Shown here piece after piece: positions 1 through 64,000 of a DNA stretch of 64,000 nt. The notes below the pieces were generated by a model that was given only the letters and a program-made list of their open reading frames with translations, was not told where the DNA came from and searched no databases. Both the position numbers and the translations under genes were made by a program. Source of the DNA: an uncultured Acidimicrobiaceae bacterium. Its GTDB lineage: Bacteria > Actinomycetota > Acidimicrobiia > Spongiisociales > UBA5794. Location: NCBI GenBank assembly GCA_947259365.1, contig CAMYMC010000008.1, positions 45,804 to 109,803 on the forward strand, written 5' to 3'. Numbering within the stretch: the stretch's first letter is position 1; each line of letters begins with the position of its first letter.

Positions 1-476
1 GAGATCGCGGCAACGTGGTCGACGATCGGGGTGGACGGCAGCCGTCCCTGCGCGACGAGGGAATCGAAGGCGTCGGCGAGTGCCACCCAGGCGCCGGTGA
101 TCGAAGCGGTCCGGGTACCGCCGTCGGCCTGGATCACGTCGCAGTCGACACGCGCCGTGAGCTCACCCATCGCCGTCATGTCGACGACGGCGCGCAGCGA
201 CCTGCCGATGAGCCGCTGGATCTCTTTCACCCTCCCCCCCCGAATCGCGGTCCGGGCGATGCGCTCCTTCCCCGCACCCGGGAGCATGGCGTACTCGGCG
301 GTGACCCAGCCCGCGCCCTTGTCCCGCATCCACGGGGGCACGTCGAAGTTGAACGAGACGGTGCACAGCACCCTCGTCTTGCCCATCTCCATGAGGACCG
401 AGCCCGGGGTCATCTCCGTGTAGCCGCGCACGATCGTGACGGGACGGAGCTCGTCGGGGCCTCGGTCGGTGCGCAT
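1..476 (-). CDS. rph: Ribonuclease PH (runs off window start)
   Basis: Manual translation from ATG at 476: [13 protein letters not shown]...[11 protein letters not shown]...[11 protein letters not shown]...[19 protein letters not shown], canonical RNase PH motifs. Not in the ORF track. Confidence 0.95.
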
Positions 477-492
477 GTGGCTCTCCTCCGCC

Positions 493-1239
493 TCAGATCT
501 CGACCTGCATACCGGCGACCGCGACCACCGGTTCACGGCCGAACGCAGCAGCCGCCTCGGCGATGGCCGCCTCCGGATCCACGGTGGGCCGCAGGTGTGT
601 GAGGATGAGCCTGCCGGCGCCGGCCTCGGCGCCGGCCCGTCCCGCCTGCCCCGGCGTCATGTGACCGAACCAGGGAGCGTCGTCGGGAGCCAGCGAAGCC
701 TCGCAGAGGAGGACGTCGGCACCGGCGGCGAACACGGCGAGACCCGGGGACGGCCCGGTGTCGCCCGTGTAGACGAGCCGGCGCGAGTCACAGCTCACCG
801 CGCTGAAGACCGCCGGGACCGAGTGGGCGGCGTCGGCGAACTCGATGCCGACGTCGCCGACGGTGAAGCTCATCCCGTGACGCACCTCATGGAAGCGGAA
901 CCGCGTGAAGAAGCCGTTCTCCGGCTCCGCCTCGACGAATGCGGCAAGCCGCGCCTCCGATCCGACGGGGGCGTACACGGCGATCGGCCCCGGGGGCCGC
1001 GTCGGCCCGTATCCGACGTAGTGCATGAGGGCGAAGATGTCGCTGCAATGGTCCGGGTGAAGGTGGCTCAAGATGACGGCATCGAGCGCTGCCGGTTCCG
1101 TGACGGCCGCGAGCGCCTGGAACGTGCCCGGCCCGGCGTCCATCCAGATCGTCGTCTCCCCGGCGACGACGAGATAGCCGGAGCCGGGGTTCCCCGGGAC
1201 CGGGTACGTGCCGCTCGAGCCGAGGACGACGAGCTCCAT
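493..1239 (-). CDS. MBL-fold metallo-hydrolase (RNase Z/AtsA-like)
   Basis: LGSSG start, SHLHPDH motif, YTGDTG, HMT, THL; usual position upstream of rph; ATG overlaps the upstream TGA. Confidence 0.9.
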
Positions 1240-1649
1240 CAACTCTCGCTCCAGGTGATCGTCCGCTCGGTGACGTCGCCGTGGCATATGTCGAACGCCC
1301 GGACCTCGGGTGCCGGCCCGGAGAGGCCGACCACGACGTACAACCATTGCGGGTCGAGCGCTCCGGCCACGTCCAGCACCGAGGGCTCCGCTGCGGTGGA
1401 CGGGTGCGAGTGGAACACGCCCATGATCTGCCAGCCACGCTGCTCGGCGTGGCGCATCGCCCGGAAGTGCTCGGTGGGGTCGACGGTGAACCGGGTGGGT
1501 GACCGGTCCCGATTGGTCAGGCAGTAGACCATGCGCACCGATCCCGAGGCCCCGGCCAGCAAACCGCAGGCCTCCTGGGGATGGGAGAACCGAGCGTGGG
1601 CGATCATCGCCTCACCGACCTGGGGTTCGAGGGCGACCGAAGCCGTCAC
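1239..1649 (-). CDS. M67/JAMM family metallopeptidase (Mec-like)
   Basis: EACGLL and FHSHP-x6-S-x2-D JAMM motif. Confidence 0.9.
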   Translation of the reverse strand: MTASVALEPQVGEAMIAHARFSHPQEACGLLAGASGSVRMVYCLTNRDRSPTRFTVDPTEHFRAMRHAEQRGWQIMGVFHSHPSTAAEPSVLDVAGALDPQWLYVVVGLSGPAPEVRAFDICHGDVTERTITWSES

Positions 1650-1864
1650 CCTCGCTCCTCGAGCACGACGGCAGCCCGGGCGGCGTCACCAGCGCGCACG
1701 ACGAGCCGCACCCGGTACTCGGCGAAGAACCCGGGGTTGAGCCCGCCCTCGTCGTCGGCTTGAACGATCGCGTCGAGTCCCTCCCCCACCAGCCTGGCGC
1801 GGGCGATCTCGGCATCGCCCCGGCTGAGATACGAGGCCACGGTGACGAGTGGGCTGTCGGTCAT
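1646..1864 (-). CDS. DUF2007-like small protein
   Basis: 72 aa, VTVASY...AEIARARLVGEG...VRLVV pattern; 4-nt overlap with next gene; TAGCCT -10 just upstream. Confidence 0.7.
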   Translation of the reverse strand: MTDSPLVTVASYLSRGDAEIARARLVGEGLDAIVQADDEGGLNPGFFAEYRVRLVVRAGDAARAAVVLEERG

Positions 1865-2043
1865 CGATCGCCGAGGCTACTCGGGCCGGGGCCGGCCGGC
1901 GAGAGTTCTCCTCGGTGCAGGCGGCCGTCCGATAACGTGGGCGCCGACGGCGTAGGAGGCACGGGCATGGCACGGACGCAGCAAGGGAACGGCCGGCCAG
2001 GCGGCGTCCGTCGTTGCGGGGTGGCGTCCCCCCCACGCCCGCC

Positions 2044-2859
2044 GTGAGCACCGGTCTCTCGCTGACGATCCACGGCGCCAGGGGCTCGATGGCCGTCGCC
2101 GGCGCCCGCTATCGCCGGTTCGGCGGCAACACGACGTGTTTCCACGTCCCGATCGCTGCCCGAGAACACCTCGTCATCGACGCCGGCACCGGCCTCCGCG
2201 GCGTGGAGCGGGCCCTGGGCGCCGGCCCGCACCGTTTCACCTTCCTGCTCACGCACTACCACTGGGACCACATCCAGGGCCTTCCGCTGTTCGCCCCTCT
2301 CCACGATCCGGACAGTGACATCACATTCATCGGGCCGCCAACCGACGAAGGAGGTGTTGGCGACGTCTTGCGCGGGGTCATCCGCCCTCCGTGGTTCCCG
2401 GTCGACCTCGCTTCGGTCGGCGCAACGACGACGTACGCAGACATCGAGACGTCGATGCGCTTCGGGCCGATCGACGTGCGCTCCGTCCCCCTGCATCACC
2501 CCCAGGGCTCGACCGGGTTCCGTCTCAGGGGCCCCCGCCGCGCCGTCGTGATCGCCACCGACCACGAGCACGGCGACCCCGCGAGCGACGCCGGGCTCGC
2601 ACGGGTGGCGCGGGGGGCCGACGTGCTGGTCCACGACGGCCAGTACACGGCTCCCGAGTACGAGGCCCGGGGCGGGTGGGGTCACAGCACGCCGGAAGGA
2701 GCGGTCGACGCCGCCCTCGCCGCGAGAGTGACCCGGCTCGTGCTCACCAGCCACGATCCCGACCACGGCGACGACGACGTCGAGGCGATGGTGGCCGCGG
2801 CGAGAGTCAGGTTCCCGCTCACGGCGGCCGCTCACGAAGGCATGACGATCGCGCTCTGA
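2044..2859 (+). CDS. MBL-fold metallo-hydrolase (phosphodiesterase-like)
   Basis: GARGS, GGNTTC, DAGTG, THYHWDHIQG, HPQG, TDHE, WGHS motifs; start GTG 2044 chosen. Confidence 0.88.
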   Translation: MSTGLSLTIHGARGSMAVAGARYRRFGGNTTCFHVPIAAREHLVIDAGTGLRGVERALGAGPHRFTFLLTHYHWDHIQGLPLFAPLHDPDSDITFIGPPTDEGGVGDVLRGVIRPPWFPVDLASVGATTTYADIETSMRFGPIDVRSVPLHHPQGSTGFRLRGPRRAVVIATDHEHGDPASDAGLARVARGADVLVHDGQYTAPEYEARGGWGHSTPEGAVDAALAARVTRLVLTSHDPDHGDDDVEAMVAAARVRFPLTAAAHEGMTIAL

Positions 2860-2866
2860 GGGGGGG

Positions 2867-4090
2867 TCACTCCACGGGATCGCGAACCAGCGGCTGGGTC
2901 ATGCACCGGCTTCCGCCGCGGCCCCGGCACAGCTCGGAGGCGTCGAGCTCGAGCACCTCGATGCCGGCGCGGCGGAGGCGGCGATTCGTCTCCTGGTTCC
3001 GCTCGTAGGCGACGACGACGCCCGGCTCGAGCGCCAGGGTGTTGTTGCCGTCGTCCCACTGCTCCCGGAGCCGTCCGATGGCGTCGCCTCCGGTGGGGAC
3101 GAAGTGGATCCCGTCCCGCCCGAGGGCGTCGGCGATCGCGGCTTCGAGGCCCGGGGATGGACGGACGGCCAGTCCACCGTCCCCGGCGGGGGTGATGACG
3201 TGAACGTCGACATCGTCGAGGAAGCCGGGGAACACGTTGAAACAGGCGCGATCCACCATCGTCAGCACGGTGTCGAGGTGCATCTGAGATCGGGCGTGGC
3301 GGAGGTGCACGACGATGACCCGGTCCACGGATCCGACGGCGAAGAGGCGCCTGGCGAGGATCTCGACGGCGGAGGGCGCGGTGCGCTCCCCGAGGCCCAC
3401 CATGAGGGTCCGCTCGTCGAGCACGAGCGCGTCGCCTCCTTCGATGCTCGCCGGGTACGCGTCCCCCTCGCCCGCCCCGAACCAGATGGGAAACCCGGCT
3501 GAGGCGAACGCATCGTGGTGGCGGTAGATCGTCTCCATGTACAGCGATTCGCGTGCCCGCGCCGGGGTGGCGAGGACGTTGATCGACAGGCCATCGTTGA
3601 TCCAGGCGGCGTTGTCCCGCATGAAGAGGAGGTTCGGCAACGGCCGGAGGACGTAGTGGAACCGATCGGCCTGGAGGTCGGCGAAGAGCGGATCGACGCC
3701 GAAGCGCTCGAGCTCGCGCTCGAGCAGCCCGCCCACGAGGACTTCGACGACGTCGGCGACGGGGACCTCGCCGAGCGCGGCGCCGAGCTGCTCCGAGACC
3801 CGGGGCCCGCACTGGGCCGGGCTGAACACCCGGGCGATGCACTCGGCACGCACCACGTCGTCGGCGAGGACCTCGGCGAGCAGCGTCTCGAAGTACAGGA
3901 CCTCGACGCCGCGCTCCTCCATCATGCCGACGAACGCGTCGTGCTCCTCCTGAGCCCGCTCGAGCCAGAGAAGGTCGTCGAAGAGGAGCGCGTCCTTGTT
4001 GTCCGGGGTGATCCGGGCGATCTCGGTCCCGGGCCGGTGGACCAGCACGGCGCGAAGCCTCCCGATCTCGCTGGAGACCCGGTACGTCAA
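2867..4090 (-). CDS. arcA: Arginine deiminase
   Basis: SEIGRLRAVLVHRPG, LLFDD, FMRD, IEGGD, MHLDT, EQWDDGNN, GRGGSRCMT; likely TTG start at 4090 overlapping the upstream stop. Confidence 0.93.
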   Translation of the reverse strand: MTYRVSSEIGRLRAVLVHRPGTEIARITPDNKDALLFDDLLWLERAQEEHDAFVGMMEERGVEVLYFETLLAEVLADDVVRAECIARVFSPAQCGPRVSEQLGAALGEVPVADVVEVLVGGLLERELERFGVDPLFADLQADRFHYVLRPLPNLLFMRDNAAWINDGLSINVLATPARARESLYMETIYRHHDAFASAGFPIWFGAGEGDAYPASIEGGDALVLDERTLMVGLGERTAPSAVEILARRLFAVGSVDRVIVVHLRHARSQMHLDTVLTMVDRACFNVFPGFLDDVDVHVITPAGDGGLAVRPSPGLEAAIADALGRDGIHFVPTGGDAIGRLREQWDDGNNTLALEPGVVVAYERNQETNRRLRRAGIEVLELDASELCRGRGGSRCMTQPLVRDPVE

Positions 4091-4857
4091 CCCGTCACGT
4101 CCGCGGCGACGCGGCGCAGCCGATGAACGAGTTCGACATCGCCTTCCACGGACAGCCGATCGAGCGGCCCCCGACCCCACAGATACAGCAGCACGTCCGA
4201 GGCGCCCCCGGTCAGGCGCGTACCGGGCTCGACCGCCTCGGTGAGCTCGAAACTCGGTTCAGCGGTGTAGCCGGCGCCACCGGCGGACGTGCCGGACCAG
4301 GTGATCTCTCGCAGCGTCCAGCGCGCCGGAACGTCAGTCGTGACGACGGCCAAGGCGCCCCGGCCGCGGTCAATGGTCGCCCACGGTGGCGCTCCGTCGA
4401 TCATGACCGCAAGGATCTCGTCGACACCGTCTACGGCGAGTTCAGGATCGACGGGCGCGGGCCGGCCGTGGGCGAGCTCGGCATCGACGCGATGGATCGC
4501 CGTCTCGTGTGCCATGCGCCGGTACCAGAACCCGACGGAGCGGTCTGCGGGGAACCAGGTCCACACCGGTGTTGTCGGGTCGGCCTCTCCGAGGGTTGCG
4601 ACGAGGCGGGATGCGCCCTCCTCGAACCAGGACACCAGGCCCGCATCCGGGGCCGCCGCGGGAGCAGGTGGGCGGTCCTCGATCCGCTCCCGCACGATGC
4701 GCTCCTTCTCGCGGTGCACGACGCCGGTGTGGGCAACGAGGTCGGCGACCGTCCACCCAGGACACGAGGGCACGGCGGCGTCGAGACCCAGCGCAGCCGC
4801 CGCACCGAGCGCGGCCGCGTCGGTGCGGATCGCGTCGAGATACCTCGCTGGTTCCAC
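4087..4857 (-). CDS. Maleylpyruvate isomerase family mycothiol-dependent enzyme (MDMPI)
   Basis: VPSCPGWTVADLVAH, RRMAHETAIHRVD, DGVDE, LWGR motifs. Confidence 0.9.
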   Translation of the reverse strand: MEPARYLDAIRTDAAALGAAAALGLDAAVPSCPGWTVADLVAHTGVVHREKERIVRERIEDRPPAPAAAPDAGLVSWFEEGASRLVATLGEADPTTPVWTWFPADRSVGFWYRRMAHETAIHRVDAELAHGRPAPVDPELAVDGVDEILAVMIDGAPPWATIDRGRGALAVVTTDVPARWTLREITWSGTSAGGAGYTAEPSFELTEAVEPGTRLTGGASDVLLYLWGRGPLDRLSVEGDVELVHRLRRVAADVTG

Positions 4858-4899
4858 CGGGCGACCCTACCGGAACCGGAGGTCGCCGGGATCCCGGAC

Positions 4900-5126
4900 G
4901 CGAAAGACCCGGAGATACTTCGGCGAAAGCCGCCGCCGCGAGAGGACCTGCTCGCGGATCTCCGGGTCTCGGTGGTCCGAGTTGGAGTCGCTACCTGACT
5001 CGCCGGGTGGCGAGGAGCAGCCTGACTCCTCGAATGTCGTTCAAGAACGGCCGCTCAGCGCTCGGCCACCTCCGGGGTCCTCGAAGAACTGTCATACATT
5101 GCTTGGACCACCTCCTTTCACCGGTA
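4900..5126 (-). ncRNA. Candidate structured small RNA containing a 14-codon ORF
   Basis: Extended -10 TGG-CAGAAT (5140-5132); long-range stem 5112-5105/4978-4971; 13-bp closing stem 4970-4958/4916-4904 enclosing two hairpins. Ends are approximate. Confidence 0.55.
5055..5099 (-). CDS. Candidate short peptide MYDSSSRTPEVAER
   Basis: ATG 11 nt downstream of GGAGG within GAAAGGAGGTGGTCCA; stop TGA at 5057-5055. Confidence 0.45.
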   Translation of the reverse strand: MYDSSSRTPEVAER

Positions 5127-5230
5127 ACGGGATTCTGCCACAACTCCACCCCGTCGGTCGCGAAATCGCGCCGCCCCGATCCGGCCTCCGGCGGAGCCCG
5201 GCAGGCCGCGGTCTGGTTGAATCGCACCCC

Positions 5231-5719
5231 ATGGACGAGATCGAGCGACGGGTCGTCGCCGCACTCGACGCGACGGGAGCCGCCTACGAGCTCATCGAGT
5301 GCGACCCCGACCTCGCCGACACAGCCGCGTTCTGCGCCCACTACGGGTACCCCGAGTCGCAGTCGGCGAACACGATCGTCGTCGCATCGCGCAAACCCGA
5401 GGGCCACAACGCCGCCTGCGTCGTGCTGGCGACGACCCGGCTCGACGTCAACAAGCGGGTCCGCACCAGGCTCGGCGTTCGCAAGGTGTCCTTCGCCTCG
5501 CCGGAGATGAGCGCCGAGCTCACCGGCATGCTCATGGGGGGCGTCACCGCATTCGGGTTGCCGGCCGACCTCCCCCTGTGGGTCGACGCCAGGGTCATGG
5601 AGCCGGATTGGATCATCCTCGGCGGTGGAAGCAGGTCGCTGAAACTCAAGCTCGACCCCGAGGCGCTGCTCACCGTGGGCGGCGAAGTCGTCGAAGATCT
5701 CGCCGTCCCACTCGCATGA
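5231..5719 (+). CDS. YbaK/ProXp aminoacyl-tRNA deacylase family protein
   Basis: ADTAAFC, SANTIVV, SFAS, TGM-x2-GGVT-x-FG, GGGSR motifs. Confidence 0.88.
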   Translation: MDEIERRVVAALDATGAAYELIECDPDLADTAAFCAHYGYPESQSANTIVVASRKPEGHNAACVVLATTRLDVNKRVRTRLGVRKVSFASPEMSAELTGMLMGGVTAFGLPADLPLWVDARVMEPDWIILGGGSRSLKLKLDPEALLTVGGEVVEDLAVPLA

Positions 5720-5779
5720 GCACGGTCGTGACCCGTCGCAGCGAGCCGGTTGGCGGGCGGTGTCGCAGGTGACGTGCCG

Positions 5780-6583
5780 ATGACGTCCGAGTTCGACCGG
5801 GACACCGCTCTCGAGCGCACCGGGTCGGGCACGTGGCACGGCGAGATCGCCGACGGCTGGGATGTTTCCGGTACTCCGAACGGCGGGTACGTGATGTCCC
5901 TCATGCTGGCCGGGATGCTCGCCGAGGTCCCTCAGCCGGATCCTCTCACGACGACGGCACACTTCCTCGCCCGTCCGCACCCCGGTCCCATCGGGCTCCA
6001 CACCCAGGTGGCCAAGCTCGGGCGGCGTTACTCGACGGTGCGTGGCGACCTCCTCCAGGCCGACCGCATCGTCGCCACGGCTCTCGTCATGGCCGCCGAC
6101 CTCGGCGACGCCGGCGATGAGGTCATGGTCGACATCCCGCCGCCCGAGTTCCCCCCGCCGGGCGAATGCCCGCGCGGCACGAGGACCGGTGTCTCCGCCG
6201 CCGTGGCCGTCCTCGACAGGGCCGAGATCCGGATCGCTCCCCACCTCGCCGGGTTTGCCCTCGGATCGCCCACCGGAGAGGCCGTTGTCGGCGGGTGGAT
6301 CCGCTTTGGAGACGGCCGCCCCATCGACTCGCGATCGCTGACGTTCTTCGCGGACGCCTTCGCCCCGCCCGTCCTCAACCTGGGAATGGCGTTTGCGTGG
6401 GTGCCGACGCTCGAGCTGACCGTCCACGTCCGCCGGCGACCGGACACCGAATGGCTGGCGGCGCGGTTCTCTTCACACGTCCTCAGCCACGGGCACCTCG
6501 AGGAGGACGGCGTCATCTGGGACGAAGACGGGAACGTGCTCGCCCACTCCCGCCAGATCTCGATCCTCCCCGATCCCGGCTGA
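5780..6583 (+). CDS. Thioesterase family protein (double hotdog, TesB-like)
   Basis: W-x4-PNGGY, FFADAF, VPTLELTVH, EEDG-x-IWD, SRQ motifs. Confidence 0.9.
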   Translation: MTSEFDRDTALERTGSGTWHGEIADGWDVSGTPNGGYVMSLMLAGMLAEVPQPDPLTTTAHFLARPHPGPIGLHTQVAKLGRRYSTVRGDLLQADRIVATALVMAADLGDAGDEVMVDIPPPEFPPPGECPRGTRTGVSAAVAVLDRAEIRIAPHLAGFALGSPTGEAVVGGWIRFGDGRPIDSRSLTFFADAFAPPVLNLGMAFAWVPTLELTVHVRRRPDTEWLAARFSSHVLSHGHLEEDGVIWDEDGNVLAHSRQISILPDPG

Positions 6584-6627
6584 CGGTCCTGGCAGGCTCA
6601 CTGCACCACGAACGAGTGCACCACCAA

Positions 6628-6655
6628 CAACGCCCCGCCGGACGGCGGGGCGTTG
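6628..6655. terminator. GC-rich hairpin between convergent thioesterase and ssrA
   Basis: Inverted repeat CAACGCCCCGCCG-GA-CGGCGGGGCGTTG just downstream of the tmRNA 3' end. Confidence 0.75.
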
Positions 6656-6660
6656 CGAAG

Positions 6661-7010
6661 TGGAGGTGCGGGGACTCGAACCCCGGTCCCGCGAGGCTTC
6701 AGCGACGGCATCTCCGAGCGCAGTCAACAGCTGAGTGTCAGGCCGTGAGTCGCTGCTGACCCTCTCCTCTCGGCCTTATCCGGAGAAGATCTTGACCGGG
6801 GTCTCCGGCGACCCCCCGGTTGCATCCTGTATTGCGTTGCCCCGGTCCGGCGAGACAGGAACCCCCCGGTGGGACAGGCCGCTATTGGTTAGGCGGCCAG
6901 TGCCATATCGTTGTCGGCACGTATGTGTTTCCCGGCTCTTTAACGAGGACTCCGGGGACCTCGGCTCGCTTCCGACGCCTCAACCCTCACGGTCGAAACC
7001 GATCACCCCC
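6661..7010 (-). ncRNA. ssrA: tmRNA; tag (A)ADNDMALAA* at 6918-6889
   Basis: 5' GGGGGUGAUCGGUUUCGAC; 3' GGGGUUCGAGUCCCCGCACCUCCA with T-arm and encoded CCA; tag ORF ending LAA*; smpB nearby. Confidence 0.97.
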
Positions 7011-7180
7011 TTGCGGGCAAGTACATGTATACCCGCCGAACGATACCAAAGGGTCGGGGTGGGCTCACCGAAAGTCGCGAAACCTGTTGCTATCGGGAGC
7101 ACACCACGGCTACGCTCGAGCCCCTATTCGTGGCGGAGTAGAAGGCACACGGCTCTTCTCGAGGGGCGGAAGAGCATTGG

Positions 7181-8317
7181 ATGGGAGGCATCCAGGTGCA
7201 CGTGCGTCGCCCCCGGGCTTACTACGCCGCCGGACTCTTCAACGAGGCCGAACGGTCGTTCAATCTTCGCGTCAAGGCCATGCTCGACGACCTGGGCTAC
7301 GAGACGTGGTTCCCCCAGGAGGACGCCGGGTTCCTCGAGGACTACATGGACCAGGGGATGACCCTGGCCCAGGCGCGTCACGAGATCTTCCGGATGAACC
7401 GCGATGCGGTCCGCCGCGCCGACGTGCTCATCTTCAACCTCGACGGGCGCGTGCCCGACGAGGGCGCCTGCGTCGAAGCCGGCATCGCCTACGGCAGCGG
7501 GATCCGCTGCATCGGTCTCCAGACCGACTTCAGGGCCGTCGAGCCGGGCGGGAACAACCTCATGCTGGACGGCATCCTGAACTACGAACTCGCCAACGAC
7601 ATCGACGCCCTCCGCGACATGCTCGACGCGATCCGGGTCGAGATCGATCTCACCACCGACGAGCCCCTGGTCACGATCGAGGACCGGGCCCGGCCGTACG
7701 TCGTCGTCGCCGGCCCGCTCGGCGTCGGCAAGACCGCCCTCATCGAGCTGCTCGCGGCCCATGGAGACTGGGACGTACTCGGTGAGCCGGTCGACGAGAA
7801 CCCGTACCTCGGGGACGTGTACACGAACCTGACCGACCTCGGCTACCGGATGCAGACCTATTACCTCGGTCGGAGGGCGGCGCAGCACCTCGCCGCGGCG
7901 CGCCGGACCCGGCCGACGCTCCAAGAGCGGAGCATCCTCGAGGACGCCCTCGTCTTCTTCCCGGCCTACCGGGACGCCGGCGCCTACGACGACAACGATC
8001 TCGCGACGCTCATGTCGCTCTACGACGCCGCCCGGGCGGCACTGCCGCTCCCGGACCTCATCGTCGCCGTCACCGCCCCGTTCGACACATGCGTGATGCG
8101 CATCAAGGAGCGGGACCGGGTCGCCGAGCGCGAAATCGATCAGGGCTGGCTGCGCACTGTCTACGATCGCTACGAGCGCTGGCTGGCCGCACCGACGGAG
8201 ATCCCGATGGTGACCATCGATTCCGAGCTTCTCGACTACGTCAACCACCCCGAGGACCGCGCCGCGGCCGTCGGCATCGTGCGGCGTGCTCTGGAGAACG
8301 CCGGCGCCGTCGTGTGA
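7181..8317 (+). CDS. Fusion of nucleoside 2'-deoxyribosyltransferase-like domain and deoxynucleoside kinase
   Basis: N-terminal YYAAGLF, FPQE, DEGACVEAG, NLM; C-terminal GPLGVGKT, EPVDENPYL, ERSILED, PDL, RIKERDR. Confidence 0.85.
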   Translation: MGGIQVHVRRPRAYYAAGLFNEAERSFNLRVKAMLDDLGYETWFPQEDAGFLEDYMDQGMTLAQARHEIFRMNRDAVRRADVLIFNLDGRVPDEGACVEAGIAYGSGIRCIGLQTDFRAVEPGGNNLMLDGILNYELANDIDALRDMLDAIRVEIDLTTDEPLVTIEDRARPYVVVAGPLGVGKTALIELLAAHGDWDVLGEPVDENPYLGDVYTNLTDLGYRMQTYYLGRRAAQHLAAARRTRPTLQERSILEDALVFFPAYRDAGAYDDNDLATLMSLYDAARAALPLPDLIVAVTAPFDTCVMRIKERDRVAEREIDQGWLRTVYDRYERWLAAPTEIPMVTIDSELLDYVNHPEDRAAAVGIVRRALENAGAVV

Positions 8318-9267
8318 CCGGGCGCCGCGTCGCCGGCCCATCACCCACCACGGCAGTAGCCGTGTCGCTTGCGATCCTCGCCTCGTTTCTGTGGGCGACG
8401 TCGTTCATCTACATCAAGATCGGACTCGAGGACATCCCGCCGCTCACGTTCGCGGCGCTCCGGTACCTCATCGGCGCGGTGACGCTTGCCATGTTCCGGA
8501 TGAGCCGGCCGCCTGCACCATGGAAGCTCGACCGTGACACGTCGATCCTGCTCGTCGTGCTCGGGCTCGTCCTCTACGCCCTCATTCCCGCCTTCATGTT
8601 CCTCGGGCTCGACCGGGCCGAGGCGGTCACGTTCAACTTCGTGTTCCAGGCCGGGATCCCGCTCGTTCTCGCCCTGAGCGCGGGCATGATCCTGCGCGAA
8701 CCGACATCGTGGTGGGAATGGGGTGGCGTCGGCGTCGTCATCGCCGGCATGTATGTGTTCTTCCCCGCCCTGCCCGCCGGGGACGAAGCCGCCGGAGTCA
8801 TGCTCGCCGCCGGCGCGGCCATCGCCATCGGCGGGTCGAACCTCATCCAGAGGGCGATCATGCGGACCCAGACGATCTCGAGCCTCGACGCCACGATGAT
8901 CCCCATGGCGCTCGGCTCGGCGACGCTGCTCGTCATCGCCCTCATCGTCGAGGACTTCCCGGCTCTCGACGGCTCTGCGCTCTCGCTGCTCCTCGTGCTC
9001 GGCGTCGTCAACACGGCGTTTGCCTTCACGATCTGGCACCAGGCGATGCGCACCCTCAACGCGCTCCATGCCGGCGTCATCGCCTCGGCGCAGATCGTCG
9101 AGGTCGCCGTCATGGCGTGGTGGTTCCTCGGGGAGAGCCTGACCGCCGGTCGCGTCGTCGGCTCCGTCCTCGTCCTCGCCGGGATCACCGTCGTCCACGT
9201 CTCGAAGGCGAACGCCGCGAGGCGAGCCGCTCCGGTCCCTCCCGAGCCGGCAACCATCGCACCCTGA
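8314..9267 (+). CDS. DMT/EamA family transporter
   Basis: About 10 hydrophobic helices; LWATSF, PPLTFAALRY, LGE motifs; GTG start overlaps upstream TGA (GTGA). Confidence 0.9.
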   Translation: MTGRRVAGPSPTTAVAVSLAILASFLWATSFIYIKIGLEDIPPLTFAALRYLIGAVTLAMFRMSRPPAPWKLDRDTSILLVVLGLVLYALIPAFMFLGLDRAEAVTFNFVFQAGIPLVLALSAGMILREPTSWWEWGGVGVVIAGMYVFFPALPAGDEAAGVMLAAGAAIAIGGSNLIQRAIMRTQTISSLDATMIPMALGSATLLVIALIVEDFPALDGSALSLLLVLGVVNTAFAFTIWHQAMRTLNALHAGVIASAQIVEVAVMAWWFLGESLTAGRVVGSVLVLAGITVVHVSKANAARRAAPVPPEPATIAP

Positions 9268-9273
9268 GGTCGC

Positions 9274-9738
9274 TCAGCGGCGCCCTTTGGCGCGTTCGAT
9301 CTCCCGCCGCTGCTCGCGCTCTCTGAGCTTCTGGCGCTTGTCGTATTTGCGCCGGCCCCTGGCGAGGCCGATCTCGACCTTCGCCAGGCCGCGGACGAAA
9401 TACACCGAGAGCGGCACGAGGGTCAGCCCTCGCTCCTGCACCTTGCCGACGAGCGCCGCCAGCTCCCGCCTGCGAAGGAGCAGCTTGCGGGGTCGCTCCG
9501 GATCGTGGCCCCCGTCGCGAGCGAACCGGTAGGGAGAGATGTGGATGTTCTCGAGCCACAGCTCGCCGCCTCTCAGCTCGGCATACCCGTCCTTGAGCTG
9601 GACCTGGGAGGCGCGCAGCGACTTCACCTCGGATCCGGTGAGGACGATGCCGCACTCATACGTCTCGAGAATCTCGAAGTCGCGCCGGGCGCGGCGGTTG
9701 GTCGCGACGACCTTGCGGCCGGTGTCGGCGGAGCCCAT
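9274..9738 (-). CDS. smpB: SsrA-binding protein SmpB
   Basis: NRRAR, GIVLTGSEVKSLR, RKLLL, YDKR motifs. Confidence 0.97.
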   Translation of the reverse strand: MGSADTGRKVVATNRRARRDFEILETYECGIVLTGSEVKSLRASQVQLKDGYAELRGGELWLENIHISPYRFARDGGHDPERPRKLLLRRRELAALVGKVQERGLTLVPLSVYFVRGLAKVEIGLARGRRKYDKRQKLREREQRREIERAKGRR

Positions 9739-9796
9739 CGCGCGAAACCCTACAGCGCGGCTCCGGTGCACCGGCGGGAAGCGCCGCGGACACCGG

Positions 9797-10678
9797 TCAC
9801 GTGCGGATGTAGCGGTGCACCGCCAGGCTGATCGCGCTCCCGATCGCCCCGACTGCGATGCCGAAGAGCACGACGACTGCGCCCCAGCGGGCGACGAAGG
9901 CGCCGCCGACGTCGAGCGTGATGAACTCGGGGAGGTCGGTGAGCCGGTCCAGCGTCAGGTTGTAGAGCACTGCGGCCGTCCCGACGGCGAGGAGCCCGCC
10001 GAGGAAGCCCTCGAGCATGCCCTCGAGGAGGAACGGCGTCCGCACGAACCAGTTGCTCGCCCCGACCAGCTTCATGATCTCGATCTCCTCGCGCCTGGCG
10101 TAGATCGCCATGTGGATCGTATTGGCGATGAGGGCGATGGCGGCAACGCCGAGCGCCAGGGCGAGGATCCAGAACACGAACCGCAACGCATCACGCACCG
10201 CGATGAACCGGTTGACCGTGTCCCCGGCGGAGATGACGTCGGTGATGCCGGGCGTGCCGGCCAGCCGGGCCGCGATCGTGTCGTAGCTGTCGAGCTCCAC
10301 GGGCCTGATCCGGAACGACGCCGGGATGATGCTGGGGTCCTCCCGGATGAGCTCGAGCGACGCCGGGTCGTCCTCGAACAGCTCGAGCGCGACCTCGAAC
10401 GCCTCGGCCTTCGACAGGAAGAAGACATCGGCGACCTCGTCCCAACCGGCGATCGTCGCCTGCAACCCCTGGATGTCGCGCATGTTGTCCGAGATGAAGG
10501 CCTCGACCCTGACGTCATCGGACCACTGGGCCGTGTTGATCCGTGCGATCTCCCCGAACACGAGCGTGCCGAACGTGAGCGACAGCGAGATGAACACGGC
10601 GAGGATCGCCCCGAGCACGACGAGGGCGTTGCGGCCCATGTTGCGAAACGACTCGGCGACGACGTACTGGATGCGCAT
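9797..10678 (-). CDS. ftsX: Cell division permease FtsX
   Basis: IANTI-x-MAIYARREEIEIMKLVGAS-x-WFVRTPFLLEG; directly follows ftsE. Confidence 0.95.
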   Translation of the reverse strand: MRIQYVVAESFRNMGRNALVVLGAILAVFISLSLTFGTLVFGEIARINTAQWSDDVRVEAFISDNMRDIQGLQATIAGWDEVADVFFLSKAEAFEVALELFEDDPASLELIREDPSIIPASFRIRPVELDSYDTIAARLAGTPGITDVISAGDTVNRFIAVRDALRFVFWILALALGVAAIALIANTIHMAIYARREEIEIMKLVGASNWFVRTPFLLEGMLEGFLGGLLAVGTAAVLYNLTLDRLTDLPEFITLDVGGAFVARWGAVVVLFGIAVGAIGSAISLAVHRYIRT

Positions 10679-11523
10679 CAGCGATCGCCGCCGTCATCGC
10701 GGCCGTCGCCGTTGCTGGCTCCGCCGTCGGCGTCGGGAGGCGGCTGTGGATCGGGCTCATCCGGAGAGACCGGGGATTCCCCGGCGGGCTCCGGTGGCGG
10801 AGTCGGCGCCGTAGCGGCCGGCGGGGCGGCAGGCTGCTCGTCGGTGCGCTGGTACACGCCACGGCTCTGGTCGCGGACCATCCGCCCTCTCTCGAGCTGG
10901 ACGACGCGGCGGCGCATCGCATCGACGATGGCGTGGTCGTGAGTCGCCATGACGACCGTCGTCCCCGTCCGGTTGATCCGGTCGAGGATCCTCATGATGC
11001 CGACCGACGTGCCCGGGTCGAGGTTGCCCGTCGGCTCGTCGGCGAGCACGATGAGCGGCCGGCTCACGAACGCCCTCGCGATCGAGACCCGCTGCTGCTC
11101 GCCCCCCGAGAGCTGTTTGGGATATCGATCCGATTTCGCCGACAGGCCGACGAGCTTGAGCACCTGGGGCACTTGAGCGTCGACGACGTGGCGGGCCCGC
11201 CCGGTGACCTCGAGGGCGAAGGCCACGTTCTCGAAGACGGTCTTGTTCGGCAGGAGCTTGAAGTCCTGGAACACCGTTCCGATGGACCGGCGCAGGTGCG
11301 GCACCTTCCAGTTGGGGAGCTTCGACGCGTGCTTGCCGGCGATCCAGATATCGCCGGCCGACGGGCGCTCCTCCCGCATCATGAGCCGGAGCAGGGTCGA
11401 CTTGCCGGAGCCCGAAGGGCCGACGAGGAAGACGAACTCGCCCTTGGAGATGTCGAGGCCCACATCCTTGACGGCCAGAACGCTGCCGTCGTAGACCTTC
11501 GTGACGTTCTGAAGACGGATCAT
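10678..11523 (-). CDS. ftsE: Cell division ATP-binding protein FtsE
   Basis: [34 protein letters not shown]; ATG at 11523; Pro/acidic C-terminal tail. Confidence 0.96.
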
Positions 11524-11676
11524 TCGGCTCGATTCACCTCTGGGGAGCGGCAGGCGTGATCCGGGCCCGCGCCGGGGTCCTTCCGCCGCCGGCGCGGCAT
11601 GGTAAACCCGCAGCCCGCCTACACAAACCACCCCCGAGGAGACCCGGCGTGGCCGCTCGGGAGCGGTGAGCAGCGA

Positions 11677-12790
11677 TCAGGATTGCTCTGCCTCCGCCCG
11701 GCGCCACTGCAGGTACGCGTCGACGAACCGTCCGATGTCGCCGTCGAGCACACCCCCGACGTTGCCCACCTCGAGATCGGTTCGGAGGTCCTTCACCATC
11801 TGGTAGGGCTGGAGCACGTACGAGCGGATCTGGCGCCCCCACCCCGCCTCGGTCTGCTCCCCGCGGATCTCGGCGAGCTCTTTCTCCTTCTCCGCGCGGG
11901 CGTGCTCGGCGAGGCGTGCCTTGAGGATCTGCATGGCCCGGTTCTTGTTCTGCAGCTGGGACCGCTCGTTCTGGCAGGCCACGACGATGCCGGTCGGGAG
12001 GTGGGTGATGCGGACCGCCGAATCCGACGTGTTGACGTGCTGGCCGCCGGCCCCCTGGGACCGGTACGTGTCGATGCGGAGGTCGTCCGGATCGATCTCG
12101 ATCTCGGCGTCTTCCACCTCCGGGATGACGTCGACGCCGGCAAACGACGTGTGCCGCCGCGCGTTCGCGTCGAAGGGGCTGATCCGCACGAGCCGGTGGA
12201 CCCCTCGCTCGGATTCGAGCGTGGCATAGGCGTGGTCCCCGCGCACCGTGAGGGTGGCGGACTTGATCCCGGCCTCGTCACCCGGCTGGATCTCGTCGAT
12301 CTCGACCTCGAGGTCGGAGCGCTCGAGGAAGCGGGCGTACATCCGAAGCAGCATCTCCGCCCAGTCCTGGGCATCGACGCCGCCGGCCCCGGCATGGATC
12401 GACACGATCGCCGGGTGGTCGTCGTACTCGCCGAAGTACAGGCTCTCCCGCTCGAGCTCCTCCAGCGCGTCTTCGAGCTGGCGCAGCTCGGCGACGACGT
12501 CGGCGATCGTCGCGCCGTCGCCTTCCTCTTCGGCCATCTCGAGGAAGACCTCGGCGTCGTCGATGCGCTGGGTGAGGTCGCCGACGCCGCCCACCGTCCG
12601 CTCGAAGCGGGACAGCTTTCGGGTGACCTCGAGCGCCTCGGCCTGGTCGTCCCAGAGGTCCGGCGCAGAGGCGCGCTCTCTCAGCTGATCGAGCTCTGCG
12701 ACCTTGCCCTCGACGTCAAAGGAACCTCCGGGCGTCGTCGAGACGGGAGCGGAGCTCTTTGATGAGGGCGCGGGGGTCGATGTCGTTCAT
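11677..12790 (-). CDS. prfB: Peptide chain release factor 2, +1 programmed frameshift after codon 24
   Basis: SPF and GGQ motifs; frame 0 MNDIDPRALIKELRSRLDDARRFL ends in CTT TGA C with GGAGG 3 nt upstream. Confidence 0.96.
12715..12729 (-). promoter_or_regulatory. RF2 +1 frameshift cassette
   Basis: GGAGG-TTC-CTT-TGA-C. Confidence 0.93.
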
Positions 12791-12859
12791 GGGCTCGTGA
12801 TGGTACCGGCCGCGCCCGCCGTCACCGGGCAACGTCGGTCGCCGGTGGCGGCCGCCCGC

Positions 12860-15511
<2,652 letters not shown>

Positions 15512-15567
15512 CGGACGCGAATACTAGGGACGGGCCAGAGCTGTGGGAACACACCCGCGGTTCGGGG

Positions 15568-16902
15568 CTATTGCCCCTCGACCTCCGCCAAGCGCTCGAG
15601 AAGCGAGGCCGGATCGAGGCCCGCCGTCTGCGGCAGCAGCTGACCGAGGACCCTGTCCGGCTGGACCTCGAACGGCTCCGGGTCGACATCGGAACCGCCG
15701 CGATCGCGAACGAGCAGCGTCTCGAGCGGTGCTCCGAGCTCCACCGAGGGGGCGGTGACCACGACGACGCTGCCGTCGTCGACGCGGAGAATGGAGCCCG
15801 GCGGGTACAGGCCCATCATCCTGATGAACAAGCGAACGAGGTCCGGGTCGTAATGAGACCCGGCGTTGGAGAGGAGCACCTGGAGGGCCCGGTGCGGCGT
15901 CTCGGCGCGCCGGTACGAGCGCCGGGTCGTGATGGCATCGTAGGTGTCCGAGATCGACACGACGCGGGAGAACACGTGAGGCCGTCCATCCCGGGTGACC
16001 CGGGGGTAGCCGCTGCCGTCGTAGCGGGCATGATGCTCGAAGGCCACGGTGGCCGCGATCTCGTGGCCCGGCCCTCCCGCAGACATGATGGCGAGCGCAC
16101 CCTCCTGGGGATGGATCGTGATCTCCTTCCACTGCTCGTCGCTGAGGTGGCCCGGGTAGTTGAGCACCGCCGTCGAGACCGCGACCTTGCCGATGTCGTG
16201 GAGGACTGCGCCGACCCCGACCGGAACGAGGTGCTCCTTGTCGACACCGACCAGGCGCCCGACCGCAAGGGAGAGGATGCACGTATTGACCGAATGGAAG
16301 AAGGTGTACTCGTCGTGGCTCTTCACCGTCGACAGCAGCAGCGAGGCGTTGCCATGGGACACCGACGTCTCGAAGAGCCCCTCGACCGCCTCGATGACGC
16401 CCGTCAGCTCGAACGTCCCCTGGCTCGCCATCGTGCCGGTGACGACCCTCAGCGCGTCGAGCGACCCGCGATACGAGGCACGCAGGCCTTCCATCGACGA
16501 GGAGGTCACGTCGCTGGCGGTGAGGAAGACCTCGTTGAGGAGGACCGTCCCGTCGGCGGGGAGGTCGTCGCTCAGCGCCCCGATGAACGCGGCGAGGTCC
16601 AGGAGGTCCTGCGACGAGACCGGACGGATGAGCTTCACCGATTCGACGCCGCGCGCCTGCATCTCACGCATGAGGACGTGGTACTCGAGGGACGTATGGG
16701 GCAGCAGTGCCCGGTTGTGGTAATACGCGTTGTCGAGGACCGTGAGGACGACCTCGCCGTCGTCTCCGACGAGGTCGCCGGCGGCGTCGGTGGCGGACGC
16801 GATCGCCTCGTCAGTGAGCGGATGACCCACGGGGAAGAGTCCGACCTGGCGCACGAGCCGACGCAAGGCCTTGAGGAACGCCGCCGGGAGTCTCTCGTTC
16901 AT
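15568..16902 (-). CDS. HD-GYP domain protein (predicted cyclic dinucleotide phosphodiesterase)
   Basis: HDEYTFFHSVN, LHDIGK, HP-x2-G, EHHARYDGSGYP, DTYDA, RRSYR. Confidence 0.9.
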   Translation of the reverse strand: MNERLPAAFLKALRRLVRQVGLFPVGHPLTDEAIASATDAAGDLVGDDGEVVLTVLDNAYYHNRALLPHTSLEYHVLMREMQARGVESVKLIRPVSSQDLLDLAAFIGALSDDLPADGTVLLNEVFLTASDVTSSSMEGLRASYRGSLDALRVVTGTMASQGTFELTGVIEAVEGLFETSVSHGNASLLLSTVKSHDEYTFFHSVNTCILSLAVGRLVGVDKEHLVPVGVGAVLHDIGKVAVSTAVLNYPGHLSDEQWKEITIHPQEGALAIMSAGGPGHEIAATVAFEHHARYDGSGYPRVTRDGRPHVFSRVVSISDTYDAITTRRSYRRAETPHRALQVLLSNAGSHYDPDLVRLFIRMMGLYPPGSILRVDDGSVVVVTAPSVELGAPLETLLVRDRGGSDVDPEPFEVQPDRVLGQLLPQTAGLDPASLLERLAEVEGQ

Positions 16903-18917
16903 CTGGCCCTCCCCTGCAGTGCCTGGCGGGCGGCGTCGCGAACCGCTCGCGATCCGCCCTTCACGCTGAAGCGCTTCCGCGCCAGCCCCTCGACCGCCCC
17001 GCGGGCTTCCGGTGTGTGCCGTCCCGCCAGGATCCCTACGACGGCGACCGCGACGTCGGAGCGGAGCCGGTCCGCCTCGATCTCCCGAACGAGCAGCCGG
17101 TCGAGCTCTGCGGACTCGGTGGCGCGTATGAGCGCCGCCGCCGCGTTGCGAACTCGCTCGTTGGCGTCGGAGAGCGCCCGCACGAGCATCGGCGCCGCCC
17201 CGTCCCGCTGGATGCGGACAAGTCCGCGCAGCGCCTCTGCGCGGACCCGGTGGTCATCGTGGGAGATGAGCTGGCGCAGGGCCGGCGCCGCCTCCTGCTT
17301 GTTGGTCTTGGCGAGCACCGTGGCAAGGTTCCGCAGTACGAACCACGGCTGACCGGCGAGGTGCTGCTCCACTGCCTTCGGATCCGGCGTCGCCGCCCGC
17401 GCCAGGAGCGACGTCAACATCTTGCGAGCGTGCGCATCCTCCTCGCGGGCGAGCAGGTCGACGAGCGGGCCGATGATCGCGGGACCGATGACCTCGACGA
17501 GGTGGAACGCATCCTCGGACGGTTCGGCGCCCTGCTCCTCCTCGAGGAGGAGCCGCAGCGTCTCACGGCCGGCGACACGCTCGAGGGCCTCCCGCACCTC
17601 GGTGTCCCGTTCCGCCGCATAGGGTGGGTCGCGGAGGATGTCATCGAGAAGGTCGCGTCCCGGCTGCCACTCGCCGTCGCGGAGGTAGCGGGAGACCCGA
17701 CCCGTCCACACCCGGAGCACCCGCCCGAAGCGCTCGTCGCGATCCTCGCACTCGAGGAGCCCCCGCAAGACGGTCGTGCCCATCAAATAGTCGTCGATCG
17801 TCTTCGACATGACACCCCGGAGGCCGATGAGCATCTCCTGGGCGGCCGGTCGGTCTGTGGTCGCGCTGGCGAGCACCTCGCCGATGCGCGCCGCGACGGC
17901 CTGGCGGGCGGACGCCACCGCGCTCGACGCGGTGAGCCCTTCGCCGGTCTCACCCGGCCTTCCGGCCTCGCTGCCGACGACGACCGCGTAGGCGTTGAGC
18001 GCCTCCTGACCCCGTGCGGTGAGCTCGGGGATGTAGTCGGCGAGGTCTGCACCGGAGAGTTGGTCGAGAAACAGCTGGTGCGCCGTGGACTCGGTATCGG
18101 CGAGGATCGACTCGAGAACCATGAGCTGGGCCGGTCGTCGTAGATGGAAGAACGCCTCGAGGAACGTGCGGAAGCCCTTCCACGGGTCGGTCGCTCCCTC
18201 GCGCAGCGCGCCGGTGACCCGCTGGGCGTTCTCCGCGTACGGCGCGGCGTGCTCGTGGAGCTCGGCGAGCCCGGAGAGGAAGGACGCGACCTCGGGGTCG
18301 CTGACCGGTTGCCCGTCGGCGTCGGCACCGGCCTCGATCTCGACGCCGAGCAACGCTGCGACCTCGTCGGGCTCTGCGCCACGGTTGGCGGCTGCGGCCG
18401 CCGGCGAAAGCCCTTCGGCCTCGGCCATGAGCGCATCGAGGGTCCCTTCGGACCCGTCGTCCTCGCCGGAGAGCTCGGTGAGGACGAGCAGGCCGCGCTC
18501 GAACACCTCGATCCCGATCTCCCCGAGCTCGCTGGTGAGCGCGGAGATCCCTCCTTGCTGGCGGACATGTTCGTCGTCGAGCTCGACGACCTGGAAGAAC
18601 GCGAGCAGGGCCTCCCCGCCGACCCCGCCCCGGATCCGCACCACTTCGACGTCGTGGAGGAAGAGCTCGCGGGCGAGCCGCTCGGACCCGTCGCGCCGGG
18701 TCGGGATGACCTCCTCGCCGTCGAGGAACGTCCCGGGGCCGACGATGACGACGAGCGGCGGATGGAGCTCTTCGGCGAGCAACTCGACGACCCTGGCGAA
18801 CGCCGGCTGGCTCACCGGGTCCGGGTAGAGCGAGAACGTGGACCAGGCCGTGCCGAGGGCATCGAGGATCCGGAGGGAGAACTCGCCGGGCGGGTCGAAG
18901 TCGGCTCGGACCGCCAC
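16899..18917 (-). CDS. HEAT-repeat domain protein
   Basis: C-terminal WFVLRNL, DHRVRAEA, NERVRNAA repeats; stop overlaps the HD-GYP start. Confidence 0.8.
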   Translation of the reverse strand: MAVRADFDPPGEFSLRILDALGTAWSTFSLYPDPVSQPAFARVVELLAEELHPPLVVIVGPGTFLDGEEVIPTRRDGSERLARELFLHDVEVVRIRGGVGGEALLAFFQVVELDDEHVRQQGGISALTSELGEIGIEVFERGLLVLTELSGEDDGSEGTLDALMAEAEGLSPAAAAANRGAEPDEVAALLGVEIEAGADADGQPVSDPEVASFLSGLAELHEHAAPYAENAQRVTGALREGATDPWKGFRTFLEAFFHLRRPAQLMVLESILADTESTAHQLFLDQLSGADLADYIPELTARGQEALNAYAVVVGSEAGRPGETGEGLTASSAVASARQAVAARIGEVLASATTDRPAAQEMLIGLRGVMSKTIDDYLMGTTVLRGLLECEDRDERFGRVLRVWTGRVSRYLRDGEWQPGRDLLDDILRDPPYAAERDTEVREALERVAGRETLRLLLEEEQGAEPSEDAFHLVEVIGPAIIGPLVDLLAREEDAHARKMLTSLLARAATPDPKAVEQHLAGQPWFVLRNLATVLAKTNKQEAAPALRQLISHDDHRVRAEALRGLVRIQRDGAAPMLVRALSDANERVRNAAAALIRATESAELDRLLVREIEADRLRSDVAVAVVGILAGRHTPEARGAVEGLARKRFSVKGGSRAVRDAARQALQGRAR

Positions 18918-18921
18918 AGCG

Positions 18922-19572
18922 TCACCCGATCGAGATCAAGTTCTCCCGGACCGCGTACAAGACGGCCTCGTTCCGGGAGTGGAGGCCGAGCTTGTCGAGG
19001 ATATTCCGGATGTGGTTCTTGACCGTGTTCTCGCTGATGTAGAGCTCTTCGCCGATCTCACGGCTCGTCATGCCCCTGGCGACGAGCTGGAGCACCTCGA
19101 TCTCGCGGCCGGTCAGGGTGGGCTTGCGGGCCTGGAGCAACTCCTGGTGGCGGAGCAGCTGGCGGCACACGTCGAAGAGCTTGCCGGCCATCACCGGGGA
19201 GATCGCGGCGCCTCCGTCCGCAACCGCCGCGATGGACTCCACGAGCTGGGGAAACGGCGTGTCCTTCACGACGTAGCCGCGCGCCCCCGCCTTGAGGGAG
19301 GCGAGCATGTCCTCCTCGGACTCACTGCCCGTGAGCAGCACGACGTGAGTCGCGGGCGCAACCGCAGAGATCTTCTCGACGACCTCGATGCCGGACAGAC
19401 CCGGCATGAGGATGTCGAGCAGGACGAGGTCGGGGAGCAGCATCTCCGCCTCGGCCACCGCACCTTCCGCGGTATCGGCCTCACCCACGACGTCGAAACC
19501 GGCGTCCTTGAGCGCCGAGATCAATCCTGCTCGGAACAGCGGTACATCGTCGACGACGAGCAGCTTCGTCAT
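18922..19572 (-). CDS. NarL/LuxR-family response regulator
   Basis: VVDD, LLDILMP receiver; LTGREIEVL...TVKNHIRNILDKL HTH. Confidence 0.95.
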   Translation of the reverse strand: MTKLLVVDDVPLFRAGLISALKDAGFDVVGEADTAEGAVAEAEMLLPDLVLLDILMPGLSGIEVVEKISAVAPATHVVLLTGSESEEDMLASLKAGARGYVVKDTPFPQLVESIAAVADGGAAISPVMAGKLFDVCRQLLRHQELLQARKPTLTGREIEVLQLVARGMTSREIGEELYISENTVKNHIRNILDKLGLHSRNEAVLYAVRENLISIG

Positions 19573-19599
19573 TCGCGTCCGATCCGTCCTTGCGATCCG

Positions 19600-20145
19600 T
19601 TACTCGGGTTCGATCAGTCCCAATGATCCGTCACGCCGGTAGTAGAGGACGCAGTGCTTGCCGCTCTCGGCATCGAGGAAGAAGAAGAAATCGTGTCCCA
19701 GCATCTCCATCTCCAACACCGCCTCCTCAGGCGTCATCGGCCGCATCGCAAAGCGCTTCGTCCTCACGATCTCGCGACCTGCATCACCGTGTTCATCGGT
19801 GGCAGCCCTGACGGCATTGAGTTGTTTGTTGGAGGCCTTCCGGGACCTCTGGATCATCCGCTCCTTGAGGCGGCGGAGCTGACGCTCGTACTTGTCCACG
19901 GCGATGTCGAGCGCGCTGCGATGGTCGGCCCCAACGCCTTCAGCGCGGACGGTGTGGCCCCGCGTCCGCGACGTGATCTCGACGAGGTAGCGGCCCGCGA
20001 TCCGCGGGTTGTGACGCTCGACGAACTCGACGTCCGCGGTGGCGCTGTCGTCGAGGATCCGCGCAGCGTGCGAGACCTTCCGGATTGCGAGCGACCTGGC
20101 CCGCTCGTCGACCTGCATGTTCTTGCCGTGAACGCGAACCTCCAC
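19600..20145 (-). CDS. hpf: Ribosome hibernation promoting factor (long HPF/RaiA)
   Basis: ERQLRRLKER, IVRTKRF, MTPEEAVLEMEMLGHDFFFF, YRR-x-DG-x2-GLIE; GTG with GAGGAG SD. Confidence 0.95.
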   Translation of the reverse strand: MEVRVHGKNMQVDERARSLAIRKVSHAARILDDSATADVEFVERHNPRIAGRYLVEITSRTRGHTVRAEGVGADHRSALDIAVDKYERQLRRLKERMIQRSRKASNKQLNAVRAATDEHGDAGREIVRTKRFAMRPMTPEEAVLEMEMLGHDFFFFLDAESGKHCVLYYRRDGSLGLIEPE

Positions 20146-20331
20146 CGGGTCTCCTCTCCATGGCGAATGGGCCTGCCGGCAACGACACGACCCGCCCTCG
20201 CGCCGCGGCGGGACGGGTCGGGTGCCGATGTGGGATCGGACGCGTGTGCCTCTCAAGGGTGAACCACTGTCGGTGCGGTTTCACCGGTCTGCAGCCTCCC
20301 CAGAGGACGCCACGCTTGCAGAGCCAGTCTA
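20146..20331 (-). promoter_or_regulatory. hpf promoter and long structured 5' leader
   Basis: TAGACT -10 at 20331-20326; hairpins at 20306-20295, 20285-20258, 20239-20225, 20220-20188. Confidence 0.5.
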
Positions 20332-20882
20332 CCCGGAGCGGTGGCGACAAGGCCCGAGAGCGCCGGTACGCCGGTTGCTCTCGCGGCGGCGAGAAGGGTC
20401 GAGCCGGTCGTGACGACATCGTCGACGAGCACGGAGCCGGGAGGGACGCCAGCGACGACGCGGAAGCGAGGCTCGTCGCGCGCCTCCGGTGGCCTCGTGG
20501 CGTGACGAGGCCACCAGAGGCCGGGGCGAAGGGCGTCGACGACCTCGGTTCCGGTGAGGCGAGCCACGGCGGCGGCGAGACGGCGCGCCGGGTCGATGCC
20601 GAACCGCACCCGGCGCAACGACGCCCGCGGCACCGGCACGAGCGCCGGCGTGTGCGGCGCGACCCGGGCGGCCATGGCTGGCGCCAGCGCGGGCACCGCT
20701 CCCTCGATGCCCCGGTACTTGAGGTTGTGAACGAGCCGGCGGGCCGCATCCCGATGGAGGAGACCGGAGCGGATGACGAGCCCCGTCGCCGTCACGACGT
20801 CGCGCCCCGGGGTGAGGGTGCCGGTGCACGACGTGCACAACGGCGCCACCCCGAGTCGCCCGCACGCGGCGCAGCCGATCAT
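20253..20882 (-). CDS. ComF family protein (PRTase + zinc finger)
   Basis: CAAC...CTSC, LKYRG, VPVP, LVDDVVTTGST. Confidence 0.88.
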   Translation of the reverse strand: MIGCAACGRLGVAPLCTSCTGTLTPGRDVVTATGLVIRSGLLHRDAARRLVHNLKYRGIEGAVPALAPAMAARVAPHTPALVPVPRASLRRVRFGIDPARRLAAAVARLTGTEVVDALRPGLWWPRHATRPPEARDEPRFRVVAGVPPGSVLVDDVVTTGSTLLAAARATGVPALSGLVATAPGRLALQAWRPLGRLQTGETAPTVVHP

Positions 20883-21018
20883 CGCACCACCGTATGGCGG
20901 ACCTGCGACATCCCCGCTGCGCGCTAGTCACCTCGCGACCCGCACAAATAGTGGGGACACAACCACCCAGCGTGACCTATCGTGGAAAGGGGCTCAGACG
21001 AAGGAAGGACCCGGTCCG

Positions 21019-22887
21019 ATGGCGATCGACGTCGCAGTTGCACGAGAGCGCGACCGGAGGAGGCGGCTGCGGCGAATCGCGTTCATCCTCACCCCGATCG
21101 CGGCGTGGCTGTGGTGGCGGATCGCCAACGGCAGGCCGGTCTCACCCGGGTTCCCCGACCTGCCTCCCGAAGCGGTGTTCTGGCTCCCCGGCGTCCTTCT
21201 CATCCTCCTCCTCGGCGTCGTGTTCATCGTGCCGATGCTCGGCAACGGCCGCTCCCCGCACACGATCTACCTCCCGGAGCAGCTCGAGGTGGGCTTCGAC
21301 GACGTCAAAGGCCTCGGCGGGGTCGTCGCCGAGGTGCGCCACACCCTCGGAGTGTTTCTCAACCACAAGCAATTCCGCTCGGAGATGGGCGGCAATCCGC
21401 GCCGCGGCGTCCTCTTCGAGGGCCCGCCCGGGACCGGGAAGACCCATGCCGCCAAGGCAATGGCGAAAGAGGCGGGCGTCCCGTTCCTCTTCGTCTCCTC
21501 TACGGCGTTCCAGTCGATGTGGTACGGGGCAACGGCGCGCAAGATTCGCGCCTTCTTCCGCCAGCTCCGCAAGGTGGCCCGGCGGGAGGGTGGCGCTATC
21601 GGATTCATCGAGGAGATCGACGCCATCGGCGTCAAGCGCGGTGGGATGTCGGCGTCCACCGTTTCGCCGGCGCCCGGTGGTGGGAGCGACGGCGCGGTCA
21701 CCGTCGACAACGCCGGCGTCTCTCAGGGGATCGGCGGCGTCGTCAACGAGCTACTCGTCCAGATGCAGAGCTTCGACGAGCCCACCCGGCTCAACAAGAT
21801 CCGGGACGGTCTCGTCCGTTTCGCCAACCGGTATCTGCCGCCCCACCGCCACTTCAAGACGACGACACCGCCGTTCGCGAACGTCCTCCTCATCGGGGCC
21901 ACGAATCGGGCGGATTCGCTCGACCCGGCGCTGCTGCGGCCGGGCCGATTCGACCGCATCCTCCATTTCGGCCTGCCGAGCCGGCGCGACCGGCGCGAGC
22001 TCATCGACTACTTCCTCGCCCGCAAGGCGCACACGGGCGAACTCGACCTGGACGAGTCCCGGGACGGGCTCGCGGCAACGACGATGGGCTACTCGCCGGC
22101 ATCGCTGGAGCGGCTCTTCGACGAGGCCCTCCTCGTTGCGCTTCGCGCCGGGAGGAAGGCCCTCACCAGACGCGACCTGCGTCGGGCGCAGATGGAGGTC
22201 GAGATCGGGCTCCCCAACCCCGTCGACTACCCCGTTGACGAGCGGAACACGATCGCCACCCACGAGGCCGGCCACGCCGTCGTCGCCTATCTCGCCGGCG
22301 CCGGCCGGAAGCTCGAGGTGCTCTCGATCATCAAGCGGAGAGACTCGCTCGGGCTCCTCGCCCATCGCGACGAGGAAGAGCGCTACACGAAACGGGCGAG
22401 CGAGATGAAAGCGATGCTCCAGATCTCATTCGGCGGAATGGTGGCCGAGGAGGTCTTCTTCGGCGAGTCGGGGACCGGACCTGCGGGTGACCTCGCCGCA
22501 GCGACGCGCCTCGCCGTCGACATGATCGGCTCCTACGGCCTCGGCGACTCTCTCATCTCGTTCCGTAGCCTCGACGCCGGTGTCATGGGCGGAAACCTCG
22601 TGGCGAAGGTGCTCGCCGACGGACGGTCGCGCAAGGCCGTCGACATGCTCCTCGCCGACGCCAAGCACGAGGCGACGCGACTCATCGTCGACCACCGCTA
22701 CCTCGTCGAAGCACTCCGCGACGCGCTCCTGGAGCGGGAGGAACTCGTCGAGGATGAGATCCTCGACGTCCTCCGCAGCGCCGAGACGGATGCGCTGAGC
22801 GAGGACAGGGTCCTCGTCGATCTCCGCAAGGGCCCTGCCAGGCTTGCCGACCGCCGCGGCACCGCCATCGAGCTCGTCGAAGACTGA
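21019..22887 (+). CDS. FtsH-like membrane AAA+ metalloprotease (paralogue)
   Basis: Two N-terminal TMs, GPPGTGKT, FIEEIDA, ATNR-x3-LDPALLRPGRFDR, HEAGH. Confidence 0.9.
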   Translation: MAIDVAVARERDRRRRLRRIAFILTPIAAWLWWRIANGRPVSPGFPDLPPEAVFWLPGVLLILLLGVVFIVPMLGNGRSPHTIYLPEQLEVGFDDVKGLGGVVAEVRHTLGVFLNHKQFRSEMGGNPRRGVLFEGPPGTGKTHAAKAMAKEAGVPFLFVSSTAFQSMWYGATARKIRAFFRQLRKVARREGGAIGFIEEIDAIGVKRGGMSASTVSPAPGGGSDGAVTVDNAGVSQGIGGVVNELLVQMQSFDEPTRLNKIRDGLVRFANRYLPPHRHFKTTTPPFANVLLIGATNRADSLDPALLRPGRFDRILHFGLPSRRDRRELIDYFLARKAHTGELDLDESRDGLAATTMGYSPASLERLFDEALLVALRAGRKALTRRDLRRAQMEVEIGLPNPVDYPVDERNTIATHEAGHAVVAYLAGAGRKLEVLSIIKRRDSLGLLAHRDEEERYTKRASEMKAMLQISFGGMVAEEVFFGESGTGPAGDLAAATRLAVDMIGSYGLGDSLISFRSLDAGVMGGNLVAKVLADGRSRKAVDMLLADAKHEATRLIVDHRYLVEALRDALLEREELVEDEILDVLRSAETDALSEDRVLVDLRKGPARLADRRGTAIELVED

Positions 22888-22940
22888 GCGCTCCGGGCAG
22901 CGGGACGGCCGCGGCCGGCGAATCCGGCCCCGGGCGCCGG

Positions 22941-24188
22941 CTACGTCCCGTCCTGCCAGCTCGCCAGGTAACGCTCCTGTTCGTCGGTCAGGACCTCGAG
23001 CCCGCCTCCCATCGCCTCGAGCTTGAGTCGAGCGACCTCCCGGTCGAGATCGGCCGGAAGCACGTGCACCGCCGGCTCGAGATCGTCCCCACTGTCGACG
23101 ATCCACTCTGCGGCCAGGGCCTGATTGGCGAACGACATGTCCATGACGTCGGCGGGATGGCCCTCGGCGGCGCCGAGGTTCACGAGCCTGCCCTCGGCCA
23201 CGACGAGGAGCCGACGCCCGTCCGGAAGCGTGTACTCCTCGAGGCTCTCCCGCAGGCGGCGCCTGCTCACCGCCATGCGGTCGAGGGCGCCGAGGTCGAG
23301 CTCGACGTCGAAGTGCCCGGCATTCGCCAGGATCGAGCCGTCCTTCATCTCGGCGAAGTGCTCCTCGCGAAACACGTGGATGTTCCCGGTGGCGGTGATG
23401 AACACGTCCCCCTCACGGGCTGCAGCTCGACCGTCGCGGACGCGGTGGCCGTTCATCGCAGCCGACACGGCGCGGATCGGGTCGACCTCCATGACGACGA
23501 CGTTCGCTCCGAGGCCCTTCGCTCGCTCCGCGATCCCCCACCCGCAGTCGCCGTACCCGGCGACGACGACAGTGCGACCTGCGAACAGGATGTTGGCGGC
23601 GCGCAGGATCCCGTCGAGCGACGACTGGCCCGTGCCGTGGCGGTTGTCGAAGAGGTGCTTCGTCGCCGAGTCGTTGACCGCGACGACCGGGTATCGGAGC
23701 ACCCCGTCGGCGGCCATGGCCCGCAGCCGGATGACGCCCGTCGTCGTCTCCTCGAGCCCGCCGATGATGGGAGCGTCGCCACGCTCCTTGTGGAGGACGG
23801 TGGTCATGTCCGCCCCGTCGTCGAAGACGATGTCGGGACCGGCGTCGATGACCGAGTGGATGTGCTCGTAGAACGTCTCCGCCGACTCACCGCGCACCGC
23901 GAAGACCGGGATGCCGCCGTCGACGAGGGCCGCGGCAACGTCGTCCTGGGTCGAGAGCGGGTTGGAGGCGCACAGCGCCACCTCGGCGCCCCCCGCCCGC
24001 AGCGCGAGCATGAGGTTGGCGGTCTCCGACGTGACGTGCATGCAAGCCCCGACCGTGATCCCCTCGAGCGGGCGCTCCTTCTCGAACCGGTCCCGGATGG
24101 CGGCGAGGACGTTCATGCGGCGTCCGGCCCACTCGATTCGCCTGTGGCCGGTCTCGGCGAGGCCGAGATCGGCGATGTCGTAGTCCAC
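22941..24188 (-). CDS. ahcY: Adenosylhomocysteinase
   Basis: [28 protein letters not shown]-x-G, GRLVNLG, GHP. Confidence 0.97.
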
Positions 24189-24204
24189 TTGGCTCCTCCT
24201 GCTC

Positions 24205-25215
24205 TCAGGCCCGTCCGAGGCGTTGCTTGAATCCTTCCAGGAGGTCGATGCGAGCGGCGTCGACCCCGGCTATGTCGGCGAGGTGAACCGACGTCACGTC
24301 GCCGACGACGCCCAGGCTGAAGAACCGCTCCAGCGGGGACGTCCCCTGGGCGACGACGTCCCCCACCACGGGCACCCTCCCGTCGATCACCTCCGCGGTC
24401 AGCGCCATGCGGCGTTCGACGGCGGCCGAGCCGCCCGGGTCTCGCAGCATCACCACACCGATGGCGCGTTCACCGAGCTCAGGCAGCGCCCCCCAACTCT
24501 CGAGCTCGTTGTGGTCGAGTTCGGGGACCTCCCCAGCGTAGGCCGGCATTTTGGCGTTCTCGTTGATCTGGGTCTTCCACCTCACGGCGGCGCCGGACGC
24601 CACGCCGTGGCCGCCGTAGATGACAGCGATTCTGCCGAAGAGGGCGTCGGCGAGGTCGCGGCCGAGCGTAGCCGCCGGTCCCGAGCCGCCGTCGAGCAGG
24701 CCGTCGACGAGCTCGCTTGTCCGGCTCAGGTCGGCCTCGATGTCGTAGCCCGATTCCAGCACGGCGTGGAGCATCCTGGCCACGACCCCTCCCTGGAGCG
24801 CGACGGCTGCCCGGGGCTGGAGGCCTCCGGCAAAGAGGGCAACCGGCGCGCCGTCGGCCGACGCTCGTTCGGCGAGGGCCCCGCCCGTCGTCACCGCGAT
24901 GTACTGGAGCCCGGCGTCGGTTGCCGCGTCGACGGCCGAGAGCGTCTCCTCGGTGTTGCCCGAGTACGAGACCGCCACGACGAGAGCTCCCCTCCCCGCC
25001 GCCCATGACGGGATGCCGTAGGTGCCGTGGGGGAACACCGCCGCACCCGGGGCACTGAGCGCACCCACCCGCGCCGCCATCCCCGAACCCCCCATCCCGG
25101 CGACGACGACCACACCGGCCGGCGGGACGGCCGGGAGGTCGACCGCGGCGGCCTCGCGGAGCTGGTCACCAGTCCCGTAGACGTGATCCATCATCGGCAT
25201 TCCGGTTCCGCCCAT
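24205..25215 (-). CDS. Bifunctional phosphoglucose/phosphomannose isomerase (SIS)
   Basis: [36 protein letters not shown]. Confidence 0.92.
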
Positions 25216-25406
25216 CACTCGTCGAGCCCGCCGCCGCCAGGAATCACCTCGTCCTCGAGCATGATCGGTATGCCGTCCTCGACGGGGTACGCCACCCCGC
25301 AGTCGTCGCACACGAGCGACGGCGGCTCGAGGCGCTCGCTCAAGCTCCCGGTGCAGATGATGCACTGCATGATCTCGATGAGGCCCTCCGGTAGCAGCTC
25401 ACTCAT
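25215..25406 (-). CDS. Trm112 family protein
   Basis: CIIC...LVCDDC...YPVEDGIPIML; usual position after manB. Confidence 0.88.
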   Translation of the reverse strand: MSELLPEGLIEIMQCIICTGSLSERLEPPSLVCDDCGVAYPVEDGIPIMLEDEVIPGGGGLDE

Positions 25407-26746
25407 AGCTCCTTCTCCCTCTCGAGGACTCGCTCCACGGCGGAGGCGAGATCGGCCACCGCCTCCCGATCCGGCGCTTCGACGTTGAGCCGGAGCACGG
25501 GCTCGGTGTTGGAGGGTCGCACGTTGAGCCACCGGTCCCCGAGATCGACGGTGAGGCCGTCGAGGCGGTCGAGCCCGGCACCTGGGAACGCGGCCGCAAC
25601 CGAGGCGATGGCGGCGTCCTTGTCACGCACCTCGAAGTTGATCTCCCCCGATTGCGCGTACGGTTCGTAGTCGCGGCGCAGCTCCGACAGGGGCCGTCCA
25701 TCCTCGGAGAGCGCCTGCAGAAGCACGAGCATCGCCAGGATCCCAGAGTCGGCCCGGTAGTTGTCCCTGAAGTAGTAATGGCCGGAGTGCTCGCCACCGA
25801 ACACCGCACCCGTCTCCGCCATGACCTGCTTGATGAACGAATGGCCCACCCTCGTGCGCACCGGACGCCCGCCTCGCGCCTCGACGAGCTCCGGGACGGC
25901 GCGCGAGCAGATGAGGTTGTGGACGATGGCGGCCCCGGGCTCGCGAGACAGGAACCAGGCAGCGACGATGGCGGTGACAGTGCTCCCCGGCAGCGGCTGG
26001 AGCCGGTCGTCGATGAAGAACGCCCGATCGGCGTCACCGTCGAAGGCGACGCCGAGATCGCACCCCTCCCGGCGCATCAGCGCCTCGAGGTCGCGCAGGT
26101 TCTCCGGCCGCAGCGGGTCTGGATGGTGGTTGGGGAACGTGCCGTCCGGCTCGAGGTAGAGGGGCACGAGCGCGGGGGCGATGGCGGCGAAGACGGAGGG
26201 CACGGCGACGCCGGCGACGCCGTTGCCCCCGTCGACGGCGACCCGGACGGGAGCGAGCACGTCACGCTCGACGACGCCGAGGAGGTGCTCGACGTACCCG
26301 GCGAGAAGGTCCCGGTCGGTGATCTCTCCCGCCGTCGCCGCCGGCGGCTGGGTTTCCGCGGCGAGCCGCTTGACGTCGTCGAGGCCGGTGTCGGAGCCGA
26401 CGGGGGCCGCTCCGGCGAGGCAGAGCTTGATCCCGTTGTAACCCTTCGGGTTGTGAGAGGCGGTGACCATCGCCCCGGGCTCGTCGAGGGCGCCTGCGGC
26501 GTAGTAGACCATGTCGGTCGTGATCATCCCCAGTCGGTCCACGGCGACGCCCTGGGACGTGATGCCGTCTATGAGCGCGGCGACGAGGCCGGGGGACGAT
26601 TCTCGGCAGTCGTGACCGACGGCGATCCGGGGCGTGCCGGCGAAGAGAGCAAACGCAGCTCCAACGGCGCGAGCCGTGGGTTCGCCGAGCTCCTCGGGAA
26701 CGAGGCCGCGGATGTCGTAGGCCTTGAAGATGGCATCCAGGGACAT
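25403..26746 (-). CDS. manB: Phosphomannomutase/phosphoglucomutase
   Basis: FKAYDIRG, TASHNP, FDGDADR, GGEHSGH, RPSNTEP. Confidence 0.95.
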   Translation of the reverse strand: MSLDAIFKAYDIRGLVPEELGEPTARAVGAAFALFAGTPRIAVGHDCRESSPGLVAALIDGITSQGVAVDRLGMITTDMVYYAAGALDEPGAMVTASHNPKGYNGIKLCLAGAAPVGSDTGLDDVKRLAAETQPPAATAGEITDRDLLAGYVEHLLGVVERDVLAPVRVAVDGGNGVAGVAVPSVFAAIAPALVPLYLEPDGTFPNHHPDPLRPENLRDLEALMRREGCDLGVAFDGDADRAFFIDDRLQPLPGSTVTAIVAAWFLSREPGAAIVHNLICSRAVPELVEARGGRPVRTRVGHSFIKQVMAETGAVFGGEHSGHYYFRDNYRADSGILAMLVLLQALSEDGRPLSELRRDYEPYAQSGEINFEVRDKDAAIASVAAAFPGAGLDRLDGLTVDLGDRWLNVRPSNTEPVLRLNVEAPDREAVADLASAVERVLEREKEL

Positions 26747-26815
26747 GGCGCCGGGATTCTAAAGGGGTGGGCCCCGGACTCAGCAGCGGGCGGCCCCTTT
26801 CTACAATCCCCCCGG

Positions 26816-27523
26816 ATGTCGTCTCCTCCCTCGCTCTCCGTCGTCATCCCGATCCACAACGAAGCCGACTACCTCATCGGCGCGGTCGCCGACCTGTACC
26901 GGGAGCTCGAGCACGTTCCCGTCGCCGTCGACATCGTGCTCGTCGAGAACGGCTCGACGGACGCGACGCCCGCGCTCGCCGTCGAACTCGCCAGCCGCCA
27001 CCGCACCCTCGACGTGCTCACCCTGCCGGATCCCGATTACGGCGGGGCAATGCGGGAGGGGTTTCTCGCCGCCACCGGGGAGTGGGTCGTCGGCTTCGAC
27101 ATCGACTACTACTCCGGAGAGTTCCTGCGGACGGTCATCGCCATCGGCGACGCCGCCGACGTCGTCCTCGCATCGAAACGCGCTCCCGGATCGGAGGACC
27201 GCCGCTCACTCTTCCGCCGCATCGCCACGTGGGGGTTCAACCTCGTCCTGCGCACCGTCCTGTCGTCGGGGGTGAGCGACACCCACGGCATGAAGGCCGT
27301 GCGTCGCGACATCGTCGCCGCAGTGGGTCCTGCGGTGATCTCGCGCGAGGACCTCTTCGACACCGAGCTCGTCATCCGCGCCGAGCGCGCCGGCGCCCGC
27401 ATCGCCGAGGTCCCCGTCGTCGTGGAGGAGAAACGGCAGGCACGGTCTTCGCTGCTTCGACGAGTGCCGCGAACACTGCGGGGCGTGTGGCGGATCCGGC
27501 GGCAGCTGCGCCGGGAGGGCTGA
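26816..27523 (+). CDS. Glycosyltransferase family 2 (polyprenol-phosphate glycosyltransferase-like)
   Basis: VVIPIHNE, ENGSTD, DID, SDTHG, FDTE; TACAAT -10 at 26802-26807 suggests a leaderless start. Confidence 0.88.
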   Translation: MSSPPSLSVVIPIHNEADYLIGAVADLYRELEHVPVAVDIVLVENGSTDATPALAVELASRHRTLDVLTLPDPDYGGAMREGFLAATGEWVVGFDIDYYSGEFLRTVIAIGDAADVVLASKRAPGSEDRRSLFRRIATWGFNLVLRTVLSSGVSDTHGMKAVRRDIVAAVGPAVISREDLFDTELVIRAERAGARIAEVPVVVEEKRQARSSLLRRVPRTLRGVWRIRRQLRREG

Positions 27524-27524
27524 A

Positions 27525-27995
27525 TCAGCGCTCGGCGCCGACCGGGGGATGCGCGACGTCCCGGTCGTCGAGAGCCCGGCGAAAGACGAGGTCGCGGTAG
27601 CTGGCGAACTTGGGGATGAGGATGATGACCGACGCTGCCAGGAGGGCCACGTTCTCGCCGAGTCGGCTCAGCGGCCCGAACCACACATCGGCAAGCCACA
27701 TGAGCAGTTGGGTCGCCGCCCAAGCGAAGACGTTGATGACATAGAACCTCACCGTCTCCCTCACGTTCTCGCCGCCATCGGTGAGCCTGAAGGACCACCG
27801 CCGATTGAGCACGTAGGAGACGAGCGTGGCGACCGCGAACGCCACCGTCACCGCCCAGAACACCGACAGCCCGGCGATGCGCATCACGTTGAAGACGGCA
27901 AACGAGACGATGGTGTTGACGACGCCGACGAAGCCGGTCTTGACGAACTGGCCTGCCGTCTCCCTCGTGAGGAACGTCTGCAGGTAGCCGTTCAC
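27525..27995 (-). CDS. GtrA family flippase-like protein
   Basis: Four TMs, FVGVVNT, SYVLNRRWSF. Confidence 0.88.
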   Translation of the reverse strand: MNGYLQTFLTRETAGQFVKTGFVGVVNTIVSFAVFNVMRIAGLSVFWAVTVAFAVATLVSYVLNRRWSFRLTDGGENVRETVRFYVINVFAWAATQLLMWLADVWFGPLSRLGENVALLAASVIILIPKFASYRDLVFRRALDDRDVAHPPVGAER

Positions 27996-30229
27996 GATGC
28001 CTCAGCTCGCCGGCGCGGTGACCGGCGCGACCAGGAGATCCCGACGACGGCGGCGAGCCCGATGACCGTCAGCAACATGCCGGATGCTTCGGCAGGGGAC
28101 CTCGTGAACTCAAGCACGACCTCCTCTTCGGTCGGCACGACGACCATGAGCGACGGCGCAGCCCGGTACGGCCCGTCCGCCCCCCGCGCCTTCCAGTTGG
28201 GGAAGTACGAGACCTTCACCAGGTGGGGAACCCCGACTGCGGTGGTCCGGAACGAGATGCGGTGGTCCTCGAGCACGATGTCCGAGACCGTGCCTCCCCG
28301 GGCGCCCGTGGGCCGGGCGAGATCGAGACGGTCGGCGACCGCGCCGATGCGGGGCCACCGTGCCGGCCCGTCGGCGACCATCCAGCGATCGAGGTTGTCG
28401 ACGTCGCCGTACCACTCGAGGGCCGCGTCGACGAAGCCTCCCTCCCCGTCGTACACGGTCGGGATGGTGGTCGCCACGTCGACGAGCGAGCTCTCCGGAA
28501 CGGCGAAGACCGTCCAGGGCTCGGCGGTCCCGAGCTGGTCGAGTCTCGCCGTGCGCGCTGCTTCGGTCGCTTCTTCCGTGAAGGTCACGTAGTAGCCCAC
28601 GTTGTAGAGCTGGAGATGGCGCACTGCGCGCTCGAGGTCGAGGCGGCGGTAGTTGAGCCCCCGCACCGGGTTCGAGGGCCTCAGGGAGACCTCGGAGGCG
28701 TTGATGAAGTGGAACGGCGTCGTGATCGAGGACTCGAAGTAGAGGCCCTCCATCGACGGGTGATCATCGCTCCAGTACGGGAAGAGCATGAGCGCCATCG
28801 GAGTGCCGTAACGGTTCATATCGCCGTTCGCCTCCCACATGATCCGGCCCGGAGCCAGCTCATCGACCTCCGCCATGAGCGCCGCGTACTCCCCGTGACC
28901 TTCTTTGCCCTCGTAGCCGGTGAAGTTCCAGCGGACCCAGCCGGGAACGTCGTGGATGCCGGCGACGGTGACGTTGACGAGAACGAGGGCGAGAAGGGCC
29001 ACACCGACGGCCAGGTTCTGCCGGCGCAACGGCAGCCAGCGGGCCGCGGCGGTCACGGCCATGCCGAGGGCAAGACCGGCGAAGATGAACCCACCGAGGT
29101 ACCAGTACGGGAGGAGCCTCGCGTTGTAGACCACCGTGAGCTCCACGTCGGGAAGCTGCAGCAGCCAGTACCCGAGGAACGGCAGCACCGTCATCGTCGC
29201 CAGGACGGCGGTGTCGTAGCGGCGCATGGCCGTCCAGGCGAACCCGACGACGCCGAGCGCGAAGACCGGGATGAACTCGTTGGGCAGCGGCGTTGCGACG
29301 GTTCCCGGTGCGATCCCTTCGCCGACGAGGCCGGAGACGGGGAACCACCCCATGTCGGTGGCGAGACCCTGGAGGAACGCCACGGCAAATGGGAGCGCCC
29401 AGAACGCCGCGAGGGCGAACCCGAGGCCCCAACTCGTCAGCAGCGTTCGGGGACCATCGCGGCGAAGCAACAGGGGCAGAGAGGCCAGGACGACGACGAT
29501 CGTCGTCACGACGTGACTCAGCGCGGTGAGGGCGAGAACCACCCCGGCGGCCACCGAGATCCGGCGACCCTCCCGGGTGTCCCGGATCACGAGGCCGAGG
29601 TAGACGAGCGACAGGGCGAAGGACCACCCGAAGGAGAACTCGCCGGCGAGGGTCGACTTGATGTTGCCCCCGAAGATGGAGAAGCTCTCCATGAAGACGT
29701 ACATCGAGCCGGTGACGGTGGCCACGGCGGAGACGGGGCGACCGAAGCCCATCTTGCGCACGAAGAAGTACACGGCTGCGGGGAGGGCGAGCAGGCCGGC
29801 CACGGCGACGAGCTTGAACGCGACCCCGTACGGCAGGGCGACGTCGAGGAGCACGGTCACCAGGGCGGGCAGCGGGAAGTAGAAGAACAACGCGGGGTAC
29901 CCGGCGTACCAGTCGTTGCTCCAACCGAGGATTCGCCCCCCCGGCAGGAGGTTGTCCCGCAGGTGCTGGGGCAACAGGACGTGCGCGCCCATGTCGCCGC
30001 CGGTCGGCGTGTTCGCCGTGAATAGGGCCGGCCAGTTGACGTCGAGGGAGAAGAACGGGAACCCGCTCTGGGGCGACACCCGCCCGAGCGTTCCCGACAT
30101 CACGATGAGGATCATGAGGGTGGGAAGGCCGATACCGAGGAGGGCGAGCACGCGGGGCGTGAGCCACGTCCGTTCTTCGGTGGGAGCGGGCGGAGCGGTC
30201 GGATGAGCCTCGAGCGTCGAAGCCGTCAC
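27992..30229 (-). CDS. Multi-pass membrane GT-C-like protein (PTPS-related membrane family)
   Basis: GGDMGAH, W-x3-WYAGYP-x3-YFPLP, many TMs, C-terminal SYFPNW; adjacent to GT2 and GtrA. Confidence 0.75.
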   Translation of the reverse strand: MTASTLEAHPTAPPAPTEERTWLTPRVLALLGIGLPTLMILIVMSGTLGRVSPQSGFPFFSLDVNWPALFTANTPTGGDMGAHVLLPQHLRDNLLPGGRILGWSNDWYAGYPALFFYFPLPALVTVLLDVALPYGVAFKLVAVAGLLALPAAVYFFVRKMGFGRPVSAVATVTGSMYVFMESFSIFGGNIKSTLAGEFSFGWSFALSLVYLGLVIRDTREGRRISVAAGVVLALTALSHVVTTIVVVLASLPLLLRRDGPRTLLTSWGLGFALAAFWALPFAVAFLQGLATDMGWFPVSGLVGEGIAPGTVATPLPNEFIPVFALGVVGFAWTAMRRYDTAVLATMTVLPFLGYWLLQLPDVELTVVYNARLLPYWYLGGFIFAGLALGMAVTAAARWLPLRRQNLAVGVALLALVLVNVTVAGIHDVPGWVRWNFTGYEGKEGHGEYAALMAEVDELAPGRIMWEANGDMNRYGTPMALMLFPYWSDDHPSMEGLYFESSITTPFHFINASEVSLRPSNPVRGLNYRRLDLERAVRHLQLYNVGYYVTFTEEATEAARTARLDQLGTAEPWTVFAVPESSLVDVATTIPTVYDGEGGFVDAALEWYGDVDNLDRWMVADGPARWPRIGAVADRLDLARPTGARGGTVSDIVLEDHRISFRTTAVGVPHLVKVSYFPNWKARGADGPYRAAPSLMVVVPTEEEVVLEFTRSPAEASGMLLTVIGLAAVVGISWSRRSPRRRAEAS

Positions 30230-30289
30230 GGAGGTGGAGGGTAGCGGGGCCCGGGATGTGTGGGCTGCAGTGGGAACCGAGGCCGCGGC

Positions 30290-30493
30290 TCAGCCGCGGG
30301 GGCGTCTCGCCATCTCGAGCACGATGTCGAGATCCAACGACTCCCCGCCCTGGTTCCACCAGCGGGTCTCACACTGGTGGCACGAGTAGAACTCGACCTC
30401 GGTGCCGTCGGGCAGCGTCAACCCGATCTCGATGACCGAGGAGGCGCCGCACGACTCGCACCGGAGCCGCGGCTGGCCGTTGTCCCTTCCCAT
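30290..30493 (-). CDS. Small zinc-ribbon protein
   Basis: MGRDNG...CESC...SCHQCETRWW, two CxxC pairs, 67 aa. Confidence 0.7.
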   Translation of the reverse strand: MGRDNGQPRLRCESCGASSVIEIGLTLPDGTEVEFYSCHQCETRWWNQGGESLDLDIVLEMARRPRG

Positions 30494-30524
30494 AGCGCCT
30501 GCAGCGTAGTACGGCTTTTCGCGA

Positions 30525-30824
30525 TCAGGAAGAGCCCGCAGACTCGTCGGCGATCTCGGGGATGTCTTCGAGCTTGCCGACGTAGCGGGACCGCCGGCGC
30601 CCGTCCTCCCACCAGTACGCGTACCAGTACGGCCCGTGGGGGCACCTCGTGCACGTAGCCTTGCCGCACCGAACGTGGTGCTGGCGCAGCTTGAACTCCG
30701 GAGAGGACGCTGGGAACGCGACCCCATGCTGCTCGAGCCTCGCCTTGGCGAGCATGACGAGTCGCCGCAGCTCGTGCTCGTCCATCTCCCGAACCGCATC
30801 GAGAACGTCCCGGTCGATCGCCAT
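30525..30824 (-). CDS. DUF6788-like Cys/His protein
   Basis: VRCGKATCTRCPHGPYWYAY...SRYVGK pattern. Confidence 0.72.
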   Translation of the reverse strand: MAIDRDVLDAVREMDEHELRRLVMLAKARLEQHGVAFPASSPEFKLRQHHVRCGKATCTRCPHGPYWYAYWWEDGRRRSRYVGKLEDIPEIADESAGSS

Positions 30825-30832
30825 GCCGCCGC

Positions 30833-31060
30833 TCAGGCCACCTCGAGCGTCACGAACAGCGGGCGCACCGGGCTCCTGCGGTCCGTGAGCAGCCAGCCCC
30901 GCGGTGGAGTGACGCGCGCCGCGTGGCGCTCGCACATCGCGTAGCCCCTGCCCGGCTCGATTGGGCCGAGATGGTCGTCGAGCCACACCTGCGCGGCCCC
31001 ATAGTCGTAGGACATGACCGCCGTCGCCGGCGTGGCACATCGGGTACACAACGATGTCAC
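30833..31060 (-). CDS. DUF3499 family protein
   Basis: CTRC...SYDY...CERHA...PRGW; usual location upstream of manB. Confidence 0.82.
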   Translation of the reverse strand: MTSLCTRCATPATAVMSYDYGAAQVWLDDHLGPIEPGRGYAMCERHAARVTPPRGWLLTDRRSPVRPLFVTLEVA

Positions 31061-31071
31061 GTCCGCTGACG

Positions 31072-31488
31072 CTAGGTCGCCTGCTCGCCGCCGCCAAGCA
31101 TTTGGCCCGGGGCCGACATCGCAGCCAGGGCACGCTGCAGCGCCGCCCGCCTCGGCACGCCGGCCAGCTGGGCCACCGTCGCTCCGGACGCATCGCGGAA
31201 CACCGCGAGGGGGACACCGCCGACACCGGCTCGCTCGGCCACCGAGGCTTCGAGTTCCCAGGTCACCTCGCGGAACTCGATGCCGGCTCCCCTGAGGACG
31301 GCCCGCGCCTCATCGCAGCTGCTGCAGTCGGTCGAGGTGAAGAGCACGACCCCCCCGGGGAGGTCGGTGCCGCTGAGGTCGACGGGGGGATGCCGCGGCT
31401 GGCCGGAGCGGCGCGAAAGGTGCGCCGCTCCCAGCGCGGCGAGACCGACAACGGCGACGAGCGCGAGCCGCACGAGCACGTCATCCAT
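31072..31488 (-). CDS. Membrane-anchored thioredoxin/glutaredoxin-like protein
   Basis: N-terminal TM, FTSTDCSSC, GVP cis-Pro motif. Confidence 0.7.
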   Translation of the reverse strand: MDDVLVRLALVAVVGLAALGAAHLSRRSGQPRHPPVDLSGTDLPGGVVLFTSTDCSSCDEARAVLRGAGIEFREVTWELEASVAERAGVGGVPLAVFRDASGATVAQLAGVPRRAALQRALAAMSAPGQMLGGGEQAT

Positions 31489-31497
31489 CCGAGCGTC

Positions 31498-32871
31498 TCA
31501 CGATTCGACTGCGATCCCGGCCGCGAACGCTACAGCGCCATCGGCGCGTGCGCTCCAGGCTGCCACCACCGGTGCCGGTGCGTCGACGCGGTAGCTCGCG
31601 ATGGCCAGATCGTCGGGGACGTCGAAGCGTCCTAGGGAGCCCGGCCCGACGACGAGTTTCTCCACGGGGAGATCCCGCACCCCCAGGGGCTCGAGGGACA
31701 CGGTGAGCGTCTCTCCACTCGGGTTGTACACCCACACCGTCGACGTCGCGTCCGGGACGCCGCCGGCACCGGGGAGGAGCCACCTGGCAGCGCCGTGGTC
31801 TGCGCCGGACGTCGCGGCGAATCGCGCAGAGCCGGCGACGGCGATCGCGTCCTCGCCGTCGGCGTCGCCGGCGGGACCCTCCTCGGCGACGACGGCAGCT
31901 CCGATCGCAGCTGTCGAGCGCAGCGCAATGCCGTAGTCGCCGTCGGCGAGCACGGAGAGATCGACCCGCTGCGGAGAACCGGCGGCGACCTCGACCCGAG
32001 TCACGTCGACCAGCGTCCCCTCGGCGGTGAGGAGGTCGACGGACACGGTGGCGGGCTGGACGCCCGGGTTGGTGAGCGCGACCGACGACACCATCCCCTC
32101 GATGCCGGCAACGGGGAACGTCCACGTGGTCGCGAGCCCCGTCCCCGTCCAGGTCGCCTCGTCGCCACCGGCCGAGAGCACGATCGCCGGGATGATGACG
32201 CCGTCTGCGGCGCTGACGACGAGCGAGAGGTCGTCGAGGAACGGCACGACGGGGTCGAGCTCGACGTTCGCCCAGCTCCGGCCGAGCACGTCGAGGGAGC
32301 CGAATTGCGGCAGCGGCTCGGGACCGAACTCGCTCGTGCCGTTGATCGACACCTTCACGTCGTTGGGGAACGGGTTGAACAGTCGGAGGGTCAGCGAGAT
32401 TCCCTCACGGGTCGTGCCGCCCGGCAGGTGCCAGATCTTCGGCACCGAGACCACACACCGGTCCACGGTGAGCAGCCCTGGGGCCCACACCACCGAGGAC
32501 GCCGCGGCAGGCCCGTCGTCGAACTCCACGAAACCGGGCGCATCCCCGCGCCGCACGATCCCCGCCACGTCGACCACACGGCTGCCGGGGCCGCGCAAGA
32601 TCACCTCTCCTGCGTCGGCCGACTCGTTCTGAATCGGGCTGGGCAGGGTGATGACGGCCTCGCCCTCGACCTCCGACGCGAGCAGCAATGCCGCGTCCCG
32701 GTCGGCGCCGGAGTTCACCCAAGGGCAATACCAGACGCTCGCGCTCGCCGTCGGTGAGTGGGCGGCCTCCGGCTGGCCGGCGAACTCGGGCACCGGCACG
32801 TCCGGAGCCGGAGCCAGGGCGGCACCAGTTGCTACGACGGCGAGCACGACGAGGGTCCACAGCCGCTTCAC
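31498..32871 (-). CDS. DUF5719-like secreted protein
   Basis: Signal peptide, WYCP, repeated L-x-NP beta modules; directly follows the large GT2. Confidence 0.7.
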   Translation of the reverse strand: MKRLWTLVVLAVVATGAALAPAPDVPVPEFAGQPEAAHSPTASASVWYCPWVNSGADRDAALLLASEVEGEAVITLPSPIQNESADAGEVILRGPGSRVVDVAGIVRRGDAPGFVEFDDGPAAASSVVWAPGLLTVDRCVVSVPKIWHLPGGTTREGISLTLRLFNPFPNDVKVSINGTSEFGPEPLPQFGSLDVLGRSWANVELDPVVPFLDDLSLVVSAADGVIIPAIVLSAGGDEATWTGTGLATTWTFPVAGIEGMVSSVALTNPGVQPATVSVDLLTAEGTLVDVTRVEVAAGSPQRVDLSVLADGDYGIALRSTAAIGAAVVAEEGPAGDADGEDAIAVAGSARFAATSGADHGAARWLLPGAGGVPDATSTVWVYNPSGETLTVSLEPLGVRDLPVEKLVVGPGSLGRFDVPDDLAIASYRVDAPAPVVAAWSARADGAVAFAAGIAVES

Positions 32872-35639
32872 GCCCCCCGCCTCCCCCACCATGCCGCTCC
32901 CAGGAGCAGCACCATCGCAACGCCGACCGCCTGCGCCTGGAAGCGTCTCGAGGGGATCGGGTCGAAGCGAGCGCGGCCTTCCGCGGCGCTGACGACGTTG
33001 CCCCATTCCCGCTGTTCCCAGGGACCCGGCTCCCATCGCGAGGACGCCGTCTCGGCGAGGAACACGGTTTCGCCGGGGACCTCGGCTCCCTCGTACCCCC
33101 ACGGGGTCCGCACCCAGCTGTCGCCGGAGCTGGACAGGGCACGTACCGCTTGCCCGGGATCGTCGACCACGAAGGTGGGACGGCGCAGACCCTCGAGCGG
33201 CACGAGGTCGAGCTGACCGCCCAACACCTCCTCGAGCGGCGTGTCTCCGAGCGCGATGACCCAGCGGATGCCGAACGCGGTGAGCAACTCGCCGGCCCGG
33301 AACGTCGCGCCCGTGATCGCCGAGTCGAGGACGGCGGCGAGCGCGTCGTCGCCGGGGGCGGGCGCAGCGAGCCACGCCTCGTCGAGCGTCGGCAGAGGGG
33401 CAGACGTCACCCGATAGGCGGCGCCCCTGACCGTGCGGTACTCCCCGGGCATCGTGTCGGCGGGACCCACGAACAGAACCCGGGCGGTACCGGCCTCGTC
33501 GCTGCCGGCATCGATGAACCGAACCGGCGCGCTCAGCTCGTCGGCGGGCAGGCCGGCTCGCCCCGGGACGAGGACGAGGGCAGCGCTGGCAACGAGGGCC
33601 GCGGCTCCGACTCCTCCGACGGCGATCACGACCCGATCCCAGCTCTTGACGACGTCGACCCGTCGCAGCGCTTCGAAGACGGTCGCGGTGACCACCGCCG
33701 ACCCCATCGCCACGGCCGCGAGGGCGGCGAACTCGACCTCCCTACCCGCTCCGGTCGCCTGGCTCCTCGCCAGCCACGCCGCGCCGCCGGTAGCGACGCT
33801 GCCCCAGATCGCCACCGCCCCGAGCCGACCCGGTGCGGCGAGAAGCGCACCGGCGGCGGCGACGCCGAAGGCGATAGCGAGGAGGGCGCCGGGCTCCCAG
33901 AACGCGTCGCCGCTGCGGACGTACGCACCGAGATCGGCGGCCGCCAGCCACGGCGCGGTCGCGGCCACGCCGGCTGCGCCGGCACCGAGCGCGAGGGCGC
34001 CGAAGTGCCACGTGCGGACGTTGCCGGCGGCGTAACCGACGCCGACGAGCGCAATCGCGGTGACCGGCAGTAGCGGCGAGGCCATTGCGAGCAGCGAGAA
34101 CGTGAAGACGGCTCCGGCCAGCCGCCCGACCCGTCTCCGCCAGGTTCGAGGCCAGGGGGCGACCGCAATACGGATCGCCCAGGGCAGGATGCCGATGCCG
34201 ACGAGGGTCGGCACCGCTCCGGCATCTCCCACCGCCCTCGTCGCCGGCCCGGCGATGAGGACGACGGAGCCCGCCATGGCCGGGACGAGGTCGATGCCCC
34301 ACCCCCGAGCGAGGCGAAGGAAGCCGATGACGCCGAGCAGGAAGGACGCCCCCACGAGCACCGCGGCCGCGGTCGTTGGCCGGTCGAAGACGATCGACTG
34401 GACGACGCCGGCGAGCCCGATGAAGGGAGGCAGCGGTTCCGTCGAGCCCAACCCGGCGGGATTCCAGCCCCCGGCGTAGGCCGCAGCCGCATCCCAGCCG
34501 GAAGATGGCAGGGGCAGGCTGAAGCGGGCCGCAGGGAGCCCGGAGCCCCACAAGGACCTGGTGGCGACGAGCACGAAGATCGCGAGCAGCGCTCCGCCGG
34601 CGAGCTCCGGCTTGCGCAGCTCTCGGCCGAAGGCGGCGATGTCGAGGGGCTCGTCCGCCTCGCTCCGGCCCCGCAGGCCTCCGCCGAGCGACGCGCCGAG
34701 CCGGCGAAGCACGGTCGAGCCGCGAACCTGATACCGGAACAGCTCGTCGTCGCCGACGACCCTCCCGACCTGCGCCGCCTGTCGCGCCCGCAGGATCGAG
34801 CCTGAGGTCCCGAGCGTCCACAGCCACGACCCCGCCCAGCGGAAGACCGGCCACCTCCCGGTGAGCGGTGCCACGACCGCTTCGACGAGCCCGATGATGA
34901 ACCGCACTGGCAGCGCCCACGAGAGCGTCACCCAGCTGTATGCCTTGACCATCGCCCGAATCCGCCCGGCCTCTTCGCGCCACCCGCCGAACCCGAGGTC
35001 CGTCGGCGGGAGCATCACCTCCGACGACGGGACGACGACGACGCGCCCGCCCCGCAGCCGGGCGCGTTGGCAGAAGTCGATGGCGGCGGCACCCGGCGCC
35101 ATTGCCGGGTCGGGGCCGCCGAGGCCCCGGGCGAGGTCACGGCGCACGAGCAGGGAGGCACCTCCGGCGGCGGCGACGTCGCGCACGACGTCGTACTGCC
35201 CGGCGTCGACCTCGTCCGGATCGAGCCCGAGGTACGGCTCGTCGAAGACATCGGTGGCGACCCCGACCGCGAGCAGACGGTCCGGTTCCGTAGTGCTGAG
35301 CAGTTTCGAGCCCGCCACCGAGGCCCCAACCCGTTCCGACTCGACGGCGAGGGCTTGCAGCGCGTCGGGCCTCGGCTCGGCCCCGGCGCGGAGGAACCAC
35401 ACATGGCTCTCGGCGGCATCCATGCCGGCGACGACGTCGGCGACGCCGGAGACGAGGCCGAGGTCGACCTCATCGGCAAGCGCCCGGACGCCGTCACCGC
35501 TGCCGACGATGACGACGCGGGACGGCCCGTACACTTGCCGTTCCAGTGCCGCGATCGTCTGCGCCACAGTCACGGGATCGTCGCCGAGCACGGCTGCGAC
35601 CACGGTCACGGGGGGAACGCCCTCAGGACGAGAAGACAT
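32868..35639 (-). CDS. Large GT2-family glycosyltransferase with multi-pass membrane domain
   Basis: N-terminal GT2-like (GQYD, DFCQRAR) followed by many TMs; conserved GT2-DUF5719 pair. Confidence 0.8.
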   Translation of the reverse strand: MSSRPEGVPPVTVVAAVLGDDPVTVAQTIAALERQVYGPSRVVIVGSGDGVRALADEVDLGLVSGVADVVAGMDAAESHVWFLRAGAEPRPDALQALAVESERVGASVAGSKLLSTTEPDRLLAVGVATDVFDEPYLGLDPDEVDAGQYDVVRDVAAAGGASLLVRRDLARGLGGPDPAMAPGAAAIDFCQRARLRGGRVVVVPSSEVMLPPTDLGFGGWREEAGRIRAMVKAYSWVTLSWALPVRFIIGLVEAVVAPLTGRWPVFRWAGSWLWTLGTSGSILRARQAAQVGRVVGDDELFRYQVRGSTVLRRLGASLGGGLRGRSEADEPLDIAAFGRELRKPELAGGALLAIFVLVATRSLWGSGLPAARFSLPLPSSGWDAAAAYAGGWNPAGLGSTEPLPPFIGLAGVVQSIVFDRPTTAAAVLVGASFLLGVIGFLRLARGWGIDLVPAMAGSVVLIAGPATRAVGDAGAVPTLVGIGILPWAIRIAVAPWPRTWRRRVGRLAGAVFTFSLLAMASPLLPVTAIALVGVGYAAGNVRTWHFGALALGAGAAGVAATAPWLAAADLGAYVRSGDAFWEPGALLAIAFGVAAAGALLAAPGRLGAVAIWGSVATGGAAWLARSQATGAGREVEFAALAAVAMGSAVVTATVFEALRRVDVVKSWDRVVIAVGGVGAAALVASAALVLVPGRAGLPADELSAPVRFIDAGSDEAGTARVLFVGPADTMPGEYRTVRGAAYRVTSAPLPTLDEAWLAAPAPGDDALAAVLDSAITGATFRAGELLTAFGIRWVIALGDTPLEEVLGGQLDLVPLEGLRRPTFVVDDPGQAVRALSSSGDSWVRTPWGYEGAEVPGETVFLAETASSRWEPGPWEQREWGNVVSAAEGRARFDPIPSRRFQAQAVGVAMVLLLGAAWWGRRGA

Positions 35640-35651
35640 GGAGGCCACATT

Positions 35652-36602
35652 CTGGAGGCGACCTCGAAGTACCGCAAAGACCGAACCGTCCTCCTCTCCG
35701 GCGGCGTCGGCGGCGCCCGCATGGCGCGCGGCCTGGCCGCGGTCGTAGCAACGGAGGCGCTCACCGTCGTCGTCAACGTCGGCGACGACGCAGAGATGTA
35801 CGGGGCCCACGTCTCGGCCGACCTCGACACGGTGACGTACACCCTCGCCGGGATCGAAGGACCCGAGGGGTGGGGAGTTCGCGACGACACGTTCCGGACA
35901 CTCGAGGGCCTCGCCGCCATCGGGGTCGACACGGCGTTCCGCCTCGGCGACCGCGACCTCGCGACCTGTCTCGCCCGCACGACGGCGATGCGCGCCGGGA
36001 CCACGCTCACCGAGTTCACGGCCCGGCTGACGTCCGGCCTCGGCATCGCGGCCCGCATCTTGCCCGCCACCGACGACCGGCTACGAACGAGGGTCCACAC
36101 GGGAGACGGTGAGTGGCTCGACTTCCAGGAGTACTTCGTCATCAGGGGTCATCGCGACCCCGTCGCCGGCATCCGGTACGACGGGGCAGACTCGGCTCTG
36201 CCGGGGCCGGGCGTCATCGCCTCGATCGACGACGCCGACCTCGTCGTCATCGCACCGTCCAACCCTCCGCTGTCGATCTGGCCCATCCTCGCCGTCCCCG
36301 GGGTCCGGGACGCGGTGGCGGCCCACGACCGCGTCGTCGCCGTCTCCCCCCTCATCGGGGGGAGGGCCCTGAGGGGCCCCGCCGATCGCGTCATGGCGTC
36401 GCTCGGCCTCCCCCCCGGCAACGCCGGTGTCGCCGCCGCGTACGACGGGTTGGTCGACCACCTCGTCGTCGACTCCTCCGACGCGGTGGACATTGCCCTC
36501 GGAGGTGACGGCCTCGAGGTCGTCGCCACCGACACCCGGATCCCGACCGCTGCCGCTGCAGCCCGGCTGGCCGACGAGATCCTCGCCATCGGGGGCGAAT
36601 GA
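35652..36602 (+). CDS. cofD: 2-phospho-L-lactate transferase (start uncertain)
   Basis: LSGGVGGA, VNVGDD, DLDTV-x-YTLAG, LGDRD, FQEYFV, PSNP, GPA. Confidence 0.92.
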   Translation: MEATSKYRKDRTVLLSGGVGGARMARGLAAVVATEALTVVVNVGDDAEMYGAHVSADLDTVTYTLAGIEGPEGWGVRDDTFRTLEGLAAIGVDTAFRLGDRDLATCLARTTAMRAGTTLTEFTARLTSGLGIAARILPATDDRLRTRVHTGDGEWLDFQEYFVIRGHRDPVAGIRYDGADSALPGPGVIASIDDADLVVIAPSNPPLSIWPILAVPGVRDAVAAHDRVVAVSPLIGGRALRGPADRVMASLGLPPGNAGVAAAYDGLVDHLVVDSSDAVDIALGGDGLEVVATDTRIPTAAAAARLADEILAIGGE

Positions 36603-36653
36603 GCGTTCCCGGCCCTGCGCCCCCTCGGTAGATTGCGGCGAACGGAGGTACGC

Positions 36654-37358
36654 GTGGACGGCGCAATCACGATCTTCCCCATCCGCTCCGTCGGCGAGGT
36701 CGGCGCCGGCGACGACGTCGCCGCGATCCTCATCGCATCGATGGGCCGCGACGCCATCGCACTCGAGGCGGGTGACGTCGTCGTCGTCACCCACAAGATC
36801 GTGTCGAAGGCCGAGGGCCGTGTCGTCGAGATCGCCGACGATGCGGACTATCGCGCGCTCGTGCGCGATGAGGCCGCTGCGGTGATCCGAAAGAGGGGCG
36901 ACCTCGTCATCACGAAGACGAGACACGGCTTCATCTGTGCCAACGCCGGTGTCGACCGATCGAACACGCCGGAGGGCACCGCCGTCCTGCTCCCGCTCGA
37001 TCCCGACCGTTCCGCCCATGCGATCCGGTCGAAGCTGGCCGCAGCATCGGGTGTCGACATCGCCGTCATCGTCACCGACACATTCGGACGCCCGTGGCGC
37101 CGCGGGCTTGCCGACGTCGCCATCGGCGTCTCCGGTCTCGAAGCGGTGGCCGACCTGCGCGGGACGCAGGACATGTACGGGCGCACCCTCGATGTCACCG
37201 AGGTCGCCGTCGCCGACGAGCTCGCCGCCGCCGCCGATCTCGTCATGGGCAAGGCAAGCGGCATCCCGGCGGCGGTGGTGCGGGGATACGAAGCACCGCC
37301 CGGGGCCGGGCGCGGATCCGACCTGGTGCGCCGCGCCGACGAGGACCTGTTCCGGTGA
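36654..37358 (+). CDS. cofE: Coenzyme F420-0:L-glutamate ligase
   Basis: KIVSKAEG, ANAGVDRSN, DTFGRPWR, DELAAAADLV. Confidence 0.95.
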   Translation: MDGAITIFPIRSVGEVGAGDDVAAILIASMGRDAIALEAGDVVVVTHKIVSKAEGRVVEIADDADYRALVRDEAAAVIRKRGDLVITKTRHGFICANAGVDRSNTPEGTAVLLPLDPDRSAHAIRSKLAAASGVDIAVIVTDTFGRPWRRGLADVAIGVSGLEAVADLRGTQDMYGRTLDVTEVAVADELAAAADLVMGKASGIPAAVVRGYEAPPGAGRGSDLVRRADEDLFR

Positions 37359-37362
37359 GCTG

Positions 37363-38256
37363 ATGCCGGAGCTCCCCGAGATCGTCGCCTATCTCGAAGC
37401 GATCGATTCCCGGGTCACCGACGCCACCCTCGAAGAGGTGCGCATCGCTTCGTTCTCGCTGCTCAAGACCTACGACCCGCCGATCGACCGCGCCCACTCC
37501 AGGGCGGTGACGGGGACGTCGCGGCTCGGCAAGCGGATCGTCCTCCACCTCGAGGGCTCGCTCGCGCTCGTCCTCCACCTCATGGTGGCCGGCAGGCTCC
37601 ACTGGCACGAGGACCGCCCCGCCATCCCCAGGAAATACGGCCTCGCCTCGTTCGACTTCTCCACGGGCAGCCTCCTCCTCACCGAAGCCGGAACGAAACG
37701 CCGCGCCTCGTTGCACCTCGTCACCGATCCGGATGGGATCGCCTCGCTCGACCCCGGCGGTGTCGAGGTCGCCGCCGCAACCAACGCCGAGTTCGCCGCC
37801 GCCCTCACCGCCGAGCGTCACACCCTGAAGCGAGCCCTGACCGATGCCCGGTTCATCTCGGGTATCGGCGGTGCATTCGCCGATGAGATCATGCATCGCG
37901 CCGGACTGTCGCCGCTGGCGATCAACACGAGCCTCGACGAGTCGGAGATCGCCGCGCTCCATCGGGCCGCCGTCGACGTGCTGGCAGAGTGGGTCCGGAT
38001 CAGGAGATCGGACGCCGGCGACGGGTTCCCCGAGAAGGTCACCGCGTTCCATCCCGCCATGGCGGTCCACGGCAAATACGGTGAGCCCTGCCCTGTCTGT
38101 GGCGCACCGGTGCAGCGGATCGTGTACGCCTCGCGGGAGACGAACTACTGCCCCGGTTGCCAGACGGGAGGCAGGATCCTCGCCGACCGCTCGTTGAGCC
38201 GGCTCCTCAAAGACGACTGGCCGCGGACCCTCGACGAGCTCGAGGGCGAGTCCTGA
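37363..38256 (+). CDS. Fpg/Nei family DNA glycosylase
   Basis: MPELPE, HLMVAG, GIG, C-terminal CPVC...CPGCQ zinc finger. Confidence 0.93.
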   Translation: MPELPEIVAYLEAIDSRVTDATLEEVRIASFSLLKTYDPPIDRAHSRAVTGTSRLGKRIVLHLEGSLALVLHLMVAGRLHWHEDRPAIPRKYGLASFDFSTGSLLLTEAGTKRRASLHLVTDPDGIASLDPGGVEVAAATNAEFAAALTAERHTLKRALTDARFISGIGGAFADEIMHRAGLSPLAINTSLDESEIAALHRAAVDVLAEWVRIRRSDAGDGFPEKVTAFHPAMAVHGKYGEPCPVCGAPVQRIVYASRETNYCPGCQTGGRILADRSLSRLLKDDWPRTLDELEGES

Positions 38257-38260
38257 TCGG

Positions 38261-39232
38261 TCATCGGGTCTGCGCCTTCAACCAGGCCACCGTCTGACGG
38301 AGGCCGTCGTCGAGGCTCGTCCACGGCCTCCAACCGAGCCGCTCCCGGGCGGCGCCGGCATCGAAGGCCATACGCTGCCACTCGTCCTGCCGATCCTCGT
38401 CCAGCTCAGGACGGCGCACCGATCCGGTGATCTCGCGGAGACGGCGGGCAAGCTCCACGAGCGTCGTCTCGACACCGCTGGCGATGTGGAAGTACCTGTT
38501 GCCGCCCCTCATCGCGGCGCGCACGGCCGCGTCGGCGACGTCGTCGACGTAGACGAGATCCCTCGTCTGCGAGCCGTCACCGGCCAGGACCGGGCGCTGA
38601 TCGGCGAGCAGCGGTCCGGCGATGCCCACGACTACGGCGTCGGCAGAGCCAGGCGCCTGGCGCGGTCCGTAAACGGTCGCTGTCCCGAGCGCGGCGTACC
38701 CGATGCCGTGGCGGCGCGCCGCGTGCGCGAGATACTCGAGCACGCCGCCGGCGGAGACGCCGCCGGCGCCGGTCGGTCGGCGCGCAGCCCGAACTCCCAC
38801 CGGGACCCGTGCCGCCGGGCCATACATCTCCCGGGCCGCGGTGACATAGACGACCCGGGTCACCCCGGCGAGGCGAGCGGCTTCGACGACGTTGACGGCA
38901 CCGACGAAATCCACCGACGCCGTCGCCACGGGATCGGTGGCGGCGTCCGAGGTGTGCCCCCGGGCAGCGAGATGAAACACCACTGAAGGGGCGAACCGGG
39001 TGACGACGGCTCCCAGCAGCTCCTCCCGCACGTCGAGTTGATGAAACTGCACATCCCCATGGCGTCTCGCCGCCGAGAGGTGCTCGAGGTGCCCGCTGGA
39101 GAGATCGTCGACGACGAGGACGGAGAGGCCGTCGTCGACGAGCCGGTCAACGAGTGTCGACCCGACGAAGCCGGCGCCGCCGGTCACGACGGCTCTCGGC
39201 GTTTCCAGCGTCTCGACGAGTGAGGTCGTCAC
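38261..39232 (-). CDS. NAD-dependent epimerase/dehydratase family protein (degenerate active site)
   Basis: VTGGAGFVGS, HLAA, VYGPRQ, TRDLVYVDD; no YxxxK at the expected site. Confidence 0.85.
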   Translation of the reverse strand: MTTSLVETLETPRAVVTGGAGFVGSTLVDRLVDDGLSVLVVDDLSSGHLEHLSAARRHGDVQFHQLDVREELLGAVVTRFAPSVVFHLAARGHTSDAATDPVATASVDFVGAVNVVEAARLAGVTRVVYVTAAREMYGPAARVPVGVRAARRPTGAGGVSAGGVLEYLAHAARRHGIGYAALGTATVYGPRQAPGSADAVVVGIAGPLLADQRPVLAGDGSQTRDLVYVDDVADAAVRAAMRGGNRYFHIASGVETTLVELARRLREITGSVRRPELDEDRQDEWQRMAFDAGAARERLGWRPWTSLDDGLRQTVAWLKAQTR

Positions 39233-39309
39233 ACCGGTCAAGCTAGCCGTACCGACCGGACCGGTTCCCAGGCTGGGGTGAAGACCGGGGAGCTGGGGCC
39301 GAAGCAAGG

Positions 39310-39432
39310 GACACTCACCGTCGACCGGTGGGGCCTAAGGGCATCTCACATCGCGCCGATACCACTACTGTCACGCTTGTTCGTTCGGTCGTGACAGTGC
39401 GGTCCACGGGGGTGGCACAGCGGTGACCTCGG
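39310..39432 (+). repeat. 123-bp direct repeat, copy 1
   Basis: Matches 41069-41191 with 3 mismatches. Confidence 0.95.
39336..39398 (+). promoter_or_regulatory. Sigma28-like promoter plus 9-bp inverted repeat (duplicated at 41095-41157)
   Basis: TAAG-N15-GCCGATAC; ACTGTCACG-N14-CGTGACAGT. Confidence 0.55.
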
Positions 39433-41064
39433 GAGCAGGCGTTCTCCGGGTTCTCCAACCCGGCACCGCTCACGATCGCCGTGTTGTACGTGCTCGCCGG
39501 CGCCGCATCGAAGTCGGGCGCGTTGCAGCCGCTCGTCGGCGCCGCCCTCGACCCCGCCGGCGACGACCGGCGCAACCTCGCCAGGCTTCTCCCCCCGGTC
39601 GCGGCTGCATCGTCGGTCCTCAACAACACTCCGATCGTCGCCATGCTCGTCCCAGAACTGAGCAGCTGGGCGGCCCGGCACGACAGGGCGATCTCAAGGT
39701 TCCTCATGCCGATCTCTTTCGCGGCGATCCTCGGCGGCACGGTCACCCTGATCGGGACGTCGACGAACCTCGTCGTCTCCGGCCTCCTCGAGGCGGCCGG
39801 GTTCGAGCCCCTCGGCTTCTTCGAGCTCACCGCGCTCGGCGCCCCGATCGCCGTCGTCGGCCTCGGTGCGCTGGTCGCGCTGGCGCCCCGTCTCCTCCCC
39901 ACCCGCGAGTCGACCCGGCGCGAGCTCACCGAGGCTGCCCGCGAGTTCGTCGTCGAACTGGACATCGTCGAGTCGGGCCCGCTCGATGGAGCAAGCGTCG
40001 AAGGTGGCGGGCTTCGCCACCTCGCCGGCGTGTTCCTCGTCCAGGTGCTCCGAGGCGACGAGATCATCGCCCCGGTCGCTCCGGGGCAGCGGCTCCGCGG
40101 GCGTGACCGCCTCCGCTTCGTCGGCAAAGCCGACAACGTCGTGGACCTGCTGTCCATCTCCGGGCTCACCTCACGCGTCGCCGACGAGACGCGGTTCGAC
40201 CTCGACCGCTCGAGCTTCTTCGAAGCCGTCGTCGGCCTCTCGTCGCCACTCGTCGGGAGGACCCTGCGCGACGCGCAGTTCCGCAACACGTACCAAGCCG
40301 CCGTCGTGGCGATCCACAGGGCCGGAGAGCGCATCGATGCCAAGCTGGGTGATGTCAGTTTGCGGGTCGGCGACACCCTGGTCCTCCTCGCCGATCCCGG
40401 GTTCCGCGACCGGTGGCGGGAGCGGCGGGACTTCCTCCTCGTCTCGCCCCTCGGCGTCTCGGCGCCGCCCGTGCTACGGCACCGGGTGCCGGTCGCCGTC
40501 ATCGTCGCCGCAGTCGTCGTCCTGGCGTCGGCGACACCGGTGCCGATCCTCAATGCGGCGCTGCTCGGAGCGCTGGCGGTGCTGGCCCTGCGCATCCTGA
40601 CGTTCGGAGAGGCGCGCAACGCGATCGACCTCGACGTGATCCTGCTCATCGCCGGCGGCTTCGGCCTCGGCGAGGCGATGCGGGTGTCTGGACTTGCCGG
40701 CGTCGTCGCCGAAGGGCTCGCCGACACCGCCGGACAGCTCGGGGCGGTCGGAGCGCTCGCCGGGATCGTCCTCGCAACCGTGATCCTCACCGAATCCGTC
40801 TCGAACACAGCGGCGGCGCTCATCGTGTTCCCGATCGCACTCGCCACCGCACAGGGGCTCGGACTCGACCCGCGAGGGTTCGCCGTCGCCGTCGCCCTCG
40901 CTGCCTCCGCTTCGTTCCTGACGCCGGTGGGGTACCAGACGAATGTGATGGTCTACGGGCCCGGTGGTTACCGATACCGTGACTACACCCGGCTCGGCCT
41001 CCCGCTGACAGGACTCGTCGTCGTCGCCATCATCATCGGGGTCCCCCTGATGTGGCCGCTCTGA
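39433..41064 (+). pseudogene. SLC13/TrkA-C permease, 5'-truncated (may be expressed from GTG 39481)
   Basis: Homology starts abruptly at EQAFSGFSNPAP right after the repeat; NNTP, LIGTSTNL, two TrkA-C domains, SNTAAA, TPVGYQTN. Confidence 0.7.
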
Positions 41065-41068
41065 GGGA

Positions 41069-41191
41069 GACGCTCACCGTCGACCGGTGGATCCTAAGGG
41101 CATCTCACATCGCGCCGATACCACTACTGTCACGCTTGTTCGTTCGGTCGTGACAGTGCGGTCCACGGGGGTGGCACAGCGGTGACCTCGG
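41069..41191 (+). repeat. 123-bp direct repeat, copy 2
   Basis: Matches 39310-39432; includes the start codon of the Thr-rich gene. Confidence 0.95.
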
Positions 41192-42333
41192 CACACAACG
41201 CGAGAACCCATCGGCGGCAGTCCGGCGTGCCCGGTCCGGGCTTCGTCGCCGCGCTCGTCGTGACGGTCCTGCTGACGGTCACGGTCACCGTCGTCGCCAA
41301 CACGACACCGGCAGCGGCGTCGATCTCGTGCGGTGCCGGCACCGTCAACGCCGGCTCCTCGAAGGTGATCGGGGTGAGCGGCTCCAGCACCGAGAACGTG
41401 TTCCTCCTCATCGTCGGCGTGAGCGGCAACATCTCGGCCTCCCCGAACGGGCCCTTCGCCCACGTCGCCGGATCCTGGTCCGACTCGATTTCCGTGAGTG
41501 CATCCCTCGATGCGGCAGGGACCGGCACGGTGACCGTCAGCGAGAACGGGGCCTCCGGTGAGATCGACCGGTGTGCGATCTCGGTGACGATCAACCCGAC
41601 GACGACCACCACGACGACGACCACCACCACGACGACCCGGCCCCCGACGACGACCACCACCACGACCACGACCACCACGACCCTCCCCCCCACCACGACG
41701 ACCACGTCAACGACGACCACATCGACGACGACCACCACCACCCTGCCCCCCACGACGACGACCACGTCGACGACGACGACCACCGCCGCCCCGGTCCCGG
41801 TGACGTCGACGACCGTCGCGGCGCTGCCCCCGCAGGGCGGGAGCGACAGCGGGTTCCTCGGGGAGAACTGGCCGTGGCTGGCCGGTGTCGCCGGCGCCCT
41901 CGCTCTCGGAGCCTTCGTCGTCGCGATGATGCGCAGACGCGCCTACGGCCCCGTGGCCGCCCGGGCGGCGGTGGCGGGTGCCGGCCGGCGCCGGACGAAG
42001 AGGAGCGGTCCCCGGATCAAGGGCCCGACGCTGCGGCAGCGGGTACGGCGGACGAGCCTCGGCCGCAACATCTCCCGTCGCAGCCAGACGCCGAAGGTGC
42101 GCCGGGCCTCGCCGCTGCGAAGGGCGAGAACGCGGCCGGCCCGCCCGGGCGACGACAAGCCGTCGCTGCTGAGCCGGCTCTTCGGCGCGGCGCTCTTCGA
42201 CCGTCTCCGCTACTCGGGGTTTGGTGAGTCGATCCGGGCCCGCTCCTCTGCGCGCAGGGTGCGCTCTAGCATCGACACGCGGCGGGGGTCGGTCACCGCG
42301 AAGAAGCCCCCCAAGCTCAAACGGCGGCGCTGA
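41182..42333 (+). CDS. Surface protein: signal peptide, small beta domain, poly-Thr stalk, TM, Arg/Lys-rich tail
   Basis: Domain order read from translation; two Cys bracket the beta domain. Confidence 0.75.
   Translation: MTSAHNARTHRRQSGVPGPGFVAALVVTVLLTVTVTVVANTTPAAASISCGAGTVNAGSSKVIGVSGSSTENVFLLIVGVSGNISASPNGPFAHVAGSWSDSISVSASLDAAGTGTVTVSENGASGEIDRCAISVTINPTTTTTTTTTTTTTRPPTTTTTTTTTTTTLPPTTTTTSTTTTSTTTTTTLPPTTTTTSTTTTTAAPVPVTSTTVAALPPQGGSDSGFLGENWPWLAGVAGALALGAFVVAMMRRRAYGPVAARAAVAGAGRRRTKRSGPRIKGPTLRQRVRRTSLGRNISRRSQTPKVRRASPLRRARTRPARPGDDKPSLLSRLFGAALFDRLRYSGFGESIRARSSARRVRSSIDTRRGSVTAKKPPKLKRRR
41596..41784 (+). repeat. Coding ACS (Thr) low-complexity repeat
   Basis: ACG/ACC runs encoding PTTTT... 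blocks separated by RPP/LPP. Confidence 0.9.
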
Positions 42334-42334
42334 G

Positions 42335-43051
42335 CTACTCCGGGCCCTCCGGGAGCTCCTTGAGGAAGAACTCGGTCATACGCTCCAGCGCGTCCGCCGC
42401 TGCTCCCGGGGCGTAGCCATCCGCGGAGTCGTCGAGGAAGTCGTGGCCGACGCCTTCGTAGATGACGAACTCGCCGTGGGGAGCGACAGCCCGGTACGCA
42501 AGCACATCGTCGACCGGCACCACGTCGTCGTCCCGGCCGTAGATGCCGAGCAGCGGCACCGCGACGGGCACGCCTGCCGCCAGCGGGGAATACGCGAGAC
42601 AGATGGCGGCGCCGGCTCCGTCACGGACGGCGCGGAGGGCGTGAGGGCCGCCGGCTCCGAGCCCGAGGACGCCGAAGCCGTACTCGGCGCTCGACCAGAA
42701 CCCGGCGGGGTTGGTGACGAACGACGCAACGATCTCGATGTCGCCGCTCACCCGCTCGTCGCCGAGGGCACCGTGCGCTGATTCTGCCGCCTCTCTGTCG
42801 GCGCTGCGGGCGGGCCTCTCCCCGTCGTAGACGTCGGGCGCGATCGCCGCCAGCCCCCGGCGCGCCAGGCGGCGACACAGGTCCTTGACCGCGGGGGTGA
42901 CACCCCACACCGGAGCAGCGACGATCACGGTGGGCCACTCCCCGGCCAGGTCGGGCCGAGCCAGGTATGCAGTGCGGATCACCGGGCCGACAGACACACT
43001 CGTCGTCCCATACAAGATGGGCACCTTGCCCTCGCCCTTGAGGACGCTCAC
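42335..43051 (-). CDS. Dienelactone hydrolase family protein (nucleophile Cys absent)
   Basis: YLARP, RRLA-x2-G-x4-PD-x-Y, GVLGLGAGG, YG-x2-D, GHDF. Confidence 0.82.
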   Translation of the reverse strand: MSVLKGEGKVPILYGTTSVSVGPVIRTAYLARPDLAGEWPTVIVAAPVWGVTPAVKDLCRRLARRGLAAIAPDVYDGERPARSADREAAESAHGALGDERVSGDIEIVASFVTNPAGFWSSAEYGFGVLGLGAGGPHALRAVRDGAGAAICLAYSPLAAGVPVAVPLLGIYGRDDDVVPVDDVLAYRAVAPHGEFVIYEGVGHDFLDDSADGYAPGAAADALERMTEFFLKELPEGPE

Positions 43052-43782
43052 TGCTCCTCGCTCTCCCGGAATCGGCGGTCGGGCGGAAGCGTAGCCGGGC
43101 GCACCAACCGCACTTCTCCGGCGTGGAGCACCTGTTCTCCCGCAACGGTGTCGACGATGAGCCCGCCGTCGCTGTCGATCCCGACGGCGGTGCCGGCGCC
43201 GGCCGGCTCCCACGTCACGTCGCGTCCGATGGTGATGCACGCCTCCACGTACGCGTCGCGGTCCCAATCACCGCCGGCCACCGATGCGGCAAGCCAGCGA
43301 TCGACCCAGGCGCGCGCCAGCGCAGATGGCATCCCGGGCCCGGGGTCTGCATCGAGGAGGGCTGCGGCCCCTTCGGGAGGATCCGGCCACCACAGGTTGA
43401 CCCCACAGCCGATCACGAGGACGGGTTCGGATCGCTCGACGAGGATTCCTCCCACCTTTCCGTCCTCGGTCATGAGGTCGTTGGGCCACTTGAGCCCCAC
43501 CTCGACACCGCAGACCTCCTCGATGGCCTCACGGGCGGCGAGGCCCACCACGAGGGGGGCGATCGAGAGGCGTTCCAGGGACGCCGGCTCCTCCATGGCG
43601 AGCGACGAGTACATCGCCCGCGGCGCCGGCCACCACGTGTGACCGAACCGGCCCCGCCCCTTCTCCTGGCGCTCGGCGACGATGAGGAGGGGGCTTTCGC
43701 CACTCTCGAGGAACGCACGGCGCGCCTGGTCCTGGGTCGACGTGACGAGGCCGACCTCGACCATCGCGTAAGGTGTAGCCAT
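43048..43782 (-). CDS. birA: Biotin--[acetyl-CoA-carboxylase] ligase
   Basis: STQD, Q-x2-GRGR, LKWPND, KVGGILVE, G-x-GVN. Confidence 0.93.
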   Translation of the reverse strand: MATPYAMVEVGLVTSTQDQARRAFLESGESPLLIVAERQEKGRGRFGHTWWPAPRAMYSSLAMEEPASLERLSIAPLVVGLAAREAIEEVCGVEVGLKWPNDLMTEDGKVGGILVERSEPVLVIGCGVNLWWPDPPEGAAALLDADPGPGMPSALARAWVDRWLAASVAGGDWDRDAYVEACITIGRDVTWEPAGAGTAVGIDSDGGLIVDTVAGEQVLHAGEVRLVRPATLPPDRRFRESEEQ

Positions 43783-43851
43783 CTCGCACCGCCGTGAGTC
43801 AAAGAACCGAATCCCGTACAGCCGCCGGCGAGCCTACCCGGGGGGTCGGGC

Positions 43852-45402
43852 GTGAGCACCGACGAGCGGATCAAACATCTCAGGAAGCTGCGTGAGGAGG
43901 CGCTGCGCCCCGGCAACCAGCGCGCGGTCGACCGCCAGCACGACATGGGCAAGCTCACTGCCCGGGAGCGCATCGAGCTGCTCCTCGACAAGGCATCGTT
44001 CCAGGAGCTCGACCTCTTCGCCCGACACCAGGCCAAGGGCTTCGGGATCGAAGACAAGCGCCCGTTCGGGGACGCCGTCGTCACCGGGTGGGGCACGGTC
44101 GACGGACGGACCGTGTTCATCTTCGCCGAGGACTTCACCGAGTTCGGCGGCAGCCTCGGCGAGGTCGTCGCCGACAAGATCACGAAGGTCATGGACCTCG
44201 CCATGGAGACCGGAGCCCCCGTCGTGGCCCTCAAGGACTCAGGCGGGGCCCGCATCCAGGAGGGAGTCGTGTCCCTCGACGGATACGGCCGCATCTTCGA
44301 GCGGAACGTGAGGGCGTCGGGCGTCGTCCCTCAGGTCTCCGTCATCATGGGCCCATGCGCCGGCGGCGCGGTGTACTCGCCCGCCATCACCGATTTCGTC
44401 TACCAGGTCGAGGGCACGTCCCATCTCTTCATCACCGGGCCCGACGTCATCAAGGCCGTGACGGGTGAGGAGGTCTCGTTCGAGGAACTCGGCGGCGCCC
44501 ATGCCCACGCCGCCAACTCGGGCGTCACCCATTTCGTGGCTACGACCGGCCGCGAGGCCCTCGAGGAGGTGCGGTACCTGCTCTCGTTCCTCCCCTCCAA
44601 CAACATGGAGGTGCCCCCATACTTCACTCCGCTCGATCGCGCCGACCGGATGGACGAGGAACTCACCTCGATCATCCCCGATTCGCCCAACCAGCCGTAC
44701 GACATGGTCCACCTCGTCGAGCACGTCGTCGACGACGCCGAGTTCTATCAAGCGCACGAGCACTTCGCCCAGAACATCGTCGTCGGGTTCGCCAGGCTCG
44801 ACGGGTACACGATCGGCGTGATCGGCAACCAGCCGTCTGTGCTCGCCGGCACCCTCGACATCGATGCCTCGACGAAGGGAGCCCGGTTCATCCGCTTCTG
44901 CGACGCCTTCAACATCCCCATCGTGTCGTTCGTCGACGTGCCCGGGTTCATGCCGGGGGTCGACCAGGAGCACAGCGGCATCATCCGCCACGGCGCCAAG
45001 CTCCTCTACGCCTATGCCGAGGCCACCGTTCCCAAGCTCACCGTCATCACCCGCAAGGCGTACGGCGGCGCCTACGTGGTCATGAACTCCCGGGCGCTGC
45101 GCGCCGACGTCGTCTTCGCCTGGCCCACCGCCGAGATCGCCGTCATGGGCGCCCAGGGGGCCGTCAACGTCATCCACCGACGAGAGATCGCCGACGCGGA
45201 CGACCCCGAGGAGCGGCGCCGGGAGCTCATCACCGAGTACGAGGAGCGCTTCAACAACCCCTACCTCGCCGCGGAGCGAGGCCTCGTCGACGAGATCATC
45301 CAGCCCCGGGAGACGCGCCCGCGACTCATTCGCGCCTTCGACATGCTCCGCAACAAACGGGAGGCCATGCCGCCGCGCAAGCACGGCAACATCCCGCTGT
45401 GA
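43852..45402 (+). CDS. Acyl-CoA (propionyl-CoA) carboxylase carboxyltransferase subunit
   Basis: GKLTARER, GGARIQEG, GPCAGGAVYSPA, RKAYGGAY, KHGNIPL. Confidence 0.96.
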   Translation: MSTDERIKHLRKLREEALRPGNQRAVDRQHDMGKLTARERIELLLDKASFQELDLFARHQAKGFGIEDKRPFGDAVVTGWGTVDGRTVFIFAEDFTEFGGSLGEVVADKITKVMDLAMETGAPVVALKDSGGARIQEGVVSLDGYGRIFERNVRASGVVPQVSVIMGPCAGGAVYSPAITDFVYQVEGTSHLFITGPDVIKAVTGEEVSFEELGGAHAHAANSGVTHFVATTGREALEEVRYLLSFLPSNNMEVPPYFTPLDRADRMDEELTSIIPDSPNQPYDMVHLVEHVVDDAEFYQAHEHFAQNIVVGFARLDGYTIGVIGNQPSVLAGTLDIDASTKGARFIRFCDAFNIPIVSFVDVPGFMPGVDQEHSGIIRHGAKLLYAYAEATVPKLTVITRKAYGGAYVVMNSRALRADVVFAWPTAEIAVMGAQGAVNVIHRREIADADDPEERRRELITEYEERFNNPYLAAERGLVDEIIQPRETRPRLIRAFDMLRNKREAMPPRKHGNIPL

Positions 45403-45452
45403 ACGTGGCGACGGGATCGTGAGCGGGACCCGCGATCTCTAGGATGCCGCCC

Positions 45453-47204
45453 GTGGAGTCCCTCCTCATCACCAATCGCGGCGAGATCGCCATCCGGGTC
45501 ATTCGCGCCGCCCGCGAGCTGCGGATGCGGACGATCGCCGTCTACTCGGAGCTCGACCGCGACTCGCTCCATGTCGAGCTCGCCGACGAGGCGTGGAACA
45601 TCGGGCCGGCACCGGCCGCCGAGTCGTACCTGAACATCGAGCGGCTCATCGGGGTCGCCGTCGAGTCGGGGGCCGAGGCGGTGCACCCCGGGTACGGGTT
45701 CCTCGCCGAGAACGCGGGGTTCGCCACCGCGGTCCTCGACGCCGGCCTCGTCTGGGTGGGCCCGCCGCCGGATGCGATCGCAATGATGGGCGACAAGATC
45801 GCATCCCGTAACGCCGCAGACGCGGCCGGCGTCGCCTCCGTGCCCGGCTCGCTGGAGCCGTTGGGGACCGCCGACGAGGTCGCCGCCTTCGCCACCGACC
45901 ACGGTTACCCCATCGCCATCAAAGCCGCCCACGGCGGCGGGGGCCGAGGCCTGAAGGTCGTGCACGACGCCGGTGATCTCGAGGCGGCGTTCGAGTCGGC
46001 GAAGCGGGAGGCGGACGCCTGGTTCGGGTCCCCGGAGGTCTACGTCGAGCGCTATCTCCAGCGGCCGCGGCACATCGAGGCCCAGATCATCGTCGACACC
46101 CATGGCACCGCTGCGTTCCTCGGAGAGCGTGATTGCTCCGTCCAGCGTCGCCACCAGAAGCTCATCGAGGAGACGCCCGCCGTCGGCTTCGCCGACGAGC
46201 AGCGAACCGCCCTGGGCGAGGCCGCGCTCTCGGTCGCTCGCGCCGCCGACTACGTCAACGCCGGCACGGTCGAGTTCCTCCTCGACCAGAGTGGCGAGTT
46301 CTACTTCCTTGAAATGAACACGAGGATCCAGGTCGAGCACACCATCACCGAGATGGTCACCGGCATCGACCTCGTCAAGGAGCAGCTGAGGGTCGCCGGC
46401 GGCGAGCCGCTGTCGTTCACGACGCCGGTCGCAACCCGCGGCCACGCCATCGAGTTCCGCATCAACGCGGAGGACGTGGCCGCCGGCTTCCTCCCCAACC
46501 CGGGGCGAATCGCCGAGTACCGGGAGCCCGCCGGCTTCGGGGTGAGGGTCGACAGCGGCGTCCGCACCGGTGCGGCGATCTCCCAGTACTACGACAATCT
46601 CATCGCCAAGCTCGTGATCTGGGGCCGGGACCGCACCGAGGCACTGGAGCGTGGCCAGACGGCCCTCGAGAGCTTCCGCATCGCCGGCGTGGAAACGACG
46701 ATACCGGCCCATCTCCGCATCATCGGCACCGCCGAGTTCCGTGAGGGCAAGCACCACACGAAGTGGCTTGAGGACGAGCTCGACTTCAGCGACATCCCCA
46801 AGGCGACGTCGCCGACGTTGCCGGCGGACGAGGAGCTCGAGGAGCGCTCGATGACCGTCGAGGTCGGGGGCCGCCGTTACGTCGTGCGGTTCTGGTCGCC
46901 GGTGCTCGCCGCCCCTGCGAGCGGCGGGCAGCGGGCGGCTCCCCGCCGCCGGGCACCGAAGCTGGAACGCCAGGCGCCGTCCGCCGAGGGTGCCGGCGTC
47001 ATCACGGCGCCGATGCAGGGAACGATCGTCAAGGTCCACAAGCCGGCCGGCTCCTCGGTCGAGGCGGGAGAGGCCGTCGCCGTGCTCGAAGCGATGAAGA
47101 TGGAGAACGAGATCAAGGCACCCGTCTCCGGCGAGATCGTGGACCTCAGGGTGCAGCCGGGCGACGCCGTTGCGAGCGGCGCCGTCATCATGATCATCCG
47201 CTGA
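45453..47204 (+). CDS. Acetyl/propionyl-CoA carboxylase alpha subunit (BC + BCCP)
   Basis: NRGEIA, HPGYGFLAEN, GGGGRG, EMNTRIQVEH, EAMKM; GTG 45453 follows TAGGAT -10 (ATG 45444 is an alternative start). Confidence 0.96.
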   Translation: MESLLITNRGEIAIRVIRAARELRMRTIAVYSELDRDSLHVELADEAWNIGPAPAAESYLNIERLIGVAVESGAEAVHPGYGFLAENAGFATAVLDAGLVWVGPPPDAIAMMGDKIASRNAADAAGVASVPGSLEPLGTADEVAAFATDHGYPIAIKAAHGGGGRGLKVVHDAGDLEAAFESAKREADAWFGSPEVYVERYLQRPRHIEAQIIVDTHGTAAFLGERDCSVQRRHQKLIEETPAVGFADEQRTALGEAALSVARAADYVNAGTVEFLLDQSGEFYFLEMNTRIQVEHTITEMVTGIDLVKEQLRVAGGEPLSFTTPVATRGHAIEFRINAEDVAAGFLPNPGRIAEYREPAGFGVRVDSGVRTGAAISQYYDNLIAKLVIWGRDRTEALERGQTALESFRIAGVETTIPAHLRIIGTAEFREGKHHTKWLEDELDFSDIPKATSPTLPADEELEERSMTVEVGGRRYVVRFWSPVLAAPASGGQRAAPRRRAPKLERQAPSAEGAGVITAPMQGTIVKVHKPAGSSVEAGEAVAVLEAMKMENEIKAPVSGEIVDLRVQPGDAVASGAVIMIIR

Positions 47205-47283
47205 CGACCCGGCGCTGTTGCAGACGCGCCGATGTTCGATTGCAGGGGCGCCCTCCTCCAACTACCGCGGGCGCCGCGCCTGG

Positions 47284-47421
47284 TCAGCTCCGTGCCGAGG
47301 CGAGCTTGCGGACCTCGTTCGCGAGCTGTGCCTGGCGCTCTTCGATCTTGGCGAGCTCGCGCACGATCCGATCGAGCCTCTCGACGATGAGCTGGTTCGT
47401 CGGTCGGGTGGCGGCGGCCAT
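47284..47421 (-). CDS. 45-aa coiled-coil small protein
   Basis: MAAATRPTNQLIVERLDRIVRELAKIEERQAQLANEVRKLASARS; strong GGGAGGTGA SD; GC3-rich codons; below ORF-track cutoff. Confidence 0.7.
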   Translation of the reverse strand: MAAATRPTNQLIVERLDRIVRELAKIEERQAQLANEVRKLASARS

Positions 47422-47491
47422 TGGTCACCTCCCTTCGCGGCGTCGGCACGCCCAAGGTCTTCACCGCCCTGAGCGGCGTTTCCCCGAGGCG

Positions 47492-48859
47492 TCACTCCGC
47501 GGCTTCGCTGATGCTCTCCGTGAGTGAGGGATGGACCATGAGCGTCTCCACGAGCATCTCGACGTGAAGCCTGGCGGTGACGGCGAGCGCGATCGGGGCG
47601 ATGAGCTCGGAGGCGTGATGTCCCACGACGGTACCGCCGAGCACGATCCGCGTCGCCGGGTCTGAGATCACTTTGGCGAACCCGAGCGGGTTCCCCTGGA
47701 TGAGGGCGCGCGGGTTGGCGGCGAAGGGGACCTTGGTGATCCGGACCTTGCGCCCCTCGGCGGCTGCGTCGACCTCCTCGAGGCCCACCGATGCGATCTC
47801 CGGCTCGGTGAAGATCGCCTGGGTGACCTTTCGATAGTCGAGCGGCTCCACGTCGTGGCCGGTGACGTGGCGGGCGATCTTGCGGCCCTGCATCGCCGCC
47901 ACCGACGACAGCGGGAGCTGACCGGTGACGTCCCCGGCCGCGTAGATGTGCGAAACAGCGGTGCGCTGATACTCGTCGACGGGGAGGTGGCCGGACCCCG
48001 TCACGTCGATACCGGCGGCGTCGAGCCCGAGGTCCTCGGTGTTGGGCACCGAGCCGACCGCGAGGAGGCAGTGCGAGCCGCGCACGGTGCGCCCGTCCTC
48101 GGTCGTGACGGACACGCCGTCACCGTCGATCTCCGCAGCCGCCGCCCTGGACCCCTTGAGGAGCGTCACGCCGCGGGCGATGAAGTCCTCCTCGAGAACG
48201 GTGGCCACCTCGGCGTCGCGATGCGGGAGCACGTGGTGCCTGCTGACGAGCAGCGTGACGTCGGCGCCGAGGCTCGAGAAGATGTGCACCATCTCGACCC
48301 CGGAGACGCCGGAACCGACGATGACGAGACGTTCGGGGAGCTCGGCGAGGTGGTAGGCATGGCGGGTCGTCAGAATCCGCTCTCCATCGACGTTCGCCCA
48401 CTCGGGTACGAAGGGCCGGCTCCCGGTCGCCACGAGCGCGGCGTCGAACTCGATCGTCACCGTGCCGTCCCCGGTCGCCGCCTCGGCGCGATGGGGCCCG
48501 ACGAAACGGGCGCGCCCGTGCACGATGTCCACCCCCTGGGACTCGAGCATGTCGACGATGCCCCTGCCCAGCGTCCCGGTGATCCCGTCGAGATGTTCCC
48601 CCAGCCGCTTCATGTCGATCGACACGTCGCCCGGCTCGGTCACCCCCAGGCGGGAGGCGCCGCGGATCGCGGCGAGTCGCATCGAGCTGGCGGCCATCGC
48701 CTTCGACGGGATGCAGTCCCAGAGATGAGCGGCACCGCCGACGATCGTGTCCTCGACGACGGTGACCTCCGCGCCCAGGGTCGCAGCCGCGGTCGCGGCG
48801 GCATTGCCGGCAGGGCCGCCGCCGATGATGAGGAGGCGGAGTGGGTGGTCTTGGGACAT
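47492..48859 (-). CDS. NAD(P)H-quinone dehydrogenase (Rv3303c/LpdA-type flavoprotein)
   Basis: GGGPAG, GGAAHLWDCIPSK with a single Cys, GSGVSG, AMQGR, HPSL. Confidence 0.88.
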   Translation of the reverse strand: MSQDHPLRLLIIGGGPAGNAAATAAATLGAEVTVVEDTIVGGAAHLWDCIPSKAMAASSMRLAAIRGASRLGVTEPGDVSIDMKRLGEHLDGITGTLGRGIVDMLESQGVDIVHGRARFVGPHRAEAATGDGTVTIEFDAALVATGSRPFVPEWANVDGERILTTRHAYHLAELPERLVIVGSGVSGVEMVHIFSSLGADVTLLVSRHHVLPHRDAEVATVLEEDFIARGVTLLKGSRAAAAEIDGDGVSVTTEDGRTVRGSHCLLAVGSVPNTEDLGLDAAGIDVTGSGHLPVDEYQRTAVSHIYAAGDVTGQLPLSSVAAMQGRKIARHVTGHDVEPLDYRKVTQAIFTEPEIASVGLEEVDAAAEGRKVRITKVPFAANPRALIQGNPLGFAKVISDPATRIVLGGTVVGHHASELIAPIALAVTARLHVEMLVETLMVHPSLTESISEAAE

Positions 48860-48888
48860 CCCGGCCAGGTTAGGCGAGCGGCGGCTCG

Positions 48889-50454
48889 TCACCGATGGGT
48901 GCCGAAGACCTCTCTCAGGACGCCGGAGACCTCGCCCACGGTGGCCAGCGAACGCAGCGCCTCCTTCATCGGGTCGAGGAGGTTGCCGCTGCCTCGGGCT
49001 GCGTCGCGCACGTCGTCGAGCGCGGCCGACACGGCCGCATCGTCACGACGCGACCGCAGCGCCTCGAGCCCCGCCCGCTGCTCGGCCTCGACCCGGGGAT
49101 CGAGCGTCATCCCCGGTGAGGCGGTGTCTCCTGCGACCACGAAGTCGTTCACCCCGACGACGACCCGACTGCGATCCTCGACGTCGGTGGCGTGGCGGTA
49201 CGCCGAGTCCTCGATCTCCCGCTGGGGGAAGGCCTCCTCGATGGCGCGCACCGCACCCCCCATCTCGTCGATGCGCCCGATGAGCTCGAGGGCCTCCTCC
49301 TCAACGGCATCGGTGAGGGATTCCACGAAGTACGACCCGGCGAGGGGATCCACGGTGTCGCCGACGCCGGACTCGAACGCGAGGATCTGCTGGGTTCTGA
49401 GCGCGATCGTCGCCGACTCCTCGGTGGGGAGCCCCAGCGCCTCGTCATACGAGTTCGTGTGCAGCGATTGGGTGCCCCCGAGGACGCCGGCGAGCGCCTG
49501 GATCGTCGTCCGCACGATGTTGTTGGCCGGCTGTTGCGCGGTGAGCGTCGAGCCGGCCGTCTGGGTGTGGAATCGCATCCGCCACGACGCGGGATCCCTT
49601 GCCCCGACCCGCTCCCGCATCAGCCGTGCCCACAGCCGGCGCGCAGCCCGAAACTTCGCAACCTCCTCGAACAGGTGGTTGTGCGCGTTCCAGAAGAACG
49701 ACAGCCGGGGAGCGAACACGTCGACGTCGAGCCCGGCGCCGCGGGCAGCCTCCACGTAGGCGAGGCCGTTGGCGATCGTGAACGCCACCTCTTGTGCCGC
49801 CGTCGCCCCCGCCTCGCGGATGTGATAGCCAGAGATGGAGATCGTGTTCCACTGTGGCAGCTCGCGGGCGCAATACCCGAAGAGGTCCGTCACGAGCCGC
49901 ATAGACGGTCCGACCGGGTAGACGTACGTGCCCCTGGCGATGTACTCCTTGAGGATGTCGTTCTGCACCGTGCCCCGCACCCGGTCGGGGGCGACGCCTT
50001 GCTCCTCGGCGATGAGCTGGTAGAGGAGAACGAGGATCGCGGCGGTGGCGTTGATCGTCATCGACGTCGTCACCTCGCCGAGCGGGATGCCGGCGAAGAG
50101 ACGCCGCATGTCCTCGAGCGAGTCGACGGCGACGCCGACCTTGCCCACCTCCCCCTCGGCCATGGGAGCGTCGGAGTCGAGACCCATCTGGGTCGGCAGG
50201 TCGAACGCAACCGAGAGCCCCGTCTGGCCGGCATCGAGAAGCGCACGGAACCTCGCGTTCGTCGCCTCGGCGGTGCCGAAACCGGCGTACTGGCGCATCG
50301 TCCATCGCCGCCCCCGGTACATCGTGGAGTACGGGCCCCTCGTGAACGGGTACTCGCCGGGAACGCCGAGCTGGGTCTCCGCGTCCCAGCCTTCGAGATG
50401 AGCCGGGGTGTAGACGGGCTCGATCTCGAACCCGCTCGTGGCCTCTCCGTGCAT
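48889..50454 (-). CDS. Methylmalonyl-CoA mutase, substrate-binding large subunit
   Basis: [46 protein letters not shown]; no B12-binding domain. Confidence 0.95.
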
Positions 50455-50574
50455 GATCACCACCCAAAATGAACCGGGCTGCACCGGCGGATTCCTAACA
50501 TCCCGGTGCGGCGGCACCGATGGTACCGCCGGGAACTTTCCCCCTCTCCGAGACGTCTCACACCCTTGAAGCCC

Positions 50575-53088
50575 ATGGACCCGAGCATCCACCTCCAAGA
50601 GCGGCGCGAGCGGCGCGGCCGACGGATCCCCGCGCTCGCGGTGATCGGGGTCGTCGGCGTCCTCGGCGCCTCCCTGGTCGGCCTCTTCGGCTTCCTCGAG
50701 GCCAACGCCGCGTTCGGCACCGTCCAGGACCTCGAATCCCGCTACATCTGCGATGCCGAGAGCTACCCACTCGAGTTCCCCACGATCTCCCGCTTGTCGG
50801 AGGTCTATACGGCAGACCGGGTGCTCCTCGGCAAGCTCACCGAGCGAAACAGCCAACCGGCCACCCTCGACGAGGTCCCCGAGATGGTGATCGACGCCCT
50901 TCTCGCCGCCGAGGACGCCGGCTTCTACGAGCACGAGGGAATCGACTTCAAGGCGATCTTTCGGGCCGCCCTCGAGAACATCCGGGGCGACGGCGGCCTC
51001 CAGGGCGGATCCACGATCACCCAGCAGGTCGTCAAACAGAACTTCCTCTCGTCGGAGCAGACGATCGAGCGCAAGATCTGTGAGGCCGTCGTCGCTGCGG
51101 AGCTGGAGCGGCGCTACACGAAGGACCAGATCCTCGAGTTCTACATGAACTCCGTCTTCTACGGGCAGAACGCGTACGGGATCAAGGCGGCGGCCCAGGA
51201 GTACTTCGGCAAGGATCTCGATGAGCTCACGATCGCCGAGGCCGCCACCATCGTCACCCCGATCCGGTCGCCGAACCGCTACGACATCAGGGACGAGCCG
51301 GTGAACGTGGTGAGGGCCCGCAACGACGTGATCACCCAGATGGAGGTCAACGGTTTCATCACGACCGAGGAGGCGGTAGCGGCGCGAGCGGAGCTGCTCC
51401 GCCCGGTGGCGCACACCGAGTTCGAGGAGCTGGCACCGCAGGTCATCATCGCGGCCCGCGAAGAGGTGCTGCGGGACCCCCGCTACGGCCTGGGGACGAC
51501 GTACAGCGAGCGCAAGCGTTCCCTGTTCGGCTGCCCCGCGTCGGACACCGAGTGCGAGGGCGGGGGCGGCCTCAAGATCTACGTCACCGTGAACTACGAG
51601 CTCCAACAGGAGGCGAACCGGGTCCTCCGCGCCTGGTTCCGCGACCCTTCGGGACCCACCGGTGCGGTCGCGATGGTCGACAACCACACGGGTGCGATCA
51701 AGGTCATGGCGAGCGGGCTCGACTTCGGTGAGGACATCGCCGCCGGCCAGCGCCCGTACGACCTCGCCGGAGAGGGCAGGCGTCAGGCGGGATCCGCTTT
51801 CAAGCCCTTCGCCCTCGCCGCCGCCCTGGAAAACGGGAGCCAGTTCGGGCTTCCGATCACCCTCGGCTCGTACTGGGACTACACGAGCCCGCAGCGGATC
51901 GACTGCGGCTCCCCCTGCGGAGAGGACGGCTCGAACATCTGGACCGTCTACAACGCAGGCGGATCGAACGCGGGCGGGATCCGCACCCTCGAGGAGGCGA
52001 CGTACTTCTCGACGAACACCGTCTACGCCCAGGTGTCGTTCGCCGTTGGGCCGGAGAAGATCGTAGACGTCGCCCATCGCATGGGCATCGAGTCCCCGCT
52101 CAACCCGGTGCTGTCCATCTCCCTCGGCACCCAGAGCGTCAGCCCGCTCGAGATGGCGGCCGCGTACTCGACGATCGCGAACTACGGGGAGAGGGTCGAG
52201 CCGTACCTCATCGAGCGCATCGAGGACAACGACGGCAACATCATCTACAGCCACGAGGTCGCGCGGGAGCGCATCCTCGACGAGGCGCTCGCCGCCGCCA
52301 TGGTCAATACGATGAAGAAGGTCGTGAGCCAGGGCACGGCGACGAGGGCGAACATCGACCGCCCCCAGGCGGGTAAGACCGGCACCGCGCAGAACTTCCG
52401 CGACGTGTGGTTCATGGGCTTCATCCCTCAGTACACGACCTCGGTGTGGGTCGGGTACGCCGACGCCCAGATCGAGATGGTCGACTTCGACGTCTTCAAC
52501 GATCTCACCGGCAAAGAACAACACTTCAGCAGGGCGTTCGGCGGCACGCTGGCCGCGCCGATCTGGAAAGAGTTCATGCTCTTCGTCACCGAGGACCTCC
52601 CCGTCGAGGACTTCGCCCCCGAGCCACCGGGAACCCCGGTCTACTACCAGGTGCCGAACACCGTGGTACCCGACGTGATGGAGCTCACCACCGAGGCCGC
52701 GATGAAGGATGCGCTCTTCAAGGCCGGGCTCTTCCTCGCCGTGGAGGAGGTGGCCAGCGTGGAGCCGGAGGGCACCATCTTGGATCAGTCGCCGGCAGCC
52801 GGGATCACGCTGCGGCAGGGCCGAACCGTCACCGTGCGGATCTCGACGGGGCTGCCGCCGCTGATGACCGATCTGATCGGAATGACCATGGCCGAGGTGC
52901 CCGCCGCCTTCGAGGTGTTCAACGAGGAGACCGGCCTTCAGGTCACGTGGGTGTTCACCCCGGTACCGACCCCGGACGCTCTCGTCTGGAACCGTGTGCT
53001 GGCGACGAACCCGGCGCCGGGAGCCGAGGTGGCGTTCGAGCAGGAAGTCATCGTCTTCGTCGGATCTCCGCCGGCGCCTGCCCCCTGA
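50575..53088 (+). CDS. Class A penicillin-binding protein with PASTA domains
   Basis: EDAGFYEH-x-[19 protein letters not shown]; C-terminal PASTA-like repeats. Confidence 0.95.
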
Positions 53089-53100
53089 GCGGGCGGGGAG

Positions 53101-53727
53101 TCACGATCCGCCGAGGCGGGACCTGAGCACCTCGATCCGGTCGTCCAGCGCCTCGACGAGGGTCCGAACACGGGCAACAGGGTCGTCGATCTCGAGCAGC
53201 CGCTGCCTGTCGAGCTGCTCGATGGGAGCCGCGGAACACATCGTCCACGCCGCCGCAGCCGGGTCGTCCGGCAACTCGAGTTCACCGGCACCGACGTCCG
53301 CTCCGAGCTCTGACGCCAACGCCAGAAGCGTCCTGTGACGACGGTGTGCCTCGGCGATCCGGTCGACGAGATCGTCGCCCGGCGCGGCGTCGTCGAGATC
53401 CGCGACGCTGGCCCTCGGGTACGGATCATCGGCCAGCCAATCCTCCACCCGGATGCGGTGGACGCCGATCGTCACGACGGCGAGACGAGACTCGGCGACG
53501 CGGCCGGCCCGCACGATCCTGGCGACGCAGCCGACGTCGAAACGATGGTCGGCCCCGCCCACCTCCTGGCCCCGCTCGATGAGCACCACCCCGAACGTGC
53601 CGTCGTCCTCGAGCGCATCGGACACCATCTTCAGGTACCTCGGTTCGAAGACGTGCAGCGGGAGCACACCGTAGGGAAACAGCACGGTGCCGAGCGGGAA
53701 CATGCGCAGCGGTCGGGACTCGTCCAC
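53101..53727 (-). CDS. LON peptidase substrate-binding domain protein
   Basis: MFPL-x-TVLFP, LPLHVFEPRY, FGVVLI. Confidence 0.92.
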   Translation of the reverse strand: MDESRPLRMFPLGTVLFPYGVLPLHVFEPRYLKMVSDALEDDGTFGVVLIERGQEVGGADHRFDVGCVARIVRAGRVAESRLAVVTIGVHRIRVEDWLADDPYPRASVADLDDAAPGDDLVDRIAEAHRRHRTLLALASELGADVGAGELELPDDPAAAAWTMCSAAPIEQLDRQRLLEIDDPVARVRTLVEALDDRIEVLRSRLGGS

Positions 53728-53862
53728 CGTCGCAGTATGGAGGCTCGGGGCCGCCCGTGGAAATGGCCGGCCGACGTCGTCGGGCCCGACGCCGGGTTTG
53801 TTTCGCGCTCTCGGTACGAGGCTATTGATCTCACCTCGTCCTTATTGGTATTCAATGAGCCG

Positions 53863-54318
53863 ATGAAGTCGCCGATCTCGACAGCGCCCGGGTCCCTCCG
53901 TCGTGTACGTCCTCCCACGTCGGATTCCGCGCCATCCCCGGGCGCTGTCGGGCCCCTCCCCGTGCCGGCACTCCGCCCGACCGCACGTCGGCGCGAGCAC
54001 GTCAGCCCACAGGTGTGGCATGCCAGGGCGCCGCATCCCTCGTATCCGGTCACCGACCCCTACGTGCGCCGGTTCTGGACCGCGGTCATCGGACCGGGAG
54101 CGGTCGCCGACTTGCTGAGACTCGCCACCGCAGCACGCCGCGGCCGCTCCCTGAGGCGCCCCGTCCATCTCGGAGTCCTCCTCGCCGCCGGACTCGTCAT
54201 CGTCGAAGGAGGCCGGCTGCTCGTGCCGGTCGCAGTGCCGGCGGTACCTGCCCGGCTCGCCTCCAGGCTCACACCCGGCCTGCGTCGCGAGCACGGCGCC
54301 CGACCGACGCGTCTGTGA
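53863..54318 (+). CDS. Hypothetical protein
   Basis: Fills the gap; C-terminal half (PYVRRFWTAVIGPGAVADLLRL) looks folded; stop abuts the sirtuin; start uncertain. Confidence 0.55.
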   Translation: MKSPISTAPGSLRRVRPPTSDSAPSPGAVGPLPVPALRPTARRREHVSPQVWHARAPHPSYPVTDPYVRRFWTAVIGPGAVADLLRLATAARRGRSLRRPVHLGVLLAAGLVIVEGGRLLVPVAVPAVPARLASRLTPGLRREHGARPTRL

Positions 54319-54341
54319 CGCCTCCCATTAGGCTCGCCGCG

Positions 54342-55097
54342 GTGACGACCGTCGCCGCTGCCGCCGGCCGGCTCTCGGATCGGACCCGGATCCTCGTCTT
54401 CACCGGAGCCGGCATCTCCACCGAGTCCGGCATCCCCGATTTCCGCGGCCCCCACGGGCTGTGGAAGCGCCTCGATCCCAACGACTTCACCCTCGAGCGC
54501 TGGGTGACGAGCGAATCGTTCCGCATCGAGGCCTGGGGGCGCCGCTTCGCCCCGGACCGGCCGGTGTACCGGCCGAACGACGGCCACCGCGCCATCGCCG
54601 ATCTCTGGCGCACCGGGCATATGATCGGCTGCATCACTCAGAACATCGATGGACTCCACCAGGCCGCGGGATTGCCGGACGAGGGCGTCGCCGAGGTCCA
54701 CGGGAACGCCTCCGGCATCGTGTGCTACGCCGAAGGCCACGACGTCGACGTCGACGACGTTCGCTCCCGTTGGGAGGACGGCGAGACGGACCCCCGCTGC
54801 GCCGGATGCGGGTCGATCCTCAAGTCGACGACGGTGCTCTTCGGGGAGAACCTCCCCCCGGGTGCGGTCGCCCGAGCGCAGGGATGGACGGACGGGGCCG
54901 ACGCCGTGATCGCCGTCGGCTCCACGCTGTCGGTCTACCCGGCCGCGTACTTCCCCCTCGAGATCGCGGGCCGGGGCGACCCGTTCGTCATCGTCAACGA
55001 GGGTCCGACGGACCACGACCGCCTCGCCACGGTCCGCATCGAGGGCAAGGCCGGCGACGTCCTCCCCGAGCTCGTCGGCGCACTCATCGCCGGCTGA
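54342..55097 (+). CDS. cobB: NAD-dependent protein deacylase (sirtuin)
   Basis: GAGISTESGIPDFRG, TQNIDGLH, HGN, GSTL-x-VYPAA. Confidence 0.93.
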   Translation: MTTVAAAAGRLSDRTRILVFTGAGISTESGIPDFRGPHGLWKRLDPNDFTLERWVTSESFRIEAWGRRFAPDRPVYRPNDGHRAIADLWRTGHMIGCITQNIDGLHQAAGLPDEGVAEVHGNASGIVCYAEGHDVDVDDVRSRWEDGETDPRCAGCGSILKSTTVLFGENLPPGAVARAQGWTDGADAVIAVGSTLSVYPAAYFPLEIAGRGDPFVIVNEGPTDHDRLATVRIEGKAGDVLPELVGALIAG

Positions 55098-55147
55098 CCG
55101 GACCCGGCCGGAGCGGCTCCCGCTACGCTCGCGGCCGGAGGACCACC

Positions 55148-56308
55148 GTGGACTATCGCGACCTCGTCGCCAGGGCCAAGGAGACGATCACCGAGATCGA
55201 TGCACCGTCGCTGGAGGCTGCGATCCCGGACGGGACCACCGTCATCGACGTGCGCGAACCGTCCGAGCACGCCGCGGGCGCCATCGCCGGCTCGATCCTC
55301 ATCCCTCGCGGCGTGCTCGAGTCGGAGATCACGATCCGGGTCCCCGACCGGTCGACGCCCGTCGTCCTCTACTGCGCTGCCGGCAACCGATCGGCCCTCG
55401 CCGCCGGTGTGCTCGAGGAGATGGGCTACCGCGACGTCGCCAGCCTCGCCGGCGGGTTCGACGAGTGGAAGGGGGCCGGCAGGCCGTGGAGCCTCCCCAC
55501 CGGCCTCACGACCGACCAGCGCGCCCGGTACAGCCGCCACCTCGTCCTCCCCGAGGTCGGAGAAGCGGGCCAGCAACGCCTGCTCGATGCCAGGGTGCTC
55601 ATCGTCGGCGCCGGCGGGCTCGGGTCGCCGGCGGCGCTCTACCTCGCCGCCGCCGGCGTTGGCACGCTGGGGATCATCGACGCCGATCGGGTCGACGTCT
55701 CGAACCTGCAACGCCAGATCCTCCACGATGCCGGCAGAGTCGGAAAGCTCAAGGTCGAATCGGCGCGCGACACGCTGCGAGCCCTCAACCCCGGTGTCGA
55801 GGTCGAGGCCCACCCGACTCGCCTCGACGCCGCCAACGCGCTCGACGTGATGGGGAGATACGACGTCGTCGTCGACGGCGCCGACAACTTCCCCACCCGC
55901 TACCTCGTCAACGATGCGTCCCTCCACGTCCGGGTGCCGGTCGTCCACGCATCGATCTTCCGCTTCGAGGGTCAGGCCACGGTCTTCGACCCGTACGCAG
56001 GCCCCTGCTACCGGTGTCTGTACCGCCTCCCCCCGCCACCGGAGCTCGCGCCGTCGTGCGCAGAGGCGGGGGTGCTCGGCGTCCTCCCCGGCATCATCGG
56101 CTCGGTCCAGGCGATGGAGGCGATCAAGCTGCTCATCGGGATCGGAACCCCGCTCACCGGCCGCCTCCTGATGTACGACGCGCTCGACCAGACGTTCCGC
56201 ACGCTCAACGTGCGACGGGACCCGGAGTGCCCCGCCTGCGGGGATGAGTCGGCGCCTCCGCCCCTCGTCGATTACGACCCCACCTGTGCCCCGGTGACCG
56301 CCGCGTGA
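55148..56308 (+). CDS. moeB: Rhodanese + ThiF/MoeB adenylyltransferase (MoeZ-type)
   Basis: Rhodanese CAAGNRS; RYSRH, GAGGLGS, SNLQRQ, CYRC, CPAC. Confidence 0.93.
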   Translation: MDYRDLVARAKETITEIDAPSLEAAIPDGTTVIDVREPSEHAAGAIAGSILIPRGVLESEITIRVPDRSTPVVLYCAAGNRSALAAGVLEEMGYRDVASLAGGFDEWKGAGRPWSLPTGLTTDQRARYSRHLVLPEVGEAGQQRLLDARVLIVGAGGLGSPAALYLAAAGVGTLGIIDADRVDVSNLQRQILHDAGRVGKLKVESARDTLRALNPGVEVEAHPTRLDAANALDVMGRYDVVVDGADNFPTRYLVNDASLHVRVPVVHASIFRFEGQATVFDPYAGPCYRCLYRLPPPPELAPSCAEAGVLGVLPGIIGSVQAMEAIKLLIGIGTPLTGRLLMYDALDQTFRTLNVRRDPECPACGDESAPPPLVDYDPTCAPVTAA

Positions 56309-56680
56309 TCGTGGTGCGGCAGTGCTGGCGGCATGCGGTTGGCGCTCTCGCGTTGGCGACCCTGTTGGCTACGGGCTGCGGCGCGGAGCCGGCGCCGACG
56401 ATCTGTGAGCCAGCAGCGGAGCCCATCGGATCGGACGTACGCACCTCTGCCAGCGACGAGAACGGAGATGCCGTTGGCGCGACCATGGACGGCGGCTTCT
56501 GCGGCATGCGCCGCATCCGGACGTGAACCCGCTGGCCTCGGTGCGGGCCGCGAGCGGCGGGCGCTTCGACGACCTGGAACGCGGAGACGTCGTGATCGCT
56601 GCAGGCACCCCAAGCGAGGTGGTCGAAGCCGCCCGGGCGTGCCGTGGCTCACCCTCACCGGCGGACGGGTCGAGGGCTAG
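56305..56680 (+). pseudogene. Possible lipoprotein gene, short or frameshifted
   Basis: Lipobox LATG-C in ORF 56305-56526; coding-like sequence continues in other frames to TAG at 56680. Confidence 0.35.
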
Positions 56681-56733
56681 GCCGCGCGGCAGCGGGACGG
56701 GCACGGCACCCACCCGAGGGCGCCGGGCGCGGC

Positions 56734-57441
56734 TCACACGGCAAACGGGACGAGGTCCGGGAGCCCGAGGCGGACCACGGGCTCGGGAGCCGGCACCGGC
56801 ATCGCGTCTGCGGATGCCGGTGTCGGGGCCGGAACCGGCGGTGGCGGAGGCGGCGGAGGTGTCGGCTCCGGCGCAGGAGGCGAAGGCTCCGGAGGCGGCT
56901 CGGCGGGCGGTGAGGCCTTTTCTGTCTCGGGCGGTGGCGGCGGGGCCTCTTCGGGCTCCGGTGGTGGCGGTGGCTCCTCGGGTGGCGAGTTGAGACCCTC
57001 CGGCCCTCTCATGAAGACCACGGTGACCCACAGCTTCGTGTCCGCTTCCGCGACCACGCCGACCCCGACGTAGTTGAAGTCACCGAGGATGTTGGCGCGG
57101 TGGCCCGCCGAATCCATGAACGCGGCGTGAAGCGCATCGACGGTGGGACCGACACCGACGTTCTCACCGAGCGTGATCCACCCCGTGGTGACGGCGGCGA
57201 GGTTGGGGTTGTGGTAGAGGTTGTTCTCGTCGGCCATGCGGCGAGAGTGCGCCCGGGCGTCGTCGACGAGGTCCCAGTACATCTCGACGGGTGCGAGGCC
57301 GCGCCCGGAGCGCTCGGCGTTCATCTTCGCCAGGAACGACGACTCCCCGGGTCCGGCGACGGCCGACGGCGATGTGAGACCCGCCCAGGCAACGGCGAGT
57401 GCGGTGAGGGTGATGGTGAGGCGTCGGCGGGCTGTCCGCAT
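56734..57441 (-). CDS. Secreted CAP/SCP domain protein with Pro/Glu-rich tail
   Basis: Signal peptide, NAER, ARAHS, GENVG, S-x-GHRANIL, GVGV. Confidence 0.9.
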   Translation of the reverse strand: MRTARRRLTITLTALAVAWAGLTSPSAVAGPGESSFLAKMNAERSGRGLAPVEMYWDLVDDARAHSRRMADENNLYHNPNLAAVTTGWITLGENVGVGPTVDALHAAFMDSAGHRANILGDFNYVGVGVVAEADTKLWVTVVFMRGPEGLNSPPEEPPPPPEPEEAPPPPPETEKASPPAEPPPEPSPPAPEPTPPPPPPPPVPAPTPASADAMPVPAPEPVVRLGLPDLVPFAV

Positions 57442-57465
57442 CGATGACCACCCAGAGTGCTGAGT

Positions 57466-57506
57466 CGTGACACTCTGCGTATCGGACGCGGATAGTGGCT
57501 TCTTTA
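57466..57506 (-). promoter_or_regulatory. Sigma28-like promoter with TGTCACG box
   Basis: TAAA-N16-TCCGATAC-N6-TGTCACG upstream of the CAP gene. Confidence 0.5.
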
Positions 57507-57551
57507 GCTACCATGAGTGGTTGCCATCGCCTCATCGGAATGAGGGCGGCC

Positions 57552-59006
57552 TCAGCCGGTGAGATCCTCGGCGAGGGCGATGAGGGTGCGGACACCGAAG
57601 CCGGTGCCGCCCTTCGACAGGTAGTGCTCGGCTCGTGCCGCTCGTGCCGGACCGGCGACGTCGAGGTGAACCCAGGGACGGTCGCCGGCGAACTCGGCCA
57701 GGATGAGGGCGGCGGCGATTGCCGATCCGTAGCGCTCGCCGGTGTTCTTCATGTCAGCGACGGCCGACTCGATGTGCGAGCGGTACTCGGTCTCGAGAGG
57801 CAGTCGCCACAGCTTCTCCCCCGCCTTCGCCGCCGCCCCGGCGACCCGGTCGGCCGCATCGTCGTCGTTGGAGAAGAGCCCGCCGATCTTCGGGCCGAGA
57901 GCGACAGCACAGGCGCCGGTGAGGGTGGCGATGTCGACAATGAGGTCGGGCTCGGCCTCGACGGCGAGCGAGAGCCCGTCGGCGAGCACGAGTCTGCCCT
58001 CAGCATCGGTGTTGAGGACCTCGATCGTCTTGCCGTTCCGTGCTCGCATGACGTCTCCCGGTCGCTGCGCCGAGCCGCCGGGCATGTTCTCGGTGAGGGG
58101 AGTGATCCCGAGCACCCGCACCGGAAGGGCGAGATCGGCGACGGCGCGCACGGTGGCGAACACGGCGGCCGCGCCCGACATGTCGGTCTTCATCGTCTCC
58201 ATCGACTTCACCGGCTTCAGCGACAGCCCGCCGCTGTCGAAGACGATGCCCTTCCCGACGAGCGCCAGCGTCGCCGCCGCCCCGTCCGGCGCATAGTCGA
58301 GCATGACGAGGCGCGGCGGATTGGCGGCCCCGGCGGCCACCGCCATGAGACCGCCGAGCCCCTCGGCGGCGATGCGCTCCTCGTCGTAGACGGTGACGCC
58401 GATCCCCCGCTCCGTGGCGAGATCTGTCGCCCGCTCGGCGAGCACCTCCGGCGGCTTGTCCCCCGCCGGCTCGTTGACGAGATCCCTGGCGAGCGCCACC
58501 GCACCGGCCACGACCTCGCCGTGTCGCACGTCGGCGGCGATGGCGTCGGCGTCGGCGCCGGCGAAGACGACCCGGTCGGTGGCGGCGGGGTCCGGCTCGC
58601 TGCGGTAGCGATCGAAGGCGTACTGGCCGAGGGTGAACCCGAACACCGTGGCTTCGACGGCGCCATCGAGGTCGATCTGGTGGAACGTCGTCACCACCTC
58701 GCCGCTGCGGCGAACGGCAGAGGCGAGGACGGCCGCCCCACGGCGCACCGATTCCACGTCGACCTCGTCGCCGAGCCCGACAAAGGCAACGCTGCCGTAG
58801 CCGGTGCCGTCGCCACCGGGGACCACCACGATCTGCCCGCTGCCGCCGTTGAAGTCCTGCTGCTCGAGGTAGGAAGGGACCCAGTCACCGAGCCGGCTCG
58901 ACGCCCACGCTGCGCCCGGTCCCCACGTGAGCCCACTCAGGACCGGAACGGCGAGGACATCCCCACCCGACCCTCCGATCGCGGGACCGGCTCCGAACTC
59001 CATCAT
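57552..59006 (-). CDS. pepA: Leucyl aminopeptidase
   Basis: GKGIVFDSGG, MKTDMSG, NTDAEGRL, ATLTGA, HLDVAG. Confidence 0.96.
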   Translation of the reverse strand: MMEFGAGPAIGGSGGDVLAVPVLSGLTWGPGAAWASSRLGDWVPSYLEQQDFNGGSGQIVVVPGGDGTGYGSVAFVGLGDEVDVESVRRGAAVLASAVRRSGEVVTTFHQIDLDGAVEATVFGFTLGQYAFDRYRSEPDPAATDRVVFAGADADAIAADVRHGEVVAGAVALARDLVNEPAGDKPPEVLAERATDLATERGIGVTVYDEERIAAEGLGGLMAVAAGAANPPRLVMLDYAPDGAAATLALVGKGIVFDSGGLSLKPVKSMETMKTDMSGAAAVFATVRAVADLALPVRVLGITPLTENMPGGSAQRPGDVMRARNGKTIEVLNTDAEGRLVLADGLSLAVEAEPDLIVDIATLTGACAVALGPKIGGLFSNDDDAADRVAGAAAKAGEKLWRLPLETEYRSHIESAVADMKNTGERYGSAIAAALILAEFAGDRPWVHLDVAGPARAARAEHYLSKGGTGFGVRTLIALAEDLTG

Positions 59007-59563
59007 GTGCCCTCCGGTTGCCGGCTGGGGGTCCAGTCGGCCTCCGCCGCCCTCGCCAGCATGTACATGTAGTCGGCGAGCCGGTTGAGGTACGGGATCA
59101 CCGTCGAATCGTCGAGGCCGCCGGCATCGGCGAGGGCCACCGCCCTACGCTCGGCGCGGCGGACGACGGTCCGCGCCAGATCGAGGTTGGCCGCGACCGG
59201 ATTGCCACCGGGGACGACGAACTCGGTCGGGGCGCCGCGATCGTCGATGATCGCGTCGATCGCCGACTCGAGCGCATCGACCATGTCCCTGGTCACGCGG
59301 CTCGTCCCGGGGACGAGCTTGCCACGATTCGACGGCGCCGTCGCCAGCTCTGCGGCGACGACGAACAGCTGCCGCTGCAGATCGAGCAGCGTCCCGGCGA
59401 GGGTCGGATCCTGCTCCTCGGCGGCGGCTCTCGCCAGCCCGAGCGCGGCGACGGCCTCGTCGACCGCCCCGTACGCCTCAGGGCCGGGATCCGCCTTGCC
59501 GACCCGGCCCCCGTAGAAGAGGCCGGTCGTGCCGTCGTCGCCTTTTCCGGTGTAGATGCTCAT
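59003..59563 (-). CDS. PduO-type ATP:cob(I)alamin adenosyltransferase
   Basis: IYT-x-KGD-x-GTT, AYG-x-VDE, RRAER, YLNRL. Confidence 0.93.
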   Translation of the reverse strand: MSIYTGKGDDGTTGLFYGGRVGKADPGPEAYGAVDEAVAALGLARAAAEEQDPTLAGTLLDLQRQLFVVAAELATAPSNRGKLVPGTSRVTRDMVDALESAIDAIIDDRGAPTEFVVPGGNPVAANLDLARTVVRRAERRAVALADAGGLDDSTVIPYLNRLADYMYMLARAAEADWTPSRQPEGT

Positions 59564-59578
59564 CGGCGTGGCGAGAGG

Positions 59579-60250
59579 TTACCCACCAAAGGCAACCATG
59601 CGGCCGACGACTGCCGAGCCGATCGCGGTCAGGGTGGCGAGGTAGCTGAGCCCGGTCGCCGCCATGACGCCGCTGTAGCGGGGCTCCTCGAGCGCGTACC
59701 AGACGCCGACGACGAGAAGCCCTGTTGCCGCCGCCAGCGCGACGAAGGACCACCCCATCGCGGCGCCTGCGTCTGCCCACGAGAAGACGCCCCGTGTGGC
59801 GAGATACCCAACGTCGGCCACGAGCCCGGCACCGCCGACGACGACGAGCGACTTCAGTGCCCAGCGCGGCAACCTCGGGTCGACGAGGTACCAGTGCCCC
59901 AGCATCATCTCGGAGGTGATGCCGCCGAGGAGAACGGCGCCGGTGACGAGCGCGAGCACCGGCGAATCGTCGACTCCCGAGAAGAGGAACGCCATGGCGG
60001 CCGCGGCGAAGAGGACACCTGTAGCGCGCGTCCTCGACGCGACCGCGGCAGCGGCCGCCAGCGCCAAGCCCGTCCAGGCGAGCGCGTCGCCACCGGCGAC
60101 GGCCCCGGGGAGTCCGAAAACGACGACGACGGAGGCGGCGAGCCACGTATAGCCGGCGCCGACGACCCTCCAGGTCGTGACGAGCGCCGCCCCGGCCGCG
60201 AGGCCCGCCGTCCACATCTCGAGGACGACGGCAGGTGTCACGTCCATCAT
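59579..60250 (-). CDS. Conserved integral membrane protein
   Basis: Multiple TMs; MLGHWYLVDP and SGVMAATGLSY motifs. Confidence 0.75.
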   Translation of the reverse strand: MMDVTPAVVLEMWTAGLAAGAALVTTWRVVGAGYTWLAASVVVVFGLPGAVAGGDALAWTGLALAAAAAVASRTRATGVLFAAAAMAFLFSGVDDSPVLALVTGAVLLGGITSEMMLGHWYLVDPRLPRWALKSLVVVGGAGLVADVGYLATRGVFSWADAGAAMGWSFVALAAATGLLVVGVWYALEEPRYSGVMAATGLSYLATLTAIGSAVVGRMVAFGG

Positions 60251-60275
60251 CGGAGCGCGACGTGCGGCATCGGGG

Positions 60276-62237
60276 TCAACGGCCGCCCAGCCACTCGGCG
60301 ACCCGTGTGGCGACCGCGGCGGGCGTGAACCCGTATCGCTCGGCGAGGTCCTGCCACGGCGCCGATGCACCGAACGCGTCGAGTCCGATGTTCAGGCCCC
60401 CGTCCCCGGTGATCGATTGCCACCCGAACGTGACGCCCGCCTCGAGCGACGCCCTGGGAATCCCGTCTCCGAGCACCGACGATCGGTACTCGGCGTCCTG
60501 GACGGCAAACGCCTCGACGCACGGCATCGAAACGACCCGCAGCGAGATCCCGGAATCGTCGAGGAGCTCCGCGGCCTCCCGGGCCACCCACACCTCCGAG
60601 CCGGTGGCGACGAGGACGGCGTCGGCGCCGTCCCGGGCGATGTAGCCGCCGCGGGCGGCGGTCTCCGGCTCCGCCATCGCATCCGGCACGGGGAGGCCCT
60701 GCCTGGTGAGGACGAGGGCAGTCGGTCCGTCGGTGCGGTTCATCGCCATCTCCCAGGCCGCGGCGGTCTCGGCCGGATCGGAGGGCCGCACCACCCAGAG
60801 GTTTGGGATCGCCCGTAGTGCGGCGACGTGCTCGACGGGCTGATGCGTCGGACCGTCCTCGCCGAGGAAGATCGAGTCGTGTGTCCACACCCAGATCGCA
60901 GGCGCGCCCATGAGCGCCCCGAGCCGAACCGCGCCGCGCATGTAGTCGCTGAAGGTGAGGAAGGTGGCGCCGTAGCCGCGGAGCCCGCCGTGGACGGTGA
61001 TGCCGTTGACCACGGCCCCCATCGCATGCTCACGGACGCCAAACCTCAGGTTGCGCCCCGACCGGTCCCTCTTCGAGAAGTCGCCGGTGCCGTCGAGGAG
61101 CGTATTCGTCGACGAGGCGAGATCGGCGGCGCCGCCGATGAGGTCGGGTCGCGCGGCGGCGATCGCATTGAGGACCACACCCGACACCTTGCGCGTCGCG
61201 ACCGACGCACCCGGCTCGTGAGGCGGCACGGCCGCCGACACCGGGCCGGCATCGTGATAGGCGCGCCACCGGGCGGCGCGGTCCTCGTCGGTGGCGAACG
61301 CCCGGTCGCGGCGCTCCTCCCACGCCTGGCGGGCCGAGGTGCCGCGAGCCATCGCCGTTGCGAAGAACTCGTAGACCTCGCCGGGCACGTCGAACGGGGG
61401 GCGATCCCACCCGTAGGCCTCGCGGACGAGGGCGACCTCGTCGGCACCGAGGGGGGAACCATGTGCGCTCGCGGTGTCCTGCTTGTTGGGGCTGCCGAAA
61501 CCGATGTGGGTCTTGCACGAGATGAGGCTCGGCCTCGACTCCTCGGCGACAGCGGCGGTGACGGCCTCGCGCAGCGCGGCCCGGTCGTGCCCGTCGACGG
61601 TGAGCGTGTGCCAGCCGGACGCGTCGAACCGTGACGGCACGTCCTCGGAGAACGCCAGGTCCGTCGGCCCGACGAGCGAGATCCCGTTGTCGTCGTAGAG
61701 GTAGACGATCCTCCCCAGACCGAGGTGGCCTGCCAGCGAGGCGGCCTCGGCGGCGACGCCCTCCATGAGGTCGCCGTCGGAGACGAAGCCGTACACGCGA
61801 TGGTCGACGAGGTCGGCGCCCAGCTCGGCGCGCAGCTGCTCCTCGGCGATCGCCATCCCGACACCGGTCGCAAAGCCCTGCCCGAGGGGGCCCGTCGTCG
61901 TCTCGATGCCGATCGTCGGGTCGATCTCGGGGTGGCCGGCGGTCGGGAAGCCGAGCTGGCGGAAGTTCTCGATCGACTCCATGGGGAGCGGGAAGCCGCT
62001 GAGGTGGAGAAGGGCGTAGAGCAGCATCGACGCGTGGCCGTTGGAGAGCACGAAGCGGTCGCGGTCCGGCCACTCGGGGTGGGTGGGGTCCACGGTGAGA
62101 AACGACCCCCACACGACGATGGCCATGTCGGCCATGCCCATCGGCGCCCCCGGGTGCCCCGACCTCGCCTTCTCGACCGCATCGATCGACAGCATGCGAA
62201 TCGCGTCGACGGCGAGTTGCTCTGCGCTGGTGGTCAT
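60276..62237 (-). CDS. tkt: Transketolase
   Basis: [33 protein letters not shown]-x3-GEDGPTHQ. Confidence 0.98.
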
Positions 62238-62298
62238 CGGGCTCCTTCGTCCGTCGCAGGCTACCGCGGCCGCCACCCGGCCCCGCTGCCGGGAGCCG

Positions 62299-63033
62299 TC
62301 ACTCGATGAGCGCCTCTGCGGGCATCGAGAACGCCGGCATCACGATGTTCTCGATCCACGATGCCGAGGCTCCGGACCACGTCATCGCCTCGATCTGGCC
62401 GAGGCTGCGCCGTCCCGACGTCGCCCGGAACAGCTCGAACGCCGGCGCCTCCAGTGTCGCCTCGGGCTCGCCGCGGCCCACCCGCCATTGCCGGCCGGTG
62501 TCGGTCGCGCTCAGCAGCAGGTCGGGCAAGCCGGCGGCGGCGCCGACAAACCGGAGCACCGCGACGTGAGAGCGCATGGCGATGTCGACGGCGTCGGAGT
62601 CGCGCGCCCCCGGGGCGCCGAGCGCGGCCCGGATGTCGTGCTCGTGGATGCAGGCGTCGGTGACGACGATGACCGGCGCAGCCTGTGCGCTCACCGGACC
62701 GAAGGCGGTGATGACCGGAAAGGCGATCCCGGCGCTCTCCGGATTCACGAGGAGGGGACGGAGGGCGTCGGTGGTCGCCTCCCACTCGGCGACGACGTCG
62801 GCCGCGGAGAGACCGCGGCGATCGGCGACGTGGCGATCGGTCCACGCAGCGGTCCCGTACCCCGCGAGGTCGCCGTCGAGCCAATCACGCCCCAGCCCGC
62901 AGAGATGCGCCACGACGTCGCGCACCGCCCATGCCGGGGTCGCCGGGACCACGACCGCGGCGGTGTCGTCGGTGAGGAGCTCCGTCACCCGCTGCTGGAC
63001 GCCCCGATACGCGTCGGCGTGGGTCGCCCCCAT
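62299..63033 (-). CDS. MDMPI family mycothiol-dependent enzyme
   Basis: VPATPAW-x-VRDVVAH, D-x2-IHEHDIR, FELFR-x3-GRRS. Confidence 0.88.
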
Positions 63034-63034
63034 C

Positions 63035-64000
63035 TCAGCCGACCACCCTCAGCTCGCGCCCCGCGGAGTTGAGACGCCGGGAGCCCCCGTCGTCGACCGC
63101 CACGATGTCCTCGATGCGCATCCCGAACCTCCCAGGCACGTAGATCCCCGGCTCGATCGAGAACGCCATCCCCGGCCCGAGCGCCTCGGAGTTGCCGGCG
63201 ACGAGGTACGGGTCCTCGTGGACGTCGAGACCGATGCCGTGACCGGTGCGGTGAATGAAGTAGGCCCCGTAGCCGGCATTGCCGATCACCTCCCGGGCGG
63301 CCCGGTCGACGTCCTCGGCGACGACCCCCGGCGCGACCGCGGCGACGGCCGCTTCCTGGGCCTCTACGAGGACGTCGTACGCAGCGGAGAACTCCGGTGC
63401 CGGCTCGCCGACGTGGAACGTGCGGGTGATGTCCGACGCGTACCCGCCGACCCGGCCGCCGAAGTCGGCGACGACGGCGTCACCCGCGGCGATGATGCGG
63501 TCTCCCGGCTCGTGATGCGGCGACGCCGCGTTCGGGCCCGAGGCGACGATGGCGAAGCTCGACGTCTCGTGGCCGGCGGCCACCGTCTCCGCGGCGATGA
63601 AGCGGGCGAGCTCGCGCTCGGTGCGACCCGAGAACTGCTCCCCGGCGAGGCCCTCGGCGACCCGGTCGGCGGCCGCCGCCGCCGTCTGCAACAGGGCGAG
63701 TTCGACGCCGTCCTTGACAACTCGCAATCGGCGCATGATGCCGGTGGCATCGACGAAACGGACTCCCGGAAGCCGGTCCTGGAGACCGAGCAGGAACCGG
63801 GACCACGTCTGGGCGCCGGTGGCGACGCGACCGGCTCCGACGATCCGGGCGGCGACGAGATCGAGCGGATCCTCGGTCTCCTCCCAGGCGACGACGTCGA
63901 AGAGCTCCCCGCGCCGCATCACGCGCGGCTCCTCCAGCCCGGGCACGAACAGCGTCGCCCCGGCCGGTGTGATGACGGCCATCGTGAGGCGCTCGTTGGC
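63035..64000 (-). CDS. Xaa-Pro peptidase (M24), 5' end outside window
   Basis: PHH, DFGG, SDITRT, HRTGHGIG-x3-HE, EPGIY, RIED. Confidence 0.93.
   Translation of the reverse strand, partial: ANERLTMAVITPAGATLFVPGLEEPRVMRRGELFDVVAWEETEDPLDLVAARIVGAGRVATGAQTWSRFLLGLQDRLPGVRFVDATGIMRRLRVVKDGVELALLQTAAAAADRVAEGLAGEQFSGRTERELARFIAAETVAAGHETSSFAIVASGPNAASPHHEPGDRIIAAGDAVVADFGGRVGGYASDITRTFHVGEPAPEFSAAYDVLVEAQEAAVAAVAPGVVAEDVDRAAREVIGNAGYGAYFIHRTGHGIGLDVHEDPYLVAGNSEALGPGMAFSIEPGIYVPGRFGMRIEDIVAVDDGGSRRLNSAGRELRVVG

Follow-up and report, generated by a model that had tools for sequence, protein, structure and literature searches.

A divergent Ms_IGR-5 homologue from an uncultured Acidimicrobiaceae bacterium: a structured RNA with an extended Shine-Dalgarno sequence and a small open reading frame

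The window analyzed here, a stretch of 64,000 nucleotides, contains an intergenic region between an MDMPI-family gene and a divergently oriented gene for a YbaK-like protein. A reading of the sequence alone had proposed that the minus strand of this region encodes a structured RNA which combines an unusually long complement of the 16S rRNA 3' tail with a 14-codon open reading frame (ORF). Every feature of that reading was located at the position given for it, and selection on the element is strong. This raises the question what kind of RNA is encoded here and why it should present itself to ribosomes in such a way. The element covers positions ~4896-5140 of the minus strand and has a length of ~230 nt; its features and its neighbors are listed in Table 1.

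Table 1. Features of the RNA element and its surroundings in the window
Feature	Position	Strand	Basis or remark
Extended -10 region TGG-CAGAAT	5140-5132	minus	sequence; TGTGGCAnAAT conserved in relatives
P1 5' strand (CCGG), extreme 5' end of the RNA	5121-5124	minus	pairs with 5075-5072
15-nt complement of the 16S rRNA 3' tail, GAAAGGAGGUGGUCC, one G:U	5105-5119	minus	acts as Shine-Dalgarno sequence; nearly invariant in alignments A1 and A3
Small ORF, 14 codons plus stop, encodes MYDSSSRTPEVAER	5055-5099 (ATG 5099-5097, TGA 5057-5055)	minus	fixed stop, open frame
B' (AGGACC), pseudoknot 5' strand, ORF codons 7-8	5076-5081	minus	pairs with loop 4948-4943
P1 3' strand (CCGG)	5072-5075	minus	pairs with P1 5' strand
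Second GGAGGUGG, inside the ORF	5066-5073	minus	distance from its end: 8 nt to the last sense codon, 11 nt to the stop
P3a and P3b 5' strands (GGUGGCCGAG, CGCUG)	5056-5070	minus	include the final five codons plus stop; partners at 4981-4971 and 4993-4989
Variable apical hairpins of P3	4994-5054	minus	length and sequence vary among relatives; hairpins in constrained fold
P3b 3' strand (UAGCG), loop motif and P3a 3' strand (CUCGGACCACC)	4971-4993	minus	includes GGACCACC
Unpaired internal-loop motif (G)ACUCCAA	4982-4988	minus	alignments; conserved, GAAUCC(A)A in other clades
3' domain, three-way junction	4904-4970	minus	P4, P4a and P4b
P4, 13 bp	4970-4958 with 4916-4904	minus	compensatory changes in all 13 pairs (A3)
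Hairpin P4a	4957-4936	minus	loop 4950-4943 holds GGUCCU (pseudoknot 3' strand); all 7 pairs with compensatory changes (A3)
Hairpin P4b	4935-4921	minus	all 6 pairs with compensatory changes (A3)
Pyrimidine/U-containing tail after P4	4896-4903	minus	U-rich tails 3' of P4 in homologues
MDMPI-family gene, downstream, outside the element	4087-4857	minus	Pfam MDMPI_N and MDMPI_C
Divergent upstream gene, aminoacyl-tRNA editing domain (YbaK-like), outside the element	5231-5719	plus	Pfam PF04073, E = 5.9e-19
tmRNA	6658/6660-7010		ARAGORN, Rfam

Family membership and genomic setting

The element is almost certainly a divergent copy of Ms_IGR-5 (Rfam RF02471), an sRNA family first reported in Mycobacterium smegmatis, where it lies between MSMEG_5794 and MSMEG_5795. 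The sequence-only reading had not recognized it as a member of a known family, a view that reciprocal model matches at the same coordinates overturned: the element does not represent a new family, and the window copy is a divergent homologue of RF02471. At the element itself, the RF02471 model gave only a weak match (17.2 bits, E = 0.13, positions 4982-5125, minus strand) that did not reach the curated gathering threshold of 45 bits, and for this reason Rfam annotation misses the window copy and most of its order; homology was instead established via relatives. The tmRNA was the only match at gathering level in the whole window, and a search of the window's own genome with RF02471 gave no match at E ≤ 0.01. 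In four related genomes, the RF02471 model matched the orthologous loci over its full length with E-values between 1e-7 and 1e-3. Conversely, the covariance model R1, for which 30 relatives of the window sequence were used, matched six members of RF02471 at sites scoring 47.7-176.5 bits with the Rfam model, among them a locus of a Mycobacterium sp. (176.5 bits with RF02471 and 59.2 bits with R1), one of a Micromonospora (98.5 and 78.2 bits) and a third one with 50.9 and 61.1 bits. The 5' block GGAAGGAGGUGGUCC ... GGAC ... GAGGUGGC is common to the element and the RF02471 consensus and is also seen in alignments A1 and A3. Further sub-threshold Rfam matches (ncrMT1302, M23, CC2171, and others) were on the wrong strand or partial and were treated as chance.

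Homologues of the element are frequent. Matches were found in 56 of 61 related genomes, exactly over window positions 4894-5143, and R1 detected the family at E ≤ 0.001 in 64 of the 151 genomes of a phylum-wide sample. In a separate sample of 151 genomes from the window's class, RF02471 exceeded its own cut-off in a single genome. The Ms_IGR-5 family is, as these searches show, far wider than the Rfam model detects, and members also turn up under Acidobacteriota, Leptospira, Planctomycetota and Desulfobacterota labels, as either native or mis-binned copies. The counts given below mostly refer to 149 homologues; 67 of these were fetched by a pattern requiring the Shine-Dalgarno (SD) sequence and GAGGTG, so that SD conservation in this subset exists by construction, and start and stop codons lay outside the pattern.

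For other members of the family, transcripts have been described. Ms_IGR-5 is reported as a discrete sRNA transcript in M. smegmatis (bioRxiv 10.1101/2021.12.14.472595), a homologue is listed as such in S. lividans (PMC8079986, Table 2), and another was mapped as an sRNA transcription unit in S. avermitilis (PMC8780764). For the window sequence itself, a search of sequencing runs listed DNA metagenome contigs containing small shares of it and no RNA run. The family is termed uncharacterized in the published descriptions drawn on here. Our literature search found no functional study of Ms_IGR-5/RF02471; supplementary tables of Ribo-seq or sRNA studies may already list the ORF.

The gene arrangement agrees with the earlier proposal of a stand-alone structured RNA. 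The -10 box is positionally conserved, and the gene following the element changes from locus to locus (ADI in five of 56 loci, MDMPI in five, a binding protein in four, GNAT in three, and others). In at least 14 of the 56 loci the downstream ORF is convergent. With a neighbor as inconstant and as frequently convergent as this, the element is not a leader. In the window, the MDMPI gene has, as had been noticed before, a -10 box of its own, TAGGGT, at 4869-4864 of the minus strand and 6 nt ahead of its GTG, and is probably leaderless. Judged from these comparisons, the element is a putative independently transcribed RNA of ~230 nt.

A simple consensus scan returned 0 sigma-70 promoter sites and 0 terminators, and the assignment of promoter and 3' end is therefore based on conservation and homologues. 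The extended -10 region previously read from the sequence was found in place. In 123 of the 149 homologues, the 25 nt upstream contain a [TC]ANNNT hexamer, in most cases at a distance of 12-14 nt from AAAGGAGG. The conserved A at 5125 is the predicted transcription start, and the M. smegmatis IGR-5 transcript is likewise reported with an A as first base (bioRxiv 10.1101/2021.12.14.472595). The tail at 4896-4903 is the probable 3' end of the RNA, and the branched P4 would serve as terminator.

Secondary structure and pseudoknot

The single-sequence fold of the element has a z-score of -3.5, and 0 of 200 shuffled sequences folded as well. In the 30 relatives, 96.9% of 1507 cells of the nested helices and the pseudoknot were paired, compared to 36-44% with slid partners, and 20 pairs showed compensatory changes. 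In the larger alignment A3 (83 rows), 94.4% of 3952 cells were paired, compared to 32-46% with slid partners. Compensatory changes occurred in 44 of the 51 pairs of A3, and the observed values were reached by 0 of 500 shuffles; the shuffle counts for these alignments overstate the significance because related sequences are not independent. A3 is a model-based alignment and, being fitted to the model, favors the nested helices; it replaced the MAFFT alignment A2, in which the 3' half of seven mycobacterial-type sequences was misaligned.

As judged from this covariation, the RNA is shown to fold into three domains joined by a pseudoknot. P1 brings together the extreme 5' end and a strand within the ORF, and its pairs vary in identity (pair 10:62: AU 40, GC 24, CG 15, UA 3; pair 9:63: CG 61, AU 9, GC 9). 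In P3, compensatory changes were found in 7 of 10 pairs of P3a and in all five pairs of P3b. The 3' three-way junction, drawn earlier as a 13-bp stem with two hairpins, was present and covaried throughout. The proposed pseudoknot between the P4a loop and the ORF, in which GGTCCT(C) at 4948-4943(4942) is complementary to (G)AGGACC at 5082-5076, was likewise backed by compensatory changes: although the pseudoknot is absent from the model, 91.5% of its cells were paired in A3, and the pairs exchange (54:291: GC 78, CG 3; 53:292: AU 24, GC 4, UA 3, UG 2, CG 1, GU 1; 60:287: CG 37, UG 19, UA 5, GC 1). An independent script counted 304 of 336 pseudoknot cells as pairing, which 0 of 10,000 shuffles achieved.

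In the covariation-based fold, P1 closes an AU-rich, unpaired loop that contains the 16S complement as well as the start codon of the ORF and its first six codons. The codons after these cross the 5' strand of the pseudoknot, the 3' strand of P1 and then P3, inside which the positionally fixed stop codon is located.

Two pairings that would occlude the SD sequence were weighed against this fold. According to the sequence-only reading, part of the SD could instead pair with GGACCACC. The position of this motif (4978-4971, minus strand) was confirmed, but the pairing lacked covariation support: 91.3% of its cells were paired with 0 compensatory changes, broken cells amounted to 26 at 27:249 and 16 at 25:251, and the varying partner strand keeps to the second GGUGG and not to the SD. 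The fold containing this pairing is the single-sequence MFE structure with -113.2 kcal/mol, compared to -101.8 kcal/mol for the consensus nested fold before about -11.6 kcal/mol for the pseudoknot. The pairing is thermodynamically plausible for the organism studied here and is retained as a possible second state, limited to its order. The helix P2, suggested by RNAalifold between the 3' half of the SD (GG.UGGUCC) and GGACC.CC, was rejected as a selected pairing. It was 94.6% paired in the 83 rows, showed no compensatory change and equaled the shuffles; in three homologues with CGAC in place of the GGAC core, the change is matched in the hairpin loop but not in the SD.

The extended Shine-Dalgarno sequence and the small ORF

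The long complement of the 16S tail that had been noticed in the sequence, GAAAGGAGGTGGTCC(A), was verified at 5119-5105(5104) of the minus strand with a length of 15 nt. Since no SSU rRNA was found in the window's own assembly, the 16S tail of this organism is inferred from relatives; all three related genomes tested contained the exact sequence GGATCACCTCCTTTC at the 3' end of the 16S gene. In scans of five genomes for further 15-mers with no more than one mismatch, the element was the sole site in four of them, and the fifth has one extra. The calculated energy of the duplex with the 16S tail is -29.1 kcal/mol, compared to -8.7 kcal/mol for a GGAGG core. The SD starts 6 nt from the predicted 5' end, and in 141 of 149 homologues it is directly preceded by a purine. 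That the SD is exposed, as had been proposed, is consistent with the covariation-supported fold, in which 5119-5105 is single-stranded; a search for a covariation-supported partner of this segment found none. In four homologues, a change of G24 to A breaks possible internal pairs and improves the pairing with 16S rRNA. An SD duplex of 15 bp is expected to hinder the escape of the ribosome, a behavior compatible with a decoy and a switch alike.

The ORF proved to be conserved as a reading frame, that is, in its start, its open frame and its fixed stop. Its length varies between 12 and 15 codons in the homologues, and in 147 of 149 the stop codon is located exactly five codons past GAG (TAG 100, TGA 31, TAA 16, never TGG); of the two others, one is cut by the end of the locus and one is a weak match of 26 bits. 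Frame 0 contains no stop in 1003 codons, compared to 18 in 1062 and 174 in 1094 codons of the other frames, and a canonical in-frame start is present in 50 of 56 loci, compared to 0 and 4 in the other two frames. In the 149 homologues, the in-frame start after the SD-like complement is canonical in 125 and near-cognate in 24, three of the latter being far from the SD. TTG (56), CTG (17) and ATC/ATA/ATT (7) are common, and a script did not find a start near the SD in three homologues. Because start codons are often weak, translation may be inefficient or, for some lineages, altogether absent. The start region has a GC content of 39%, compared to 64% for the whole element.

Within the ORF, GAGGUG is invariant across the homologues. 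One homologue, L097, has a 1-nt deletion after GAGGTG and a start codon in the correspondingly shifted frame; it retains the ORF and not the peptide, whose C-terminus differs. Since the open frame and the position of the stop are strictly conserved, ribosomes should indeed reach the stop codon. Ribosome footprints alone are no proof of peptide synthesis. Such footprints have been reported on MS_IGR-5 homologues in M. abscessus and M. smegmatis (PMC4974804). On the whole, it is likely that the RNA recruits ribosomes and that the ORF is really translated.

Possible function and comparison with known systems

The RNA seems built for ribosomes to grip, read, and unfold. The best explanation, to which we assign a probability of roughly 0.6, is an sRNA that recruits ribosomes, is translated and in this way has its own structure unfolded; that this translation-driven remodeling is also the functional point has slightly less than an even chance. 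In such a mechanism, the exposed super-SD beside the 5' end would capture the 30S subunit very tightly, and the initiating ribosome could occupy the open loop, its entry channel facing the pseudoknot. Every round of translation would then have to melt the pseudoknot, P1 and P3, and the ribosome would halt where the 3' strand of P3 (GA(A/C)UCCAA...CACC) and the 3' junction stay free and untranslated. Through this melting, the RNA would alternate between a closed, ribosome-free and an open, ribosome-loaded form. The selected trait would be the act of translation rather than the peptide, and the element could serve as a switch coupling the activity or the stability of the RNA to the availability of ribosomes.

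The sequence-only reading had left the choice between a ribosome sponge, a switch and a small-peptide gene, of which the last is the weakest. A gene for a functional peptide of 12-15 residues, with the RNA structure merely tuning its expression, would account for the conserved frame, start and stop and for a recurring C-terminal pattern, [R/G/W]-T-x-E-V-x-x-[R/S/C]. However, E-V alone is invariant and is encoded by GAGGUG, which is also a strand of an RNA helix, and the remaining residues shift whenever pairs covary (codon 9 P/L/R, codon 12 A/V/T/P/R, codon 13 E/G/D/K). Synonymous sites are as fixed as non-synonymous ones, in L097 the frame is shifted and the C-terminus changed, yet the ORF persists, and ~150 nt of covarying 3' structure go far beyond the needs of a peptide mRNA, which together make a peptide gene decidedly unlikely. 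A decoy that masks the anti-SD tail and thereby retains 30S subunits or 70S ribosomes, in the manner of a sponge, a hibernation factor or 6S RNA, would need the ORF at most for escape. The nearly invariant, unpaired and tightly binding 15-nt complement suits it, as do the pseudoknot beginning at codon 7, i.e., at the leading edge of an initiating ribosome, the frequent weak start codons and the broad, housekeeping-like distribution across the phylum. We nevertheless regard it as improbable, since the strictly kept open frame and stop position imply that ribosomes get to the stop and stoichiometric sequestration would require copy numbers near those of ribosomes.

The short distance between the predicted 5' end and the SD would also fit an ordinary trans-acting, base-pairing sRNA, in which the SD merely serves as a ribosome-bound stabilizer and the ORF is a by-product. 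Candidate pairing regions would be the conserved unpaired C-rich motifs GA(A/C)UCCAA and, if outside the pseudoknot, the GGUCC loop, and M. smegmatis IGR-5 was reportedly found by Hfq pull-down (Li et al. 2013). Yet a stabilizer requires no start codon, open frame or fixed stop, all of which are conserved, the GGUCC loop covaries with the ORF, and the RNA has no known target, so that this explanation is quite unlikely. By far the least probable explanation is that the element controls the MDMPI gene in cis, as a leader or attenuator. P4 does resemble a terminator and stands, together with the ORF and the alternative pairings, ahead of a co-directional gene, and an MDMPI gene is the downstream neighbor in five of 56 loci, but the downstream gene differs even among close relatives, no regulated gene is conserved behind the element, convergent neighbors are found in at least 14 loci, the MDMPI gene has its own TAGGGT box, and homologues were mapped as sRNA transcription units (PMC8780764).

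The translated, self-unfolding RNA favored here would be of interest in several respects. Ms_IGR-5 has long been listed in Rfam as an uncharacterized "Actinobacteria sRNA", and conservation within the family is highest in a complement of the 16S 3' tail that could not be longer. Selection keeps the reading frame open and closes it at one exact codon while the peptide drifts, and an RNA selected for the sake of its own translation, with a pseudoknot tying the ORF to the 3' domain, is unusual. Actinomycetota are a phylum rich in leaderless mRNAs, in which the element offers a testable handle on regulation between ribosome and RNA. Genome annotation has missed this gene in Microbacteriaceae and related groups, and the alignment and structure can be used for rebuilding the Rfam model.

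Compared to Ms_IGR-5 as described in Rfam, the element shares the homologous 5' block, the overall layout and the stand-alone intergenic position. It differs in its larger P3 apex and larger 3' domain, and the Rfam consensus structure lacks the P1, the pseudoknot and the P3 architecture found here. The tmRNA is comparable as a housekeeping RNA that is structured, contains pseudoknots and has a short ORF which ribosomes follow up to a defined stop, whereas the element has no tRNA-like domain and ribosomes would enter by SD-dependent initiation and not via the A site; ARAGORN found only the true tmRNA in 4500-7200, and Rfam gave no tmRNA match at the element. Dual-function coding sRNAs such as SgrS/SgrT, RNAIII/delta-haemolysin and SR1/SR1P are likewise stand-alone structured sRNAs carrying a small ORF, whose translation is putative in the present case. 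The ORF of the element is shorter, encodes a poorly conserved peptide and overlaps core helices and the pseudoknot; furthermore, the element has no known base-pairing target and its SD is complementary to the 16S tail over the full 15 nt.

STAB-SD sequences are 5' stabilizers of long Gram-positive mRNAs, e.g., cryIIIA, and require neither a start codon nor an ORF. The GAAAGGAGG-type perfect SD near the 5' end of the element could similarly hold a 30S subunit and protect the RNA, but in the element the start codon, the open frame and the position of the stop are all conserved, and the gene consists of nothing but this RNA. 6S RNA is a mimic of the RNA polymerase substrate and is released by pRNA synthesis. 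By analogy only, Ms_IGR-5 might be its counterpart for the ribosome, a housekeeping mRNA mimic that binds a machine as a substrate mimic and is remodeled when a short product is made, a reading to which we give little credence. Ribosomes would be parked by full-length pairing with the 16S 3' tail; the pseudoknot would block their way at the entry channel, and initiation would be slowed by weak start codons. Once elongation becomes possible, the ribosome would translate the 12-15 codons to the fixed stop, unfolding the RNA and freeing itself, and the second GGAGGUGG, with start-like spacing before the stop, would hand over the 16S tail at termination. The family occurs across Actinomycetota and apparently also in Acidobacteriota, Leptospira and other phyla. 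6S RNA acts on RNA polymerase, however, and sequestration by the element is only hypothetical. Finally, leader-peptide attenuators and sRNAs derived from them, such as rnTrpL (PMC6614838), share with the element an ORF of ~14 codons whose translation decides, or in the element would decide, between RNA pairings; the element differs from this type in having neither a conserved regulated downstream gene nor runs of regulatory codons.

Family identity, conservation and distribution of the element

The only Rfam family touching the element was RF02471 (Ms_IGR-5); its score, 17.2 bits, is well short of the 45-bit cut-off. On a sample of 151 genomes of the class, the RF02471 model gave E ≤ 0.01 in 41 and exceeded the cut-off in one; its matches in genomes G021, G009, G008 and G013 coincide with the orthologous loci of the element. 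Conversely, R1, a covariance model built from 30 relatives of the window element, matched six loci accepted by RF02471, with identical coordinates: L031 (50.9 and 61.1 bits with RF02471 and R1, respectively), L092 from Mycobacterium sp. (176.5 and 59.2), L096 from Micromonospora (98.5 and 78.2), L145 (51.6 and 83.5), L158 (49.6 and 34.8) and L130 (47.7 and 50.5). Since the two models match each other's loci, the element is, on sequence grounds, a divergent RF02471 homologue missed by the Rfam threshold, and the initial impression that it belonged to no known family was not borne out.

The element is housed in a gap between two divergent genes (see table). A sequence-only reading had described a TGG-CAGAAT box, a 15/16-nt complement of the 16S rRNA tail, a small ORF, the segment GGACCACC, a 13-bp stem with two enclosed hairpins, and a GGUCCU(C) loop whose complement, (G)AGGACC, lies within the ORF; all were found on the minus strand where it had placed them. 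The single-sequence fold beat 200 of 200 shuffles (z = -3.5). A DNA search matched 56 of 61 same-order genomes, and the matched part of the query (90-339, window 4894-5143) coincides exactly with the interval originally proposed.

Features of the element and its surroundings (window positions)
Feature	Position	Strand	Remarks
Arginine deiminase (ADI) gene	2867-4180	minus	PF02274, E = 4.9e-108; comes after MDMPI gene
MDMPI-family gene	4087-4857	minus	Pfam MDMPI_N/C
TAGGGT box to GTG	4857-4869	minus	6 nt between box and GTG; leaderless-mRNA geometry
Intergenic gap	4858-5230		373 nt
P4/P4a/P4b	4970-4904	minus	three-way junction
GGACCACC	4978-4971	minus	proposed SD partner
GA(A/C)UCCAA	4982-4988	minus	P3 internal loop
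P3a + P3b	5070-5056 with 4981-4971 and 4993-4989	minus	enclose variable hairpins
GGAGGUGG	5066-5073	minus	second SD-like sequence, within ORF
P1	5124-5121 with 5075-5072	minus	4 bp; central pair AU 40, GC 24, CG 15, UA 3
Small ORF	ATG 5099 to TGA 5057-5055	minus	14 codons
SD	5119-5105	minus	15-nt complement of 16S tail
Aminoacyl-tRNA-editing (YbaK-like) gene	5231-5719	plus	PF04073
tmRNA gene	6658-7010	minus	Rfam 152.5 bits; ARAGORN tag peptide ADNDMALAA

R1 detected a single copy in the window's own genome and matched 64 of 151 genomes of a phylum-wide even sample. Families f41 and f48 were wholly positive (10/10 each); f51 (0/10), f52 (0/7) and f53 (0/9) were without any match among the genomes searched. 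The unpublished genomes G039, G278 and G272 are present only in the tallies of the 61-genome DNA search and the 151-genome R1 search. An exact-pattern scan with one genome per species yielded at least 120 stretches, and R1 confirmed 67 of 80 among the matches listed. Named records confirmed by R1 include Mycobacterium, Micromonospora, Nocardioides, Nocardiopsis, Cellulomonas and Kineococcus as well as Acidimicrobiia and Thermoleophilia/Solirubrobacterales.

The element layout, i.e., AAGGAGGTGGTCC, a start about 8-13 nt later, an ORF of 12-19 codons and then E-V-x-x-x-stop, also occurred in records labelled as non-Actinomycetota, either as R1 matches (L145, L130, L158, L144, L114, L140) or spotted by eye (L138, L097, L103, L122, L123, L126, L156). 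Their labels are Acidobacteriota (Polarisedimenticolia, Blastocatellia, Terriglobales, Bryobacterales), Syntrophobacter, Planctomycetota and the isolate Leptospira jelokensis. RF02471 exceeds its own cut-off at L145, L158 and L130. It may be that the family extends across several phyla, or that some MAG contigs are mis-binned. In the Bryobacter MAG L126, an RNase P RNA gene (3880-4266, plus strand) is some 150 nt away from the look-alike, which is on the opposite strand.

Consensus fold and pseudoknot

In A1, the alignment of the 30 close relatives, invariant blocks are interspersed with variable stems rich in compensatory changes. Pairs were counted on A1 and on A3, a model-based alignment of 82 loci and a single spurious row from the opposite strand. 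On A1, 96.9% of 1507 cells were paired (36-44% with partners slid) and 20 of 51 pairs had a compensatory change; on A3 the values were 94.4% of 3952 cells (32-46%) and 44 of 51 pairs. None of 500 shuffles attained the observed value on either alignment, a statistic that overstates significance because the sequences are related; the fitting of A3 to the model moreover biases it towards the nested helices. The unpublished G050 (L027) is in A1, hence in R1 and every 56-locus count, and G240 (L080), G307 (L081), G212 (L085) and G196 (L086), likewise unpublished, are in A3 and the 149-sequence counts described below.

Both the 16S complement and the start codon, together with six codons, lie within the loop closed by P1. 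P3a and P3b also enclose the unpaired motif GA(A/C)UCCAA, which is kept across clades; it includes CUCC/UCC and could pair with GGAG of the nearly invariant SD or with other G-rich sites.

The P4a loop GGUCCU pairs with ORF codons 7-8 (AGGACC), and 91.5% of these cells were paired on A3, though the pseudoknot is absent from the model. Pair 54:291 (alignment columns) was GC 78 and CG 3; pair 53:292 was AU 24, GC 4, UA 3, UG 2, CG 1 and GU 1 (11 unpaired, 37 gaps); pair 60:287 was CG 37, UG 19, UA 5 and GC 1 (17 unpaired). At 55:290 and 56:289, the five cells left unpaired come from five f41 sequences offset by one column, an offset resting mostly on unpublished genomes. In a separate count on 56 loci, 304 of 336 cells were paired, a value attained by 0 of 10,000 shuffles, which likewise overstates significance given the relatedness of the sequences; at position 51:218, pairing occurred in 36 of the 56 loci, and in 35 of 42 where the base lies in the loop. 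Judged by this compensatory variation, the pseudoknot, initially put forward as a possibility, is real.

Shine-Dalgarno sequence and small ORF

Two pairings that would mask the SD are sequence-compatible, namely P2 with GGACC and the earlier proposal SD:GGACCACC. On A3, neither had any compensatory change or did better than its own shuffles. Varying partner strands track the hairpin loop or a second GGUGG instead of the SD, and pair 27:249 of the SD alternative is broken in 26 cells. In L006, L039, L043 and L090 the single G:U position has changed to A, which strengthens pairing with 16S and disrupts the internal alternatives. The alignments thus lend no covariation support to SD:GGACCACC, and on their evidence the SD is left free of pairing. 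For the window RNA itself, the minimum free energy with SD:GGACCACC is -113.2 kcal/mol, and the consensus nested fold has -101.8 kcal/mol, to which the pseudoknot would add about -11.6. As these two states are close in modelled energy, a switch between them may exist in the window's order. The SD:16S duplex was computed at -29.1 kcal/mol versus -8.7 for GGAGG alone. In G026, G008 and G170 the 16S gene terminates in the exact tail sequence; the window's own genome is without an assembled 16S. An extra near-match to the tail 15-mer (GGCTCACCTCCTTTC, G022:C3:1825916-1825930) is neither a 16S end nor an element.

In 56 of 56 non-redundant loci a stop lies exactly five codons past an invariant GAG, and in 50 of them ATG, GTG or TTG occurs 5-12 nt past GGAGG in the ORF frame (against 0 and 4 loci in the two alternative frames). 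We extended the counts to 149 sequences, comprising 82 loci and 67 pattern-derived loci selected for SD + GAGGTG. The fixed stop is kept in 147 of these (TAG 100, TGA 31, TAA 16, never TGG), or in 142 of 144 after removal of five unpublished loci; the exceptions are L115, cut by the locus end, and L135, a weak match. Frame 0 had no in-frame stop in 1003 codons, compared with 18 in 1062 and 174 in 1094 in the other frames. ORF length is mostly 12-15 codons. In the Planctomycetota-labelled MAG L097, a 1-nt deletion follows GAGGTG, and a GTG start lies in the correspondingly shifted frame, so that a 13-codon ORF to TGA is retained with altered C-terminal residues. The peptide sequence drifts, only E-V being fixed, and its GAGGUG codons also form a helix strand. 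As frame and stop are kept while the peptide drifts, we conclude from the comparison that selection acts on translation of this frame and not on what the peptide reads; the 14-codon ORF noted initially is a selected reading frame.

Start codons were TTG 56, ATG 55, CTG 17, GTG 14, ATC 5, ATA 1 and ATT 1, a usage unusual for high-GC bacteria; in L132, L141 and L146 none was found close to the SD. A TTG/CTG swap at this position (L086 versus L080) rests wholly on unpublished genomes. The start region has 39% GC, the whole element 64%. That a maximal SD goes with weak starts suggests that start-codon acceptance is deliberately slow. The distance from the end of GGAGGUGG, also present in homologues, is 8 nt to the last sense codon and 11 nt to the stop, which equals SD-to-start spacing; the 16S tail of a terminating ribosome could re-pair there.

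Proposed mechanism and comparison with Ms_IGR-5

In the element, a maximal SD lies exposed next to the predicted 5′ end, the start region is unstructured, and the ORF meets the pseudoknot at codon 7, continues across P1 and P3 and ends at the fixed stop. The RNA would bind 30S subunits avidly, and the open loop would accommodate the initiating ribosome, whose entrance would face the pseudoknot. Elongation would necessarily melt the pseudoknot, P1 and P3, and termination at the fixed stop would free the P3 3′ strand and the junction domain. Translation would thus make the RNA alternate between a closed form and an open, ribosome-loaded form, the latter of which could pair with targets, re-close the SD, alter RNA stability or release the ribosome.

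This toggling competes with readings of the element as a pure decoy, as a ribosome-stabilised base-pairing sRNA or as a micropeptide gene, all of which remain rivals. An attenuator or leader is contradicted by the downstream genes and by the MDMPI gene's own TAGGGT box, a putative -10 element that had been noted from the outset. At 56 loci, the downstream ORF encodes ADI (5, immediately after the sRNA), MDMPI (5), a periplasmic binding protein (4), GNAT (3) or others, and is convergent in at least 14. A -10-like hexamer is present in the 25 nt upstream of 123 of 149 homologues, in most at a fixed distance. The earlier view of a standalone transcript agrees with these data. A divergent phosphofructokinase gene is often the upstream neighbour (10 loci). 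The tmRNA gene lies 1.5 kb from the element, and in L024 the upstream neighbour of the element is an SmpB gene; this closeness probably reflects merely local gene order.

No functional study of Ms_IGR-5 was found in the literature excerpts searched. According to excerpts of published reports, the Ms_IGR-5 locus lies between MSMEG_5794 and MSMEG_5795, and the RNA is 'validated but yet uncharacterized' and NAD-capped with A as first base (bioRxiv 10.1101/2021.12.14.472595). It was seen again in cold-stress transcriptomes (PMC10454040), and homologues were validated by RNA-seq in S. lividans (PMC8079986) and appeared as an sRNA transcription unit in S. avermitilis (PMC8780764). For Ms_IGR-5 of M. 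abscessus and M. smegmatis, the excerpt reports 'significant ribosomal reads' (PMC4974804).
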